Below are positions 1 through 64,000 of a stretch of 64,000 nucleotides of DNA, piece after piece (the first letter of the stretch is position 1; each line of letters begins with the position of its first letter). The position numbers were made by a program, and so were the translations under genes. The stretch comes from Perkinsela sp. CCAP 1560/9. Taxonomy: Eukaryota > Protista > Euglenozoa: Kinetoplastea. A model generated the notes under the pieces. The model did no database searches, had not been told where the DNA came from, and saw only the letters and a list, made by a program, of their open reading frames with translations. The stretch covers positions 372,001-436,000 of the forward strand of contig CBFFSA010000005.1 of assembly GCA_965644495.1 (NCBI GenBank), written 5' to 3'.

Positions 1-1
1 T

Positions 2-1000
2 ATAAATGCAAAATATCTGAGCTTTTGCTTAACAGAGTTCAATTATCAAAGTGACAAAGCAATACAGAAGATTGTAAGTGATGCGTGCTTTACTTGTTAT
101 AAAAAGTGGCTTTTCGACGAACAGGTGCGCCAGCACTTCTTTTCTATATTAGCCAAGTCTCGGAAAGGATTTGCAGCGTCTACGAGTAGCGGCCAGGCGG
201 CGGAAGAGAGCACTGATGCAGCGAAATCTAATACGTGGGAGAAAAGAGGACGTACCGCTATGTTGGAAGAATGGGAAACCAAATTGTCAGCATCCGTTGC
301 ATCTTATTCTGAAGTACCTAATGCGGAAGTGGATGTCTCCTCTAGTATAGAGTTGGGAACTGCATCGGAAGCTGCTGATGATAACGAACAAGAGCCAAAA
401 AACAAAGAATTCTCTAGGACAGCACAATTAAAGGAAGCAGAATGCAGCGTTATGCTTGGAGGACGCAGCGAAATATGGCGCGAACACGATACCCACAGCG
501 CAAGTAGTGAAATAGATACTTCGCAAGAATCTTTACCAAAGCGAAGGTTGACCCGTCGCCCAACTCAGCATCGCGCAGCCACCATTAAGCCTAGAAGTAT
601 TTCCGTTGATCCTAGCTTGGCGCTCCCCTTTCCGAGGAGGGAAACCAACTTTCGAAGTGCAGAGAAAAATGTAAAAAAAAGTATAAAGTCTCGTAAAGGG
701 CGAAGAAGCTATTTTTCGTCATCTAGTGATCATGAAACTGAGTCCTCTCATGCGCACGAGTCGAATCCTGCATTGCCTAACGTTTCATCTCCTAAATCGT
801 CACCAAATCCTATGCGGCGTAGTGCACGGATTGCCGCTCGTAGTGCGAAGACAACTGGACATTTGTCTTCAACATCTGATGAGTCCGAATCACTAACATC
901 AGAATGTCAGTCTGAAAGCAGTTGTACAACTCGTATGACTCCTAGAAGAGTGAACAAAAAGCGCACCAGTTGGTCCAGCAAGAAACGCCGCAAGCGGTAA
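2..1000 (+). CDS. NCAPD2: Condensin complex subunit 1 (CAP-D2/Cnd1), 3' part; ORF runs off the left edge
   Basis: The frame of ORF 125..1000 is open back to base 2. It reads AKYLSFCLTEFNYQSDKAIQKIVSDACFTCYKKWLFDEQVRQHFFSILAKSRK...AMLEEWETKL, resembling the CAP-D2 C-terminal segment (LAYCxSxL...ERxxxK...F...L.D..I...F..I..K...IDEFEQKL), then a basic/Ser-rich tail. Confidence 0.6.
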   Translation: MNAKYLSFCLTEFNYQSDKAIQKIVSDACFTCYKKWLFDEQVRQHFFSILAKSRKGFAASTSSGQAAEESTDAAKSNTWEKRGRTAMLEEWETKLSASVASYSEVPNAEVDVSSSIELGTASEAADDNEQEPKNKEFSRTAQLKEAECSVMLGGRSEIWREHDTHSASSEIDTSQESLPKRRLTRRPTQHRAATIKPRSISVDPSLALPFPRRETNFRSAEKNVKKSIKSRKGRRSYFSSSSDHETESSHAHESNPALPNVSSPKSSPNPMRRSARIAARSAKTTGHLSSTSDESESLTSECQSESSCTTRMTPRRVNKKRTSWSSKKRRKR

Positions 1001-1387
1001 GGCACTTCCCAAAATGTGCTGGACAATAGAAAATAATGATTTTTAGTAGCTTGTAAACTTTTAGTTTTGTGCATATTTTATTGAAAATGTCACCATCACA
1101 TAACATAGATTTCTAAATTAGTTGACCTCAAAATTAAGTGCATTTCATTTTGTTACACTTACACCAAGTTTCTTTCTGAATGTGTGCGTCTGCGAATGAA
1201 CAAGATCTATTCATCCGCAAATTAATTCATTCACCCGCGAATTAGCAAACATATTTAGTCTATCTGGATCTTACAAGCATTTATCTAGGTTTGTCTAAGA
1301 TGGATTTTTATCTATTGGTATTTATTTAGAAGCGGATACTCAATAAATATATCCTCTATAGAGTTAGTAAATTATTTATATCATCGA

Positions 1388-2197
1388 ATGAACACGATTG
1401 TAGTTTTAGTGACAACTTTTTTTGCTGTCAAAGATTGCAGTTGTAGCGACGAACCACTGGAAGTTCGTCGAGGAAAGGTAAACCGGGAGTGCCTTTCTCA
1501 AGATACACTGATGTGGCAACTTACGGAGCAACTGGTTGTTCGTCATGCTTCTTGGATTTTATTTAAAAACAGTTTTATTGGTGGTCTGTTGAAAACTCCA
1601 AGAAAACCAGTTTCAGTGTGCACTTGGCAGGGTGTATTCTGCGACAAAGAGATGAATGTAGTTAGCATTGATTGGAGAGCTGAGTTACTGCGGTTTTCTC
1701 TGAAAGGGAACATTAGTTTTCCAGACCTTCCTAGGCATCTAGATAAGCTTGTTGTCACTGATCACGTTGCTCTTACGGGTGAAATTCCTACGCGTTCGCT
1801 ACCATCTTCTCTTCGACACATAAACACATACCATAATATATTTTTTGGTTCTTTGCAGCTTTCCACACTTCCCGAAGGCCTGGAAATTCTTAACGGAAAT
1901 CACAATCGCTTTTCCGGCCATCTTGATCTTTGTCATTTACCTCATACAATTCGTCGCATTTTGCTTAATCATAACCGATTTTCAGGTACCATTACTGTTG
2001 ATGCACTGCCTCCCCGGATTGAGCTATTGTGGCTTCATGCGAACTTGATTGCGGGAACAGTGGACCTATCTCCTCTACAGAGCGATCAGCTAAAGGACAT
2101 AAATCTCCGCTTGGGACAAAATCCCTTAAAAATTCTTGAAGGATCCATTAGCAGTGATGCACTGGAAAAAATACTACGAGGGAGCCAAGTTTTTTAA
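1388..2197 (+). CDS. Short leucine-rich repeat protein (plant-type LRRNT + LPxxL..NxFSG repeats)
   Basis: CTWQGVFCD cap; repeats such as LPEGLEILNGNHNRFSGHLDL and LPHTIRRILLNHNRFSGTI; hydrophobic N-terminus. Confidence 0.85.
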   Translation: MNTIVVLVTTFFAVKDCSCSDEPLEVRRGKVNRECLSQDTLMWQLTEQLVVRHASWILFKNSFIGGLLKTPRKPVSVCTWQGVFCDKEMNVVSIDWRAELLRFSLKGNISFPDLPRHLDKLVVTDHVALTGEIPTRSLPSSLRHINTYHNIFFGSLQLSTLPEGLEILNGNHNRFSGHLDLCHLPHTIRRILLNHNRFSGTITVDALPPRIELLWLHANLIAGTVDLSPLQSDQLKDINLRLGQNPLKILEGSISSDALEKILRGSQVF

Positions 2198-2788
2198 TCT
2201 TTTGGTTTTTTAAATGTGCGCATCATTTCAATATACTGGGCGTTTTTTCGGGCAGCGCGAATACGTGAGACGATCGAAAAGATTATAAAAACCGCACAGT
2301 CATAAAGGCAGACATCGTCAAGTTATTGCAGATCTGAAATGAAAATCATATTAGTACATGTAGGAGTACATGTAAAAGAAACATGTAAAAAAGAAGTCAT
2401 GGTAGGCCGAGAAAACATACTAAAAAAATAAAGAAGAACGAAAATGACATGCAAAACTTTTTGCATAGGTATCCATAGGCCCCAGTTAAGGGCTCATTTT
2501 ATACAGTCAGCAAAAAAACCGTTCGAATGTTTCGATTTCTTTTTCTTTTGTATGGAGCCATTGATTAAATATCACCGTTGCGCTGGTAATGTGTGCTAGT
2601 AGTGTAGGCATGAGTGTCACCTAATAGTACCCGTAGATAGTTCACCTCAGTTCGCTCTACCAAAGAAATAAGAATGAATATAAAAAAGTTTAGCATTCGA
2701 AAGGTTTTTTTGCTACCTATTATAGAGAAAATCTTGTCCCAAAAAATAGATGAAACGTAATGGCCCAAGAGAGATTATGCCCGTAAAA

Positions 2789-3459
2789 TTAGTATTTAGT
2801 ATTCCCCCCACGAGCCTTCAGCACTGCCATCATACGGCAGGCATACTGTCCACCTGGGCACGACATACGGAGGGTGGTATGTTCGCCCATTCCATTTTTA
2901 CCCTCTCCCACAACTCTCGGACCCCGCTTGGTGGATCATCGTGCGCTACAAGGCACCGCTTGAGTTCCCCCCAAACGTTTTCGATTGGATTTAAGTCAGG
3001 GGACTGCGGGGGCCACCGCAGGACTTCAATCCAGGTGCCCCGAAGGTGCCGTTGCGCACAATGGCCTGTGTGCTTGGGGTCATTATCTTGTTGGAAGATG
3101 ACCTTTGGGGGGTCTAGACCCATAGTTTCGATGGAGGGGGGAAAGATTCTCTTCAAGAATCTCGACGTACTGCGTGGCATTCAGGTTCCCTTGAACTAGA
3201 CGCACATGCCCCACACCGCTTCGAGACATGCACGCCCAAATCATGATGTGCCCCCCTCCGTACTTCACCGTGGGAATTACTCCTTTTTCACCCAGTTCCT
3301 CCCCCGGGGTCCCCCATGTCCAAAGACTTCCCCCCGTTTCAAAGCGCGAGATCTTCGTCTCGTCCGACCACACAACTGGAGCCCAGTCGTGCACTGTCCA
3401 GTGCTCATGGGCCGTGGCTTGCGGACACGCTTTCTACCTTTGTGTCCGAAGCGGTGCAT
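2789..3459 (-). pseudogene. Tc1-family DD34E transposase, frameshifted and 5'-truncated
   Basis: WSDETK, TVKYGGGHIMIWACM, FQQDNDPKH and WPPQSPDLNPIENVW, with 34 residues between D2 and E. The C-terminus MPARMMAVLKARGGNTKY* is recovered after a 1-nt shift near 2835. Further shifts lie at the G-run near 3136-3141 and near 3395. Confidence 0.9.
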
Positions 3460-4182
3460 CGAAACTAGATGGATAGACTGGTGTGGGCCTCATATAAAAG
3501 CTCAAAGTGCTTTTACAGCTCAAAATGCTTTTATAGCTTGAAAAATGAATACGTCTGCATATAGTGCACTTTTTTCTTTCAGTTTTCGAAGCTACCTTCG
3601 CACTTAATGAAGAGAACTGAAGAAATGAGATGAAAAGAACTGAAGAAGCCCCCTAAATGTGGGGCTGCGCGTCGAGGTTTCTGTGAGGTTTCGGTACATT
3701 TTCGCCTATGGAAGGGTAACTTCCTCTAAAGTTTACAGTAACTTTTGTATACACGCTGTGTATTGTGTAGTGTATACACGCTTTCAATGATGATACGCAA
3801 TCCGACGATGACCTTTCTACCTCGACCATGATTACATTTTTCATGTCTGATATATCTGTTTTTGTTGAAGTAATTATAGCATAATAGAATTATGTCTTTG
3901 AGCAGGATTTATCTGGAAACGGGAAAATGGACGATGTTCATCACCTCCAGGAGAAAATAAATACAATAACGTAGAAAAGGGAAATAGAAACAGTCCCTTC
4001 GGATGCTCCTTTGTTTATTGAATGTAGTATATTCAATGCACTACTGTTCTACGGCACTGTACTATATCATCAACTATACTCATAGTAGTCATTGCGGTGG
4101 TTGTATAACTACCGCTCTACCCTCGATTATTGAAAAAAAAGTGAACAAAAACAGTGAAAATATAAAGAGGAACACAGTAATA

Positions 4183-5454
4183 AACCCCGCGTCATGAAAA
4201 GTGACCCCCCACTTTTTTTTCGTACAAGTGTCCGTTTGAGCTGATTTTTGTTGCATTTTGCAGATCTCAACACAAAGACTTTGCGCGAGAAGGAATGAAA
4301 CTAAAAGAAGCGAATACGTATATTTAATTGAGGAATTACCATTTTTTCACTTTTTCGCCTTTCAATCTTATACACTCCTTAAGGCGTGAGTCAAAGCTTC
4401 AGACCGTTTTGTCGATCACATTTTGAGACAAGCGAGACCACGCTTTGCGTACACATCGGATGAGTGAAGGCTTATCCGATGGGGTCTGTTCGTCCACCGC
4501 CCCTTGGACCATAGACCAGACGTTTTCTATTGGGGAAAGATCTGGTGAGTTGGGGGGCCAATTTTTCAGAAGTTCACTCATTGCGCTTTCAACGTACTCC
4601 TTTGAGGCACGAGCAGTGTGTGCCGTTGCCCCATCTTGCTGAAAAATACGATTAGGGGGGAAATCTACCTCTTTTAATGTTTCTATGTACGTCTCACTTG
4701 TAATAGATGTGTCATTTTGTAGAATTACCAAGTACCTCCACCCCACCCCTACAGCACCCCAAACTTGGCATCTTGGTGCCCAACGTACTTTTTGACGCGG
4801 GGCTGCTTTTTGACCGCGCCTTACCCACATTTTTCTTCTGCCATCATTCGTATCAAATATTTTTTCGTCTGTAATGATGACACGGGAAGTATCCATATTG
4901 TAATTCAACGCAAATTGAACTCTTTTTACTTTTTGTCGTTCGGTAAGCCCTTGGCATAGAGGTCGAGCGGCTTCAATTGGGCTGCTATGCGCCTTGATGA
5001 ATTGAGTCTCGGTACTCCAGCGGGGTCAAGAGGGGTTATTATCTTCTCAATTTTCGTTTTACGAGTTTTCATTATTTTTTTTCGCTCAGGACTCAAAGTG
5101 TATACTGGGGTAGTTTTTCTTTCGTTCAAATATTTTTTAACTATCCTTCTAGAAACGTTGAAATCACGGGCTAGCTCTTTTATTGGTACTCCTTGTCCGT
5201 GCCTCATCTTTAAAAGAACCTTTCCACTAGAAGTCAGCCCCCCTCTTGGGAGTCGATATGGTGATTTTGGCATTTTTGAAAAAAAAGTTGAAAAAATTAA
5301 TTTTTTTTTTTACTGAATTTTAAAGTTTTAAAATGAGCTAAAAACAGCGGGAACGTACAGATCTCAAAATTTTGAACGACAACGTGGTATGATAACCCCC
5401 CCACGACCACCTGTGCTAAAAATAAGGGTGGTCACTTATTGGTGACGCGGGGTT
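4183..5454 (-). mobile_element. Tc1/mariner-superfamily element (DD35E), 1272 bp, TIRs about 28 bp, TA target duplication
   Basis: TA|AACCCCGCGTCATGAAAAGTGACCCCCC ... GGGTGGTCACTTATTGGTGACGCGGGGTT|TA. Uninterrupted host sequence CACAGTAA-TA-TAATAGAAG occurs at about 47668 and 49417. Confidence 0.92.
4336..5273 (-). pseudogene. DD35E transposase of the 4183..5454 element (frameshift/deletion plus premature TGA)
   Basis: N-terminal HTH IKELARDFNVSRRIVKKYL; linker LTERQKVKRVQFA; IITDEKIF, FQQDGATAH and WPPNSPDLSPIENVW (35 residues D2 to E). The in-frame TGA at 4399 is followed by SFDSRLKECIRLKGEKVKKW*. Confidence 0.88.
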
Positions 5455-6176
5455 TATAATAGAAGAAAAATTTATAAAAGGGGGCTCCGGTGGTCCAAAA
5501 TTGAAAAAAAAATTGAAAAAAATGGGGGGTCCAGGGGGGTGTCATGGTCAAGCAAATTTTTTTGAAAAAATTATTTTTCGAAAAAAAAACCGCAGAAGGG
5601 GTAGTCAAAAAATTAGTTTTCGAAAAGAAACCGCAGAAGGGGTAGCCGGGGTCTTGGCGCGCATTTTCCACCCCCCTACCCGGGGGTGACCCCCCCGCGT
5701 ATCCGCAGGACGGGTCCGCCAAGTTCGGATTTTTTCGGAATTTTTTTTTAAAAAAGAAGTTCAACTTGGCGAAAAGAATTGCAAAAAAAACAATCCAAAA
5801 TCGTTTCCCCTATTGTATTTTGAGAGTTTGAGACCTGTACTAGCTTTCTCTGCAGTTGTTTTCGCAAGATATCCCTTCTTCGAGCCGTGGTACGCCCCTC
5901 AAAATGACCCATTTTTGACTAAAAAAGGCGAAAAAGTATTTTTCGGACCCCAAGGGGCCTTTTTGTGTCGAAAGAATGGTGTGGTTGGAGTCGTATTCTC
6001 TACCCAATACGTTCGGTAGGCTTTTATTCATGCCTACGAGTAATTTCCCACGCGCAAATGTCGGATTTAGTGTTCTGAGAGCAGAAATACCTAAAATTAG
6101 CCCCACTTTTGCCTGAAAATGGGCTATTTTTGGCTATGATCTTTCCGTTTTGTCGAGCTTTCCAGGTCAATTTTCT

Positions 6177-6283
6177 TTTTTAGGCTCTTCGTTAAACGCG
6201 GTGGTAGTTTTCAACGCGAAGCGCGCAGCATGAGTGACTGCTAAGTTGAAAACAACCACCGCGTTTAACGAAGAGTCTAAAAA
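6177..6283. repeat. 107-nt palindrome (39-bp stem, 29-nt loop starting GCGAAGC)
   Basis: TTTTTAGGCTCTTCGTTAAACGCGGTGGTAGTTTTCAAC / GTTGAAAACAACCACCGCGTTTAACGAAGAGTCTAAAAA. Confidence 0.95.
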
Positions 6284-6484
6284 GTTCTGGCGTACCATAG
6301 TGGTCCTTCTTTAACAGTAATTTTTATCAGTAACTCTTTATTACTAGTTGTATAAATAACTAGAAGAATTGCGAATCACTGTATTTTTCTTCGCGAACGT
6401 AGTTTCTCTATCGCAACAACTATGAGCTGCTATAATAGAGAAACTGGGTTACGCAATGCGTGTAATTTCTTAGAGGAACTTTAA

Positions 6485-6716
6485 ATTTCTTACCTATATC
6501 TCACTCGGTCTATAATCAACTAATTTACTACTAAACCTTTGATACAGCTTTTGTTGCTTGTAATCTATTAGGTCAGCTTCTAATGATGAGAAACCTTGAA
6601 TCTCTTTTGATAGTTTACATGACACTCATAACAGGTAACCCCGTGACTGATACCTCAATTTTTCAGTGTAAATAGGGATTGGTGCTTCGTATCAGGAATT
6701 GTTTCTTTGCAACTAA
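6485..6716. repeat. About 230-bp dispersed repeat, copy 1 (copy 2 at 20603..20832)
   Basis: Directly alignable, e.g. CTCACTCGGTCTATA..., CAGCTTCTAATGATGAGAAACC, ACAGGTAACCCCGTGACTGA and GTGCTTCGTATCAGGAA. Confidence 0.9.
6583..6650 (+). ncRNA. Candidate box C/D snoRNA inside the 230-bp repeat
   Basis: ATGATGA ... CTGA spanning 68 nt, identical spacing in the second copy (20700..20767); no rRNA target identified. Confidence 0.25.
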
Positions 6717-6994
6717 CGCATCTCATGAACATACATATTCATTGGACTTCAAAATACCGGGTAATCACTAAGCATCTACATGATTTTATAACATTCGTTA
6801 ATAGTTTACTTTTTTAAGCTTGTTTTTAAGCATATTGTTAGCAGGAAGCTTGTTTATTTATGAATAGAACTCGACATGCATAACTTAGAATTGTTAATAA
6901 TAATTTAACTAGAATTTAATAAATAGTTTGTTTCGTAAATCCTTCACCTTTACGGACTCTATACAATAATTTCTTTCCTTTTTTATAGAATAGC

Positions 6995-8659
6995 ATGGTC
7001 AAGCACAGTAAACTTGCAGTTTTTGCCGGTGTTATTGCAGGAAGCGGATTGGCGTACTGGGTCTGGAGAAGAATTCGTCGAACTCGGAACGCGGACGTTG
7101 ACGTGATACATTTTCAAAAAGTTTCTACTTTGGACATTCCAAAAAAAACAAATAATGAAAATGTGGGAAAGAAAGCTGAAAAATCTGAATTCAAAGTTTC
7201 ACCAGTGTCCGGGAGCGATCGAATAGAAAGCACACTTGCTCATCAAAGTCGTGAAGGCGTGTTTGTGTATGATCATTTGGGAGCTGTTTTGCGGCTGCCT
7301 CCGTCATGGAAAGTAGCTGAGGATGTTTCCCCTGTCCCTAATGTGGCAATGATTACATTGAAACACACAGATCATATTTCAAACGACACCCCAGGAGCAG
7401 CGCCAATAGTTGTTTTGAGCGTGGAAGACACGAGTCTTGTAGGTCAAGACTTACATGAATTTAAAGAAACGAGTAAGGCAAACGCAATGCAACAAATGTA
7501 TGCAATGACACAAGGAATGGTCCCACCTCAAGTCGTGTTTGATGGGCCAGAAAACAACGGGCCATTTAAAATGACTCTTCAGTACAATATGATGGCACCT
7601 TTTATGCAAATGAAAGTTGTAAATTTTTTGACATTGGAGAATGACTTGGCGTACGTGCTTCAGTTCATGGGAAGTCCTGATGTGTACGAAAAGTATGAGA
7701 AGGACGTACGTGACATTGCTCGACAATTTCAAATAAATAAACTACCGTATACAGGGCCGTCGAGTTCTACTATTGTCTCAAGCTCAAGTGGGGCATTTAC
7801 AATATCTCTCCCTGTATCATGGATACTATTGTCCATTGCAAAATCACCAACTGAGCTACTAGAGGCGGAAACACCGTCACCAAATAAGACTGAAAGAGTC
7901 GAGCTTCTAAAACCAGCGGACGGAGGCATGTGGTCACAGGAAAAGCTTCTTCACATTGCGAAAGAGAATCGTGGAACGTCCTTCTCAATGACTCAAAAAG
8001 ATGATATACTAACTGCAACGTACAAAAATGTCGGAGGTCACCATGTGTGTCTCATTGCCACTGGTGCTTTTTGTTTAAGGGTTTCTCCGCTAAAATCTAA
8101 AAAGTCCATATTAAAGGAGTCAGAACTGGAGAAAATAGTACGAAGCATCACTTCCAGTGCTACACACGACGAGATCACTTATCACAATCGTCGAAACCGA
8201 TACAGATTTTCTGTGAAACTTAAGAGCCGTCTTGTTGAGTCTCGAATTGGGGACAATGCGATCACAATGGCGCCGGAGGGAATGGAACCCGGAAGCGCTG
8301 CAACCGAGGCTACTCCTATTTTTACCGTACGGTGTGGTGATCCTTCTAGCGACAAAGATTGTGAGCCTACATTAGAGCAGTGGCTGGATCGACTCCAGCA
8401 AGAAGCAGCTCGATCAGAGGTTAGAATTTCAGATCTAAAAATGGATAAGCTCTGTGGACATGACTGTGTAACGTTCTCACAGCAAGAGGCGCAGGAGATA
8501 GGAAGCGGTTCCAAGGAGGAGCATCAAGCACGGATAGTTGTCTTTGTGGAGGACGGAAAAACTTACATGCTCCGGTGGGAAACTCCTTCATTAGTATGGA
8601 GCAAGTTTGAGGGCAAATTCCAAGATCTCTTAAGCACGTTTCACATAGTCAGCGCTTAG
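6995..8659 (+). CDS. Signal-anchored hypothetical protein with repeated PsbP/Mog1/DcrB-like segments
   Basis: N-terminal TM LAVFAGVIAGSGLAYWVW followed by a basic stretch; repeated motifs DHLGAVLRLPPSWKV, GAFTISLPVSW and YHNRRNRYRFSV, ending F..LL.TF. Confidence 0.6.
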   Translation: MVKHSKLAVFAGVIAGSGLAYWVWRRIRRTRNADVDVIHFQKVSTLDIPKKTNNENVGKKAEKSEFKVSPVSGSDRIESTLAHQSREGVFVYDHLGAVLRLPPSWKVAEDVSPVPNVAMITLKHTDHISNDTPGAAPIVVLSVEDTSLVGQDLHEFKETSKANAMQQMYAMTQGMVPPQVVFDGPENNGPFKMTLQYNMMAPFMQMKVVNFLTLENDLAYVLQFMGSPDVYEKYEKDVRDIARQFQINKLPYTGPSSSTIVSSSSGAFTISLPVSWILLSIAKSPTELLEAETPSPNKTERVELLKPADGGMWSQEKLLHIAKENRGTSFSMTQKDDILTATYKNVGGHHVCLIATGAFCLRVSPLKSKKSILKESELEKIVRSITSSATHDEITYHNRRNRYRFSVKLKSRLVESRIGDNAITMAPEGMEPGSAATEATPIFTVRCGDPSSDKDCEPTLEQWLDRLQQEAARSEVRISDLKMDKLCGHDCVTFSQQEAQEIGSGSKEEHQARIVVFVEDGKTYMLRWETPSLVWSKFEGKFQDLLSTFHIVSA

Positions 8660-9233
8660 CTTTGTAACTGATATAAATTTCAAGGTAGGTAAAGATTTTA
8701 CTGTGTTTAACTAGTTAAACGAAGTGCATCTTTTCCGTTGCTTTGGGCGAGTCCTGTTTTAGTAAATGATCACGTTTCTAAGTGCTTGTCAAGTTTTTTA
8801 GTTCTTACGTACACACTAGATATGTAAACTTACTATGAGAACTACTAGTAAAAAAAACTAGTATCTGTTTCATTATTTTTTAATGGTACGTTTGACTCCA
8901 ATTTGGTCAGGATATTTTACGTTTTTTGCACATCAAAGCATGTTCCAGCCTACAAAGGTTTCTGAATGTAGAAAACGCATAAAAACTAGTGTAAAACTAT
9001 AAATAGAGAATATGGGAATTCTGTATGCTAGTATTGCACAATGCTATTATTGTATTTACTTACGGTACGCGGTACATTACTGTATGTAGTACTGTATGTG
9101 ATGTATTTAAACTAAATTTCTAAATCATGATGCAACTTTTCTTTATTCTGTGCACTGTTAGCTACAAAATTCTCCGTAAGTTTCCAGTGAAAGTTTATTT
9201 CAAAAAAAAGAAATTTTGAGAAGGCTTGAGTTT

Positions 9234-9947
9234 ATGTCTGAAATAGTCTTGCGAAAGAAGCTGTTTCGTCGTCAGGTGAATTATCTGCTGGCACAAGCGT
9301 CGATCAAAGATTTGAATACTCAAAGTGAACACATTGCCACGCAACTTTTATCCTCTCTTTGGTGGAAAAAGTGTAGTACACTGGGGACGTATCTGAGCGT
9401 TCCATCACAATTTTCAACTCGGGAAGTTGATACCAGACATATCATACGAGAAGCACTCAAAGACGAATGTTGCAAAAAGGTGTATATAATTACCGAACCC
9501 CGTACCCAACAGGTGAACGTGGAAGGAGGTCCGTCTCACTGTGAACAAAAAAGGACAGATCTTATGGTTTTTACCCGTGTGTCCTCCATGGAAGATTTAG
9601 ATGCTCTGTTTGAAGTTGGCAGAATGGGGTTCCCACAGTTGCGGTATCCGACAGAAAGTGGCGATTCACCAAGGGAGCTTGACTTGTTACTTGTTCCTGG
9701 CGTTGCGTTTACGAAGCAATGTGCCCGGTTGGGGAGAGGAAAAGGATGGTTTGATCGATTGCTTCGCACCCCAGGTACCACTTCCATCGAAGTTGCGATG
9801 GGTCTTGCGTTTACTTGTCAATTAGTAGCAGAAGATGATTTTCCCATGGAATCTCACGACGCCTTTCTTGATGCTGTAGTCACACCTTCAGGTAACTATG
9901 AAAGAGACCGCAGAACACAGTTTATACCCGAAAGCACTAGGGAATAG
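9234..9947 (+). CDS. MTHFS: 5-formyltetrahydrofolate cyclo-ligase
   Basis: LDLLLVPGVAFTKQCARLGRGKGWFDR and MESHDAFLDAVVT; first ATG at 9234. Confidence 0.9.
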   Translation: MSEIVLRKKLFRRQVNYLLAQASIKDLNTQSEHIATQLLSSLWWKKCSTLGTYLSVPSQFSTREVDTRHIIREALKDECCKKVYIITEPRTQQVNVEGGPSHCEQKRTDLMVFTRVSSMEDLDALFEVGRMGFPQLRYPTESGDSPRELDLLLVPGVAFTKQCARLGRGKGWFDRLLRTPGTTSIEVAMGLAFTCQLVAEDDFPMESHDAFLDAVVTPSGNYERDRRTQFIPESTRE

Positions 9948-10100
9948 AAAATAAGAAAATATTTTGTTAGGAAAAATGAATGATGCTGTCCTTTCTTTCT
10001 ATTAAACACACCCTGGAAATTTTATTTACATGTACACACACAAGACAGGTATAGCCTTCTTACACGTTTTAATTATTTAGACCTCAACATTGTCCTCGCA

Positions 10101-11285
10101 ATGGGTATTGATGGACTCAGCAAAGTAATCGCGGAGAAGGCCATTCACGGGTTGAAAAAGCAGGACATCAAAAGTTACTTTGGTCGTCGCATTGCTCTGG
10201 ATGCCTCCTGCGCGATCTACCAGTTCCTTATCGCACTAAAAGGCTTCTCCGAGGGTCAGGGTACGGAACTCACCAATGAGGCCGGGGAGGTGACCTCCCA
10301 CCTTGTGGGGCTCTGGAGCCGCACACTTCGAATGGTCAGCGAGGGGATTAAACCGATTTACGTGTTTGATGGCAAGCCTCCCGACATGAAGTCGCATGAG
10401 ATCTCCCGGAGGAACAAACTCGCGGCGGATGCGGCCACCGGGTTGCAAGTCGCGACTGAGTTAAAAGATGACGCCATGATGGAGCGCATGAGCAAACGCA
10501 TGGTGCGCGTCACCCGGGAGCAGAACGAGGAGTGTAAGAAACTGCTACGGCTGATGGGGATGCCTGTGGTGGAGGCGCCGGAGGAGGCGGAGGCCCAGTG
10601 CGTAGAGCTTGTCCGCGGGGGCAAGGCGTGGGCCGTGGGGACGGAGGACATGGATGCCCTGACGTTTGGCGCCACGGTTATGCTGCGTCACCTGAACTAT
10701 TCCCAGTCCGGTGGGATTATGGAGTACCATCTGGAGGAGGTGCTGCGTGATCTGAAGTTGACCCGGGAGCAGTTTATTGACTTTTGTGTGCTGCTTGGGT
10801 GTGATTACACTGGGAAGGTTGCGGGGATAGGTCCCGTGCGAGCGCTGGAGGGAATACTTCAATATGGGAGTATGGAAAAGCTATTGGAGAACTTAGATCC
10901 GGAGAAACATCCATGGACGCCGGAAAACTTTAATTATGTCGCCGCTCGAAGGCTTTTTCAAAACCCAGTTGTGAATAAGGCAGAGGATTTGCTCATAGAT
11001 TTTACTGAGCCCGACGTCGAAGGACTAAAAGAATTCCTTGTCAAGGAAAAATTATTTTCTGAAGAACGCGTATCGCGCGGTATCCAAAAATTAATGGATG
11101 CGCGGAAGACGAAGACTCAAGGTCGGTTGGATACTTTTTTTAAGACTGCCCACAAGATTTCATCAACCCCCTTCGGAGGGGAGGATGAGAAAAAAAACAA
11201 GCGAACTACGAAGGCGTCACTTCCCTCAGGAAAGCTTGTTAAGAAAGGACATGCGGGAGGAAAGAAAGGAGTTGCAAAAAACTAA
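10101..11285 (+). CDS. FEN1: Flap endonuclease 1
   Basis: MGIDGLSK, YVFDGKPP, EAEAQC, EDMDALTFG, LLGCDY and PIP box QGRLDTFF. Confidence 0.97.
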   Translation: MGIDGLSKVIAEKAIHGLKKQDIKSYFGRRIALDASCAIYQFLIALKGFSEGQGTELTNEAGEVTSHLVGLWSRTLRMVSEGIKPIYVFDGKPPDMKSHEISRRNKLAADAATGLQVATELKDDAMMERMSKRMVRVTREQNEECKKLLRLMGMPVVEAPEEAEAQCVELVRGGKAWAVGTEDMDALTFGATVMLRHLNYSQSGGIMEYHLEEVLRDLKLTREQFIDFCVLLGCDYTGKVAGIGPVRALEGILQYGSMEKLLENLDPEKHPWTPENFNYVAARRLFQNPVVNKAEDLLIDFTEPDVEGLKEFLVKEKLFSEERVSRGIQKLMDARKTKTQGRLDTFFKTAHKISSTPFGGEDEKKNKRTTKASLPSGKLVKKGHAGGKKGVAKN

Positions 11286-11627
11286 GGAGCGAGGTTTTAA
11301 TGGTTTCCCTTGATCAGAACTCTTTTAGGGTATCGTGCAGTTTCAATAGCTATTATACCAAGTTGTAGCACTGAACATTCGCACGTTTTTTCTACAGTGT
11401 AGTAGAGTGTCGTGAAAGGACGGTGTCAGGCTCGTGGATTCTAAGTGTAGTATAGTAGAGTTTAGTTCTCAAAGGTGGCTTTGAAAAGGGAATTCATGAT
11501 TCTGTCTTTGGAATAGGTTTTTTTCACATCATAGCAAAAGTCCCCTTTCACGTCATACAAGTATGTCGCAAATACGCATAAGAAAAAATTTTAGTAATAC
11601 GGTCAAAACTAAGAATGTTTATTTAGT

Positions 11628-12125
11628 ATGCAGTCGCCAGAGTTAGTAAAGGAAGCTTCATTTTCGAAGAAAGTAGGAACCTTAAAAGAACTACCAAGCA
11701 CTCCTCATAGTACGAACCGTCCGTTAATGCGGCAAGGTCTTGCGGATATTACGAATCTGTCTCCACACATTTCCGGAGTGCACTCGATCAAAGACCCAAT
11801 GCTGCTCAAAGGCTGTAGCCCACAAGAAAGTCAGTATCAGACTTCAGCTTCGGTTCCTAGTCGCACTAAGAATAATATTTCACTATTCCCTGATCCCTCT
11901 GCCCTTGCCAATAGTACAGAAATACTAAATACCGGTAAGGAATTTCCGCCCGTTGAAACACAGGATACTTCAAGGCCCGCACAATGGGACGTAGCTGATC
12001 TTAGAATCTTGATAGATGAGAGGGCTCTCAAAAGGTCAACCGGAATGGAACTCGAAGAAAACTACGATTGTGTTCCTGATTTACCTGACCCACTTGAATA
12101 CATTTCTGCTTATCCAGTTCTATAG
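11628..12125 (+). CDS. Small disordered protein with a destruction-box-like motif
   Basis: 165-aa ATG ORF in cluster orientation; RQGLADITN fits RxxLxxIxN; acidic C-terminus. Confidence 0.55.
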   Translation: MQSPELVKEASFSKKVGTLKELPSTPHSTNRPLMRQGLADITNLSPHISGVHSIKDPMLLKGCSPQESQYQTSASVPSRTKNNISLFPDPSALANSTEILNTGKEFPPVETQDTSRPAQWDVADLRILIDERALKRSTGMELEENYDCVPDLPDPLEYISAYPVL

Positions 12126-12502
12126 AGTTCAAGCATGTAGTCCTGTAGATAGGTCCTGTTCTTGCCCTTAGGAAAATAGCACAATTATCTAGTTTTCTGG
12201 ATAATGAACTTCGAGGAAAACAAATCTTTCATTCGCTCTAACTCCGATGAATGGCGCAGAACTTTAGCTAGTGCTTAAAATTCGGATATTTTTTCCTTTT
12301 CACAAAGTTTGACACCAAATTTGTAGATAACTTCTAAAGGGAACACACTTGACAACAGTTGTTCTGTCATACATGCCGTATACTTTTATGCTTTTATTAC
12401 TCAAAACTTGTAACCCGCATCCCGAATTATACTTCGAAAGTCATTTTCACTACTAGTAAACCCTTTTTATCTTTCCCGGGTATCCATTTTTCTTTTTGTT
12501 TC

Positions 12503-13903
12503 ATGAGCAGCCGTACCTTGTACATTCTTTACGAGAGTGCTACCGGGTACGCGGTGTTTCAGCAATTGCGCGCTGAGGAAATTGGCATCACGGATATCGC
12601 TCTTCAGCAATCCTATCAGGACCTCTCCACCTTTCGTACTGTTGTAAAACTCGTGAGCTTTGCACCGTTCCGTACCGCCGAGGAGGCTCTGGAGAATTGC
12701 AACTGTGTCGCGGAGGGGCTGATGACGGATTACCTGCAGCAATTTCTCTCCCAGCTTTTCGCACGGAAGTTAAAGAAAGGGTCGGCGTTTGAACTCGGGG
12801 TAAGCGCCACCACCCTGGGGGCTGTGATCCATGATACACTTCAAATTCCGGTGGTTTCTACAGAGCACGTGCTGGAGCTCTCACGTTGTATTCGCCTACA
12901 CGCGGGTAAATTGCTACCTTCTCATCAGCCGGGGGATATTGAGCGCGCACAGTGTGGTCTTACCCACGCGTACAGCCGCAACAAAGTGAAGTTCAACGTT
13001 CATCGGGTGGACAACATGGTGATTCAGGCTATTGCGCTGATTGATCACATGGATAAGGGAATTAACCAGCTTGCGATGCGCGTCAAGGAGTGGTACGGGT
13101 GGCATTTCCCAGAGCTCGCACGTGCTCTTCCGGATATTCTTCCTTACGCTAAAGTTGCTCTTACCCTTGGTGATCTTGATCAAATCCCCGATGTGGGGAA
13201 GGATCAGGAACTGGATGAAAAGCTGCGTGAAATTTTGCAGTTCTACGGTTTGGATGAAGGACTTGCGCAGACGATTTTGGAGCGCGCCCGGACCTCCATG
13301 GGAACACAAGTGTCGGAGTTGGACATGTTGAATATTATGGCCTATGCACGTAAGGTTGCGGATCTAGCTGAGTACCGCACTCGACTGACTGGGTACCTCA
13401 CGCAAAAGCTAAAAGTAATTGCGCCGAACTTGACGACTCTGCTGGATGAACGTATTGCAGCGCGGCTGATTAGTCGCACTGGGTCACTTACGAGCCTTGC
13501 CAAAGCTCCAGCATCGACGATTCAAATTCTTGGGGCCGAAAAGGCACTGTTCCGGGCGCTCAAAAAGAAGGGCAAAACACCGAAGTATGGATTGATTTTC
13601 AACTCGAGCTTTATTTCGCGCGCGTCGAAACCGAACAAGGGGCGCATCTCTCGGTTTCTTGCAAATAAGTGTGCAATCGCGGCCCGCTTAGATTGCTTCA
13701 TGGAAAAACCTACCTCTATCTTTGGAGGCGTCTTACGGAATCAATTGGAGGGTCGCTTGGGATTCCTTGAAGACAAAAGTACGAGTCCGATATCAAACCG
13801 TGAGGCAATGAAGGAAGCTATCGAACGATATAAAAAATTGGTGGAAAAGCGGGTACGAAAGGCGAAAGAAAAAGCAGCTCTAAAAGAGCAAATGGCATCT
13901 TAA
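12503..13903 (+). CDS. NOP56: Nucleolar protein 56 (box C/D snoRNP)
   Basis: LYILYESATGYAVF, HAYSRNKVKFNVHRVDNMVIQAI, EWYGWHFPEL and ASTIQILGAEKALFRALK..GKTPKYGLIF; probable ATG at 12503. Confidence 0.95.
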   Translation: MSSRTLYILYESATGYAVFQQLRAEEIGITDIALQQSYQDLSTFRTVVKLVSFAPFRTAEEALENCNCVAEGLMTDYLQQFLSQLFARKLKKGSAFELGVSATTLGAVIHDTLQIPVVSTEHVLELSRCIRLHAGKLLPSHQPGDIERAQCGLTHAYSRNKVKFNVHRVDNMVIQAIALIDHMDKGINQLAMRVKEWYGWHFPELARALPDILPYAKVALTLGDLDQIPDVGKDQELDEKLREILQFYGLDEGLAQTILERARTSMGTQVSELDMLNIMAYARKVADLAEYRTRLTGYLTQKLKVIAPNLTTLLDERIAARLISRTGSLTSLAKAPASTIQILGAEKALFRALKKKGKTPKYGLIFNSSFISRASKPNKGRISRFLANKCAIAARLDCFMEKPTSIFGGVLRNQLEGRLGFLEDKSTSPISNREAMKEAIERYKKLVEKRVRKAKEKAALKEQMAS

Positions 13904-14315
13904 TATCTGAACGTTTTTAGAAATATACCTTAATTCAATGACAAACATGGCATTTCGCTCTTTAATTTTATTTCTTAAAAGCTAAGCTTGAAAACAGGAA
14001 TCTGTAACATGAAAAATGCATTCCAATATGAACTTAAAATTGTCGCACTGGACTCTATGGTTAAACCTGCAGTTGTGCATAGTGGACATTCAGTAAGCTC
14101 TATCTGTTTTCTCTTTTCTTATGATTATTGATGTATCAAAAAAGAGTTGTACTCAACACACAGCACCAATAACAAGCCTCCTACATTGTAACAGTTTACC
14201 ATCCCCCACTAACCACGCTAACTTCCACAGAAAACTTTCTTTTTTTCTTTTTTGTCTCAGCCTTTTTACTTTCTAACTTCCCCACCACCCCCTTCACCTC
14301 CATGAACCCTCCTAC

Positions 14316-15497
14316 ATGAACCCACCTCACCTCTCTACTCTCCTCTTCGCACTCACTCTCCTCCTCCCGGTGGCACAACCTTACCACCCTCTTTACCCTC
14401 TAGAGGGCTACTCCTCCCCCGCGGATCCCTCCGAGACCCATCCCCCTTCTCATCCTGAGGAAGACCAGCCGCCCCCCTCCCTCCCTCCCCCCACAGGCAT
14501 CCACGAGGAGGACTACTTCGGTTCCGACGGGTACAAGTACGTCACCCCGAGCCCACGCGCCCAGGAAACCCGGAAAGCGCGAAAAGCAGCAGCTGCTGCT
14601 GCGCAAAAAGAAAAACAAAAAGATAAGGAAGAAGCCAACAAAGATAAGAAAGAATCCAACAAAGATAAGAAAGAAGCCAACCAAGATAAGAAAGAAGCCA
14701 ACAAAGATAAGAAAGAAGCCAACCAAGATAAGAAAGAAGCCAACCAAGATAAGAAAGAAGCCAACCAAGATAAGAAAGAAGCCAACCAAGATAAGAAAGA
14801 AGCCAACCAAGATAAGGAGGCAGAAGAAAACCATAAAACAACAACAACAACAGCAACAACAACCCCATTTTCGAACCCAAAAGAAAGCCACTACGCGGTC
14901 GACACCAACGTGTTGCATTACCCGTTCCCCGATGGGGCGGCTCTCCCGGTGGTGGCGCCCGGGGCCGCGGGGGATGAGGACATGGAGGAGATGGATCTGT
15001 TCTCGGATCTCACCCTGGAGAGCGCGGCGCCGTACTTCCCCCCACTCCCGCGGGCGAGAGGGGGGAGGAACCGGGAGGCGGGGAGGGTGCGGGCGAAGAC
15101 GATTTATGAGTACCTGGAGGATATTATCCACGAGCGGCTGCGGAGGTGTAGTCGACGGTGTAAGTGCTGGGGGTATGACATATGGCTCGGGTCGCTTCCG
15201 GGGGAGGCCAGGGGGTGGGTGACGGGGAAGAGCTACCGACGGATTCTGCAGGAGACGCATCTGCAGATGAGGGACCGACTGGATATGTGTGGGTGTTCCA
15301 TGTATGTGGTGTGTCGTCACCTGCCGGAGAGTGTGCTCGCCAGGCATGTGAAGGATGAGGAGTATATTGTGTATGAGGATGTGTACCGTGAGCTGCAGTG
15401 GGTGGATCGTATGATACGCAAGAGCGTGGGCCTGTGCTGTTATGCGAAACAGGGTAACGTGAACGGGTATGAGAAGAAAATATACGCGGTATTGTAG
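14316..15497 (+). CDS. Secreted/surface hypothetical protein with heptad KKEANQD repeats, a Thr tract and a Cys-containing C-terminal domain
   Basis: Signal peptide LSTLLFALTLLLPVAQP; about 9 copies of KKEAN(Q/K)D; TTTTTATTT. Confidence 0.7.
   Translation: MNPPHLSTLLFALTLLLPVAQPYHPLYPLEGYSSPADPSETHPPSHPEEDQPPPSLPPPTGIHEEDYFGSDGYKYVTPSPRAQETRKARKAAAAAAQKEKQKDKEEANKDKKESNKDKKEANQDKKEANKDKKEANQDKKEANQDKKEANQDKKEANQDKKEANQDKEAEENHKTTTTTATTTPFSNPKESHYAVDTNVLHYPFPDGAALPVVAPGAAGDEDMEEMDLFSDLTLESAAPYFPPLPRARGGRNREAGRVRAKTIYEYLEDIIHERLRRCSRRCKCWGYDIWLGSLPGEARGWVTGKSYRRILQETHLQMRDRLDMCGCSMYVVCRHLPESVLARHVKDEEYIVYEDVYRELQWVDRMIRKSVGLCCYAKQGNVNGYEKKIYAVL
14620..14817 (+). repeat. 21-bp coding minisatellite
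   Basis: (AAGATAAGAAAGAAGCCAAC[C/A])n, about 9 units. Confidence 0.95.
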
Positions 15498-15695
15498 ACA
15501 GGTTACATTGGTTATGTTCCATTGTAGGAAACTGTTGTGGTTTTCGCGTATTTCGGGTTCTTTTTAACCCAAGCGAACCACTTTTTTGTGAAATTGTTTT
15601 ATCATGCACTTATAGTGCAGAGATTTACTCACCATGTCCTTATCCCGCATACGACGGGTGGATCATTTGAGGTTTCGTCCTCGCCGGAGGTGTGC

Positions 15696-15858
15696 GGGTG
15701 CGGAGAGCTGGCGTCCCAGGTGCAGAGAGCTCGGTTGTCATGTGCAGGTGCAGAGAGTCGGATGCGTAATCCCCAAAATTTCGGGGGCAATCCGGGTGCA
15801 GAGAGCTGCGACAGAGCCGAGGTGCGGAGAGCTGGGCGACCGCCAGGTGCAGAGAACC
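15696..15858 (+). repeat. Six copies of RGGTGCRGAGAR separated by unique spacers
   Basis: Copies near 15696, 15718, 15746, 15794, 15820 and 15845. Confidence 0.8.
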
Positions 15859-16299
15859 GAGTCTCGTCGGCGGAGGACACGTCTAGTGGTCCTCAAGGGA
15901 GGCCACCGTGACGCATGGCCCTCTCGGAGAGGAAAAAGACAAGTCGAAAAAAGCCGAGAGGGGGGAGCACACTCACTCCAGGGGAGTGAGTCGGGGAGGG
16001 GTGAAGGGGTGAAAGCGCGTCCCCTGCTTCAGCGACAAGAGGGACAGTTCCGACCTTAGTGCCGGCCGGCAACGGGCATAAAAATACAGTAACAGTATGC
16101 CCGTTGCCGGGGAAAGAAAGGATTAACTAAGGAAAAAGTACCAACAAGGTACAGAAACTGTATCTTTAAATATGTATTGTACTTTAAATATAAAAAACAT
16201 GCATAGTAATTTGACACGTATTTTTTCACACAGCTACTCTTTTGTATTTGTTTCATATGCTATAAAACAATAGACACAGAACCTCACGACCACCAAACA

Positions 16300-19028
<2,729 letters not shown>

Positions 19029-19230
19029 TCAGATTAGTTGTTCTATCTTTTGTAATTTATCGTCAAGAATATCATTCTGAATCTCTAAGAATATCATTCC
19101 GTTCTTTGCTTGGTTTCTTCTGCCCGAAGTTTTTTTGTTGTATAAGTACTGTATATTCGTCCGTATTTACTACTACTCTCCAGGGGACTCAATTTTTTCT
19201 CAATACCTAACAAATATTTCCTCTAGAAAA

Positions 19231-19476
19231 ATGGATTCAAACAAGACAGAAGAAGTGGAGAACTCTTCTAGACATAGAGTGCAAGATGAGGTCGATTGCG
19301 ATCTCTCCCAATTTGATGAAGGGTATCTTTACAAACGTGCCCTAGTTCGGACAGGATCTGATCCTAAGAAAAAATTTACCATCGATGAAAGACAGATTAT
19401 TGAAGCTCTTCGCGATCCTTGGGAAGAACTTGAGAGGTTACAAATCGTTCAAGTAAATGCCAGTAATCATTCATGA
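19231..19476 (+). CDS. Small acidic hypothetical protein
   Basis: 81-aa ATG ORF on the cluster strand. Confidence 0.35.
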   Translation: MDSNKTEEVENSSRHRVQDEVDCDLSQFDEGYLYKRALVRTGSDPKKKFTIDERQIIEALRDPWEELERLQIVQVNASNHS

Positions 19477-19774
19477 AGTACAATTGTTCAATCGTGAGGT
19501 ATTTGCTTTCAGATGCTCGTATTAGGAATGCTAAAAACGATATTCGCAAATGTTTTTCGGCATATAAACTTAAGGTGGGCACTTCTTTCATCAAAATTCA
19601 AGTAATTTTTCCCTCAGAAATTCAACATTTTTTATCTTTGCTTTGCCTCTTTGCTTGAGATCCACCCAAATCATCCTTCAGTATTCCCCTTTTTGGATGA
19701 TTTTTTCATCAAAATAGCAAGCCTAACGCGCACACAGTCCCTAAAGAGCCAAAAACGAGCACAAGAGCAAAGAC

Positions 19775-19903
19775 CGCGCCGCGAAGCGGCGCGAAAACAT
19801 TTTTGGTCCTTTTCTGCTAATTTTTTAATATTCCTATACCTCTTAATATTCCTATACCTCTTAATATTCCTATACCCTCCTAATATTCCTACCAGGAATA
19901 TTA
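19775..19903. repeat. GCGAAGC hairpin plus an 18-bp tandem array (probable transposon subterminus)
   Basis: CGCGCCGCGAAGCGGCGCG, then (TAATATTCCTATACCTCT)x3-4 ending in the palindrome TAATATTCCT-ACC-AGGAATATTA. Confidence 0.7.
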
Positions 19904-20339
19904 ACCCGGACAGTGGTTTACTTTAAAGTAGTACTTTTCTTCACGGCCCGCGGAAACTTTTTAAAAGCTGAAAAACTTTTTTCAGGTCATTGAAAAGGTC
20001 GGAGTCCAACGGAGTTTGAATGCTGTAATAACTTTCGGGCCACTCAATGAGCGTGTGCATGCTCTGACGCGAACTCCTCGACTACACGGCGGATGTTTCC
20101 CAAAAATTCATCACTACCGTCGACTCCCCACCAGTAATAAACCCCCGGGTACAAGGATTGAGCCCTTTTTGGGCTGACCCCCATTAAGGAGGATTTGAAC
20201 CCAAGTAACAGAGGTTTGGCTCGGAAGGCTATCTGGCTGGGGAGGCAGGCGTCGGGGGTGTCTGAGTGAGGAGATAATGGATGGGCGAGGCGGGGGTGTC
20301 TTGGTGAGCGGAGAATGGATGGACCAAAAGACACTAAAA

Positions 20340-20600
20340 TATAGTATGATACAGTATAATATCGACTTGATAATGATGATATCCTCCACGTTCGTAACGT
20401 TCTCCATGAAGAATTGGGGTGAATGAACAAACCACACGGTGTACCCAATTTCGTTTTCGTCAACAATCATCAACCCCTTTCTTTCCTGATCCCGCATCCG
20501 ACACCATGTGAGCATCAAAGACGCGCTCAGAGTGCAGTTCACCCAATGTTTCTTCAAGCAGAAATTTGAATGCGGTGGCATCAGTAGGTACACTCCCTTT
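20340..20600 (-). pseudogene. Possible MULE-type transposase remnant
   Basis: Minus frame PTDATAFKFLLEETLGEL...MVSDAGSGKKGVDDC*RKRNWVHRVVCSF loosely resembles the MULE segment WFL...ISD..KG......HR.C; weak. Confidence 0.25.
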
Positions 20601-20602
20601 TT

Positions 20603-20832
20603 ATTTCTTTCCTACACCTCACTCGGTCTATAGTCAACTAATCGACTACTAAACCTTGATACAGCTTTTTTTGCTTGTAATCTATTAGATCAGCTTCTAA
20701 TGATGAGAAACCATGAATCTTTTTTGATAGTTTACATGACAATCAGAACAGGTAACCCCGTGACTGAAACTTCAATTTTTGAGTGTAAAAAATATTTGTG
20801 CTTCGTATCAGGAACTGTTTCTTTACAACTAA
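20603..20832. repeat. About 230-bp dispersed repeat, copy 2
   Basis: Aligns with 6485..6716. Confidence 0.9.
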
Positions 20833-20975
20833 TACCTTGGAAAAACCAAAAATTGCACCTGTCTTGATTTTTTGTTAACCTGGTTCCTTTTTTTGATTAG
20901 GCTTTGTTAGGCTTTTTTGCCGAATTATTTATACTAATTTTTTAAACAAATTATATACAAGGAGTTTCTGGAGAC

Positions 20976-22742
20976 ATGCAAGAAGTACGTGAAACATCCT
21001 TGTGGCATGAGAAGTCTTTTCGCATTACGTCTTTGACGCTAGTTATCACAGGTTTGCCGACGGAATACCTCCGAAGTGTTCATTGTTTGCGACAGGCCTT
21101 TGAAGTGTTTGGTGGAGTAGAGTCCGCTAAAGTTCTTTCGCACGGCGAGGGTCGCTTTCCGAAGCCTGTTGCATACTTAACGATGAGAGATCAAAAAGAA
21201 TTTAATGCAGTGCTGGCCATGGGTGTGGTTCCTTTATTTGGTCAGCTATGTCGCGTGACTGAATTTTCTAGTTCACTCTATGCCACTAGTCAGGGGAGTA
21301 GCTACGGAGAGTATACCGCAGAAAAGCATTACGCTTTAACCGCTAAGCAGTACTCCGTCGATGGCGAAAACATTGTAAAAGAGGCTGTGGAAAGCGCTGA
21401 ACTACGTGATTCAATGAAAAATGAAACGCAAACTCGAGAGAGTGAGAGAGAACACATACATGACCCCTCCTTGGCGAAAACGCATCATTCGAAGCAAGTT
21501 GAGCATCCGTCCGACACGCCTCAATTTCCCCGATGGGAAGACGACAAATTATCCCCCCTAGTACATCGTAAAGTCGTTGTGCTACGCAATTCATCGTCCT
21601 CTAAGCAACCTGCACATAAGGTACTGTCACGAACCCCACTAGCTGCGATAAGCCGTATTTTTCGAAACCTCTGGAACACCAGTGCTTCGGTCCCGGGTCC
21701 CGTCTCCAAGAGCCCTCCCTCGGGGAAGCGATTTACGGTGGCTACATGGAACACATTGTACCCTAAATTTACCTCCGCGTGTCGTCAATATTGCCCGGAT
21801 CAGTACCTGCGCTGGCGAGAGCACCGTGCCCCTCGCGTGCTCGCTGCCATACGCGAACTCCGGCCCGCGATCCTGGCGCTCCAGGAGGTGGGCGAACGCA
21901 AATCTTCGGACTACCGCTCCTTTTACGCCCAGCTCGAACGCGAGGGCTACGCCCTGTGTGTCGTCCCTAAAGTCATCTCCGAATCCACCGCCTCTGTCGG
22001 AGGCCGTGACAGCATCTGTCTCGCCTACCTTGTTGACCAATTCCTCCCCGTCGAGGCCTTCGGCACCAAGGGATTCCAAATCATCATGCTCCCCCCCACC
22101 AACTCCCACGTCGGGTGTATTGCCGCCCTCCAACACCGTACCACCCAACGTTACGTCATCGCCGCCACCTCCCACCTTAAAGCGGACAAACTCGAAGAAG
22201 ACACCCGCAAAGTCCAACTCCAAGCCTTACTCCATAAAGTCGCGGAGGCCAACCGCAAGGTCCTCTCCCTTCACCAAGACGACTTTGGCGGTCGCTTGTC
22301 TTCCCGCTCCACCCCCCGGGCCCCCCCACCCCCCTCCCCCCTCCCCCCGTGCGACGCGGTCATCCTCGGGGACTTTAACTCCGAGCCGCGCTGGGGTCTG
22401 CTGCGGGCCGCGACCTCCGCCGCGCTGTGCGCGCCGCTCGGGGGGCTACGGGAGGTCTACAGCGACCACGCCCCCGTGGCGTTCTTCGACAAGCAGTACA
22501 CCTGCCTGATGCCCCACACCCAGGACCAGGTGGACTACGTGTTCCACACGACGGGGCTGGAGGCGACCCGGCTGCTGCGGGTCCCGAGTAACCGCGACGT
22601 GGTGGCGGTGTCCCGGCGTGACTTTATGGGCCACGCCCGGGCGGGGGAGGAGAGGACGGAGCACCTCCCGACCCCGTCCTACCCCTCGGACCATATTCTG
22701 CTGTGGGCGGAGTTTGGGTTCGGGGGGGAGGGGGGGAGGTGA
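20976..22742 (+). CDS. RRM + EEP (CCR4/nocturnin/Angel/PDE12-like) nuclease
   Basis: N-terminal RRM-like LVITGLP...FEVFGGVESAKV...AYLTM; VATWNTL, LALQEV, TSHLKA, ILGDFNSEP, VDYVF and YPSDH. Confidence 0.88.
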   Translation: MQEVRETSLWHEKSFRITSLTLVITGLPTEYLRSVHCLRQAFEVFGGVESAKVLSHGEGRFPKPVAYLTMRDQKEFNAVLAMGVVPLFGQLCRVTEFSSSLYATSQGSSYGEYTAEKHYALTAKQYSVDGENIVKEAVESAELRDSMKNETQTRESEREHIHDPSLAKTHHSKQVEHPSDTPQFPRWEDDKLSPLVHRKVVVLRNSSSSKQPAHKVLSRTPLAAISRIFRNLWNTSASVPGPVSKSPPSGKRFTVATWNTLYPKFTSACRQYCPDQYLRWREHRAPRVLAAIRELRPAILALQEVGERKSSDYRSFYAQLEREGYALCVVPKVISESTASVGGRDSICLAYLVDQFLPVEAFGTKGFQIIMLPPTNSHVGCIAALQHRTTQRYVIAATSHLKADKLEEDTRKVQLQALLHKVAEANRKVLSLHQDDFGGRLSSRSTPRAPPPPSPLPPCDAVILGDFNSEPRWGLLRAATSAALCAPLGGLREVYSDHAPVAFFDKQYTCLMPHTQDQVDYVFHTTGLEATRLLRVPSNRDVVAVSRRDFMGHARAGEERTEHLPTPSYPSDHILLWAEFGFGGEGGR

Positions 22743-23085
22743 GAGAAGGGGGGAAGGGGTGAAAAAAGGGGATAAAAAGAGAACACAGAGGTGGAGAAGA
22801 AGAGATGGAGATGTTTTCAATGTCTTGAAGGCATGAGCAAGAGCACACGTTCTTGATAGCATGAGCGAAAGAAGGTTGGATGAGTGCATTCGTTTTCAAA
22901 GAAATATTACGTGCCTTTCTAGTTTAGTTCATTTTTAGCATTAAAAGCTGCTTTTATAGCGAAGTGAACAGCACACTACTTAATTTTTACCATGTTTCGA
23001 ATGATGAGTTGTTGAACAGGAAATGTGCAATAAACTCAGTATTTCTTTTTTAGATACTTTTTTCTACAATATTTCAGCACGACGC

Positions 23086-23877
23086 ATGTTTTACTGCGCC
23101 CCCATATGGTGTGCGGATCCTAGGATCTCGAAGTCAAAATCTGCCCGTGCGGGAAAAGTACGTGGAGCTCAACTTCCCCCCGAGTACGATCTGGCTCGGT
23201 TTGTGCGCCACATGGAATTTACTATTGACTCTTGGCGGGAGACTAACCCAGCCTGTCTATGGTCAGGGGTCGGTTGTGACGAAAAAGGCACAGTGCGTAG
23301 TCTCAACTGGAACGCACTTCCGGTGCCTGGCCCCGTGGAGTGGAAAGCCGCTCCTCGCACTCTACAGTCCATGCAACTACGAGGCACGCAACTCAAAGGC
23401 ACGCTTATAACCCAAGACCTACCTCCTGCTCTCCTTCACTTCGATGTCGCTTTTAACAATCTAGAAGGGGAAGTCGCGATGTCGAGTTTTCCGCCCGGGT
23501 TAACCTGGTGTAATCTAACTGAAAATCGTTTCGAAGGTCCACTGGATCTGTGTCACCTTCCCGCATATTTGCAGACACTTCTTGTGCCACAGAACAAGTT
23601 TAGCGGTCGGCTTCTCTTGCACAGTCTTCCCTCTTCTTTGGAAATGCTGGACGTAAGTTTCAACGTATTGGATGGAACTCCCAGTTTTGATACACTTCCA
23701 GGTTCTCTCAACCAGTTGTACTTGAATCACAATAAATTTTTGGGAACAGCGAATCTGTCAAAATTGCCCGATGGACTGCGAGAGGTTAGTATCGCAAAAA
23801 ATCAATTCGAAACAGTTCTTCCCCCAGACGGGTTTGTTGAGGTGTTTGGCACGTACTGTAGAACTTCGAATGTGTGA
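23086..23877 (+). CDS. Short LRR protein
   Basis: ACLWSGVGCD cap; repeats such as LPAYLQTLLVPQNKFSG. Confidence 0.85.
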   Translation: MFYCAPIWCADPRISKSKSARAGKVRGAQLPPEYDLARFVRHMEFTIDSWRETNPACLWSGVGCDEKGTVRSLNWNALPVPGPVEWKAAPRTLQSMQLRGTQLKGTLITQDLPPALLHFDVAFNNLEGEVAMSSFPPGLTWCNLTENRFEGPLDLCHLPAYLQTLLVPQNKFSGRLLLHSLPSSLEMLDVSFNVLDGTPSFDTLPGSLNQLYLNHNKFLGTANLSKLPDGLREVSIAKNQFETVLPPDGFVEVFGTYCRTSNV

Positions 23878-24120
23878 ACTCCCAATGTCCTCGTCATGCA
23901 AGTCTTTGGAATACGGCAAAGAATAGTAGTATCGTTTTGAAAAGTAAATCTACTCTTTCAGTTTTGAAAAGGGGAAAACCCAAATTTCTAAAATAATGGT
24001 AGGCAGTGGTTGTAATAATAGTGCGATATTCAAAAATTGGTAGAGAAATTTTCTTCGTTGCATCGTTACCATAGTCGTAGTTTCCTTATTGTCTTATTTT
24101 TTTGTTGACATGACACGTAG

Positions 24121-24927
24121 ATGAGGGCACATTACAACCTTTCTCTTATAATTCTGACGATGATGTGTTGCCAAAGTCACGACTCATCGGTAGGCAAACG
24201 GAAATTGGGTGAAATGCCGTTTTTTACTTCAAATTCTACAAGCAGAAAAAGGGGTAAAATACGTGGCACCATTCTTCCCCAAACGTATAGTCTTCTTCAT
24301 GCAGTGCGGCACATTACGAATCCGGACGAGTCGTGGACAACGCAAAAGTCCGCTTGCGAGTGGTTTGGTGTCATTTGCAACTTATCGGAAGAGGTAACCA
24401 TTGTCGTTTGGTCCTCCATGGGACTTAAAGGGAATTTGACTTACACACATTTGCCTCCAACCGTGGGGGAAGTAAATCTTTTTGAAAATAATCTATGTGG
24501 ACCCCTACCACTTGAAGATTTATACCTTCCTCTACAAGAGTTAGCGCTCCCTCAAAACATGCATAGTGGGTCACTAGTACTCAACGGTATCTCTTTGCCG
24601 CTGCGTAAACTGAGCCTGCAAGAGAATAATTTCTCTGGAACACTGGACCTTACCTCACTCCCCAGTTCACTTAAAGAGCTGCGTCTGCAATGCAATCATT
24701 TTGAGGGTGGAATTTCATTAGAAAAACTGCCAGCTTCTCTTGTTTTGCTTTCACTTTCACAAAATTTATTAGTTGGGCAAATATCACTTTCTTCTCTTCC
24801 AAGTTCTTTAAAGTTTCTCTATTTACAGTGTAATCGTTTCAGTAAATGTGTGGGTTTTTCGCATATACCACACTCACTACGTGTACTCAACATAACTGAA
24901 AATCTATTTGACCATGAAATATGCTAA
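24121..24927 (+). CDS. Short LRR protein (tandem paralogue)
   Basis: ACEWFGVICN cap; LPSSLKELRLQCNHFEG. Confidence 0.85.
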   Translation: MRAHYNLSLIILTMMCCQSHDSSVGKRKLGEMPFFTSNSTSRKRGKIRGTILPQTYSLLHAVRHITNPDESWTTQKSACEWFGVICNLSEEVTIVVWSSMGLKGNLTYTHLPPTVGEVNLFENNLCGPLPLEDLYLPLQELALPQNMHSGSLVLNGISLPLRKLSLQENNFSGTLDLTSLPSSLKELRLQCNHFEGGISLEKLPASLVLLSLSQNLLVGQISLSSLPSSLKFLYLQCNRFSKCVGFSHIPHSLRVLNITENLFDHEIC

Positions 24928-25118
24928 AGCTTGCAGTATTCACTAGTTCTTGTAAACAAAAAGTGTTGTGTAAATAAAAAAGTCGGAACTTTGCTATAGA
25001 ACATTTATTTTGGTCATAATGAGTCATTACTAATGACAATAATCAAGACGGGAGCTTGTAATTTTATGCATTTTAAATTGTTTTATATTTTTTCTTTCAT
25101 CTTGTCTGAACGCACATC

Positions 25119-25616
25119 ATGCCGCCAAAATTTGATCCCAATCAGGAACACCTTCTCGTCGTGCGATGTGTCGGAGGGGAACCCGTGAGCACGGGAACGC
25201 TTGGTCCTAAACTCGGACCTTTCGGGCTCCCTGCTAAGAAAGTTGGTGAAGACATTCAAAAGGCAACGAAGGACTGGAAAGGTCTTAAAATAACGTGCCA
25301 CCTAGTTGTAAAAAATCGGCAAGCGGAGATTAAGATTGTACCCAGCGCAGCATCTTTGATCATTCGGGCCTTGAAAGAACCTCTTCGTGACCGCAAGAAG
25401 GTGAAGAATATTAAGCACAGCGGCAACATTTCTTACCAGGATGCTCTCTCCATTGCGAAACAGCTCCGTCCACGCTCACTGTCGCGGAATATGGCTGGCA
25501 CGGTGCGCGAAGTTCTCGGGACCTGCCAATCTGTGGGATGCACGGTTCAAAATTTGCCTCCGCACGACCTCATAGAGCAGATCAAATTAGGGGCTCTCGA
25601 AGTACCAGAAGAATAG
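25119..25616 (+). CDS. RPL12: 60S ribosomal protein L12 (uL11)
   Basis: [50 protein letters not shown]. Confidence 0.97.
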
Positions 25617-25962
25617 AGCAAAAGGGTAAGATTTTATGTGTGCAGAAAAGAAAGGTTAAGTGCAGCGTCTCTGAAAGTGCATATTCAAACATTGTCTTCA
25701 TGGAGATACTTTATCATTGGTTGTAATTAGCAATCAAACCTAAAAATCATTTTTAATTAAAGTTGAACGAGTGGAAACTCATTTTTTGGACAGAAAGCTA
25801 CTCAAAAATCATAGCCTGACACTGGGAATTAATTGATTGCGTCCACTTTTAGTACCCTTTAGGCAATTTTACTAATCAGTTCTTATGTTTTCGAACAGTC
25901 GTACTCTGGCAAATTGATTTTATTCTGCTCTCTCCTTCGTACTGTGACCTTTTTTCTTACCC

Positions 25963-28900
25963 ATGCGAGTCTCATGGGTCTACCTGTTACGCCTAAGAAG
26001 GTTGGAGCGCACCACATGTCGTGTAGTGAATCGAATGTGGCATCAAATGGTTCATGGTTTGACTTCGGTTACGCAAACTCAGCGCAGATACAATTCTGAC
26101 GAGTCCAAAAAAAATATCGGTCAATCTCATACAATAGAACGTACAGAACATACGAAAGTACATTTTAAAGAATCCTCTGACAAGCTCTATTTTGAAGCTC
26201 GATCTCAAATGTGTGGTGCGCGGGATCGAGCTCGTAAAGCATCAACTTCGGCCCAAGTGAGACGATTTAGAGTCGCTGCCAATTTAATTCGAATTCCTTC
26301 GAATGGTGATGTATATATTCTTGAAGAAATTTTAGAATTTTATTGGCAACACAGAGGCATATGGACTCCGACTGAAGAGCAAATTGGCCGATTGATTTCC
26401 TTATGCCACACTCATCTTGAGGATATCACACCCATGATTTTTGTGTGCATAACGCGACTACATGGACGCACTCATAGGAATCCTAAAACTTTTATCCAAC
26501 GATGTTTGTCCTCTGCAATAATTGGAAAGACTAACATGGATCAGTTGATGTCAATCTTATCTTTACTTAAAGGACAGCATCTCATAGATCTTCCGATTGA
26601 ACTTCGAAGCTGTCTTGAAAAACGTTTCTTATTGCTTGAAACCCATGAAAACATTGGTGCTTTGCACAGAGTTGCTTTGCGCTTCTTCCTGTCTTTGAAC
26701 ATTGATGTTCGTATACTTTTTCAGCGTCATTCTGTGTTCTATACCAGACTGTTATTACATTCTTGCCAGTATCATAATCAAAAGAAAAATACCCTGCAAT
26801 CAACTAAGTCCCTAGATCGTGATGCAACTGCACTTGATGGCAATGTTTTATCTGAAACAAATTTGTCAAAACAAGATTCTGCAGGAAGTACCTCTGACTA
26901 CCACGATGTGCTTCATGTAGGCTATCTCAAGAAAGTGGTTCAATATTTGCCTTATTTAGAATCTAAGGAAAAAATTAAACTTTTGCGCTATGAGTTAGCG
27001 TTGGCTATCAGCCGGTTGCCTTCTCAAGATCAGTATTCCAAGAGGTCCAGCGCGTTCGAAGAATACTTTAGCTACCTGCAAAATGAACTGCCATTGAGCG
27101 GTTTGCTGCAAGTTTTTCTTAACTTTTTCCGGGAAGATAAAGCTCAGAATACTTATGGATTCGAAATATGGTCAGGTATTTTTTATCGTCTCCAATGCTT
27201 GGTTTTTGCTTATGCTGCCTGGCGATTCATACACGCCGCCATAAGTAGATGTATGCTTCCGAATTTATCAGAAGAACATATCTTTTCTTTGGCAACATCT
27301 GCCTGGTGTAAAATAAGTGAGCAGCGGTACACGTTGTGCGAAGGATTTCTCGGAAAATATGGCAGTTATATCCAACCGGAATATTTTCTTGCCCATCCCT
27401 GTTTTCATGAATTCATGGACGTCATTGTAATAGAGTTTTATTGTCTCAAAGATGGTACACATAGTGACTTTAAGGCTCGCGATCTGACGCAATTAGCATT
27501 TATTCCATGCGAAAGCTTTGATACATCGTCCTACGTGGAAGGGGCCACCTTTGATCATAGCTACCATGCTCTGAATCAAGAAATTGAATCTTCATTGTAC
27601 AGCATTATCAGGGCAATGAATACACAAATAGTTCAAGAAAATTCTAATATCAATGCTTTCGCTCTGGCATTTCTTGGAAACTGTGAATTTAACGGGGAAG
27701 CAACCAAAATCCTTAAACATACATTGTGGGAGCATTGGATTGAACAGAATTGGTATAATGTTGTTCCACAACGCGCTATCCTGCTCCTTCAATGTGCAGT
27801 TGCTACCAATGAATGGGAGCAGCTCGCAGTGCGACAGCTTATCGGATTTCTAAATGAAGCCGGGGTGAAAATGCTTGCGGACTCCGATCTTGCCTTCATG
27901 TGTAGCATTCTGACTCTTGTACCAATAAAAGATAGAAATCTTCTTCGGTTTATCTTTGCCGTAGTGCGTCGTTGGCATAGTGCAGTACAAACGAGAGAGG
28001 GTGCTCAACTGGTATCTCAATACCTCCCTTCTATCCTTTTTCTGGTTTGTCGAACTATCAATACGGACCAACACGAAGCACTTAAAGAGCTAGCGAACGT
28101 TGCACTTGGCTACAACGGTGGAAACCCGGAATGTACCGCTCGGTCAATAGTTGCGATGCATTATCACATTTTTTTAGGCAAGGAATCTTGGCTTGATAAT
28201 AACTTGGTTGCCTCTTTCTTGAGGAAAGCTCTCGCAAGAAATTTATATTTGCCGAACGCGGTTCAGCATAGAACCTTTTTTCACGCCGTTTTAGTAAGTA
28301 GTCCGTTTTCTCGAAAAACAAATTTATTATATCATTTGCTTCAGCTGTGTAGCATAACGAAATTAAAAACCCGGACTGTAGATACACTGCTTTGTCACTC
28401 TGAATCGCGAAACCCAACACATACTAAAATTGTGGCCCTTTGTGTGCTCCTTTCGCGAGGAATATGGAACGAATCTTCTAACAGTTTATTGTCTGATATA
28501 CATCAGCGCTTTGCTTCAAGCTACGATCTATTGTTTCTTGCATCCGCGCTTTCTCGAGTACCGCTCCAAGGAGAAAATCGAGAGAAATGTATTAGTTGGG
28601 TGGAAAGTCGCATACCAAGATGTCATGCGTCGGAATTACGCTTGCTTGTGTCCCGCTTCTTGACGAAATATCCAAGAATTACTCGCATGTTAATCAGAGA
28701 AATTTCTAAACGTCTCAAAATTCGGTCCATTCAAAGATGCGACGTGCTATCGATGCTTCAGGCATGTGTTACAATGGTAGAGGAAAATTTTGATAAAGAG
28801 TTTTTGATATGCATTGATTATCTTCTGAAAAGTTCATCTTGCGATACAGAGAGTGCTTTTATGGATCTTGTTTCGATATTACAGATGATGGGCCACGGCG

Positions 28901-29565
28901 GTTGGAAGCATGACGGACTACTGCGTAAATCGGTTTCGCGCTTCTTAGCTATAGATCATGGAAAGATGGTGCCTTACCACATAAGCTCTCTTCTGGCTAC
29001 TTTGCGTCGAATAGAAGTCGCTGACGTCTACACCCCACGCGAATTTCAGCGCATATTGTTTCACCTTTGTGGAAAAATAAATTGCATCCACCAATGCACT
29101 CCTATTTCTGGTCGTTTGGCTGTGTCCATAATGACCTCGTTAAGTACACTAAATTATCGTGACAGTTCTCTTTTGGCCTCTTTTGAAAAGTCGTTCCTTC
29201 GAGATCTCCCCACAATGGACTGCATTACAGTTTCAGCGTTGCTTTTGACGAGCTCACGCTTAGGGTATCACAAACATGAATTTCTGAAGTCATGTTTCGG
29301 TCGATGTGAAGAGTTAAACTGGACTAGGTTTCCTACGCAAGCCATACACGTGGTTTACGCCGCGTTTGATATGGGATACTTTTGCGATGTGCTCGTATTT
29401 ATTATGAATAGCATTGAGATTTCTAGGGCTATGCGCTCCGTACTGGAACAGCATTCAATTTATCGTCTATTATCGGACGCAGTGTCAATAGCGCAGAAAC
29501 GGGGTATGGAACATCTGTTGGATACTCCAGTAGCACAGTTGGTCACATGGGAAGGGTTCAAATAG
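25963..29565 (+). CDS. Large alpha-helical repeat protein, probably mitochondrial RNA-binding (FASTK/RESC-like repeats)
   Basis: Arg-rich presequence-like N-terminus; C-terminal repeats AVSIMTSLSTLNYRDSSLLASF and VSALLLTSSRLGYHKHEFL. Confidence 0.6.
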   Translation: MRVSWVYLLRLRRLERTTCRVVNRMWHQMVHGLTSVTQTQRRYNSDESKKNIGQSHTIERTEHTKVHFKESSDKLYFEARSQMCGARDRARKASTSAQVRRFRVAANLIRIPSNGDVYILEEILEFYWQHRGIWTPTEEQIGRLISLCHTHLEDITPMIFVCITRLHGRTHRNPKTFIQRCLSSAIIGKTNMDQLMSILSLLKGQHLIDLPIELRSCLEKRFLLLETHENIGALHRVALRFFLSLNIDVRILFQRHSVFYTRLLLHSCQYHNQKKNTLQSTKSLDRDATALDGNVLSETNLSKQDSAGSTSDYHDVLHVGYLKKVVQYLPYLESKEKIKLLRYELALAISRLPSQDQYSKRSSAFEEYFSYLQNELPLSGLLQVFLNFFREDKAQNTYGFEIWSGIFYRLQCLVFAYAAWRFIHAAISRCMLPNLSEEHIFSLATSAWCKISEQRYTLCEGFLGKYGSYIQPEYFLAHPCFHEFMDVIVIEFYCLKDGTHSDFKARDLTQLAFIPCESFDTSSYVEGATFDHSYHALNQEIESSLYSIIRAMNTQIVQENSNINAFALAFLGNCEFNGEATKILKHTLWEHWIEQNWYNVVPQRAILLLQCAVATNEWEQLAVRQLIGFLNEAGVKMLADSDLAFMCSILTLVPIKDRNLLRFIFAVVRRWHSAVQTREGAQLVSQYLPSILFLVCRTINTDQHEALKELANVALGYNGGNPECTARSIVAMHYHIFLGKESWLDNNLVASFLRKALARNLYLPNAVQHRTFFHAVLVSSPFSRKTNLLYHLLQLCSITKLKTRTVDTLLCHSESRNPTHTKIVALCVLLSRGIWNESSNSLLSDIHQRFASSYDLLFLASALSRVPLQGENREKCISWVESRIPRCHASELRLLVSRFLTKYPRITRMLIREISKRLKIRSIQRCDVLSMLQACVTMVEENFDKEFLICIDYLLKSSSCDTESAFMDLVSILQMMGHGGWKHDGLLRKSVSRFLAIDHGKMVPYHISSLLATLRRIEVADVYTPREFQRILFHLCGKINCIHQCTPISGRLAVSIMTSLSTLNYRDSSLLASFEKSFLRDLPTMDCITVSALLLTSSRLGYHKHEFLKSCFGRCEELNWTRFPTQAIHVVYAAFDMGYFCDVLVFIMNSIEISRAMRSVLEQHSIYRLLSDAVSIAQKRGMEHLLDTPVAQLVTWEGFK

Positions 29566-29822
29566 GTGTACACAGTCATTCATTTTATATTATAAAATTT
29601 ATAACCGATTTTTTGGCTCGCACAATTAGCATGGATTATTTTTCTCCTACGACGTGCACCTTTAAAAAAAATTAAAATACATCCTGTGCAGTGTACATAC
29701 AGTATAGTGTATGTACAGCGTTTGCACTACACGTTGTATGCAAAACTACACATTTTGCTCTACTTTAATATCAAAAATATATTTTACCTTTCTTTTTATA
29801 TTTCTCCTGGTAGTTCTCTACG

Positions 29823-30929
29823 ATGAGCTACTCGTCTACCGAGTTACCTCCTTCGCAGACGTCTTGCACGGAATCCTACAATTGTTCTCCACCAAGTCTT
29901 GAACTGGATCATCAAAATATATCCCGCTCCAGACCTCGAAGGCAGCGTCGGTCGCGTTATTCTCGAATTCCTCTAACGGGGCAAGGAAAAGATACTCGTG
30001 AAGCCGCTCCCGCCAATGCGGAATCTTATCCACCAACACCTTATCTTACATCTTACGGCGAGCCTTTCGAAGATTTAATTTTTCAGCTGCAGCAGGCACA
30101 AGATCATGTCGCTCACTTGCAGCAATGCTGCATGGCCTACGAAGCCAAAATTCAGGACCTCGAATATTGCGCTCAACAATCTGCACGAGGTACGAATTCC
30201 GCGTCGTTTTCAACTGCTTGTATTTCTCACGCACGGATCGAACCTTCTTGCGAAGATTCGCAGGACAAGATGTCTTTGTTCGGTAGGAAAATTAAAAATA
30301 ACACAGTTTCATCTGTGCGACTTACCGAAACAGGTAATCACGATATAAAAAATAGCATACAGCGCATGAAGAAATCTACTCTTGATGCTGCCACAGACGT
30401 ACTTGGTCTCCCGCAAGCTGTCCCGTTAGAAGATCAAATGGTTTTTCACACCTTGGTTGACCTTGGAAATCTTCATCCTATCCAAATCAACCTTTATAAA
30501 AACGTCAGCCCCATGTTACAAACCCAAGACACCTACGCCCGAGCCATCTTCGAACACTGTGACGATGTCTGCAACCTTCTTCCCACCTTGAAACCCAATT
30601 TTACCTTTGGTTATGAGGTCTCTCAATCCTGGTACAGCGCGGACGACTCCCTCTCCGAGGACAGTCTCGAGGACTTTGCATCCTTCTCCCTACGCGGCAG
30701 CGCACCGCCTGCCCACCCCTCACAGTTTCCCTCACAGTCGCCTTCCTCTGCGGCCGTGAGATCCCACGTACGCAGAGTTCCCTCCACCCCTACTGGTTCC
30801 TCCGGGCACAGCTCTTTTCGCAGTGCCGTGACACGCCGACTGACACGCGGGCTCGAGGAGCGCGGGGGGAGGTTTGACACAAAGATACCCTCCCCGAGTA
30901 TCTCCTTTCGTCGCGCGCATCATAAGTGA
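29823..30929 (+). CDS. Hypothetical protein with a short coiled coil and Ser/Pro-rich ends
   Basis: 368-aa ATG ORF; LQQAQDHVAHLQQCCMAYEAKIQDLE. Confidence 0.65.
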   Translation: MSYSSTELPPSQTSCTESYNCSPPSLELDHQNISRSRPRRQRRSRYSRIPLTGQGKDTREAAPANAESYPPTPYLTSYGEPFEDLIFQLQQAQDHVAHLQQCCMAYEAKIQDLEYCAQQSARGTNSASFSTACISHARIEPSCEDSQDKMSLFGRKIKNNTVSSVRLTETGNHDIKNSIQRMKKSTLDAATDVLGLPQAVPLEDQMVFHTLVDLGNLHPIQINLYKNVSPMLQTQDTYARAIFEHCDDVCNLLPTLKPNFTFGYEVSQSWYSADDSLSEDSLEDFASFSLRGSAPPAHPSQFPSQSPSSAAVRSHVRRVPSTPTGSSGHSSFRSAVTRRLTRGLEERGGRFDTKIPSPSISFRRAHHK

Positions 30930-31595
30930 ACGAGATGGAGCCATGGATACGCTCCACGCGTGCGTGTTGGGGGGGGGGGGGGTAAAAAAGAGGTGACTTT
31001 GCTTTTTTTTCTTGGGAATGATACAAGGTGTGAAAAAGAATACAGGATTATCATGTTTTAAAGACTTTTCTTTCTTCTGTATAAGGATGTTTGACTTTTT
31101 TGAAAAAGGTCACTTATCCTCAGTCATGTTTAAGAACGGAAGTTATGATTGTTGCTCAATATTAAGTCCAAAAATAACGTGGTAAAGTAACTCTAAATTC
31201 ATTTTAATTAAATATCTAAGATTTACATGGACAATATGGTGAACTATATTGTTAAGCAAATTTAAAATTTGTAATGACAAGTAAAGTTAAAGACATTCTA
31301 ATTTGTGATTTTAAATTAAGTTTGTAAATATGCTTCTCTGTGGAAAATAAGCGTCCTACTGGGAGTGCTTAAATTGTTTTCATTGGTCAACTTTCGTTGT
31401 CTTCAGTAGAATCTCTAACTCTAAGGTGTTTCTTGCAGGATAGATGTACATACACTCTAATTTTTTATGAACCCCTTCTTGCCGAATAGCATATTCAGAA
31501 AACACGTCGCGTGACCTTATTTTTTTTAAATGTCGTCTTAATTTACTGATCGATACAACATTTCTTTACATAAAACTATACGTTCCACACACAAA

Positions 31596-32663
31596 ATGAT
31601 ACATACACGGCGTCTTCGTTGTTTAACAGGGGAAGCATGGATCAAAAGTAAGCTTCCGGCGGTCAAATCGCCCCTAACAGTACGTCCAACCCAAGGGCTA
31701 TCTTCGCTTGAGAAATATGAAAACTACACCCTTCAAGGCAAAGCGCGGAAGAGAGGGAAAATGTCGAAACAAAGCGGGAAAACTGCATCAGATGTAGAGG
31801 TAATTCAGAAATCTGAAGAAGATTCTCTTCACATTCACACTACTCCGATACGCATGAGAATGCGTGAGGTATACGAAATCACACCTCACGAAGCCCAACT
31901 CAGTGCAGTTTCCGCACATCAACGCGAGATGTATAAAGGAGTCGACGTGCGAGAGCCCTCAACAGTTTCAAAGTATGATGGAACGCGTCCAAAATCTCTT
32001 TCAATGCAAGATAAAGTACAAGCTGTGGCTGATTTTATGAGTGGCAACTTAGCATTTCAGGTCATGAGTCCAGAGTGGGTCAAACTTTTCAATTTACAGC
32101 ACCTGGAACTTGACGTAATTTACTTTCTATGGGTCCTGCACCTTCACCTAATCGCTCGCCGGGCACTTTCCGTATCCGTGGATGACTGGTCGCGTCGCAG
32201 AGAGGTTATGCAAGAAATGCTTGAATCCATGCGAACCTCGTGGGAGCAAAGTTGTCAGAGTCTAATGGGCCGTCCCCCCATGTTTAAAATCCGACATTTT
32301 ATTCTGGATATGTACTACGTAGTCTCTTGTAATCTTGAGGAGGCCCTCTCCCATGAGGGGCCTGGGGCGGACCTTGCAGTGCTCAGTGTTCTCATGAGGT
32401 TGATGCCTTTGCCCCGGCCGGAAGACCTCTCTTTCTACACATACTACGCTCTTGTCCACTACATTCGCTTTCACATTGCGCTTTTGGACCGAACCCCTGA
32501 TGAGGAAATTTACAAGGGCAATTTTCATTTTCTGAGTCCACTTGACCCCGTTATTACTAGGCCTTACGAAGAGGTTCCGATGGATGATGTAATTCGGCGA
32601 TGGAGTGCAGAGAACTGCGCGTCAAGCGCTTCCTCAGAAAACAATGATCGGAAGAAGTCGTAG
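31596..32663 (+). CDS. Ubiquinol-cytochrome c chaperone (CBP3/UQCC1)-like mitochondrial protein
   Basis: Presequence-like start; VIYFLWVLHLHLIARR and LVHYIRFHIALLD resemble the Ubiq_cyt_C_chap helices. Confidence 0.55.
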   Translation: MIHTRRLRCLTGEAWIKSKLPAVKSPLTVRPTQGLSSLEKYENYTLQGKARKRGKMSKQSGKTASDVEVIQKSEEDSLHIHTTPIRMRMREVYEITPHEAQLSAVSAHQREMYKGVDVREPSTVSKYDGTRPKSLSMQDKVQAVADFMSGNLAFQVMSPEWVKLFNLQHLELDVIYFLWVLHLHLIARRALSVSVDDWSRRREVMQEMLESMRTSWEQSCQSLMGRPPMFKIRHFILDMYYVVSCNLEEALSHEGPGADLAVLSVLMRLMPLPRPEDLSFYTYYALVHYIRFHIALLDRTPDEEIYKGNFHFLSPLDPVITRPYEEVPMDDVIRRWSAENCASSASSENNDRKKS

Positions 32664-32935
32664 TGGATGAAACGCGTAACTTACGAAATTGATGGCCGAC
32701 ATTTTTTTCGTGTCCAAATTTTTTCATCTCTTGCTGTTAAATCTCAAACTTGTTTTCTGTAGGTCATTTTGATATTTCTTATAACTTTTTTTTGCTGTAT
32801 GGGCTTCCTAAAAAAATTAAAATTCACTACTTTAAATATAAGGAAAACGTTTCTTATGTTTTTTCGAGCAGTTGAGACCTTAGTATAAATCTTTCATGTT
32901 TCAAAACAAGTGTGGCGCTACCCCTACTGTCAAAA

Positions 32936-34681
32936 ATGGTTAGTGCTAAAGATTTTTCGCTGCTACGACAGGCCATATCGAAACGGGATTGCGATGCTGC
33001 TCTATTGTATCTTCGAAACTGGCTCAGTTCCACATCGAAAGCGCCTTCAACTTTGGTTTCTGACATGAAATTTGCCGAAGAAATCACTCTGAAAACAAAA
33101 AAGCGGGTAAAAGATCCTGCGCAAGAAGTAATGTTGCCTCCTTCATTAGTTTCAGCAGCCCTGCATTTATGTACATCTACGAACCGATGGTCGGACGCCA
33201 GTTCATTGTTACAAGATCTACTAAGGGTACATGATTTTCAATGGAATTCCTCAATTTTAGCCAAGAGCATTACTATCTTATGTAGAAATAGCGCTTTCTC
33301 CGGGGGTAACTCCGGCTATTCGTCTTCAGAAAACGAGGAGAAAAAGGGATTATCTCGAGAAAATGCTTTACCGCACGTGAAAAATGAATCCTGCTTAAAA
33401 AACGTGTTAGCAATATTGAAGAAGGCCCATTTTGGAAGTCTTGGGGAGGGTTCTGCTATTCAAAGACGGCATTTTGCTCCTTTTTTTGAAATTTGCAGCA
33501 GCTTTGCTTTGCTGAACGAGGCGCGTGCATTCGCACGAAAGGCTAGCGTTGTTTTGGATCAAGTAGACTACGCTTGCATGCTCAAACTTCCTTTTGCGGG
33601 TCAGTTGCTTCACGGCATTCTTCAAGATATGAGAGAAGACATCCCATTGGTTTCGCATGACTTTGTCGATGCCGTTTTCTACGCGTGTAGAGATTCTGAG
33701 CCTGACAAGAACATTAAGCCAAATGCATCCGAGTGCACCATACGAGATGAGGTGGAAGTGGTGTTTCCCGCAGCATATGAACAAAAAGATACCGATATCC
33801 TTTGTAGGAGGCCATCCGAACAACATTTCGGTTACTGTAGTCATTGCAAAGGCGAATTACAGTTATATCCTTTCAGTGAGGAGTATCGTGCACAACTTCT
33901 GGGCGATATTGAGAAAACATTAATACCTGCAGAACTTCCTAATGAGGTCATTTCCAAACTCAGGAAAATGTGCGATGATCGGGTCATTCGAGTGATTATT
34001 GATGGTGCCAACGTAGGCTATTGCGGTCTCTCAGCTTGGGGTGCTGAATCGATTGAATCTCAAAACTTTCGAGAGAAGGAAGAGAACGTGATTGAAAAAA
34101 TTCAGGACGAAGATCGTAAGTGGAGAAAGCGCGCTGCAACAAAAAAGGTTCCTGCTCGATTGGAGCATATTCAAGCAGTGTGTGAGGCGATAGAAAATGC
34201 GAAGCTGGGAACTCCTCTTATTGTTTTTCACGAACGTCACACGGCCAAAGAGGCCCTTCAGCCCCAGTATCAGGAGATGGTACGCAATTGGCGTGAAAGG
34301 GGCATTTTATACACCTCGCCCGAGGGGGTTTGCGACGATTATTTTTGGCTCTATGCTGCTGTGTACCTTAGCCAGCCGAGTCGTCCTGCATATGTGATTA
34401 CTAATGATAAAATGAGAGATCACCACTACGCGATGCTTTCTCAAAAATCCTTTTTGAGATGGAAACAGACGAGTCAAATCTTTTTTGGGATTTTAGCTCC
34501 TGGGATGAGAGCGCGGTTGCAAGTGCCTCGTTCGTACTCTTTTTGCATGCAATATGAGGAAAGCAACAGGCATTGGCATCTACCGTACCGCGATCGAGTA
34601 GATGACCAAATAAGATGGTTATGCGTTGAAATACCACAGCAGACGAGTGATACAACAAAAAATGACACACCCGCTGTGTAG
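32936..34681 (+). CDS. PRORP: Protein-only RNase P (PPR + NYN)
   Basis: CSHC zinc site, [33 protein letters not shown]; first ATG at 32936. Confidence 0.92.
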
Positions 34682-34985
34682 GAATTTCTTAAAATCCTTG
34701 CACATCTGTTGCCCATTACGTTCCTCTAATCACTTTTTACTGATTATTACGTTGTTTGGTCTTTGTAGGCTTCCAATTTTGCGATCACATCATAGCAAAG
34801 TGAACATGTACAGTGCTTCGAGTACACTGCGAGTTTCTAGTACAATGAGATTCTATGCAGTTTTCAAAGCACTAAATCACACACAGTACTTGAAATATAA
34901 GTATCTCATACATCACAGTTTGAAAATCCTAAGTGCTCTTTTTCTTGTTTATCGGGGTGCTTACGTCAATGTAACTTCACAAAGA

Positions 34986-36053
34986 ATGGACGAACAAAGT
35001 AGAGAACCGGGGGTTGCCCTTATTACTGGGATATCGGGTCAGGATGGCTCCTACCTCGCCGAGCTTCTCCTCGAGAAAGGCTACACCGTCCATGGCCTTG
35101 TACGCCGCACCTCCACCTTTTCCACCTCCCGCATCAACCACATCTACACCCACCCCCGTCTCCACCTCCACTACGGCGACCTCACCGACACCCTCCCCCT
35201 CCTCCACCTCATCACCTCCCTCCGCCCCACCGAGATCTACAACCTCGGCGCCCAGAGCCACGTCAAAGTCAGCTTCGACCTCCCCGAGCACACCGCCAAC
35301 GTCAACGCCCTCGGCTGCCTCCGTCTCCTCGAGGCCCTCCGTCTCTCCCCCCTCCCCCCCGCCCACTGCCGGTTCTACCAAGCCTCCACCTCCGAGCTCT
35401 ACGGGCAACCCACCGAGAGCCCCCAAACCGAGTCCACCCCCTTCCGCCCCCGCTCCCCCTACGCCTGCGCGAAGCTCCACGCGTACTGGTCCACGGTCGT
35501 CCACCGCCACGCCTACGGGCTGTTCGCCTGCAACGGGGTTCTGTTCAACCACGAGTCCCCGCGCCGCGGGGCGACCTTTGTCACGCGCAAGATCGTCCGC
35601 GCCGCGGTGCGTATCGCCGCGGGGCGACAACACGAGCTGTGTCTGGGGAATCTGGACGCGAAAAGGGACTGGGGGCACGCGAAGGACTATGTGGAGGGGA
35701 TGTGGCGGATGCTGCAGCAGGAGGGGCCGGGGGATTACGTACTCGCGACGGGGAGGCAGTACGCGGTGCGGGAGTTTTGTGTGGCGGTGTTTGAAAGGGT
35801 GGGGATAGGGCTGCGGTGGGAGGGGGAGGGGGTGGGTGAGGTGGGGGTGGAGACGGGGGGGACAGGGCGGGTACTGGTTCGGGTCACGGCGAAGTATTTT
35901 CGACCGGCTGAGGTGGATTCGCTTCTGGGTGATCCGTCTCATGCGGAGAAAACATTGGGCTGGAAGCGAAATTTCGATTTTTATGGTTTGGTTGACGATA
36001 TGGTGTCGAGTGAGATTGCCATAGAGAAATCGGGTCAAGACTGTTGGTCTTAG
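34986..36053 (+). CDS. GMD: GDP-mannose 4,6-dehydratase
   Basis: [58 protein letters not shown] and RDWGHAKDY. Confidence 0.97.
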
Positions 36054-36172
36054 GCTATTTTTCGTACCAACTATTGGCTACCCAAAGACTTCTGTGGAGT
36101 GTACTCAACACAAAATTTTCAATACACAGCGCGTGATTCATGTGGTCATAGTCGAATATTGTGCGATTGGGG

Positions 36173-36249
36173 GGTAGGCTTCCGGTGGGCCTAGGGGGTG
36201 TACACCAATTGTTATCCCCTTCATAGTAGCGCCCAACGGTAGTTACCCC
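36173..36249. other. Long imperfect hairpin (MITE relic or small structured RNA)
   Basis: GGGGTAGGCTTCCGGTGGGC ... GCCCAACGGTAGTTACCCC, with inner AGGGGGT/ATCCCCT. Confidence 0.5.
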
Positions 36250-36495
36250 TTTAAACTCTCAGAAAATTGTGCAGTACGAAAAAAAATGGTAATCTCATGT
36301 GGATTAGCTGATGGATATAGTACATGTATTTCTGCCCTCTCTAAGTCTACCTTTCACGCTTATTTTTCACTTGGCTTTCTGAATAAAAAAAAGTGTGATG
36401 TACACGCTTGGTAATTACACCATGAGCATTGATGTTTAGGATAATATAGTGTTATACTTTTAGATCTTGCATCGTGTAAATGAAGGGAGACGTTT

Positions 36496-37164
36496 ATGAG
36501 CTCTGATTTTGAAGATAAATTCTATCTTTCAAAGATTCTGCTGGAGGCGCACTCTCAGCAAGTAGAGCAGGCGGTTTCAAATTCAAAATCGGCGTCTCAC
36601 TCCCTCGATTCACAACTATTAACGTATCTTTCGGCACGTGGACGTGAATGCGAAGAGAAACTGAACGAAGTTGCAGAAATATTACCAACAATGGTGAGTG
36701 GAGCTCAGTCAAGAATACAGTGGACAGCAAGGCTTACCATGTTACACGAGGAATGCGAAAGGTTGCGCGGTATGCTGCAAAGCTTGGAAATTAAGAAACG
36801 TAAAAACGACAGAATTATACGCAGCAGAGAGGCCTTTAGACTCTCGGAACAAGATAAAAAGGTCTTGGAGGATTCATACGGGCCCGAATCGGAACTTCTC
36901 TCCGAGTATGACTCTCTTGTCCACACACAAAAGGAAGTTCAATCAATGACTTCCGAAAGTATTGCGGTACTCAATGCATTAAAGTCGCAGCGTGAGGGAA
37001 TTCTTCACTCGCAAGACAGACTCAGTAAACTTTCCGCGTCATCTAGTTTTTCAACACAACTCCTCCGCAATATTATGAGTACGATACATTTAGATCGTAT
37101 TTTCTTGTATTTCGGAATGATAATCATCACTCTTTTATTGCTTTTCATTTACATGAGAACTTAG
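36496..37164 (+). CDS. Qb-SNARE (membrin/Bos1/GOSR-like)
   Basis: Helical N-terminal domain, SNARE heptads with LKSQREGI, single C-terminal TM. Confidence 0.8.
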   Translation: MSSDFEDKFYLSKILLEAHSQQVEQAVSNSKSASHSLDSQLLTYLSARGRECEEKLNEVAEILPTMVSGAQSRIQWTARLTMLHEECERLRGMLQSLEIKKRKNDRIIRSREAFRLSEQDKKVLEDSYGPESELLSEYDSLVHTQKEVQSMTSESIAVLNALKSQREGILHSQDRLSKLSASSSFSTQLLRNIMSTIHLDRIFLYFGMIIITLLLLFIYMRT

Positions 37165-37306
37165 TGTTTGTAATTTGTGTATAAATCTTCAATTCGTTCC
37201 TCGTCGTGATCTTCAAAAATAGTGTTTTCCTGTATTTCGGTATCTTTTTTCGTGGTACAATAATTTTCATTCAACTACTATCTGCTTAAGTACACGAATT
37301 TCGACT

Positions 37307-39193
37307 ATGGGACGGGAACGCGTCTTTCTTTTGAGTCCACACGGCACTTTTTGCGCCATTTTGGAGCACTTTGAGGACCCGGAAGAGTCGGATGAAATTC
37401 AAATAATCACTCCACAGGGAAAATTCTACGCTCCAGTGCGTCCTCCAGTGAGATTAAAAGGTCTTGTTCGAGACGATCTGCACAGTGCTTCTGATTCAAC
37501 ATCGAGTTGTATTTTTGCCCTTCCACAAGAAACGAAAAAGCGTTCAATATCAATTTCCAGAAAAATCAGTACTGCAGCTTGGGATAGCGACTCGTCTCTT
37601 CTTGTGTGTTTCACTGATGCGAGCGTCTGGTCTTTGTTTTCGTCAAGTCTTGATAGGTTTGAGCAAGGGGCTGGCGATTATTACTTTCAATGGACAAAGG
37701 ATCCGATACACACTTTAGAGGGCGGATCGCAGTTCGACGGAAATCTTTTTGTTTGTCAAATAGGAATTGCACCAAGACTACGGAAACCATTGGGTAGTAT
37801 TCCACCTTTTTCATACGTGGATACCAATTTTGCTCTCTGGTGGCATGATGGCAAGAAAGTACATGAGCTCCACAGTTCGCAAGCAGTTCCTATTACTCAT
37901 ATCGCTGCGAGTCCTAGTGGAAAGTTGGTCGCTATAGCTACAGAAAAATACATGCGAATATACAGTACCAGAAAACGCAAGAAAGTGTATTCTCTGAAAT
38001 GGCGCAATAAATCTTTGATGGCCCGACTTTTCTCTCCCTTATCACTTCTTCACATGGTTGACGACAGCCACCTCGCCCTGGGAACATTGGACGGTGAGGT
38101 TGCACTATGGAATACAAAGAGTTGCGAAACACCAAAGTTTATGTACAGTGGCTCCATGCGGTCCTTTTTGACGAGAAATGAGGCCCCGTGTGATTTGCCC
38201 TCACCTTCCTCTAATTTTCTTGTTGTTGCAAATGGTCGCTACTGCATGGTGGCTAAATTGGGGGAAGAAGCGCAAATACTTGATCTTGTTCTTCAGAAAG
38301 TAGAATCAGGACCAAGCTTACCCGACTCATTATTCGGCCTAAATGATAAAGTGCATTCTGAAAAGCCTTTTTTGCAGTGCAACAAAATTTCTCTTTTGAA
38401 AGACCAAAGCGGAATGTACTGGAACCCAAAATTTCACAGTATCGAATCTTTTTCCTGGGGAATTCTTCAGGAAACAAACTCTACGAATTTACTCACTGTT
38501 TCCGAGACTCCGTCCAATAAACTATCGGATGTCGCCTCTTTTGCGTCTACGGGGCTTCATATCTCAAATGTCTTTACCGATACAGTTGAGTACAAAGACA
38601 TAAAAGAAGATTTGAGCCAACTATTACGGGAAGAAAGCGGAGAGTCCATGTCTTTGGAGTGCCTTTCCGCAACAGCACCGGAACCTATGGATATTTCTTC
38701 GGTAAAAAGGCTATTTAGCCTGATTCACCTCAATCGTGGTCAATTGTTTCGTGAGCAGAATCTTCGCGCTCTATCTCTGTTCGAGTCCATTCGTGTTGCT
38801 CGGGCTTCTACCCGCATAGCGACGATATCTTGGGTTCATTTCATTCGATCAGTACTTTGGCTCAGAGCCCTCCTTCACGCTCGTCCTGTGATGTCATCTC
38901 ACCACTCTACAAAAATACTTGAAAGAACAAGCGCGGTGCTTTCTCTGAGTAAGCAAGTTACATGCGCCAGCATAGCAAGCTCCCTACGACGTTCGCAAGG
39001 GCTGTTGGACATTTTTGGGGTCACACGACCTAATTCTGTTTCTTATGAAGACATTGCATGTTCTTCATTCATAAAGAAAGCGATCACGATGAGCAATGAC
39101 GCTTCGAATAATTCCAGAAAAGCAGTTATGTCAGAAACTACTTTTCACTCCTCTCCAATATCTGCAATGAAAAGGAGGCGTAGGAAGAGCTAA
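37307..39193 (+). CDS. WD40-like hypothetical protein
   Basis: ITHIAASPSGKLVAIA and LALGTLDGEVALWN; basic NLS-like tail. Confidence 0.7.
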   Translation: MGRERVFLLSPHGTFCAILEHFEDPEESDEIQIITPQGKFYAPVRPPVRLKGLVRDDLHSASDSTSSCIFALPQETKKRSISISRKISTAAWDSDSSLLVCFTDASVWSLFSSSLDRFEQGAGDYYFQWTKDPIHTLEGGSQFDGNLFVCQIGIAPRLRKPLGSIPPFSYVDTNFALWWHDGKKVHELHSSQAVPITHIAASPSGKLVAIATEKYMRIYSTRKRKKVYSLKWRNKSLMARLFSPLSLLHMVDDSHLALGTLDGEVALWNTKSCETPKFMYSGSMRSFLTRNEAPCDLPSPSSNFLVVANGRYCMVAKLGEEAQILDLVLQKVESGPSLPDSLFGLNDKVHSEKPFLQCNKISLLKDQSGMYWNPKFHSIESFSWGILQETNSTNLLTVSETPSNKLSDVASFASTGLHISNVFTDTVEYKDIKEDLSQLLREESGESMSLECLSATAPEPMDISSVKRLFSLIHLNRGQLFREQNLRALSLFESIRVARASTRIATISWVHFIRSVLWLRALLHARPVMSSHHSTKILERTSAVLSLSKQVTCASIASSLRRSQGLLDIFGVTRPNSVSYEDIACSSFIKKAITMSNDASNNSRKAVMSETTFHSSPISAMKRRRRKS

Positions 39194-39571
39194 TCAGGCG
39201 TATAATTAGTTTCCCTTTTACTCCGCATAAGAGTATTAAAATCAATATATTGCCAAATGGTGGGTCCTGTTGGGTTTTCTAATGTGCGAAATATTTATTT
39301 AGTAAATTTGGGCCCTAAAATTTGAACCTGGAAGTAGTTGCTGAAAGTGAAAATACTGCTATCTAGTGAACAGTCAAATTAGTGAACAGACTAATTGATT
39401 TATTTTTATTAGAAAATGGTGTATCTCTTGAACGAAGTTATAACAATACAATATTTATGCTAGAGACGTTACATAGTGAACTTTTCGGTCTTCACAACTC
39501 TATTAAGAATTTTCTACTTTTACCCGATTAGATCTATCGTCTCTTACAAAGACTTTATAACTTAGGCTGCC

Positions 39572-41737
39572 ATGAAACAAAACGTTTCGGTCGCACGAGT
39601 CCTCAATCCTTTTACTAGCAAATTTCTCAATATTAAATCTCCGGAGTGGTTAAGGCTTCAAAAGTGGGGTTTCTCTCAGGATCCGAGTGGAAAAGTCGTC
39701 TTAAATAGTCCTGAAAAATTACAAACAATGGTTGAACATTATTCGGCTTCCATAAGCGCAGTCGGAAGTACAAACTTGAATGAACAGAAAGTACTCGCTG
39801 GCCAAGATACTGAGAATGGTCTACAAAGCAGCAAGTCTTGTTCTCGAACACAATCTCAGATTAAAGGTACGAAAAAATCTTGCATAAAACCATGTTCTTT
39901 GCTGTCTAGCCTAACTAAAGATCCATTAACTGCCGTAGACTCAGTCCAAAGGTTTCTTAAGAAGATCAACGAGCAGTGCTCTGCGGTATTTACGCAAGAA
40001 TTGCCATCTACTCTATCAGAAGAAGACCTATCTTCAGAACAAAAAAAGGTGTTACGCGTGGTTGAAGAGGGTCAATCGATTTACTTAACCGGTCCTCCCG
40101 GAACGGGAAAAACGGTTGTACTTAGGGTTATGGCACGTGTATTGCGTGAAAAAGGTTTATTGGTTGCTCTCACCGCAACAACTGGCATAGCAGCTCTGAA
40201 CCTTGGAGGGCGTACCTTGCACCACACCCTGGGGATCAAGCCGGACGAAGAAAAAATGAATTTAAGTGTGTTACAGAGTATAGATGTTCTGATTATCGAC
40301 GAAATTTCAATGATGGGCTCACAGCTTTTCGAAGCACTGGATGTCAACGCACGAAGTGTACGTGACAAGGACAAAGTATTTGGTGGCGTCCAATTAATTC
40401 TGTCTGGGGACTTTCTTCAGCTCTTGCCACATTCTAGCTCTGCATTCTTCCTCCATCCCTTGTTCAAGACAAATTTTAAGGCGTATAGTCTGAAAGAAAA
40501 TTTTCGTCAGCAACACACGCAATACTTAGAAATTTTGCGCTATATGCGGCATGGAAAATTACATCCGAAATTTTCACAAACGGTACGTGTTCTGGATTCT
40601 TTGAAAGATGCATCTAACGAAAAGACATCGTTGTTTCTTTTTCCTCGTCGGGCAGATGCCGAGTCCCACAATTCCGCGCAGCTTGAAAAACATAGTGGTG
40701 AGTTGTTCACCCTTGAGAGCTTTACTACGGAGCCGATGCTTCGAGGCATATGGACAAAGGTGCATCAAATTGAGCACGCTCGCGCTACAGATGCAAGTCT
40801 TGTGTTGAATTGGCTAACAAATGAACTGCAACACAAATCTTCGAAACTTGTAGTTTCGCATTTGTACGCCTATAATATTAATCCGAGTGTAATTGGTGTT
40901 CGATATTCATTCACTAATCAGGATCAAAGCGTGTTTTCGATCGATATGATGGCTAATGTGTCGGGTAAAGAAAACGATCCTGAAAGTGTGGACACTGATT
41001 CTACTTCCACTCGAGAAACTATTACTGATGAAGAGCGTTTTGAAGTTATCGGATCTTTGTCCGAAGCTCTTCGGGCGTATGCTGAGAGTCATCCTTGTCG
41101 AATCATTATTCGGGAACACGATACAAATATCGATGTCTCCCACAATACTCGGTCGGAATTGCTCCGCCTAGTGAAAACACAAAGTACTAACGAAACCACA
41201 TCCGTCAAAATAGGTTGTAGAGTACTTTTAACTCGTAATCTGTCACAAACTTTGGTGAATGGTATGACCGGTAATGTTAGTGGGATGGTGTCCGTCACTA
41301 AGCTGATTTCATGCCTTAATAAAAGGAACTTTGACAATCCATATTATTTGCGCCGTATGGCAAAATTACTTCCTAGTACTATGGCAATTCCTGAAGTCGA
41401 GTTCGACACCGGACTGCGAATCCCTATTCCACCCGTTGTGCTTAGTTTCGGCGGGGCAGTTTATGATTACTGTGAAGTACATCGCATGAGTTTTCCACTC
41501 TCCCTTGCGTATGCTTTAACAATTCACAAGTCTCAAGGTCTTACCATCTCTTGTCCGGTGGTGTTACAATGCACGAAATCTTTCCCATGTGATCACATTA
41601 TCTATGTTGCCTGCTCCCGAGTACGGGATCCATCGAAGCTTACAGTGGTTGGTCCTATTCAGAAACATTTGAAGGTTAATAGTGCCGCATTGCAGCATGA
41701 GAAGGAGCTTCATTCACTCCCGCAGCAGTGCAATTGA
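39572..41737 (+). CDS. PIF1: PIF1-family SF1B DNA helicase
   Basis: LTGPPGTGKT, TATTGIAA, LIIDEISM, FGGVQLILSGDFLQL, AYALTIHKSQGLT and YVACSRV. Confidence 0.95.
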   Translation: MKQNVSVARVLNPFTSKFLNIKSPEWLRLQKWGFSQDPSGKVVLNSPEKLQTMVEHYSASISAVGSTNLNEQKVLAGQDTENGLQSSKSCSRTQSQIKGTKKSCIKPCSLLSSLTKDPLTAVDSVQRFLKKINEQCSAVFTQELPSTLSEEDLSSEQKKVLRVVEEGQSIYLTGPPGTGKTVVLRVMARVLREKGLLVALTATTGIAALNLGGRTLHHTLGIKPDEEKMNLSVLQSIDVLIIDEISMMGSQLFEALDVNARSVRDKDKVFGGVQLILSGDFLQLLPHSSSAFFLHPLFKTNFKAYSLKENFRQQHTQYLEILRYMRHGKLHPKFSQTVRVLDSLKDASNEKTSLFLFPRRADAESHNSAQLEKHSGELFTLESFTTEPMLRGIWTKVHQIEHARATDASLVLNWLTNELQHKSSKLVVSHLYAYNINPSVIGVRYSFTNQDQSVFSIDMMANVSGKENDPESVDTDSTSTRETITDEERFEVIGSLSEALRAYAESHPCRIIIREHDTNIDVSHNTRSELLRLVKTQSTNETTSVKIGCRVLLTRNLSQTLVNGMTGNVSGMVSVTKLISCLNKRNFDNPYYLRRMAKLLPSTMAIPEVEFDTGLRIPIPPVVLSFGGAVYDYCEVHRMSFPLSLAYALTIHKSQGLTISCPVVLQCTKSFPCDHIIYVACSRVRDPSKLTVVGPIQKHLKVNSAALQHEKELHSLPQQCN

Positions 41738-42396
41738 AGCTGCAAAATTAAAGGAAATTCCAACTAAACGTTAGTCAGCGTGTACAATAGCACGTATTTT
41801 TACGGTTCCTTTGTTACATCAAAAAGGAATTCTCCGTTCGCCTTGCGTTTGTTTTCTCTATTCGCCCTGCATTTAGCGTACTGACGTTGCTAAGCTAAAA
41901 TATATTTCAAAACTAACTGATTTTGTGTATACTTGCCACGTGCTCTGTTGAATTAATAATCTTGCTTCGATATATTTTTGTTTTGCTTTTTCTTGTTTTA
42001 CTTTTAGTTGTTTTACTTTTAGTTGTTTTACTTTTACTACTCACTTTGCTTCTTCCCATTTTACTCTTTTCTCCTATTCTTTTCTCCTAAAGGTAAAAAC
42101 CACATTTTCTGTGGGTAAAAGAAACGCATGGGTGCACAAGATGTACATGTATGTACATCTTGTATCTCCTTTTTCCCATTATATTTTTGTTCTTCCATTA
42201 TATATTTTTGTTCTTCCAATTCCTCCATCATATTTATATAAATCTGGTCTTTATTGTTTTTTAATGTATCATTCGCATACTAAATTGTGGTTCAGTTCTT
42301 TTTTACGCAATTATACTAAGTATGTAGACGAGAAGAAATGTAGGATTTTTTACTAGGTAAACCTCTTTTTCAGCTTACGAAATTCTTCATAAAAAA

Positions 42397-42705
42397 TTGA
42401 GTGCTGTTCAACGAACAACGCCTCCTAAATTACAAAACTGGATTCCCTGGTGCGAAATTGAACACCATTTCTCATTGGACAATGCGTGGATAATATACCA
42501 CGGATCAGTATACGATATTACAGAATGGATTCCAATGCATCCAGGTGGTCAAAAAATCTTGCTACCCTACCTCGGGCGAGACATCAGCCAAATTTTTGAT
42601 AAAGTGCATGGATACGTGAATCTTGAAGTTTTTCTCAAAAAATTTCATTTGGGCTATCTCGATCCTATTTCCATACCTCGGCACATTTCAAAAGCCTCTG
42701 CGTAA
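42397..42705 (+). CDS. Cytochrome b5-like heme-binding domain protein (no in-frame ATG upstream)
   Basis: AWIIYHGSVYDITEWIPMHPGG ... GRDISQIFDKVH. Confidence 0.75.
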   Translation: MSAVQRTTPPKLQNWIPWCEIEHHFSLDNAWIIYHGSVYDITEWIPMHPGGQKILLPYLGRDISQIFDKVHGYVNLEVFLKKFHLGYLDPISIPRHISKASA

Positions 42706-43081
42706 AATGCACAATAGCATAAAGCAACTGTGAGATCAGCTAAAACTATCCAGGATTATCCGTAAATAAAATGCAATAGAGCGTAGAAATCATGGAAAAT
42801 TAAAGATGAATGAGATGAAAAGTTTCAGCAAAGCGAAACATGTTATTGATGTTGATTACATGTGAAGGTTTCGATACCTATTACTCGTAGTTCCACTATC
42901 CGAACTCGACTAAAAGAAGAACTATATAAAACTGCGATTGAAACGTGTTTACGCCATTCGATATACCAATGGAGGGCATTATATTTTTATAGCATGTTTA
43001 GTTAGGTTTTTTCATCGAATCTATAACGTTGCCTTTGTTTTTTCCTTTTGCGAAAAATGTTATAGAAAAAATACTTTTCTA

Positions 43082-43771
43082 ATTACGGTGGTTGTATAAC
43101 TACAGCTCTACCCTCGATTATTGCAAAAAACGTGAACAAAAACAGTGAAAATATAAAGAGAAACACAGTAATATAACAAAAAAAAGATGTAAAATGGGGC
43201 TCCGGTGGTCCAAAATTGAAAAAAATGGGGGGCCTAGGGGGGGACCCAGGGGGGGCGGCATACGTCAAGAAATTCTTTTCGAATTTTTTGCTTTTCAAAA
43301 TCGAGCGCAGGGAAGTGGTACATGTAGAGTACGCCGCGGCGATATTTTCCATCCCCCCCTGGGGTACCCCCCCTGGTACGCGCAGGAGGGGTTCGACAAG
43401 GCCAAAATTTCCGAAATTTTTGGGACGATCCAAAAAAAAGCAACAATATTATTTTTCCAAAATCGACTCCTAAAACGTATTTTGAGAGTTTGGGCCCTCA
43501 GCTACCATTCTACGACGTTTTTTTGACAGATTCGCTTCCTGCCCCGACTGGTAAGGCATCCAAAACTACCCAAACTCGGGTTAAAATTTCGCAATTTTCG
43601 CCTAAAACTCGAGCTTTTTCACCCAAAAAAAATGATTATTCATGATCTTTTGGAAATTTTTCTTTTTTAGGCTCTTCGTTAAACGCGGTGGTAGTTTTCA
43701 ACGCGAAGCGCGCAGCATGAGTGACTTCTAAGTTGAAAACAGCCACCGCGTTTAACGAAGAGCCTAAAAAA
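43082..43771. mobile_element. Hairpin-terminated dispersed repeat, copy B (uninterrupted, about 690 bp)
   Basis: Same left end and same terminal palindrome (43663..43771) as copy A; no TSD visible. Confidence 0.85.
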
Positions 43772-43883
43772 TATTTATATCGTTTTATTTTTATTTTTTT
43801 TGATAGTCTGGGATCATTTTTTTCGTTGTTTTGTACCTATCATATCTATTAAAAGTAGTGAATTCTTGCCCAGTTACTCATTC

Positions 43884-44789
43884 ATGATTTATCTTCCTGC
43901 TGCAAGTGGACTATCTCTTGTTGTCGCGGCGCAAAAAGATAATCAATATATGGAATCCATTAGAGAGCGCGTGGTAGATCTCTTAACCAGGCTTCTTGGC
44001 GGTCGGCTCGTCAATTTATGGGAGAACGAAATTCTTTACTTATTGGCCCCCTTAGCGTATTTCGCTCCTTCTGCTGTGTCTAGGCGTTCTACTTTAGGAG
44101 AGGAGCACAGTGAAATTCTGCCATTTCCTCCTTTCCGAAATCGATTACTGGGCGCTCTTTTGATTTCTACGTGCGGACAGTACATTTTTTTGCGGTTATT
44201 TCCTAGAGGAAAAGCTATATTCGAATATTTTCAACAGCTTCACTTAGCTATTTTTTATGTCGCGCAAAAGTATCGCGATTTCGGAAAAAGAGTTGTTGGT
44301 ATATTTTATGTCAGCATCGCTAGAAGAATTCTTCATGCGCGGGATAGCTCGTCGGCTACTTTATCCTTTCTAGGTATTCTTCTGTTTGTGCAATTGCTTG
44401 TTCAACTACGCAATGCGATGCGCAAAAGTACTTTTCAAGCCATATTAACGTCCTTAAGAAGGCTTAGCGGAATTTTTCTTGGTCCGAAGAGGCAACTTGA
44501 AAATATTACCTGTATAAGCGACGAAAATCCTTTCGTACTAGAACAAAAATCCGTTCTCTTTTCCAATTCTTCTAATATTTCAAAGCAAGGGTGCAGTGCA
44601 CCAGAATGTACTCTATGTCTGGGGCCAAGGCAATTTCCTACCGCTACTCTATGTGGGCATATTTTCTGTTGGGATTGCGTTCTTTCTCTATGTTCGGCAA
44701 ACTCTGGAAATGCGCAGTGTCCGTTGTGTCGTCAACCGGTGCAGCCACAGCATCTCGCGCCCATCTCTTCGCACTACGAACCACGTTAG
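43884..44789 (+). CDS. PEX10: Peroxin 10 (RING E3)
   Basis: VAAQKDNQY, TLGEEH and C3HC4 RING CTLC...ATLCGHIFCWDC...CPLCRQ. Confidence 0.88.
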   Translation: MIYLPAASGLSLVVAAQKDNQYMESIRERVVDLLTRLLGGRLVNLWENEILYLLAPLAYFAPSAVSRRSTLGEEHSEILPFPPFRNRLLGALLISTCGQYIFLRLFPRGKAIFEYFQQLHLAIFYVAQKYRDFGKRVVGIFYVSIARRILHARDSSSATLSFLGILLFVQLLVQLRNAMRKSTFQAILTSLRRLSGIFLGPKRQLENITCISDENPFVLEQKSVLFSNSSNISKQGCSAPECTLCLGPRQFPTATLCGHIFCWDCVLSLCSANSGNAQCPLCRQPVQPQHLAPISSHYEPR

Positions 44790-44984
44790 CAAGAATTGAA
44801 TTCTGTCAATGATAACCTCTTTCTCATACGAATGATCTTTTGTTCATAGTAGTGTAACATTCAAGTAATTGGTACTAGAACATCACTTCTTACTAAAATC
44901 GAACTTAATATTTAGTCACAGCCGACTAATCAATTTTTTTAATTACGTTGCTTATTTTGTTCTGCTACTAATACAGTACTTAAA

Positions 44985-46223
44985 ATGTCAAAGCCCTGGG
45001 TTGAGAAGTACCGACCACGTGCGCTACAAGATATATGCTCGCAAGAAGCAGTCGTCAATGCATTGCAGGAGTGTATCAGCACTCCAACTAAAGCGGCTGC
45101 ACTTCCCCATTTATTGTTCCACGGCCCAGCAGGTACGGGGAAAACAACTACGGCTCTGTCATTGGCTCGTCAACTTTTCGGCCACAACCCTGAAACTCTA
45201 TCTGTTCGTGTTCGCGAGCTGAACGCGTCGGATGATCGTGGCATTGCTGTAATTCGAGAAAAGGTGAAACGCTTTGTACAAAATGCCGTAGGAAATTGTG
45301 CATCTCGAAACCAACGCAGCTTAGTATTTTCGAAATCTGGATCTACTGGACCTGGTCTGTCTTCTGATACTCTTACAAACGAAGCCCCTCTACCACCGTT
45401 CAAATTAGTGATACTTGACGAGGCTGATGCACTTCTACCAGATGCGCAAGCAGCGCTGCGTCGTATGATGGAGGATTATGCCGCCAGCACTCGTTTTATT
45501 CTAATGTGCAACTATCTTTCTCGCATTATTGATCCAATTACCTCACGCTGTGTCAAATATCGTTTTCGTTCTCTTCCAAAGGAGGCAGTTCTTGAACGTC
45601 TGGGTCACATTTGTATCTCAGAAGGGTACGACATTTCTAGTGCACAAGAAATTACGGATGACACTACTGCGCAACGTAAGGCATCAGACGAAACTGGAAA
45701 TTTTTTTGAACTTTTATTTGAATCCTCAGGTGGAGACATGCGAAATGCCATCACACAGTTACAAAGCGTTGTAGAATATTCTAAGCCGAAGACGACAACA
45801 AAAGAAGTAAGCAACGGCAGTGTTTTGCGCTTACCTACGACCTCGGAGTTGTGCGCCGTCTTAAATATTATTCCTGATGAAATCCTTTTAGGGTATATGT
45901 ATCGAGGCTTGTTTTCAAGAAACTTTGATGATTTACAGCGTGAAACTAAAATTTTGTTGCAGCAAGGCTATGGTGCGAGTCAAGTTCTTTATCATCTTTT
46001 ACCCTTTTTCTCGGGTGCCCGGGATACCGGAAGTTGCTCTAAAAATTTTATGGAAACTGATGATGTATGTTTTCAAACTCTTTGTTCTCTTTCGAATGTC
46101 CAGCGCGCTCGTATTTGTGAAAAGTTTGCTGATGTAGATAAGAGGCTTATGGACGGGGCGGACGAAACTATTCAACTGCTGGATGTTGGGTGTGCAATTC
46201 TTCAAATTGTAGAAAGGAAGTAA
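44985..46223 (+). CDS. RFC4: Replication factor C small subunit (RFC4/yeast Rfc2-type)
   Basis: [49 protein letters not shown] and SRC. Confidence 0.9.
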
Positions 46224-46680
46224 TAGTTCCTATTTTTCGTACCTTTTTAAAAGAGTTCTGTGTTACTTCCTGCTTTTTATTAGGCCCTTTATTACGCTAA
46301 GAGCAACACAGGTACACAAGTTGGAGTCTACAAGTTGCATGTACAGTTGTACAAGTTGCATGCAACTGTATGTGGGCTGCGTGTCGCGTCTTGTATTATG
46401 GGGCTAAGATTCCTTCTGTAACTTTTTATCTAGAACGTAAATGCAGTACCGCAATTTAATACGAATTGATGAAAGTTGGCCTCCTAATGTACTGATCAAT
46501 CTTTGCAGATGCCTCTTTTGTTTTCTAAGATCAGTCACAGTCTTGTACTACTCTTTTTTGCTTTTGTATTTAGCTTGCCTGTGATACAGGTCCCACTTTA
46601 AATGGCTGTTGGTATTGCTGTATCCCCTTTTATTGCATAATTTTTCTCTTATTACGCCTCTTTTCTCCTCCTCTTACGCC

Positions 46681-47211
46681 ATGTCAACTCAACAGATCCC
46701 GAAATCGACTGGGGATGCAGAGTCATACGTTCCGTATCAGATTCCGGCTCCGAATTTGGCTTTGGTTTACATTTACTGGACTCTGGCTACAACGATGTTA
46801 TCTCTGACAAGTTACATATGGTGGGTAAGGGTACACATGGGCCGTCTTACTTTTCTCTTTTCGCGCACAAACTTGGGAATGTTGATCGTTGCTCAATGTA
46901 CGTTTTGGTTCATCAGTGGCCCATTTTCTATAGCTGCTAACACGAGTCCCTGTGGAAGCCGAGAACGACGTAGGAACCTTTACAAGGGGATGACGGCATA
47001 TTATTTCTTAGCAGATCTCCCGCTATGGATAATTGACATGTATTTGTTGTATCAATACGGTTGGTTTCATATCTGGCAGGGAATTTCTACCGTCAGTCGG
47101 TGTATCAGTTTTTTGATTCATTCATTTTTGCTATGGATGAAATACTTACTTATTGTGAGTGACTATCTGCATGATCGAGTTCTCAGTTATGATTGTGTTA
47201 ATGTAGACTAA
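46681..47211 (+). CDS. Multi-pass membrane hypothetical protein
   Basis: About 4 hydrophobic segments; ATG after a pyrimidine tract. Confidence 0.65.
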   Translation: MSTQQIPKSTGDAESYVPYQIPAPNLALVYIYWTLATTMLSLTSYIWWVRVHMGRLTFLFSRTNLGMLIVAQCTFWFISGPFSIAANTSPCGSRERRRNLYKGMTAYYFLADLPLWIIDMYLLYQYGWFHIWQGISTVSRCISFLIHSFLLWMKYLLIVSDYLHDRVLSYDCVNVD

Positions 47212-47587
47212 TAGAGGGAAAACTCTCCGCATATGCGAGTTTCTTCTAACTTAAATAAACCACACGTCACGATACCTGACTTTAGCCTAACCTTTGGTAT
47301 ATGAGGCTGATTTAGCTAATTCTTGTTGCAATTTGCATATCTCAATACAATGTATTGAAAAACCTATGATGTATGTATGAGAACCTATGTATGAGAAACC
47401 TATGTATTGAGAAGCCTATGTAGCGACTAGGCTAGTCACACTCCTGGCGAAAATGAAGGATCCCTGGCATGCCCTTCATCGACCATATCCCCCCTTTTTT
47501 TGAGATTTTCTCACCCTCCTCGATCCACCCTACCCCGAACAGCATAGAGAAGAAAGAGGTTGTGAACAACCACCGCAATATAATACA

Positions 47588-48450
47588 ATTGCGGTGGTTG
47601 TAAAACTACCGCTCTACCCTCGATTATTGAAAAAGTGAACAAAAAACAGTGAAAATATAAAGAGGAACACAGTAATATAATAGAAGAAAAAAATATAAAA
47701 GGGGGCTCCGGTGGTCCAAAACTGAAAAAAAAAATTAAAAAAAATGGGGGGTCTAGGGGGGCACCCGCAACCTTATCTGTCATAGAAACTCGCACCCTTA
47801 TCTGTCATAAATGCATCCTTATCTGTCATAAATGCACCCTTATCTGTCATAAATGCACCCTTATCTGTCATAATGCACCCTTATCTGTCATACTGCACCC
47901 TTATCTGTCATAATACAATTGAAATAAATGAGCGTCCAAAAGAAGTTCTTGGGAACGCTTCCCCACTGAGCCTCCACAGAGATTTTAAAGTATCGCCCTC
48001 CGCTCTTGTATGACTCTCCCGACTCTGAGAATTCTCATGAAGCGGTTTCATCTGCTGGTGAAGAAGCGATTGTTAGCACCTTGGAAGTCGTGCGCAATCT
48101 TGCTACAATGGACAGATAAGGGTGCGAGTTTCTATGACAGATAAGGGTGCCGCGTTTATGACAGATAAGGGTGCGAGTCGGGGGGGTCCATGGGAGGGGG
48201 GGGTCGAGCAAATTTTTTTGAAAAACTTATTTTTCGAAAAAAAAACGCAGAAGTGGTAGCCGGGGTCTTGGCGCGTATTTTCCACCCCCCTACCCGGGGG
48301 TGACCCCCCCCCTCGTATGCGCACGACGGGTCCGGTAAGTTCGGATTTTTTCGGAATTTTTTTTTTGAAAAAAACTTCAACTTGGCGAAAAAAATGGCAA
48401 AAAAAATATTTTTCCAAAATCGTTTCCCCTATTGTATTTTTAAAGTATGG
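47588..48450. mobile_element. Hairpin-family repeat copy C (left part), containing a fold-back insertion
   Basis: Aligns with 4091-4182 joined to 5457-5830. Confidence 0.8.
47762..48179. mobile_element. Non-autonomous fold-back element with subterminal tandem repeats (CACTA/CMC-like)
   Basis: 7 x (GCAC)CCTTATCTGTCATA on the left and 3 inverted copies on the right; ends CACCCGCA / TGCGAGTC; sits between G-runs. Confidence 0.75.
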
Positions 48451-49338
48451 GACCTATAAACCCCTCGACACGAATAAAGCACCCCCCTTTATTTTTTGCG
48501 TGCGGGGACCCATGGGGGTTGCATGTCATACCACAATAGTAGAACTGCCATCTTTTCATTTGTTCTCTCACGCACTATCCACACGAAAGCGGGGGGCATT
48601 TGTGTAGTACAGCGTACTAATTGAGCATCGTACCCCGTTGGAGCACAAAGTAGTAATATGACCCATGCTGTGCACTGAGCAATGTATGAGACCCATGAAA
48701 ATCCCATTGGTAGTCCTCATTTCGAATATTCTTCCGCAACATCTAGTGGAAAATATTTGCCCACTAAGCTTGGAATCCTAATTTAATGAAATCAATGTCT
48801 GAGGTCTGCGGTGAGGAAGCTTCCATTCGGAAAACAAGAAAGAACATACAATAAACAATCTCTTCCAAAAGGAGAAAATTGACTCCTGGTGGAGGCGCGC
48901 ACATCTCCTTTACAGGACTTGCATCTACTGTATTCCTTGAGCCTCCAGAGCTTTTCCGCACCTCGAAATACCTCAGAAACACTCTGGAATGTTTGTGCGA
49001 ATCATATACCTCGTGAAGGACTCCCCATTTTGCCAGCGGTAATAAATTGGATAGCCATTTTTTTATCCGTGCTACACCCGGCAGAGTTTGTCAAAGGTGA
49101 CTGAGACAGAAAGGAGATAAACGTAACGGGGTCACCCAGTGCAAGGAGGCAATCCAATGCCCACTGCAACCCAAACGCTTTTGTCCAGGCTTCCGCACTT
49201 CGTATGCACAGACTACGAGCGACCTCGATAGGATCTAAGATACCTAAAGATGGACGGAGAGGCTCCAGATGCAATCAATAATTGCTCGCATATGCATGAC
49301 GTATGAGTGGGTATAAGGGGCCCATTTAACAATGTGAC

Positions 49339-50300
49339 ATTGCGGTGGTTGCATAACTGCCGCTCTACCCTCGATTATTGAAAAACAAGTGAACAAAAAC
49401 AGTGAAAATATAGAAACACAGTAATATAATAGAAGAAAAAAATATAAAAGGGGGCTCCGGTGGTCCAAAATTGAATAAACAAATTGAAAAAAATGGGGGG
49501 TCCAGGGGGGGGCATACGTCGCGAAATTTTTTTTCGAATTTTTTGCTTTTCGAAATCGAGCGCAGGGAAGTTTATGGTTTTTTTTGAAAATCATATTCCC
49601 TTAATTAGTGTAATTCTTAATTAATGTTTCCACGGTAATTGGAATGTATGACAGTATACATCTTCGTACCCTCTTCAACACCACATCACTTTCCTAACTT
49701 CCGCCTTAGATTCATACGAATTTTCAATTAAATCTCAGACGAGTGCTATGTAGGTCGACATGATTTTAGGGAAAATATCCTCTTGCATCCAACCGGGTCC
49801 TGTTACGTGAGCGTAAATCTTCCCCAAATGGCTTCCAATGCTCTTGAGGTCCTTTAAAGTACCTGAGTTCTCTTCCTTGGTTGACCAGAAAAAGACGGTT
49901 GAGGGAAGTGTAAGTTTCTTGGAAGTATAAGGGGAGTGCTGATTCATTGTCTGCAATGAAAATGTAGGTATAAAGGGAGGGATCACCCTCTAAAATATAA
50001 AAGGGGATCACAGTACTATCCAAATTCTTCCGATATGACAATGATATTTTTCTATCTCCCGTATTACTTGCTGCGGGTAACACCGAGTACCATGCATACG
50101 GTACGCGAGTACGGTACTCGGGTACTCAAGGCCCTAGGTACTCATTTGAGTACCCGAGTACCGTACTCGCGAATGTATGCAAAGGGGTCTTTTTGGGTCC
50201 GAAGAATGGTGTGGTTGGGGTCGCATCCCCCACCCAATACGTTTGATAGCCTCGAATACATGCGCACGAGTGATTTCCCACACGCAAAAGGCGAACTTAG
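49339..50300. mobile_element. Hairpin-family repeat copy D fragments
   Basis: 49339-49575 matches the family left end; 50183-50300 matches 5953-6070. Confidence 0.7.
50104..50171. repeat. Perfect 26-bp inverted repeat built from GAGTAC/GTACTC units
   Basis: CGCGAGTACGGTACTCGGGTACTCAA - 16 nt - TTGAGTACCCGAGTACCGTACTCGCG. Confidence 0.95.
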
Positions 50301-51618
50301 AGGGGTGACTCCTATCCAGGCGCTTCTAGGCGCTTCCAGTGAACTTCTATGGTGTTCGGACTTGGTAATTTGAGGATAGCAACGTAAACCCCCCTATGGG
50401 GGGACATGGGAGGCACACTTTATTTTTATTTTCTAAAGTCTTGTCCAAGGAAGTGGCAGATTAGGCCGAGGCTATCGTTCGGTCCCAGTAATAAGGCATT
50501 TTGCACTGCGTCAACGAGAGATGAATGTCGTAAATTGTTGTTGTTTTTGTTGATAACAAGAGCGCCCGCATTACCCTCATGCAAGCGCCGCAAGTACCAC
50601 TCCGGCTCTCGGGCTCCGCCCGAGTACGGGGACGCAAGGCTCTCCTAGGTCGCTTCACCAGCGTGTGTGTGTCTGTGCGTGTGATTCAGGCCAGTTGGCT
50701 CCGAAGAGCTGTGGCTTCCTACTTCACGCGTAGGTCGCGCTACCGGTTCTCCACGCACAAGCGTGATCTTCTAACACGAGAGCATCGAAACCCCCAATCA
50801 TACAAGAAGACACCGGACTTTCCTCACGGGCGGTCAGGATGGCGGCACATGGGTGAAGGAGGGTGCGAAGAGGGCGGGGCAGGGGGGCGAATTGAATGGC
50901 CAGGAGGCTGACCAAGAGTGGGGGCGAAGAGGGCAGGCCAAGACGAGGAGGGCAGGCGAGGAAGGCGGCCAGGGGGCGCCGAGGAGAGCGGCGAAGAGCA
51001 ATGTGTGGGCAGGCTCACCAGTGACAATGAACACTCCATAGTTAGCCTACCATGTGTCAAAAAGATATAAAACGACTCCGTTGGTCCAAAATTGAAAACA
51101 AAAATCAAACAATGGGGGTCGCCACACCTGAGGATGACCGCCCTGGTACATTCTAAAATATTTTATGCGGTCGAAACCATGATAAAGTCTTGTAGGCTAA
51201 ACATTTCCAACAACATGATTACCACATCCTCCAACTGAAGCAAAAAAGATTAAGAAAAAGTAAAAAGAAAAATTAAGACAAAGGTCCTTGGCGCTTCCAG
51301 GCCCACGAATGCACACATTCTCGGAAAATCCTTGCGTGCCCCGCGTATTTGCAATTTCCCACAGCCGAGCAGAAAAGGGATTTCGGCGCTCGAGGCCAAT
51401 GAAAATGCGCAAATCTCCGGGCGCTTTGCAGTTCCCACGGATAATCCAGATGCTCCTTGCAACGCTGGGTCGACAGTGTCGATATCATCGATTTCGCTGA
51501 TCTCCGAACGAGCAGAAAAAGGGTTTCGGCGCTCAAGAACGAAGCTTTCAGAATTAATCGATACGGCCGGATTATTGCAAAGGGCTTGAATGTTGACACC
51601 TCGCGTTTCGCAACTTAC

Positions 51619-53221
51619 GAGGGGAGGCGGTCGCTCAATCTGCCGTATTCTGCCATATTCTGCCTATCAGGGGGGATTCCACGTCAAAAACACTGCACCG
51701 CGTGGTGGTTATGTTGTGACAATAGAGAGATTCAATGCATATATTGACCGTCATAAGTTTATGCATTTTTGCCAGAAAAGCCACGTAACTACATCAAAAC
51801 TTTTCCGGCTTATGTGGAATGCGGAGTGCTTAACCTACGCGCTGGAGAAAAAAATATTGGTTGATCCATCAACTGTCCAATTTGGGGCTAATGAAGACGG
51901 AAAATTAGCTTTTGCGCGACCCCCTGTTGAGCAATGTTTTTGTGACTTTGAGGCTCCTTCTCGAACGGAAAGGGAAAGCCGCGAGCTAATTAGAACGTAG
52001 TATCGGGAAGCGCTAAGGGAATTTCCTATCCCCTCTGCCAAAAAGTCGAAAAAACGAGCGAAGTCGCCAGGACGGGATCGATAGTATGCCTATGATTAAA
52101 TAATAATGAATAACCAGTCCATATTTATTTCCACATAATTTATGTATTGCAGAAAGCCAGTGGTTCTTCAACGAGCCTTATTCCTCTATGTTCCAAGAAT
52201 CCATTCCTTCTTTTCACTTTCTTTCGTACGAATATGCCTGACGTCTCTGTACAAACCGAATCAGAGGAAATTCAGACCGAGCTTGATCTTTTAGAAAAGT
52301 ACATCATGCAATGGAAGGCAGCGATACAAAAGCCATTGAAACAGTATCGCTTTGTTCGCGGAAACATCACTCTTCTTCAAGGTGACCCGGACGCAATTGA
52401 TCGCGTCTTACGCGTGTAAATCGTTGTCTGAGCGCGGTTGCGTTCTACGACGATGTGTTGGTATGTTGTGTTCCGCTTCTTGCCACAGGGGTCGCACAAT
52501 TGACACCTAATCTCATCACATATCGTGGTGGGTGGCTGGGTGCGGAGCACGTACGAGACGGCTTTATTAGCGAAGCCGGCCTGGAACTTCGTTCTGTTGT
52601 TGCCTCACATGACGAATTCAATTCGTCTGATCCTGAAGCTGAATGCAAGGCATTCGCTGGTCGTGTTTGGGCCTACCTCGCAGGCCAGAACATCCGAGTG
52701 AGTCGCCGTTTACAGATGAACACTCCACAAGAAAGCGAAACATTGTCTATTATTCCTGTGAGTGTTCCTTCCCCTTCTTCCCACTTGGCAGATGTCATCC
52801 AAGATCCTCTCCAAATTGTCCGCCCCCCTCCACCCATCAATGTAAAAGTGCCGATACAGCCCCCTATCGTCATTAATGGAATGTTCCCGAAGAAAAGGGG
52901 ACGACCCATAGGTCCTCAGGCACCACCGCGCAGCGTGCAGGAAGACAAAAGTCAGAAAGATTAAGTTTGATAATTTCCCCGAGAACTAAGCTAGTAAGGT
53001 CAGTGTGAAAGTAAATCTTGACTTTTTGGAAGTGTTAAAATTATTATTGAACTTTGACTACAGTGTTGAATCCCCGATTTCTGTTTTAATAACATTAGCG
53101 AAAGCAATAAACCAAGGCGCCGCGGAGCGGCGCGGAATTTTTTCCGATATACCTGATTTTATTATATTATACCGTATTCTGCCGTGTTCTGCCTATCACC
53201 ACCGACCGGCCGCCCCCCCTC
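51619..53221 (+). mobile_element. 1.6-kb TIR element with GAGGGG...CCCCTC ends and a 3-bp TSD (TAC)
   Basis: TAC|GAGGGGAGGCGGTCG ... CGACCGGCCGCCCCCCCTC|TAC; TATTCTGCC-type repeats near both ends. Confidence 0.8.
52234..52964 (+). pseudogene. Orphan ORF inside the TIR element, split by a frameshift; AT-hook-like C-terminus
   Basis: Removing the GT duplication at about 52414 (CGCGTGTAAA) joins ORFs 52147..52419 and 52455..52964; KKRGRP near the end. Confidence 0.5.
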
Positions 53222-53259
53222 TACGTTTACACGTCTTCAGCGTCCCTGGCCAATTTTTC

Positions 53260-53368
53260 TTTTTTAGACTCTTCGTTAAACGCGGTGGTAGTTTTCAACG
53301 CGAAGCACGCAGCATGAGTGACTTCTAAGTTGAAAACAACCACCGCGTTTAACGAAGAGCCTAAAAAA
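53260..53368. repeat. Third copy of the terminal 107-109-nt palindrome
   Basis: Near-identical to 6177..6283 and 43663..43771. Confidence 0.95.
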
Positions 53369-53577
53369 GTATCGCTTATATCGTTCGCGTGCATGGCTTG
53401 TTTATTTTAATGGGTATGCTTTGAACAAAGATAATCTTTAGTTAAAGAGTGGCAGTAGTGTACTGCACAGTTTCGCAATGTATCTTCACGATATTGTAAG
53501 TCTTTCTCTTGTTTCTGTACTTTATTCATTGTGTACGAGGGGCATGATTAAACCTGTTTCATACCTTCTTGAACATT

Positions 53578-53910
53578 TCACATAGCGCATCTTTCATCTC
53601 GTCCACAGCTTCCGCAGCTGCTAATGAGCATGACATCACCGCCGTTCCTCTTCAAACTTCCGTTACACTTTTCAGTAATTGATTGAACTCGGTCTGATCT
53701 TTTGTCTCCCAAAATATCTGATCCTGGCTTGCTCCCCAAAACATTTCCTTCACACTTCAAACGTTTCTTGACCATAGAATTAGCACATTCGACAGTGTTT
53801 GTATCTACCCCCTCCGGGGTGACCCATTGCTGACGATGATTTACATTTCGCCACTCGTACTTGGACCGAAGTTTTAGATTATGACGGGTGTCATCGGTCC
53901 AAATTAAGTA
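53578..53910 (-). pseudogene. Merlin (IS1595/ISXO2-like) transposase C-terminal fragment
   Basis: Extending ORF 53578..53775 upstream in frame gives LIWTDDTRHNLKLRSKYEWRNVNHRQQWVTPEGVDTNTVECANSMVKKRLK, i.e. TD...VNH...G(V)xTNxxE. Confidence 0.8.
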
Positions 53911-54143
53911 AGTAAATTAATGTACAATTCTTGTACAGTAGTATTCCTATTTTGTGCAGGGAAAACTACCCGAATATTATTCGGGTAAATATGTGGGACT
54001 TCTTTCCCAATTTCTATTGTGGGCAGTTATTGAATAGCTACCCACAACAAAAGTAGTCCCCCATATTTTTCGAACAATAAGATCAATAGTGTGACAAATA
54101 AACATACAGTACAAACCTGAAGTGTAAGTCTTAATATTAAGTA

Positions 54144-54962
54144 ATGCACTTTCTCTCATTAATGTGGACAACTATGCTCCCCCTTACCAGAACGTCTATG
54201 GAAGCTCTCGAAGAAGCGAACGTTCCTTTCAAAAGGCGTAAATTGGGAAAGGTGGGGTCCTCTGTTCTTCCTATTGAATATAAATTGACGCGTTTTGTTG
54301 CAAATCTTACGAATCTGCGTAAATCTTGGTCTGAGGGCACTGCTGGATGTTCGTGGGAAGAGGTTGAATGCAGTCAAGATGGACATCTTACTCATATAAA
54401 CTGGGACTCCATGAAGCTGGGTGGCATTCCGGATTGGAAACAATTGCCATCCACATTACAATATCTAAATCTTTTTGACAACAAATTAGAAGGACCTGTC
54501 ACCGGATCTGATATTCCTGAATTTGTTTCGCACTTTCATATCTTTGACAATCGCTTCTTTAGCAATTTCTCACTTACCGAACTACCTCATCATATTTTAA
54601 TTCTGAGCTTAAAAGATAATCGCTTTTATGGTCCACTGGACTTTACCCAGCTTCCAAAAGGCATTACGAATATCCGACTATCTAAAAATAATTTTTCTGG
54701 GTCCATTGATCTGCAAAATTTGCCATGCAGTCTTCAAGAGCTCGCTCTTCACGATAATTCATTGAGCGGAGAACTTGATCTTACCAAATTAAGCGATGGT
54801 CTGAGGTCACTTTTCCTTAACGGTAACAAGTTCAGCGGAGTTGTAAACCTTGAAAGTTTATCATCAAGTCTAGTACTTGTCGGTGTGACAGATAATCCAT
54901 GGCAAATAGAGGAATCTCATCAGTTTAGGCTTGAAAATGGGTCGCATTGGAGGATACATTGA
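54144..54962 (+). CDS. Short LRR protein
   Basis: GCSWEEVECS cap; LPCSLQELALHDNSLSGELDL. Confidence 0.85.
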   Translation: MHFLSLMWTTMLPLTRTSMEALEEANVPFKRRKLGKVGSSVLPIEYKLTRFVANLTNLRKSWSEGTAGCSWEEVECSQDGHLTHINWDSMKLGGIPDWKQLPSTLQYLNLFDNKLEGPVTGSDIPEFVSHFHIFDNRFFSNFSLTELPHHILILSLKDNRFYGPLDFTQLPKGITNIRLSKNNFSGSIDLQNLPCSLQELALHDNSLSGELDLTKLSDGLRSLFLNGNKFSGVVNLESLSSSLVLVGVTDNPWQIEESHQFRLENGSHWRIH

Positions 54963-55050
54963 TTCGTGGTTTTTAATCTTTTACTTTTTTTGATGGTCTT
55001 GCACATGTTCAACAACAATAAAGGTATGAGTCCCGTGTATTACATGAAAA

Positions 55051-55688
55051 CACTGATAATGCATAATGCACACTGATAATGCATAAAATTCGCACACTGA
55101 TAATGCATATAGGCACACTGATAATGCATAAAACTCGCACACTGATAATGCATAGTAGCTCGCACGCTGATAATACATAATGCACACTGATAATGCATAA
55201 TGCATACTGATAATGCATGACGACTATATTCACACAAAGACTGTTTTTTAGGTTTCCCAAATTTTGTTGGGCTTCGCAAATAGCTTCCTACTAACGTCAG
55301 ACGTCTTTGTGTTCAAGACGGGTAAACAAGGTCTTGGCTTTATTACGGGTTGGCTATGGTGAAATTTTTTGGGCTTCGCAAACTGCTTCCGACTAACGTC
55401 AGACGTTTTTGTCTTGCAGACGCGTAAACAAGGTCTTGGCATGCAAATGGTTTTACTACAAATTTTTGTAAAGGGCCTTTCTTCAATTTTTTCCAAGGGC
55501 TCAATCCATTTTCGAAGGGATTGCAAAAATTATGCACTATCAGTGTGCGAGTTTTATGCATTATCAGTGTGTCTATATGCATTATCAGTGTGCTAACATG
55601 CATTATCAGTGTGCCTATATACATTATCAGTGTGCGAGTTCTATGCATTATCAGTGTGTGAGTTTTATGCATTATCAGTGTGCGAGTG
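55051..55688. mobile_element. Fold-back element with inverted minisatellite arms
   Basis: About 8 x (GCA)CACTGATAATGCATA on the left and about 7 inverted copies on the right, ending TGCGAGTG; internal 72-bp direct duplication (55268/55369). Confidence 0.8.
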
Positions 55689-56169
55689 GCTAGTCCTAGG
55701 GCTTCCCTGGCTCATGGGCCCGGCTGTCCCCTCCGTGTGTTCGGCCTCTCATATTCCCCAAAACAACTACCACCTTCTCCCCATTTATCAAGGGTCGCTC
55801 GCGCGACCCGCGCTAAATAGGGGGGAAGGTGGTACTTGTGGGATATGGAGGCCTCTCACAACTCCGAGGCCTCACCGGGAGCAGGACAGAAGTGCAAGGA
55901 CTTATTTTCAATGGTTTTTGACTTATGCAATATTCCTTTACTTACACATTATTCCTTGACTTATGCAATATTCCTTTACTTTGGCCGTAATACTCTACAA
56001 TATTCCTAGGTACTTGACACCATTAAATAAAACCGAAAATTAGTAAATGTATCAGTACTTAGAGAATAGGAGTTAGTTCAAACCCTGGAACTCAATTGCA
56101 AACGAAGCAAATTCTAAAATTGTTTAACACAAATTAACATTGTTTCATTTACTTATTGCTTACTCCTTT

Positions 56170-56928
56170 ATGCGAGTAGTCGGGCTTGTATCAGGAGGTA
56201 AGGATAGCACTCTAAATTTGCTGAAATGTAAAGATCATGGCCACGAGGTAATTTGTCTCGCTAACATGATGCCCGAGAACGGCTCTGATGCCGACGAAGA
56301 GCTCGACAGCTACTGTTTTCAAAGTGTGGGACAAAAACACATTCCAGCTTTTGCGAAATGTGCGTCTCTGCCGTTATATACCCAAAAATTGCGCAGAAAT
56401 TCCTCCGTGAATCAAGATCTAGAATATCAAGAAACGAAAGGAGACGAAGTTGAAGATTTATATACTTTGCTATCAACAGTCAAATCCGCGCATCCCGAAG
56501 TACAGGCTGTCAGTACCGGGGCAATCGAGAGTGTATATCAAAAAACGCGTGTAGAAAATGTGTGTATGAGACTAGGGCTTGTGTCACTATCGTACTTGTG
56601 GAAAATGAGCGCCATGGATATCTTGAAAAACGTTCTACACTATAAACTAAAGGTCATAATAATTAAGGTTGCATGTGGCGGACTTCATCCTGCACACAAA
56701 TTTTTGGGTCGTATTATTGACGAATCTCTTACAGATGAGCTTCTTAAAATTCCACACATGCATGGCGCAGGCGAAGGTGGAGAGTATGAAACGTTCACAT
56801 TGGATTGTCCACTATTTTCATCTTCTTGTCTCGCTGTTCAAAAGTCTCACATACTAAATGTGGTAAATGACGCATATGCCCCTGTAGCATATCTGACTTT
56901 TGAGAGTACAATAGAAACGAAGGAATGA
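56170..56928 (+). CDS. DPH6: Diphthine-ammonia ligase
   Basis: MRVVGLVSGGKDS, ELDSYCFQSVG, GDEVEDL, YQKTRVENVC.RLGL and GEGGEYETFTLDCPLF. Confidence 0.95.
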   Translation: MRVVGLVSGGKDSTLNLLKCKDHGHEVICLANMMPENGSDADEELDSYCFQSVGQKHIPAFAKCASLPLYTQKLRRNSSVNQDLEYQETKGDEVEDLYTLLSTVKSAHPEVQAVSTGAIESVYQKTRVENVCMRLGLVSLSYLWKMSAMDILKNVLHYKLKVIIIKVACGGLHPAHKFLGRIIDESLTDELLKIPHMHGAGEGGEYETFTLDCPLFSSSCLAVQKSHILNVVNDAYAPVAYLTFESTIETKE

Positions 56929-57086
56929 CTTTATCTTCAACTATCGCAGAAAAACAACGCTCCACAAGAAAGTTCGGTGAAAGTCAAGCATTATTTCACG
57001 AAAAAAGCATAATATTCTCATTTTATCATATTTTACTTGCAAAGTCTTTTTTAGGGTATTTTTCGCATATATCTGCACTACTCTCG

Positions 57087-57359
57087 ATGGATTGCTCGTT
57101 TTGCTCCGATTTCGAGTGTACAGATAGTATTAGCTATAGTGTGCTCGCCCGCGCCCCCGAAAATGATATTATCGAGTGGTTGAAAGGCCACAAATTTGTT
57201 TTCCAGAGCGTCACCTGTAGCAAGAGGCATGAAACTTTCATTTGCGTCCTGAAAGGAGATCACTGGGTCTGCACCGATCGTTTGTGTCGGAGTCGTACAT
57301 GCCACATGCAGACACTCCTAACTTCCTTCGGAGATACTTTATTATTTCTAAAAGTGTGA
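57087..57359 (+). pseudogene. Probable Merlin transposase N-terminal zinc-ribbon remnant
   Basis: IIEWLKGHKFVFQSVTCSKRHE...DHWVCTDRLCRSR resembles the Merlin WL...CxxC...WxCxxxxC segment. Confidence 0.5.
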
Positions 57360-57849
57360 AATAATGCTTGACTTTGACCGAAAGTTCTGGCAAACAAGAA
57401 TTTTTCTTCCATTTTTCACTTCTATAGGAAACATAATAATAGTGCAGAAGTGTAATTCAATTACAGTAATTGTTTAAATGAGTACCGTACTACATGTAGT
57501 AGTACGTAGTAGTTGTACGTAGTACAACGGGGTAGGTCCATTATGCCTCACCGTTTAAAATGCACGTTTTCGCTTTGTGACTTTATTAGGTGGGTAAATT
57601 CTTTTTTCCCCTGACGAGCCAAAAAAGCACCGAAAATTGGAGCATGTGGCTCCTACGTACAGTACGCTTCTGCATATTGTTGAAGCATTATGCTTAAAGC
57701 ACTGTATTTGAAAATGTTACTTTTTTTAAACACCATTTAAATGCTATTTTTCTATGCATTGAAGTAGTGTATTCGTTACCTGTAGGCATGCATGTAAACT
57801 TATGAATTTTAAGACTGGACTCGAATAAAAAAGGAGTACTCGAATCATA

Positions 57850-59994
57850 ATGCAAGCGCAAATGGATGTCCTGAAAAATGTTGAATTCGAAGACATCGAT
57901 GTTAGCAACACACGAATATTGTCCGATACATATCTGAGTGCCGCTCTTGCACGCGTGTTTTGGAACAGGGTACCGAATCGATCGCAGTATCTGCACGATG
58001 CTTTAGATTCTACACGTCCGCTAATAGATTCGGGGGAGCATTGCAGCATTCAACAATGTATATTGAAAGCTATTTGCTTCCCCAAGGGATCATTCCTTCC
58101 TACGAGAACTATTATGGAATGTCCAAAAAAAGTTAAGTTATCGTTTGAAAAGGTGTATCAACAAGGTGCAGCAAAAACTAATGCCATTTTACAATGGATG
58201 CTACAAGTGTGTAACACGGGGTCTTCTAATACCGTAAAGATGGATCTTCGGGACAGAAAAATGGAAGCTAAACAACCGATGAAACAGAGAAAGTCTCAAC
58301 CAGGAACACGTATCCCTGAAAGATCTGATAAAAATGTTCCTAGTGATACCGACACTCCCAATCAATCTGTTCTTAATGTCCTTCAGCGAATAGGCCTCAT
58401 ATCGGATGAAACTAGAGATTCCGACAATCATGCAAATGTTTGGCGCGTCACCTCGGATGGTCTGCAATTTTGTCTTTCCTCTTCGATACAGCAAACTTTT
58501 CTTCTTTTTCGCGGGTGTGTATGTTACGTGTTGCAGGAAATGTGGTCGTTTTTGCTACCTCCACATCTTCTTGTGAAAGAAAGAAAATCGGATCGAGCAA
58601 CAATCTCTCTCTTTTTACATTCCCTTTCAAATAACGAACTCTCCACGAGACCTCTTCCAATATCCTCTCCAGAAGAACTCATAGGAAATCTTATCGAAGA
58701 TCGTTTACTTAAGTTTTCACTTCTGTTGCTGGAGCATCGCACTGGAATCTTATACATGTATCCTAAGAGCTTCAATAATCTAGTCGCGTTTCTTACTCCG
58801 AAACTTACTGGTGTGGGGAGAAATGCCGTACTATCATTGCTCGAGTCCATGATAGCAACTTGGCCTTCCGGACCAGAAGGTAAACTATTGGACATGCTAG
58901 CGACTGTGGGTCTCATCTTCAAAGGGATGGCGCAAGATAAAAATCGAAAGCAAGATCAAGTGCATATGACATCTTACTACGCTGTACATCCCTCAATTTG
59001 TCAGGAAGGGTTGCGGTCGAAATTCTCCGGTGCGTACTCGCACTTCAACGTTCAAAATCTCTTCAGTGCGTCAAACTCAACCAACGACAGCCTATTTCGT
59101 TGCATGAGAAATCTAAAGAGGTTTGCATTGAACACAAGATTTGAGTCACCACATTCGCAACCTTGTCAGCATGCTCTTGAAGTCATTGTAGAAACGAATT
59201 TTCGCGTTTACGCCTACTGTCACGCAGTTTCCGGTGACGATGCGACCAAAGAGCCATCTTCCATTCTCTTGCACAAGTGTCTCATATCACAGTTTGCAAA
59301 CATTGTGACCAGCATCCGACGTGGTGATAATTTGGGGTCCAGCGCAACTCGTGATGTAAGTGAAAGCTCAGATAGGGTGACATGGATAACAGTACTTGTC
59401 ATCGCACAGATTACATACGAAAGTGTTATGCAAGCTTATCGCAACGGCATTACAGCAACTCAAATCGTTGATTTTATTGAGAGGAACAAACACCTTGAGG
59501 CACTTTGTTCCGCATTGGGAAGGGAAGGCGCTAGCCATGTTATCATGATGCATAAAGGGAAATATGGAAGAGGTGGTGTGAACTGGAGAGAATCAGAACA
59601 CGCTCTTCCTTCTCCTATTCCTGATTCTGTACGAGAACAATTATATCAGTGGGAATCCGAGGCGAGACGTCTAAGTTTTTGTCTTTCCATAGAGGAAGTC
59701 CAACGCGAATCGCAGGCCTTGGGAAGCGGCGATCCAGGAGGAGAAATGGATCAGCCTTACTATGACACTGGATCTGCCAACAATGATTCGAGGTATTGGA
59801 TTCCGATTGGTGGGGGTATGGCCGGATGGCGACGTTTGGGGTTCGCTGATTTCAAAAAAGCTTTGGCACATTTACATATTCCTCTCAAAACGTGTTTTGA
59901 ATTTGACTCCAAAGAAGAAATGGTAGATTATTTAAGGACTATCGATGAGAAACAAACTCCCATATGCGTTCGAGACAAATTTTTCGTCGCATGA
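57850..59994 (+). CDS. TFB2: TFIIH subunit p52/Tfb2
   Basis: VTSDGLQFCL, VIVETNFRVYAY, ITYESVMQAYRNGITATQIVDFI and IPDSVREQLYQWESE..RL. Confidence 0.88.
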   Translation: MQAQMDVLKNVEFEDIDVSNTRILSDTYLSAALARVFWNRVPNRSQYLHDALDSTRPLIDSGEHCSIQQCILKAICFPKGSFLPTRTIMECPKKVKLSFEKVYQQGAAKTNAILQWMLQVCNTGSSNTVKMDLRDRKMEAKQPMKQRKSQPGTRIPERSDKNVPSDTDTPNQSVLNVLQRIGLISDETRDSDNHANVWRVTSDGLQFCLSSSIQQTFLLFRGCVCYVLQEMWSFLLPPHLLVKERKSDRATISLFLHSLSNNELSTRPLPISSPEELIGNLIEDRLLKFSLLLLEHRTGILYMYPKSFNNLVAFLTPKLTGVGRNAVLSLLESMIATWPSGPEGKLLDMLATVGLIFKGMAQDKNRKQDQVHMTSYYAVHPSICQEGLRSKFSGAYSHFNVQNLFSASNSTNDSLFRCMRNLKRFALNTRFESPHSQPCQHALEVIVETNFRVYAYCHAVSGDDATKEPSSILLHKCLISQFANIVTSIRRGDNLGSSATRDVSESSDRVTWITVLVIAQITYESVMQAYRNGITATQIVDFIERNKHLEALCSALGREGASHVIMMHKGKYGRGGVNWRESEHALPSPIPDSVREQLYQWESEARRLSFCLSIEEVQRESQALGSGDPGGEMDQPYYDTGSANNDSRYWIPIGGGMAGWRRLGFADFKKALAHLHIPLKTCFEFDSKEEMVDYLRTIDEKQTPICVRDKFFVA

Positions 59995-60169
59995 CTCCTT
60001 TTTTATTGTCAGCAGCATTTGCTTGGTTATGACATTGATGTACCTACTTCAGGGGTATCAAATATGGTACAAATTTTTATGTATAATTTATTGTATAATT
60101 ATCTTTGCTCAGCAATTCCATTCCGATGTTTTATAGCTTTTAAATTCAAACATGTAAAACAGTTCCTTT

Positions 60170-60784
60170 ATGCATCCATATAGACAGGAATTCATGAATT
60201 TAGCAATGCGACAGGCACAGAATGCTCTACAGCATGGAGAAATGGCTGTGGGCTGCGTCTTGGTTTTACATAATAGGACGGTGATTGCTGCAACTCACAA
60301 CGAAACGAATGCAACTCGAAACGCCTTAGAACATGCGGAAATAGTAGCAATGAAATTGGTACTGGAAGATCGTGCGACAGAAAGTAGTTTACTCACGAAT
60401 GAAAACGAAAGGCCGAAGACACATTCGTCGTGTCCAAGGGATTCCACTTTGCTTCCCCTAAAGGATCTATCAAACTGTGTGTTGTACGTGACTGTTGAGC
60501 CTTGCATCATGTGCGCAGCGGCTCTTCGTCTTTCCAATATTGCATGCGTATATTACGGGTGTAATAATGATCGTTTTGGTGGAAATGGTACTGTCCTATC
60601 ATTGCACCGAGATCCAACTTTCTTCCCTTTAGGCGGGGGTGATACGTGTCCTGTGTATCCCAGTCAAAAAGTTGGTGGTGACATTGAGCATCAAAGTATC
60701 TCTCTTATGCGCGAGTTCTATTCTGGAGAAAATCCTCATGCACCCTCGGAAATAAGAAAATCAAAACGAAATAAGTATCCCTAA
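60170..60784 (+). CDS. ADAT2: tRNA-specific adenosine deaminase 2
   Basis: HAEIVAM, LYVTVEPCIMCAAAL, YYGCNNDRFGGNG and FYSGENPHAP. Confidence 0.92.
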   Translation: MHPYRQEFMNLAMRQAQNALQHGEMAVGCVLVLHNRTVIAATHNETNATRNALEHAEIVAMKLVLEDRATESSLLTNENERPKTHSSCPRDSTLLPLKDLSNCVLYVTVEPCIMCAAALRLSNIACVYYGCNNDRFGGNGTVLSLHRDPTFFPLGGGDTCPVYPSQKVGGDIEHQSISLMREFYSGENPHAPSEIRKSKRNKYP

Positions 60785-60817
60785 TTATCAGTACAGGTGA
60801 AGCGCCACTTTAATTGA

Positions 60818-60940
60818 GAGGGGAGGCAACCGCCAATGCTGCCGTATTCTGCCATATTCTGCCGAATTTTTTTTTGCCGTTCATCTTTGAATTCTGCAAT
60901 ATTCTGCCAATCACCACAGACGCGTTGCCCCACCCCCCTC
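60818..60940. mobile_element. 123-bp MITE of the GAGGGG family, 3-bp TSD (TGA)
   Basis: TGA|GAGGGGAGGCAAC ... GTTGCCCCACCCCCCTC|TGA; same CTGCCGTATTCTGCCATATTCTGCC subterminus as 51640. Confidence 0.85.
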
Positions 60941-61090
60941 TGAGGCAACTTTAATTAAGACAATAATTAATTTTAGAATTCGATCTGCCTTAATTACTTT
61001 TATCCTTAATAACCGCTTCACCGGTACATACATCTCCCTCTGCTTCACCGGTGTATATCTACACCTGTATATGCTAACTACAGTCCTAGA

Positions 61091-61600
61091 ATGAATGTAA
61101 ATTTACCGGGTCACGCACTGGAGGGGGCCGATCTCCGCCTCCAGAAAGATATCTGCGAATTCGACGTCGATAAAGTTACCTTGGCATACGACCCGTCGAA
61201 AGGAAGAGTTCTGCATCTCACTGTTTGTCCTGCGGAAGGAGCGTATGAGGGTGGTCGTTTTGTTTTCTGTCTTGAGTTTTCTTCGGGGTATCCTCTGGAG
61301 CCCCCGAAATGCCATTACATTGGGCCAACATTATTTCATCCGAATATCAATGAAACAGGCTCCGTCTGTCTGAACATTCTTCGACTGGACTGGAGGCCCG
61401 TGTTCACGCTTAATCATATCGCTCGAGGACTGTACCTTCTTTTTCTTGAGCCTTCTTCAGATGAACCGCTATTCGGGTTGTCTAGTAAAGCCGCGGAGCT
61501 CATGAGAACGAACTATGATGAATTTGTTTATCGGGCAACAGAAAGTACAAAATATTCAAGAGAAATCTCTGATCTCATGAAGTCATTGATTGGTAAATGA
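61091..61600 (+). CDS. UBC12: NEDD8-conjugating E2
   Basis: LRLQKDI, HPNINETGSVCLNILRLDWRPV and GLYLLFLEP. Confidence 0.88.
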   Translation: MNVNLPGHALEGADLRLQKDICEFDVDKVTLAYDPSKGRVLHLTVCPAEGAYEGGRFVFCLEFSSGYPLEPPKCHYIGPTLFHPNINETGSVCLNILRLDWRPVFTLNHIARGLYLLFLEPSSDEPLFGLSSKAAELMRTNYDEFVYRATESTKYSREISDLMKSLIGK

Positions 61601-61843
61601 ATTAACTCTTATCCTTTCATGGTAAGACAATTTATGAAGGCAAGTTGTAGACGTGTGACATAGCTTCCAATCTCCTATTTTCCAAGTTGGCCAAGTTTTT
61701 GCAGGTATCACCCCTCTTATTTTCAGTCTAGCCTTGCATTTATCTCAAAGATTCTGACACATTTCTTGGCAAAATTTTCATGACACTATTCTTACAACAT
61801 CATATAGATATCTTGTATTTCTTTTCTTTCGCTAAACTCTCAT

Positions 61844-62488
61844 ATGAGAATTGAAAAGTGTAACTACTGCGGATGCCCAGTGTATCCTGGACACGGACAA
61901 ATGTTTGTTCGTAACGACTGCAAAATTATTCGGTTCTGTCGGGCTAAGTGTAAAAAGAACTTTGGGTTGAAGAGAAACCCAATGCGCGTTCGATGGACGA
62001 AGACATACCGACGGGCGACAAATAAAGAGTTGACATTTGACAAGTCCTTGGAGTTTGAAAGAAAGAAAAATGTTCCGGTACGCTATGACAGAGAGCTAAC
62101 AGAAACAACTATCCGCACAATGCGTAACGTTGCTGAAACCAAAGCGCGTCGAGCAGAGAGATTTTGGAAAAAGCGCATGGAGGCCAAGGAAGAGACAGAA
62201 GAAAAACAAGATTTGTTGGACCTCCGACGTAACATCGACATGGTTGAAGATCCCGTCCTTAAGGCACACGCAAGCAAAACTCTTAAAAATAGTACCACGA
62301 AAGCTGACCGAACAAAGATTTCTGAAACTTCTCACGACTCTTCTATGATGATCGACGGTACTCCAGAGGTTCAGACCAATTTCAACACACAAAAATCAGA
62401 GAAAAAACAATTGAGAGGCACTAAACACCTTACGAAAGCCAAAACTCTGCGGCGTACAACAGAGAAAATTTCTTTAAATGCAAATTAA
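61844..62488 (+). CDS. RLP24: Ribosome biogenesis protein RLP24
   Basis: MRIEKCNYCGCPVYPGHGQMFVRNDCKIIRFCRAKC..KRNP..VRWTK, FERKKNVPVRYDREL. Confidence 0.93.
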   Translation: MRIEKCNYCGCPVYPGHGQMFVRNDCKIIRFCRAKCKKNFGLKRNPMRVRWTKTYRRATNKELTFDKSLEFERKKNVPVRYDRELTETTIRTMRNVAETKARRAERFWKKRMEAKEETEEKQDLLDLRRNIDMVEDPVLKAHASKTLKNSTTKADRTKISETSHDSSMMIDGTPEVQTNFNTQKSEKKQLRGTKHLTKAKTLRRTTEKISLNAN

Positions 62489-62844
62489 AAACAGAGTGAA
62501 ACATTGAAAGCAAAATATGTAAGTCTCAATTTGACTTGTTTAAAATCAGCCGGTAAGAATGCGTTAAATTGATAATCTTTTATAATGTAGTACTATACTA
62601 GTAGGTTACCTACTATTTTGCCTAACTTTACTTTTTCTGGCTCGTAAGTACGTACATGGGACCAATATTATAACACACAATGTGCTAGTCACGACAAAGA
62701 AGTCTATTGCAAACACAATATTTGTACCATGTTTGAATTCTTTTTCTATTACTTATAAGTAGGTATTACCTATGAATAAGTAATATTACTTTAAAAAATG
62801 AACGTGAAAATATTGTTTGGCATGTCCAACACAGAATTTGTTCA

Positions 62845-64000
62845 ATGAAGAAATCCACAGAGGTCCTTGCATCAAAATGCTTGCCGTCGAGGATTGAAGT
62901 GAGGCCTTCCCGCACTTGGAGATTTCATATCCTCTTCGCAATAACAAGTCTTCTCTTCTTGGTGTTTCTGTTACGCTTTTGTCATCATCATTCGGACTAC
63001 AATGAGCTATTACTAGGGCAGTCGGTTGTTTGGCTCGTAACAACGTTTGTCTTACAATGGTATCTTGCAGCCTTATTTAAGTCTTTACACCTTTATCTAA
63101 CATGGTGCCTCATTCACCGATCTGATGAGGCTCCGTCTTTGACTTTTAGGGATAGTTGGAAGCACAGTCTCCAATGTCTTATCTCAGCGGATGCCTCAAC
63201 TGTGGATGCATTTTTGGCGGGGAGCGAACTGAGCACTATGCTAATATTATTTTACATTTGCGACAGAACGCCTTTGCTTGCACATGCACCTCGTCAGTTT
63301 GATGCTCAATCACTTTATGGGGCATGGCTCTTAATTGCGATATTCGCATTGTGTACAATAAGAAAAATACCTCAAAGAGTGAGCCGTCGGAAACCCTACA
63401 TGCACGGCGAATCAATAGACGACTTAATGGAAGTAAATGATGTTTCATCATACCACATACCTCCACTACCCAGACATCAAACTGAGGAGTGGAAAGGATT
63501 GATGCAGCTTATGTTTCTTCTATATCATTATTACAATGCAACTCAAACTTACAGTCTTATCCGGCTTTGTATTGCAGGATATGTTTGGCTAACAGGTTTT
63601 GGGAACTTCAGCTATTACTACGTCAAACAAGATTTTTCGGGACGTCGAGTAGCCCGCATGTTATGGCGTTTAAACTTCCTTGCAGTGTGTACCTGTCTCA
63701 TGATGGGCAACCAGTTCATGCTGTACTACATCTGCATGCTTCACCTAGTTTTTACACTATTTGTCTTCGCTACTGTGGCGATTCTTCCGTCGATTAATAC
63801 TTCTACAAAAGGTATGACCAGGAAATTTCTTCTTGTTAGCCTTTTTACCGCACTTATTTGGGAAAGCTCTCGGTCTGTTTTCGAAATTATTTGGACTCCA
63901 TTATGGCCCTTCGTGATATATGACCGTTCAGCTCCCCAGCAAAACTTGGCGCACCGTATGTACGAATGGTATTTTCGCTCGAAACTTGATCACTGGATTT
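62845..64000 (+). CDS. CAS1/CASD1/RWA-type O-acetyltransferase, runs off the right edge
   Basis: Open frame from ATG 62845 (absent from the ORF track): FYICDRT, RHQTEEWKGLMQLMFLLYHY, AGYVWLTGFGNFSYYY, LWRLNF and YYICMLH. Confidence 0.9.
   Translation, partial: MKKSTEVLASKCLPSRIEVRPSRTWRFHILFAITSLLFLVFLLRFCHHHSDYNELLLGQSVVWLVTTFVLQWYLAALFKSLHLYLTWCLIHRSDEAPSLTFRDSWKHSLQCLISADASTVDAFLAGSELSTMLILFYICDRTPLLAHAPRQFDAQSLYGAWLLIAIFALCTIRKIPQRVSRRKPYMHGESIDDLMEVNDVSSYHIPPLPRHQTEEWKGLMQLMFLLYHYYNATQTYSLIRLCIAGYVWLTGFGNFSYYYVKQDFSGRRVARMLWRLNFLAVCTCLMMGNQFMLYYICMLHLVFTLFVFATVAILPSINTSTKGMTRKFLLVSLFTALIWESSRSVFEIIWTPLWPFVIYDRSAPQQNLAHRMYEWYFRSKLDHWI

Follow-up and report, generated by a model that had tools for sequence, protein, structure and literature searches.

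The window analysed here is a stretch of 64,000 nucleotides (G000:C5:372001-436000) from a genome assembly of 21.0 Mb in 110 contigs. It contains an intronless gene for GDP-mannose 4,6-dehydratase (GMD) on the plus strand at 34986-36053 (Pfam PF16363, GDP_Man_Dehyd, E = 9e-135), whose protein is 61-65% identical to the GMDs of kinetoplastids and other organisms. In the phylogenetic tree of RuvBL2, which was drawn open, the sequence groups with Papus and Apiculatamorpha on a long branch (support 92/99), and judging from this tree the organism is probably an early-branching kinetoplastid. We surveyed 264 kb (1.3% of the genome, plus-strand genes only) for compositional islands of the kind found in GMD. 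All called genes in these 264 kb are on the plus strand and intronless, the few minus-strand open reading frames (ORFs) are mostly shadows of islands, and neither a strand switch nor divergent gene clusters flanking the islands were found in this region. Just 3' of GMD lies a 43-bp dispersed repeat (36166-36208) with a contig depth of ~10-fold; its 16-bp core has 41 exact copies genome-wide, on both strands, and it is possibly a transposon remnant. Another non-coding repeat, G-rich and then C-rich, was seen three times, once inverted, at ~357.1, 502.2 and 524.0 kb of G000:C5 (L012 near 5126, L020 near 6198 and L022 near 8003, respectively) and is probably the end of a mobile element.

The island in GMD consists of two arms and a core. 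In the left arm (35047-35465), which bears a drive toward C on the top strand, C occupies 81 of the 89 four-fold degenerate sites (T 5, G 2, A 1) and 31 of the 33 NNY third positions, and G is found at only 9 of 14 NNR positions. In the right arm (35620-35947) it is the bottom strand that is driven to C, which appears as G in the top strand: G 51, T 6, A 5 and C 2 at 64 four-fold sites, G at 17 of 20 NNR positions and C at only 7 of 19 NNY positions. The mixed core between them (35466-35619, ~150 bp; 35453-35603 in a two-box fit) is where both one-strand drives overlap, and 30 of its 32 four-fold sites are G or C (C 17, G 13, T 2). A preliminary description of this DNA had reported a C-to-G skew in the synonymous codons of GMD. 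This skew persists at four-fold sites and is borne out by a switch statistic of 63.3, where 100,000 shuffles within the gene gave at most 30.8. The codons at both ends of the gene (the first 20 and the last ~35) are at background composition, as had been claimed. The right arm had been called G/T-rich; the G stands, whereas T is in fact depleted at four-fold sites (0.09 vs. 0.34) and remains only at sites that bar G.

Two features proposed for the centre of the island fared less well. The palindrome noted near 35557 is present (35557-35571, 7-bp arms), but it is a product of chance and not a signal: it arises in 11% of synonymous resamplings (P = 0.11), because the columns of the underlying HESPRRG motif are invariant and the third positions are GC-rich. 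The centres of the islands are GC-rich but not CpG-rich, with a CpG observed/expected ratio of 0.94 vs. 1.01 in the background, and a CpG island was therefore rejected. A G4-prone stretch is located on the plus strand of the right arm (35822-35846, G4Hunter 2.8) and is mirrored on the minus strand near 35435-35459 (G4Hunter -2.6); both are likely consequences of the drive. Long antisense ORFs run beneath the GMD island (34977-36038, minus strand) and beneath two other islands (17622-18680 and 14400-15347, both minus strand), because GC-rich DNA loses stop codons, and gene callers would take them for genes.

Composition as extreme as this could point to an assembly chimera or foreign DNA. A 12.3-kb contig from an independent run spans 33000-36195 unbroken, crosses both island edges and shows no difference inside the island; therefore, the GMD island is not a chimeric join. 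Foreign origin is contradicted by the protein, which is collinear with kinetoplastid GMD. Imperfect inverted repeats that link the two arms, and a tendency to fold (z = -2.4 relative to coarse shuffles), could suggest templating of one arm by the other through fold-back, but the two arms of an island are no more complementary to each other than to arms of other islands (p = 0.31-0.56), and hairpin templating was rejected. Each of these readings, together with codon selection at the level of the gene (see below), belongs to a group that we consider highly improbable.

Islands of this kind are real and recurrent, which we regard as confirmed. In the 264 kb, 19 islands of ~1 kb each were identified among 109 genes, occupying ~17% of the genes and 8% of the DNA. 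When GC peaks were picked by GC content alone, the switch ran from C to G at 18 of 19, so that its polarity is not random in this region. The mean spacing is ~14 kb (range 1.3-40 kb); thus, recurrence had been correctly described but not an interval of a few kb. All 19 centres are within coding sequences and no more than 575 bp from a CDS end (p ~5e-4), and long genes are mostly without islands. The host genes are mixed and include GMD, RuvBL2, FEN1, 14-3-3, succinyl-CoA ligase beta, a kinase and several orphans. Within the window, sister islands cover the 5' UTR and 5' half of RuvBL2 (17484-18376), the 3' half and 3' UTR of a gene of the exonuclease/endonuclease/phosphatase family (21792-22809) and an ORF without Pfam match (14198-15475); a weaker one covers the 3' end of another ORF without Pfam match (30502-30994), and a weak one lies in a FEN1/XPG-family gene (10241-10851). 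Strength and width vary continuously between islands. In some, the mixed core is very wide (750-1400 bp) or the arms are weak (L004:6500-7530, L010:9690 into L011, L018:1220-2020 and L020:9420 into L021), and these look as if the centre had moved, or as if the island were young or decaying.

No motif shared by the centres of these islands rose above shuffles, and Rfam and sigma-70 scans gave no signal above chance. The homologous GMD and RuvBL2 genes of other kinetoplastids and environmental contigs lack the C-to-G switch, although the best homologues found, 65-73% identical and island-free, do not include a close relative. A literature search, whose incomplete coverage leaves novelty unproven, found no description of the pattern.

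To separate the components of the drive, we used the two-fold sites (NNY and NNR) of 11 clean islands. In left arms, NNY-C rose to 0.80 (background 0.385) and NNR-G fell to 0.285 (background 0.40). In right arms, NNR-G reached 0.88 and NNY-C was 0.386, as in the background (0.385). In the cores both were raised (0.85 and 0.92, respectively). At four-fold sites the ratio of C to G was 608:77 in left arms and 54:391 in right arms. Only one base is favoured in each arm, and the pattern is therefore not GC enrichment plus skew: sites are driven to C on whichever strand runs 5' to 3' toward the centre. This drive removes A, G and T to a similar degree, with transversions to C favoured about as strongly as transitions, and a mirrored A/T skew is absent at four-fold sites. 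The two drives are mirror images of each other, each 400-1400 bp long, and in most islands they overlap by 150-350 bp. They reach 65-90% of silent sites and fade at 500-700 bp from the centre. Slippage beside an existing C or G was rejected, as no clear neighbour effect of that kind was observed.

That the drive acts on DNA position and not on codons is shown by its passage across start and stop codons into UTRs (G is 0.00-0.03 before several ATGs, and C is 0.04-0.09 after several stops) and by the ordinary codon usage of the same genes outside the island, which led us to reject codon selection. Its strength is nearly equal on the coding and template strands (B ~2.0 and 2.5) although all called genes are on the plus strand. 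The polarity found at 18 of 19 peaks, the passage into UTRs and the ordinary codon usage elsewhere in the genes support one part of the preliminary description, a chromosomal footprint that recurs at fixed positions with fixed polarity; it may mark a cis-acting element with a function of its own or be only a scar. The proteins are affected as well, Pro showing a 3.6-fold enrichment in C arms and Gly one of 2.6-fold in G arms. At conserved columns, the divergence of amino acids was not significantly raised (RuvBL2, 15% vs. 10.5%, p = 0.36), and the C-ward direction of the GMD left arm was significant with 14 close homologues (p = 0.005) but failed with a broad set.

Several models of the drive were fitted, with equilibrium assumed and boundaries fitted to the same data. 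A one-parameter fixation bias toward C on one strand gave a deviance of 40.6 on 8 df. Plain GC-biased gene conversion (gBGC; deviance 1161), gBGC with deamination (181-206) and transition-only polymerase error (~600) were rejected. An additive N>C mutation model fitted equally only without a background transition bias. A three-parameter model, in which symmetric gBGC is joined by a loss of C to T and to G from the G-rich strand, also fits well (15-18 on 4 df), but requires two forces that cancel almost exactly at two-fold sites. The residual letters of the strongest blocks were intermediate (0.49) and do not separate conversion from mutation, which composition alone cannot do.

The similar depletion of A, G and T resembles a fixation bias, which could also be produced by selection. 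Outward G-rich strands might thus be kept for a chromosomal function, such as G4 formation, nucleosome positioning or protein loading, and the strong G4 potential would suit such a role. Selection would then be needed on hundreds of single sites per island, and the absence of a common motif at the centres, the homologous GMD and RuvBL2 genes without the pattern and the continuous variation in strength and width all speak against a selected element, which we consider improbable.

The good fit of the three-parameter model is relevant to a bidirectional Pol II start inside the gene, or a site of paired R-loops, which would be the kinetoplastid counterpart of the skewed promoters in CpG islands. 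On either side, the non-template strand (top on the right, bottom on the left) would be displaced, remain single-stranded and lose C by deamination; bypass of abasic sites by dCMP insertion of the Rev1 type would give N>G on these strands, and open chromatin may add ordinary gBGC. The polarity agrees with non-template strands that are G-rich reading outward, and G4-prone clusters lie mainly on the strands that read outward: the top strand has 26 to the right of the centres and 5 to the left, the bottom strand 1 and 38, respectively. The proximity of the centres to CDS ends would also be in keeping with such starts. Three Y-family polymerases are present in the genome, and Rev1 occurs in trypanosomatids (PMC12578213), but a REV1_C profile match was not found in this genome, which is a weak test. 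Transcription would also have to explain the near-equality of sense and antisense arms in 264 kb without a strand switch, and the C loss would have to cancel gBGC almost exactly at two-fold sites. Trypanosome promoters are GT-rich, unlike the islands with their depleted T, which weakens the proposal of a promoter of this type made earlier. Divergent gene clusters on either side, as expected of a divergent strand-switch or GT-rich Pol II start region, were not seen in the 264 kb, where all called genes have one orientation. Overall, we consider an internal Pol II start unlikely.

Exposure of the G-rich strand could also occur at a replication origin. The C-rich strands would then be the first lagging-strand products, and the G-rich lagging templates would stay single-stranded near the bubble, be damaged and be bypassed with dCMP. 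The sign of the islands is that of the classical skew jump at bidirectional origins, and the core resembles an open bubble in that neither strand is spared. On the other hand, replication skews span whole replicons whereas island skews stop at ~500-700 bp, the mirrored A/T skew is absent at four-fold sites, and some neighbouring islands are only 1.3-2.3 kb apart. In addition, origins of T. brucei are intergenic and of reverse polarity (PMC13179062), whereas all 19 island centres are in CDS; the suggestion of an origin in the preliminary description thus lost ground. We regard an origin as rather unlikely.

The profile folded about the centre comprises a break zone and two bounded arms, and therefore has the anatomy of a break hotspot (geometry as in PMC7615360). 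Among the three processes named in the preliminary description (origin, Pol II start and recombination), breakage and recombination fit the shape best, although the known mutation signature of single-stranded DNA is of opposite sign. Our leading reading, put forward tentatively and with somewhat less than even confidence, is that the islands are the long-term scar of a stable site of double-strand-break repair, probably a meiotic (Spo11-type) hotspot. Breaks would fall in the 150-350-bp core, and 5'-to-3' resection would give arms of ~500 nt in which the old 3' tails belong to the top strand in the left arm and to the bottom strand in the right arm. The opposite strands would be newly made, so that the old tails would be the C-rich strands, and mismatches in the arms would be resolved in favour of old-strand C or new-strand G. 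Known hotspot mutagenesis strips C from the old strand and therefore cannot cause the islands. A further possibility, which we hold with more reserve, is a strand-specific biased repair by which mismatches in heteroduplex or from repair synthesis at stable break hotspots are turned into old-strand C whatever the other base. In the simplest chemistry, which is speculative and needs only known components, the new strand would be removed by default unless a MutY/Mig-type glycosylase took out the old base that faces a new G or 8-oxoG; changes of A>C, G>C and T>C would then be confined to the old strand. The route could be either conversion bias between alleles or fixation of repair-synthesis errors. 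It also counts against the break model that the three-parameter model of gBGC and C loss, with another single-stranded geometry, fits as well, and that the extra loss of G at left-arm NNR sites is unpredicted. The latter is better accounted for by exposure of the G-rich strand, through transcription or an origin.

The genome encodes meiotic machinery, including Spo11, Mnd1, two full-length Rad51/Dmc1-family genes and at least four MutS genes; MND1 is apparently lacking in Perkinsela CCAP1560/4. [quoted passage not shown] The search for an OGG_N profile match in the genome was negative, which is weak evidence that OGG1 is absent, and the genome may have kept MutY without it. Two genes of the uracil-DNA glycosylase family are located 12 kb apart (G000:C1 2165731-2166204 and 2177994-2178470). 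MutY removes A and G that are paired with 8-oxoG. The substrates of Mig are T, G and A paired with G, and the specificities of the two enzymes are two residues apart (PMC2714593). Against a glycosylase as the cause, the gBGC of yeast does not stem from base excision repair (PMC3649680).

Allele data from the contigs of three samples provide a hint of recombination at GMD itself. Ten allele differences are clustered within 1.6 kb (33427-35018) amid otherwise monomorphic DNA, ending 29 bp before the left edge of the island, and none occurs at 35019-38000; therefore, a haplotype boundary lies at or inside the island. At eight of the nine strong/weak sites of this tract the assembly has G or C, and both alleles are present in one sample. 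This is a single event, and a boundary would fall in the island by chance about one time in five.

If such strand-specific repair takes place, the sequence would record the break zone and resection length of each hotspot, the islands would form a readable map of kinetoplastid recombination sites, and one glycosylase of widened specificity could be the cause. How GC-biased conversion arises at the molecular level is not settled, and the break sites of kinetoplastid meiosis are, to our knowledge, unmapped. A genome with a strand-resolved and nearly saturating bias would reveal the winning strand and mismatch, and the enzyme could be tested in the tube. Whichever explanation holds, a fixed two-way DNA process operates inside ~17% of genes and shifts amino-acid composition, and studies of codon usage and phylogeny in this lineage will be distorted by it.

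Four known systems resemble the islands in part, although the islands failed tests of membership in each of them. Bidirectional CpG-island promoters of vertebrates are likewise ~1 kb long, GC-rich, of C-left/G-right polarity and prone to G4 and R-loops. Unlike them, the islands have no CpG excess or divergent genes, their centres are inside CDS in a one-directional cluster, and their skew is far stronger. Around mapped origins of T. brucei, base composition is likewise mirror-symmetric and G4 potential is stranded, but these origins are 85-92% intergenic, AT-rich, flanked by poly(dA) upstream and poly(dT) downstream, and G-left/C-right, whereas the islands are intra-CDS, GC-rich and C-left/G-right (PMC13179062). 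gBGC at recombination hotspots also raises GC locally on a kilobase scale, at silent and non-coding sites and with the look of a fixation bias, and this genome has meiotic recombination machinery. The island core resembles plain gBGC, with a weak-to-strong bias symmetric on both strands; in the arms a single base is favoured, with a strong C-versus-G bias, whereas gBGC favours G and C on both strands (PMC3649680). Human meiotic break hotspots have the same two-fold symmetry: the core is symmetric, and the flanks, which are as long as the resection tracts, are strand-asymmetric. These single-stranded flanks lose C (C>N and A>N on the retained strand), predicting G-left/C-right, whereas the island sign is reversed in 18 of 19 and 65-90% of silent sites are affected (PMC7615360). 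Taken together, the islands work like strand-resolved biased repair at fixed sites.
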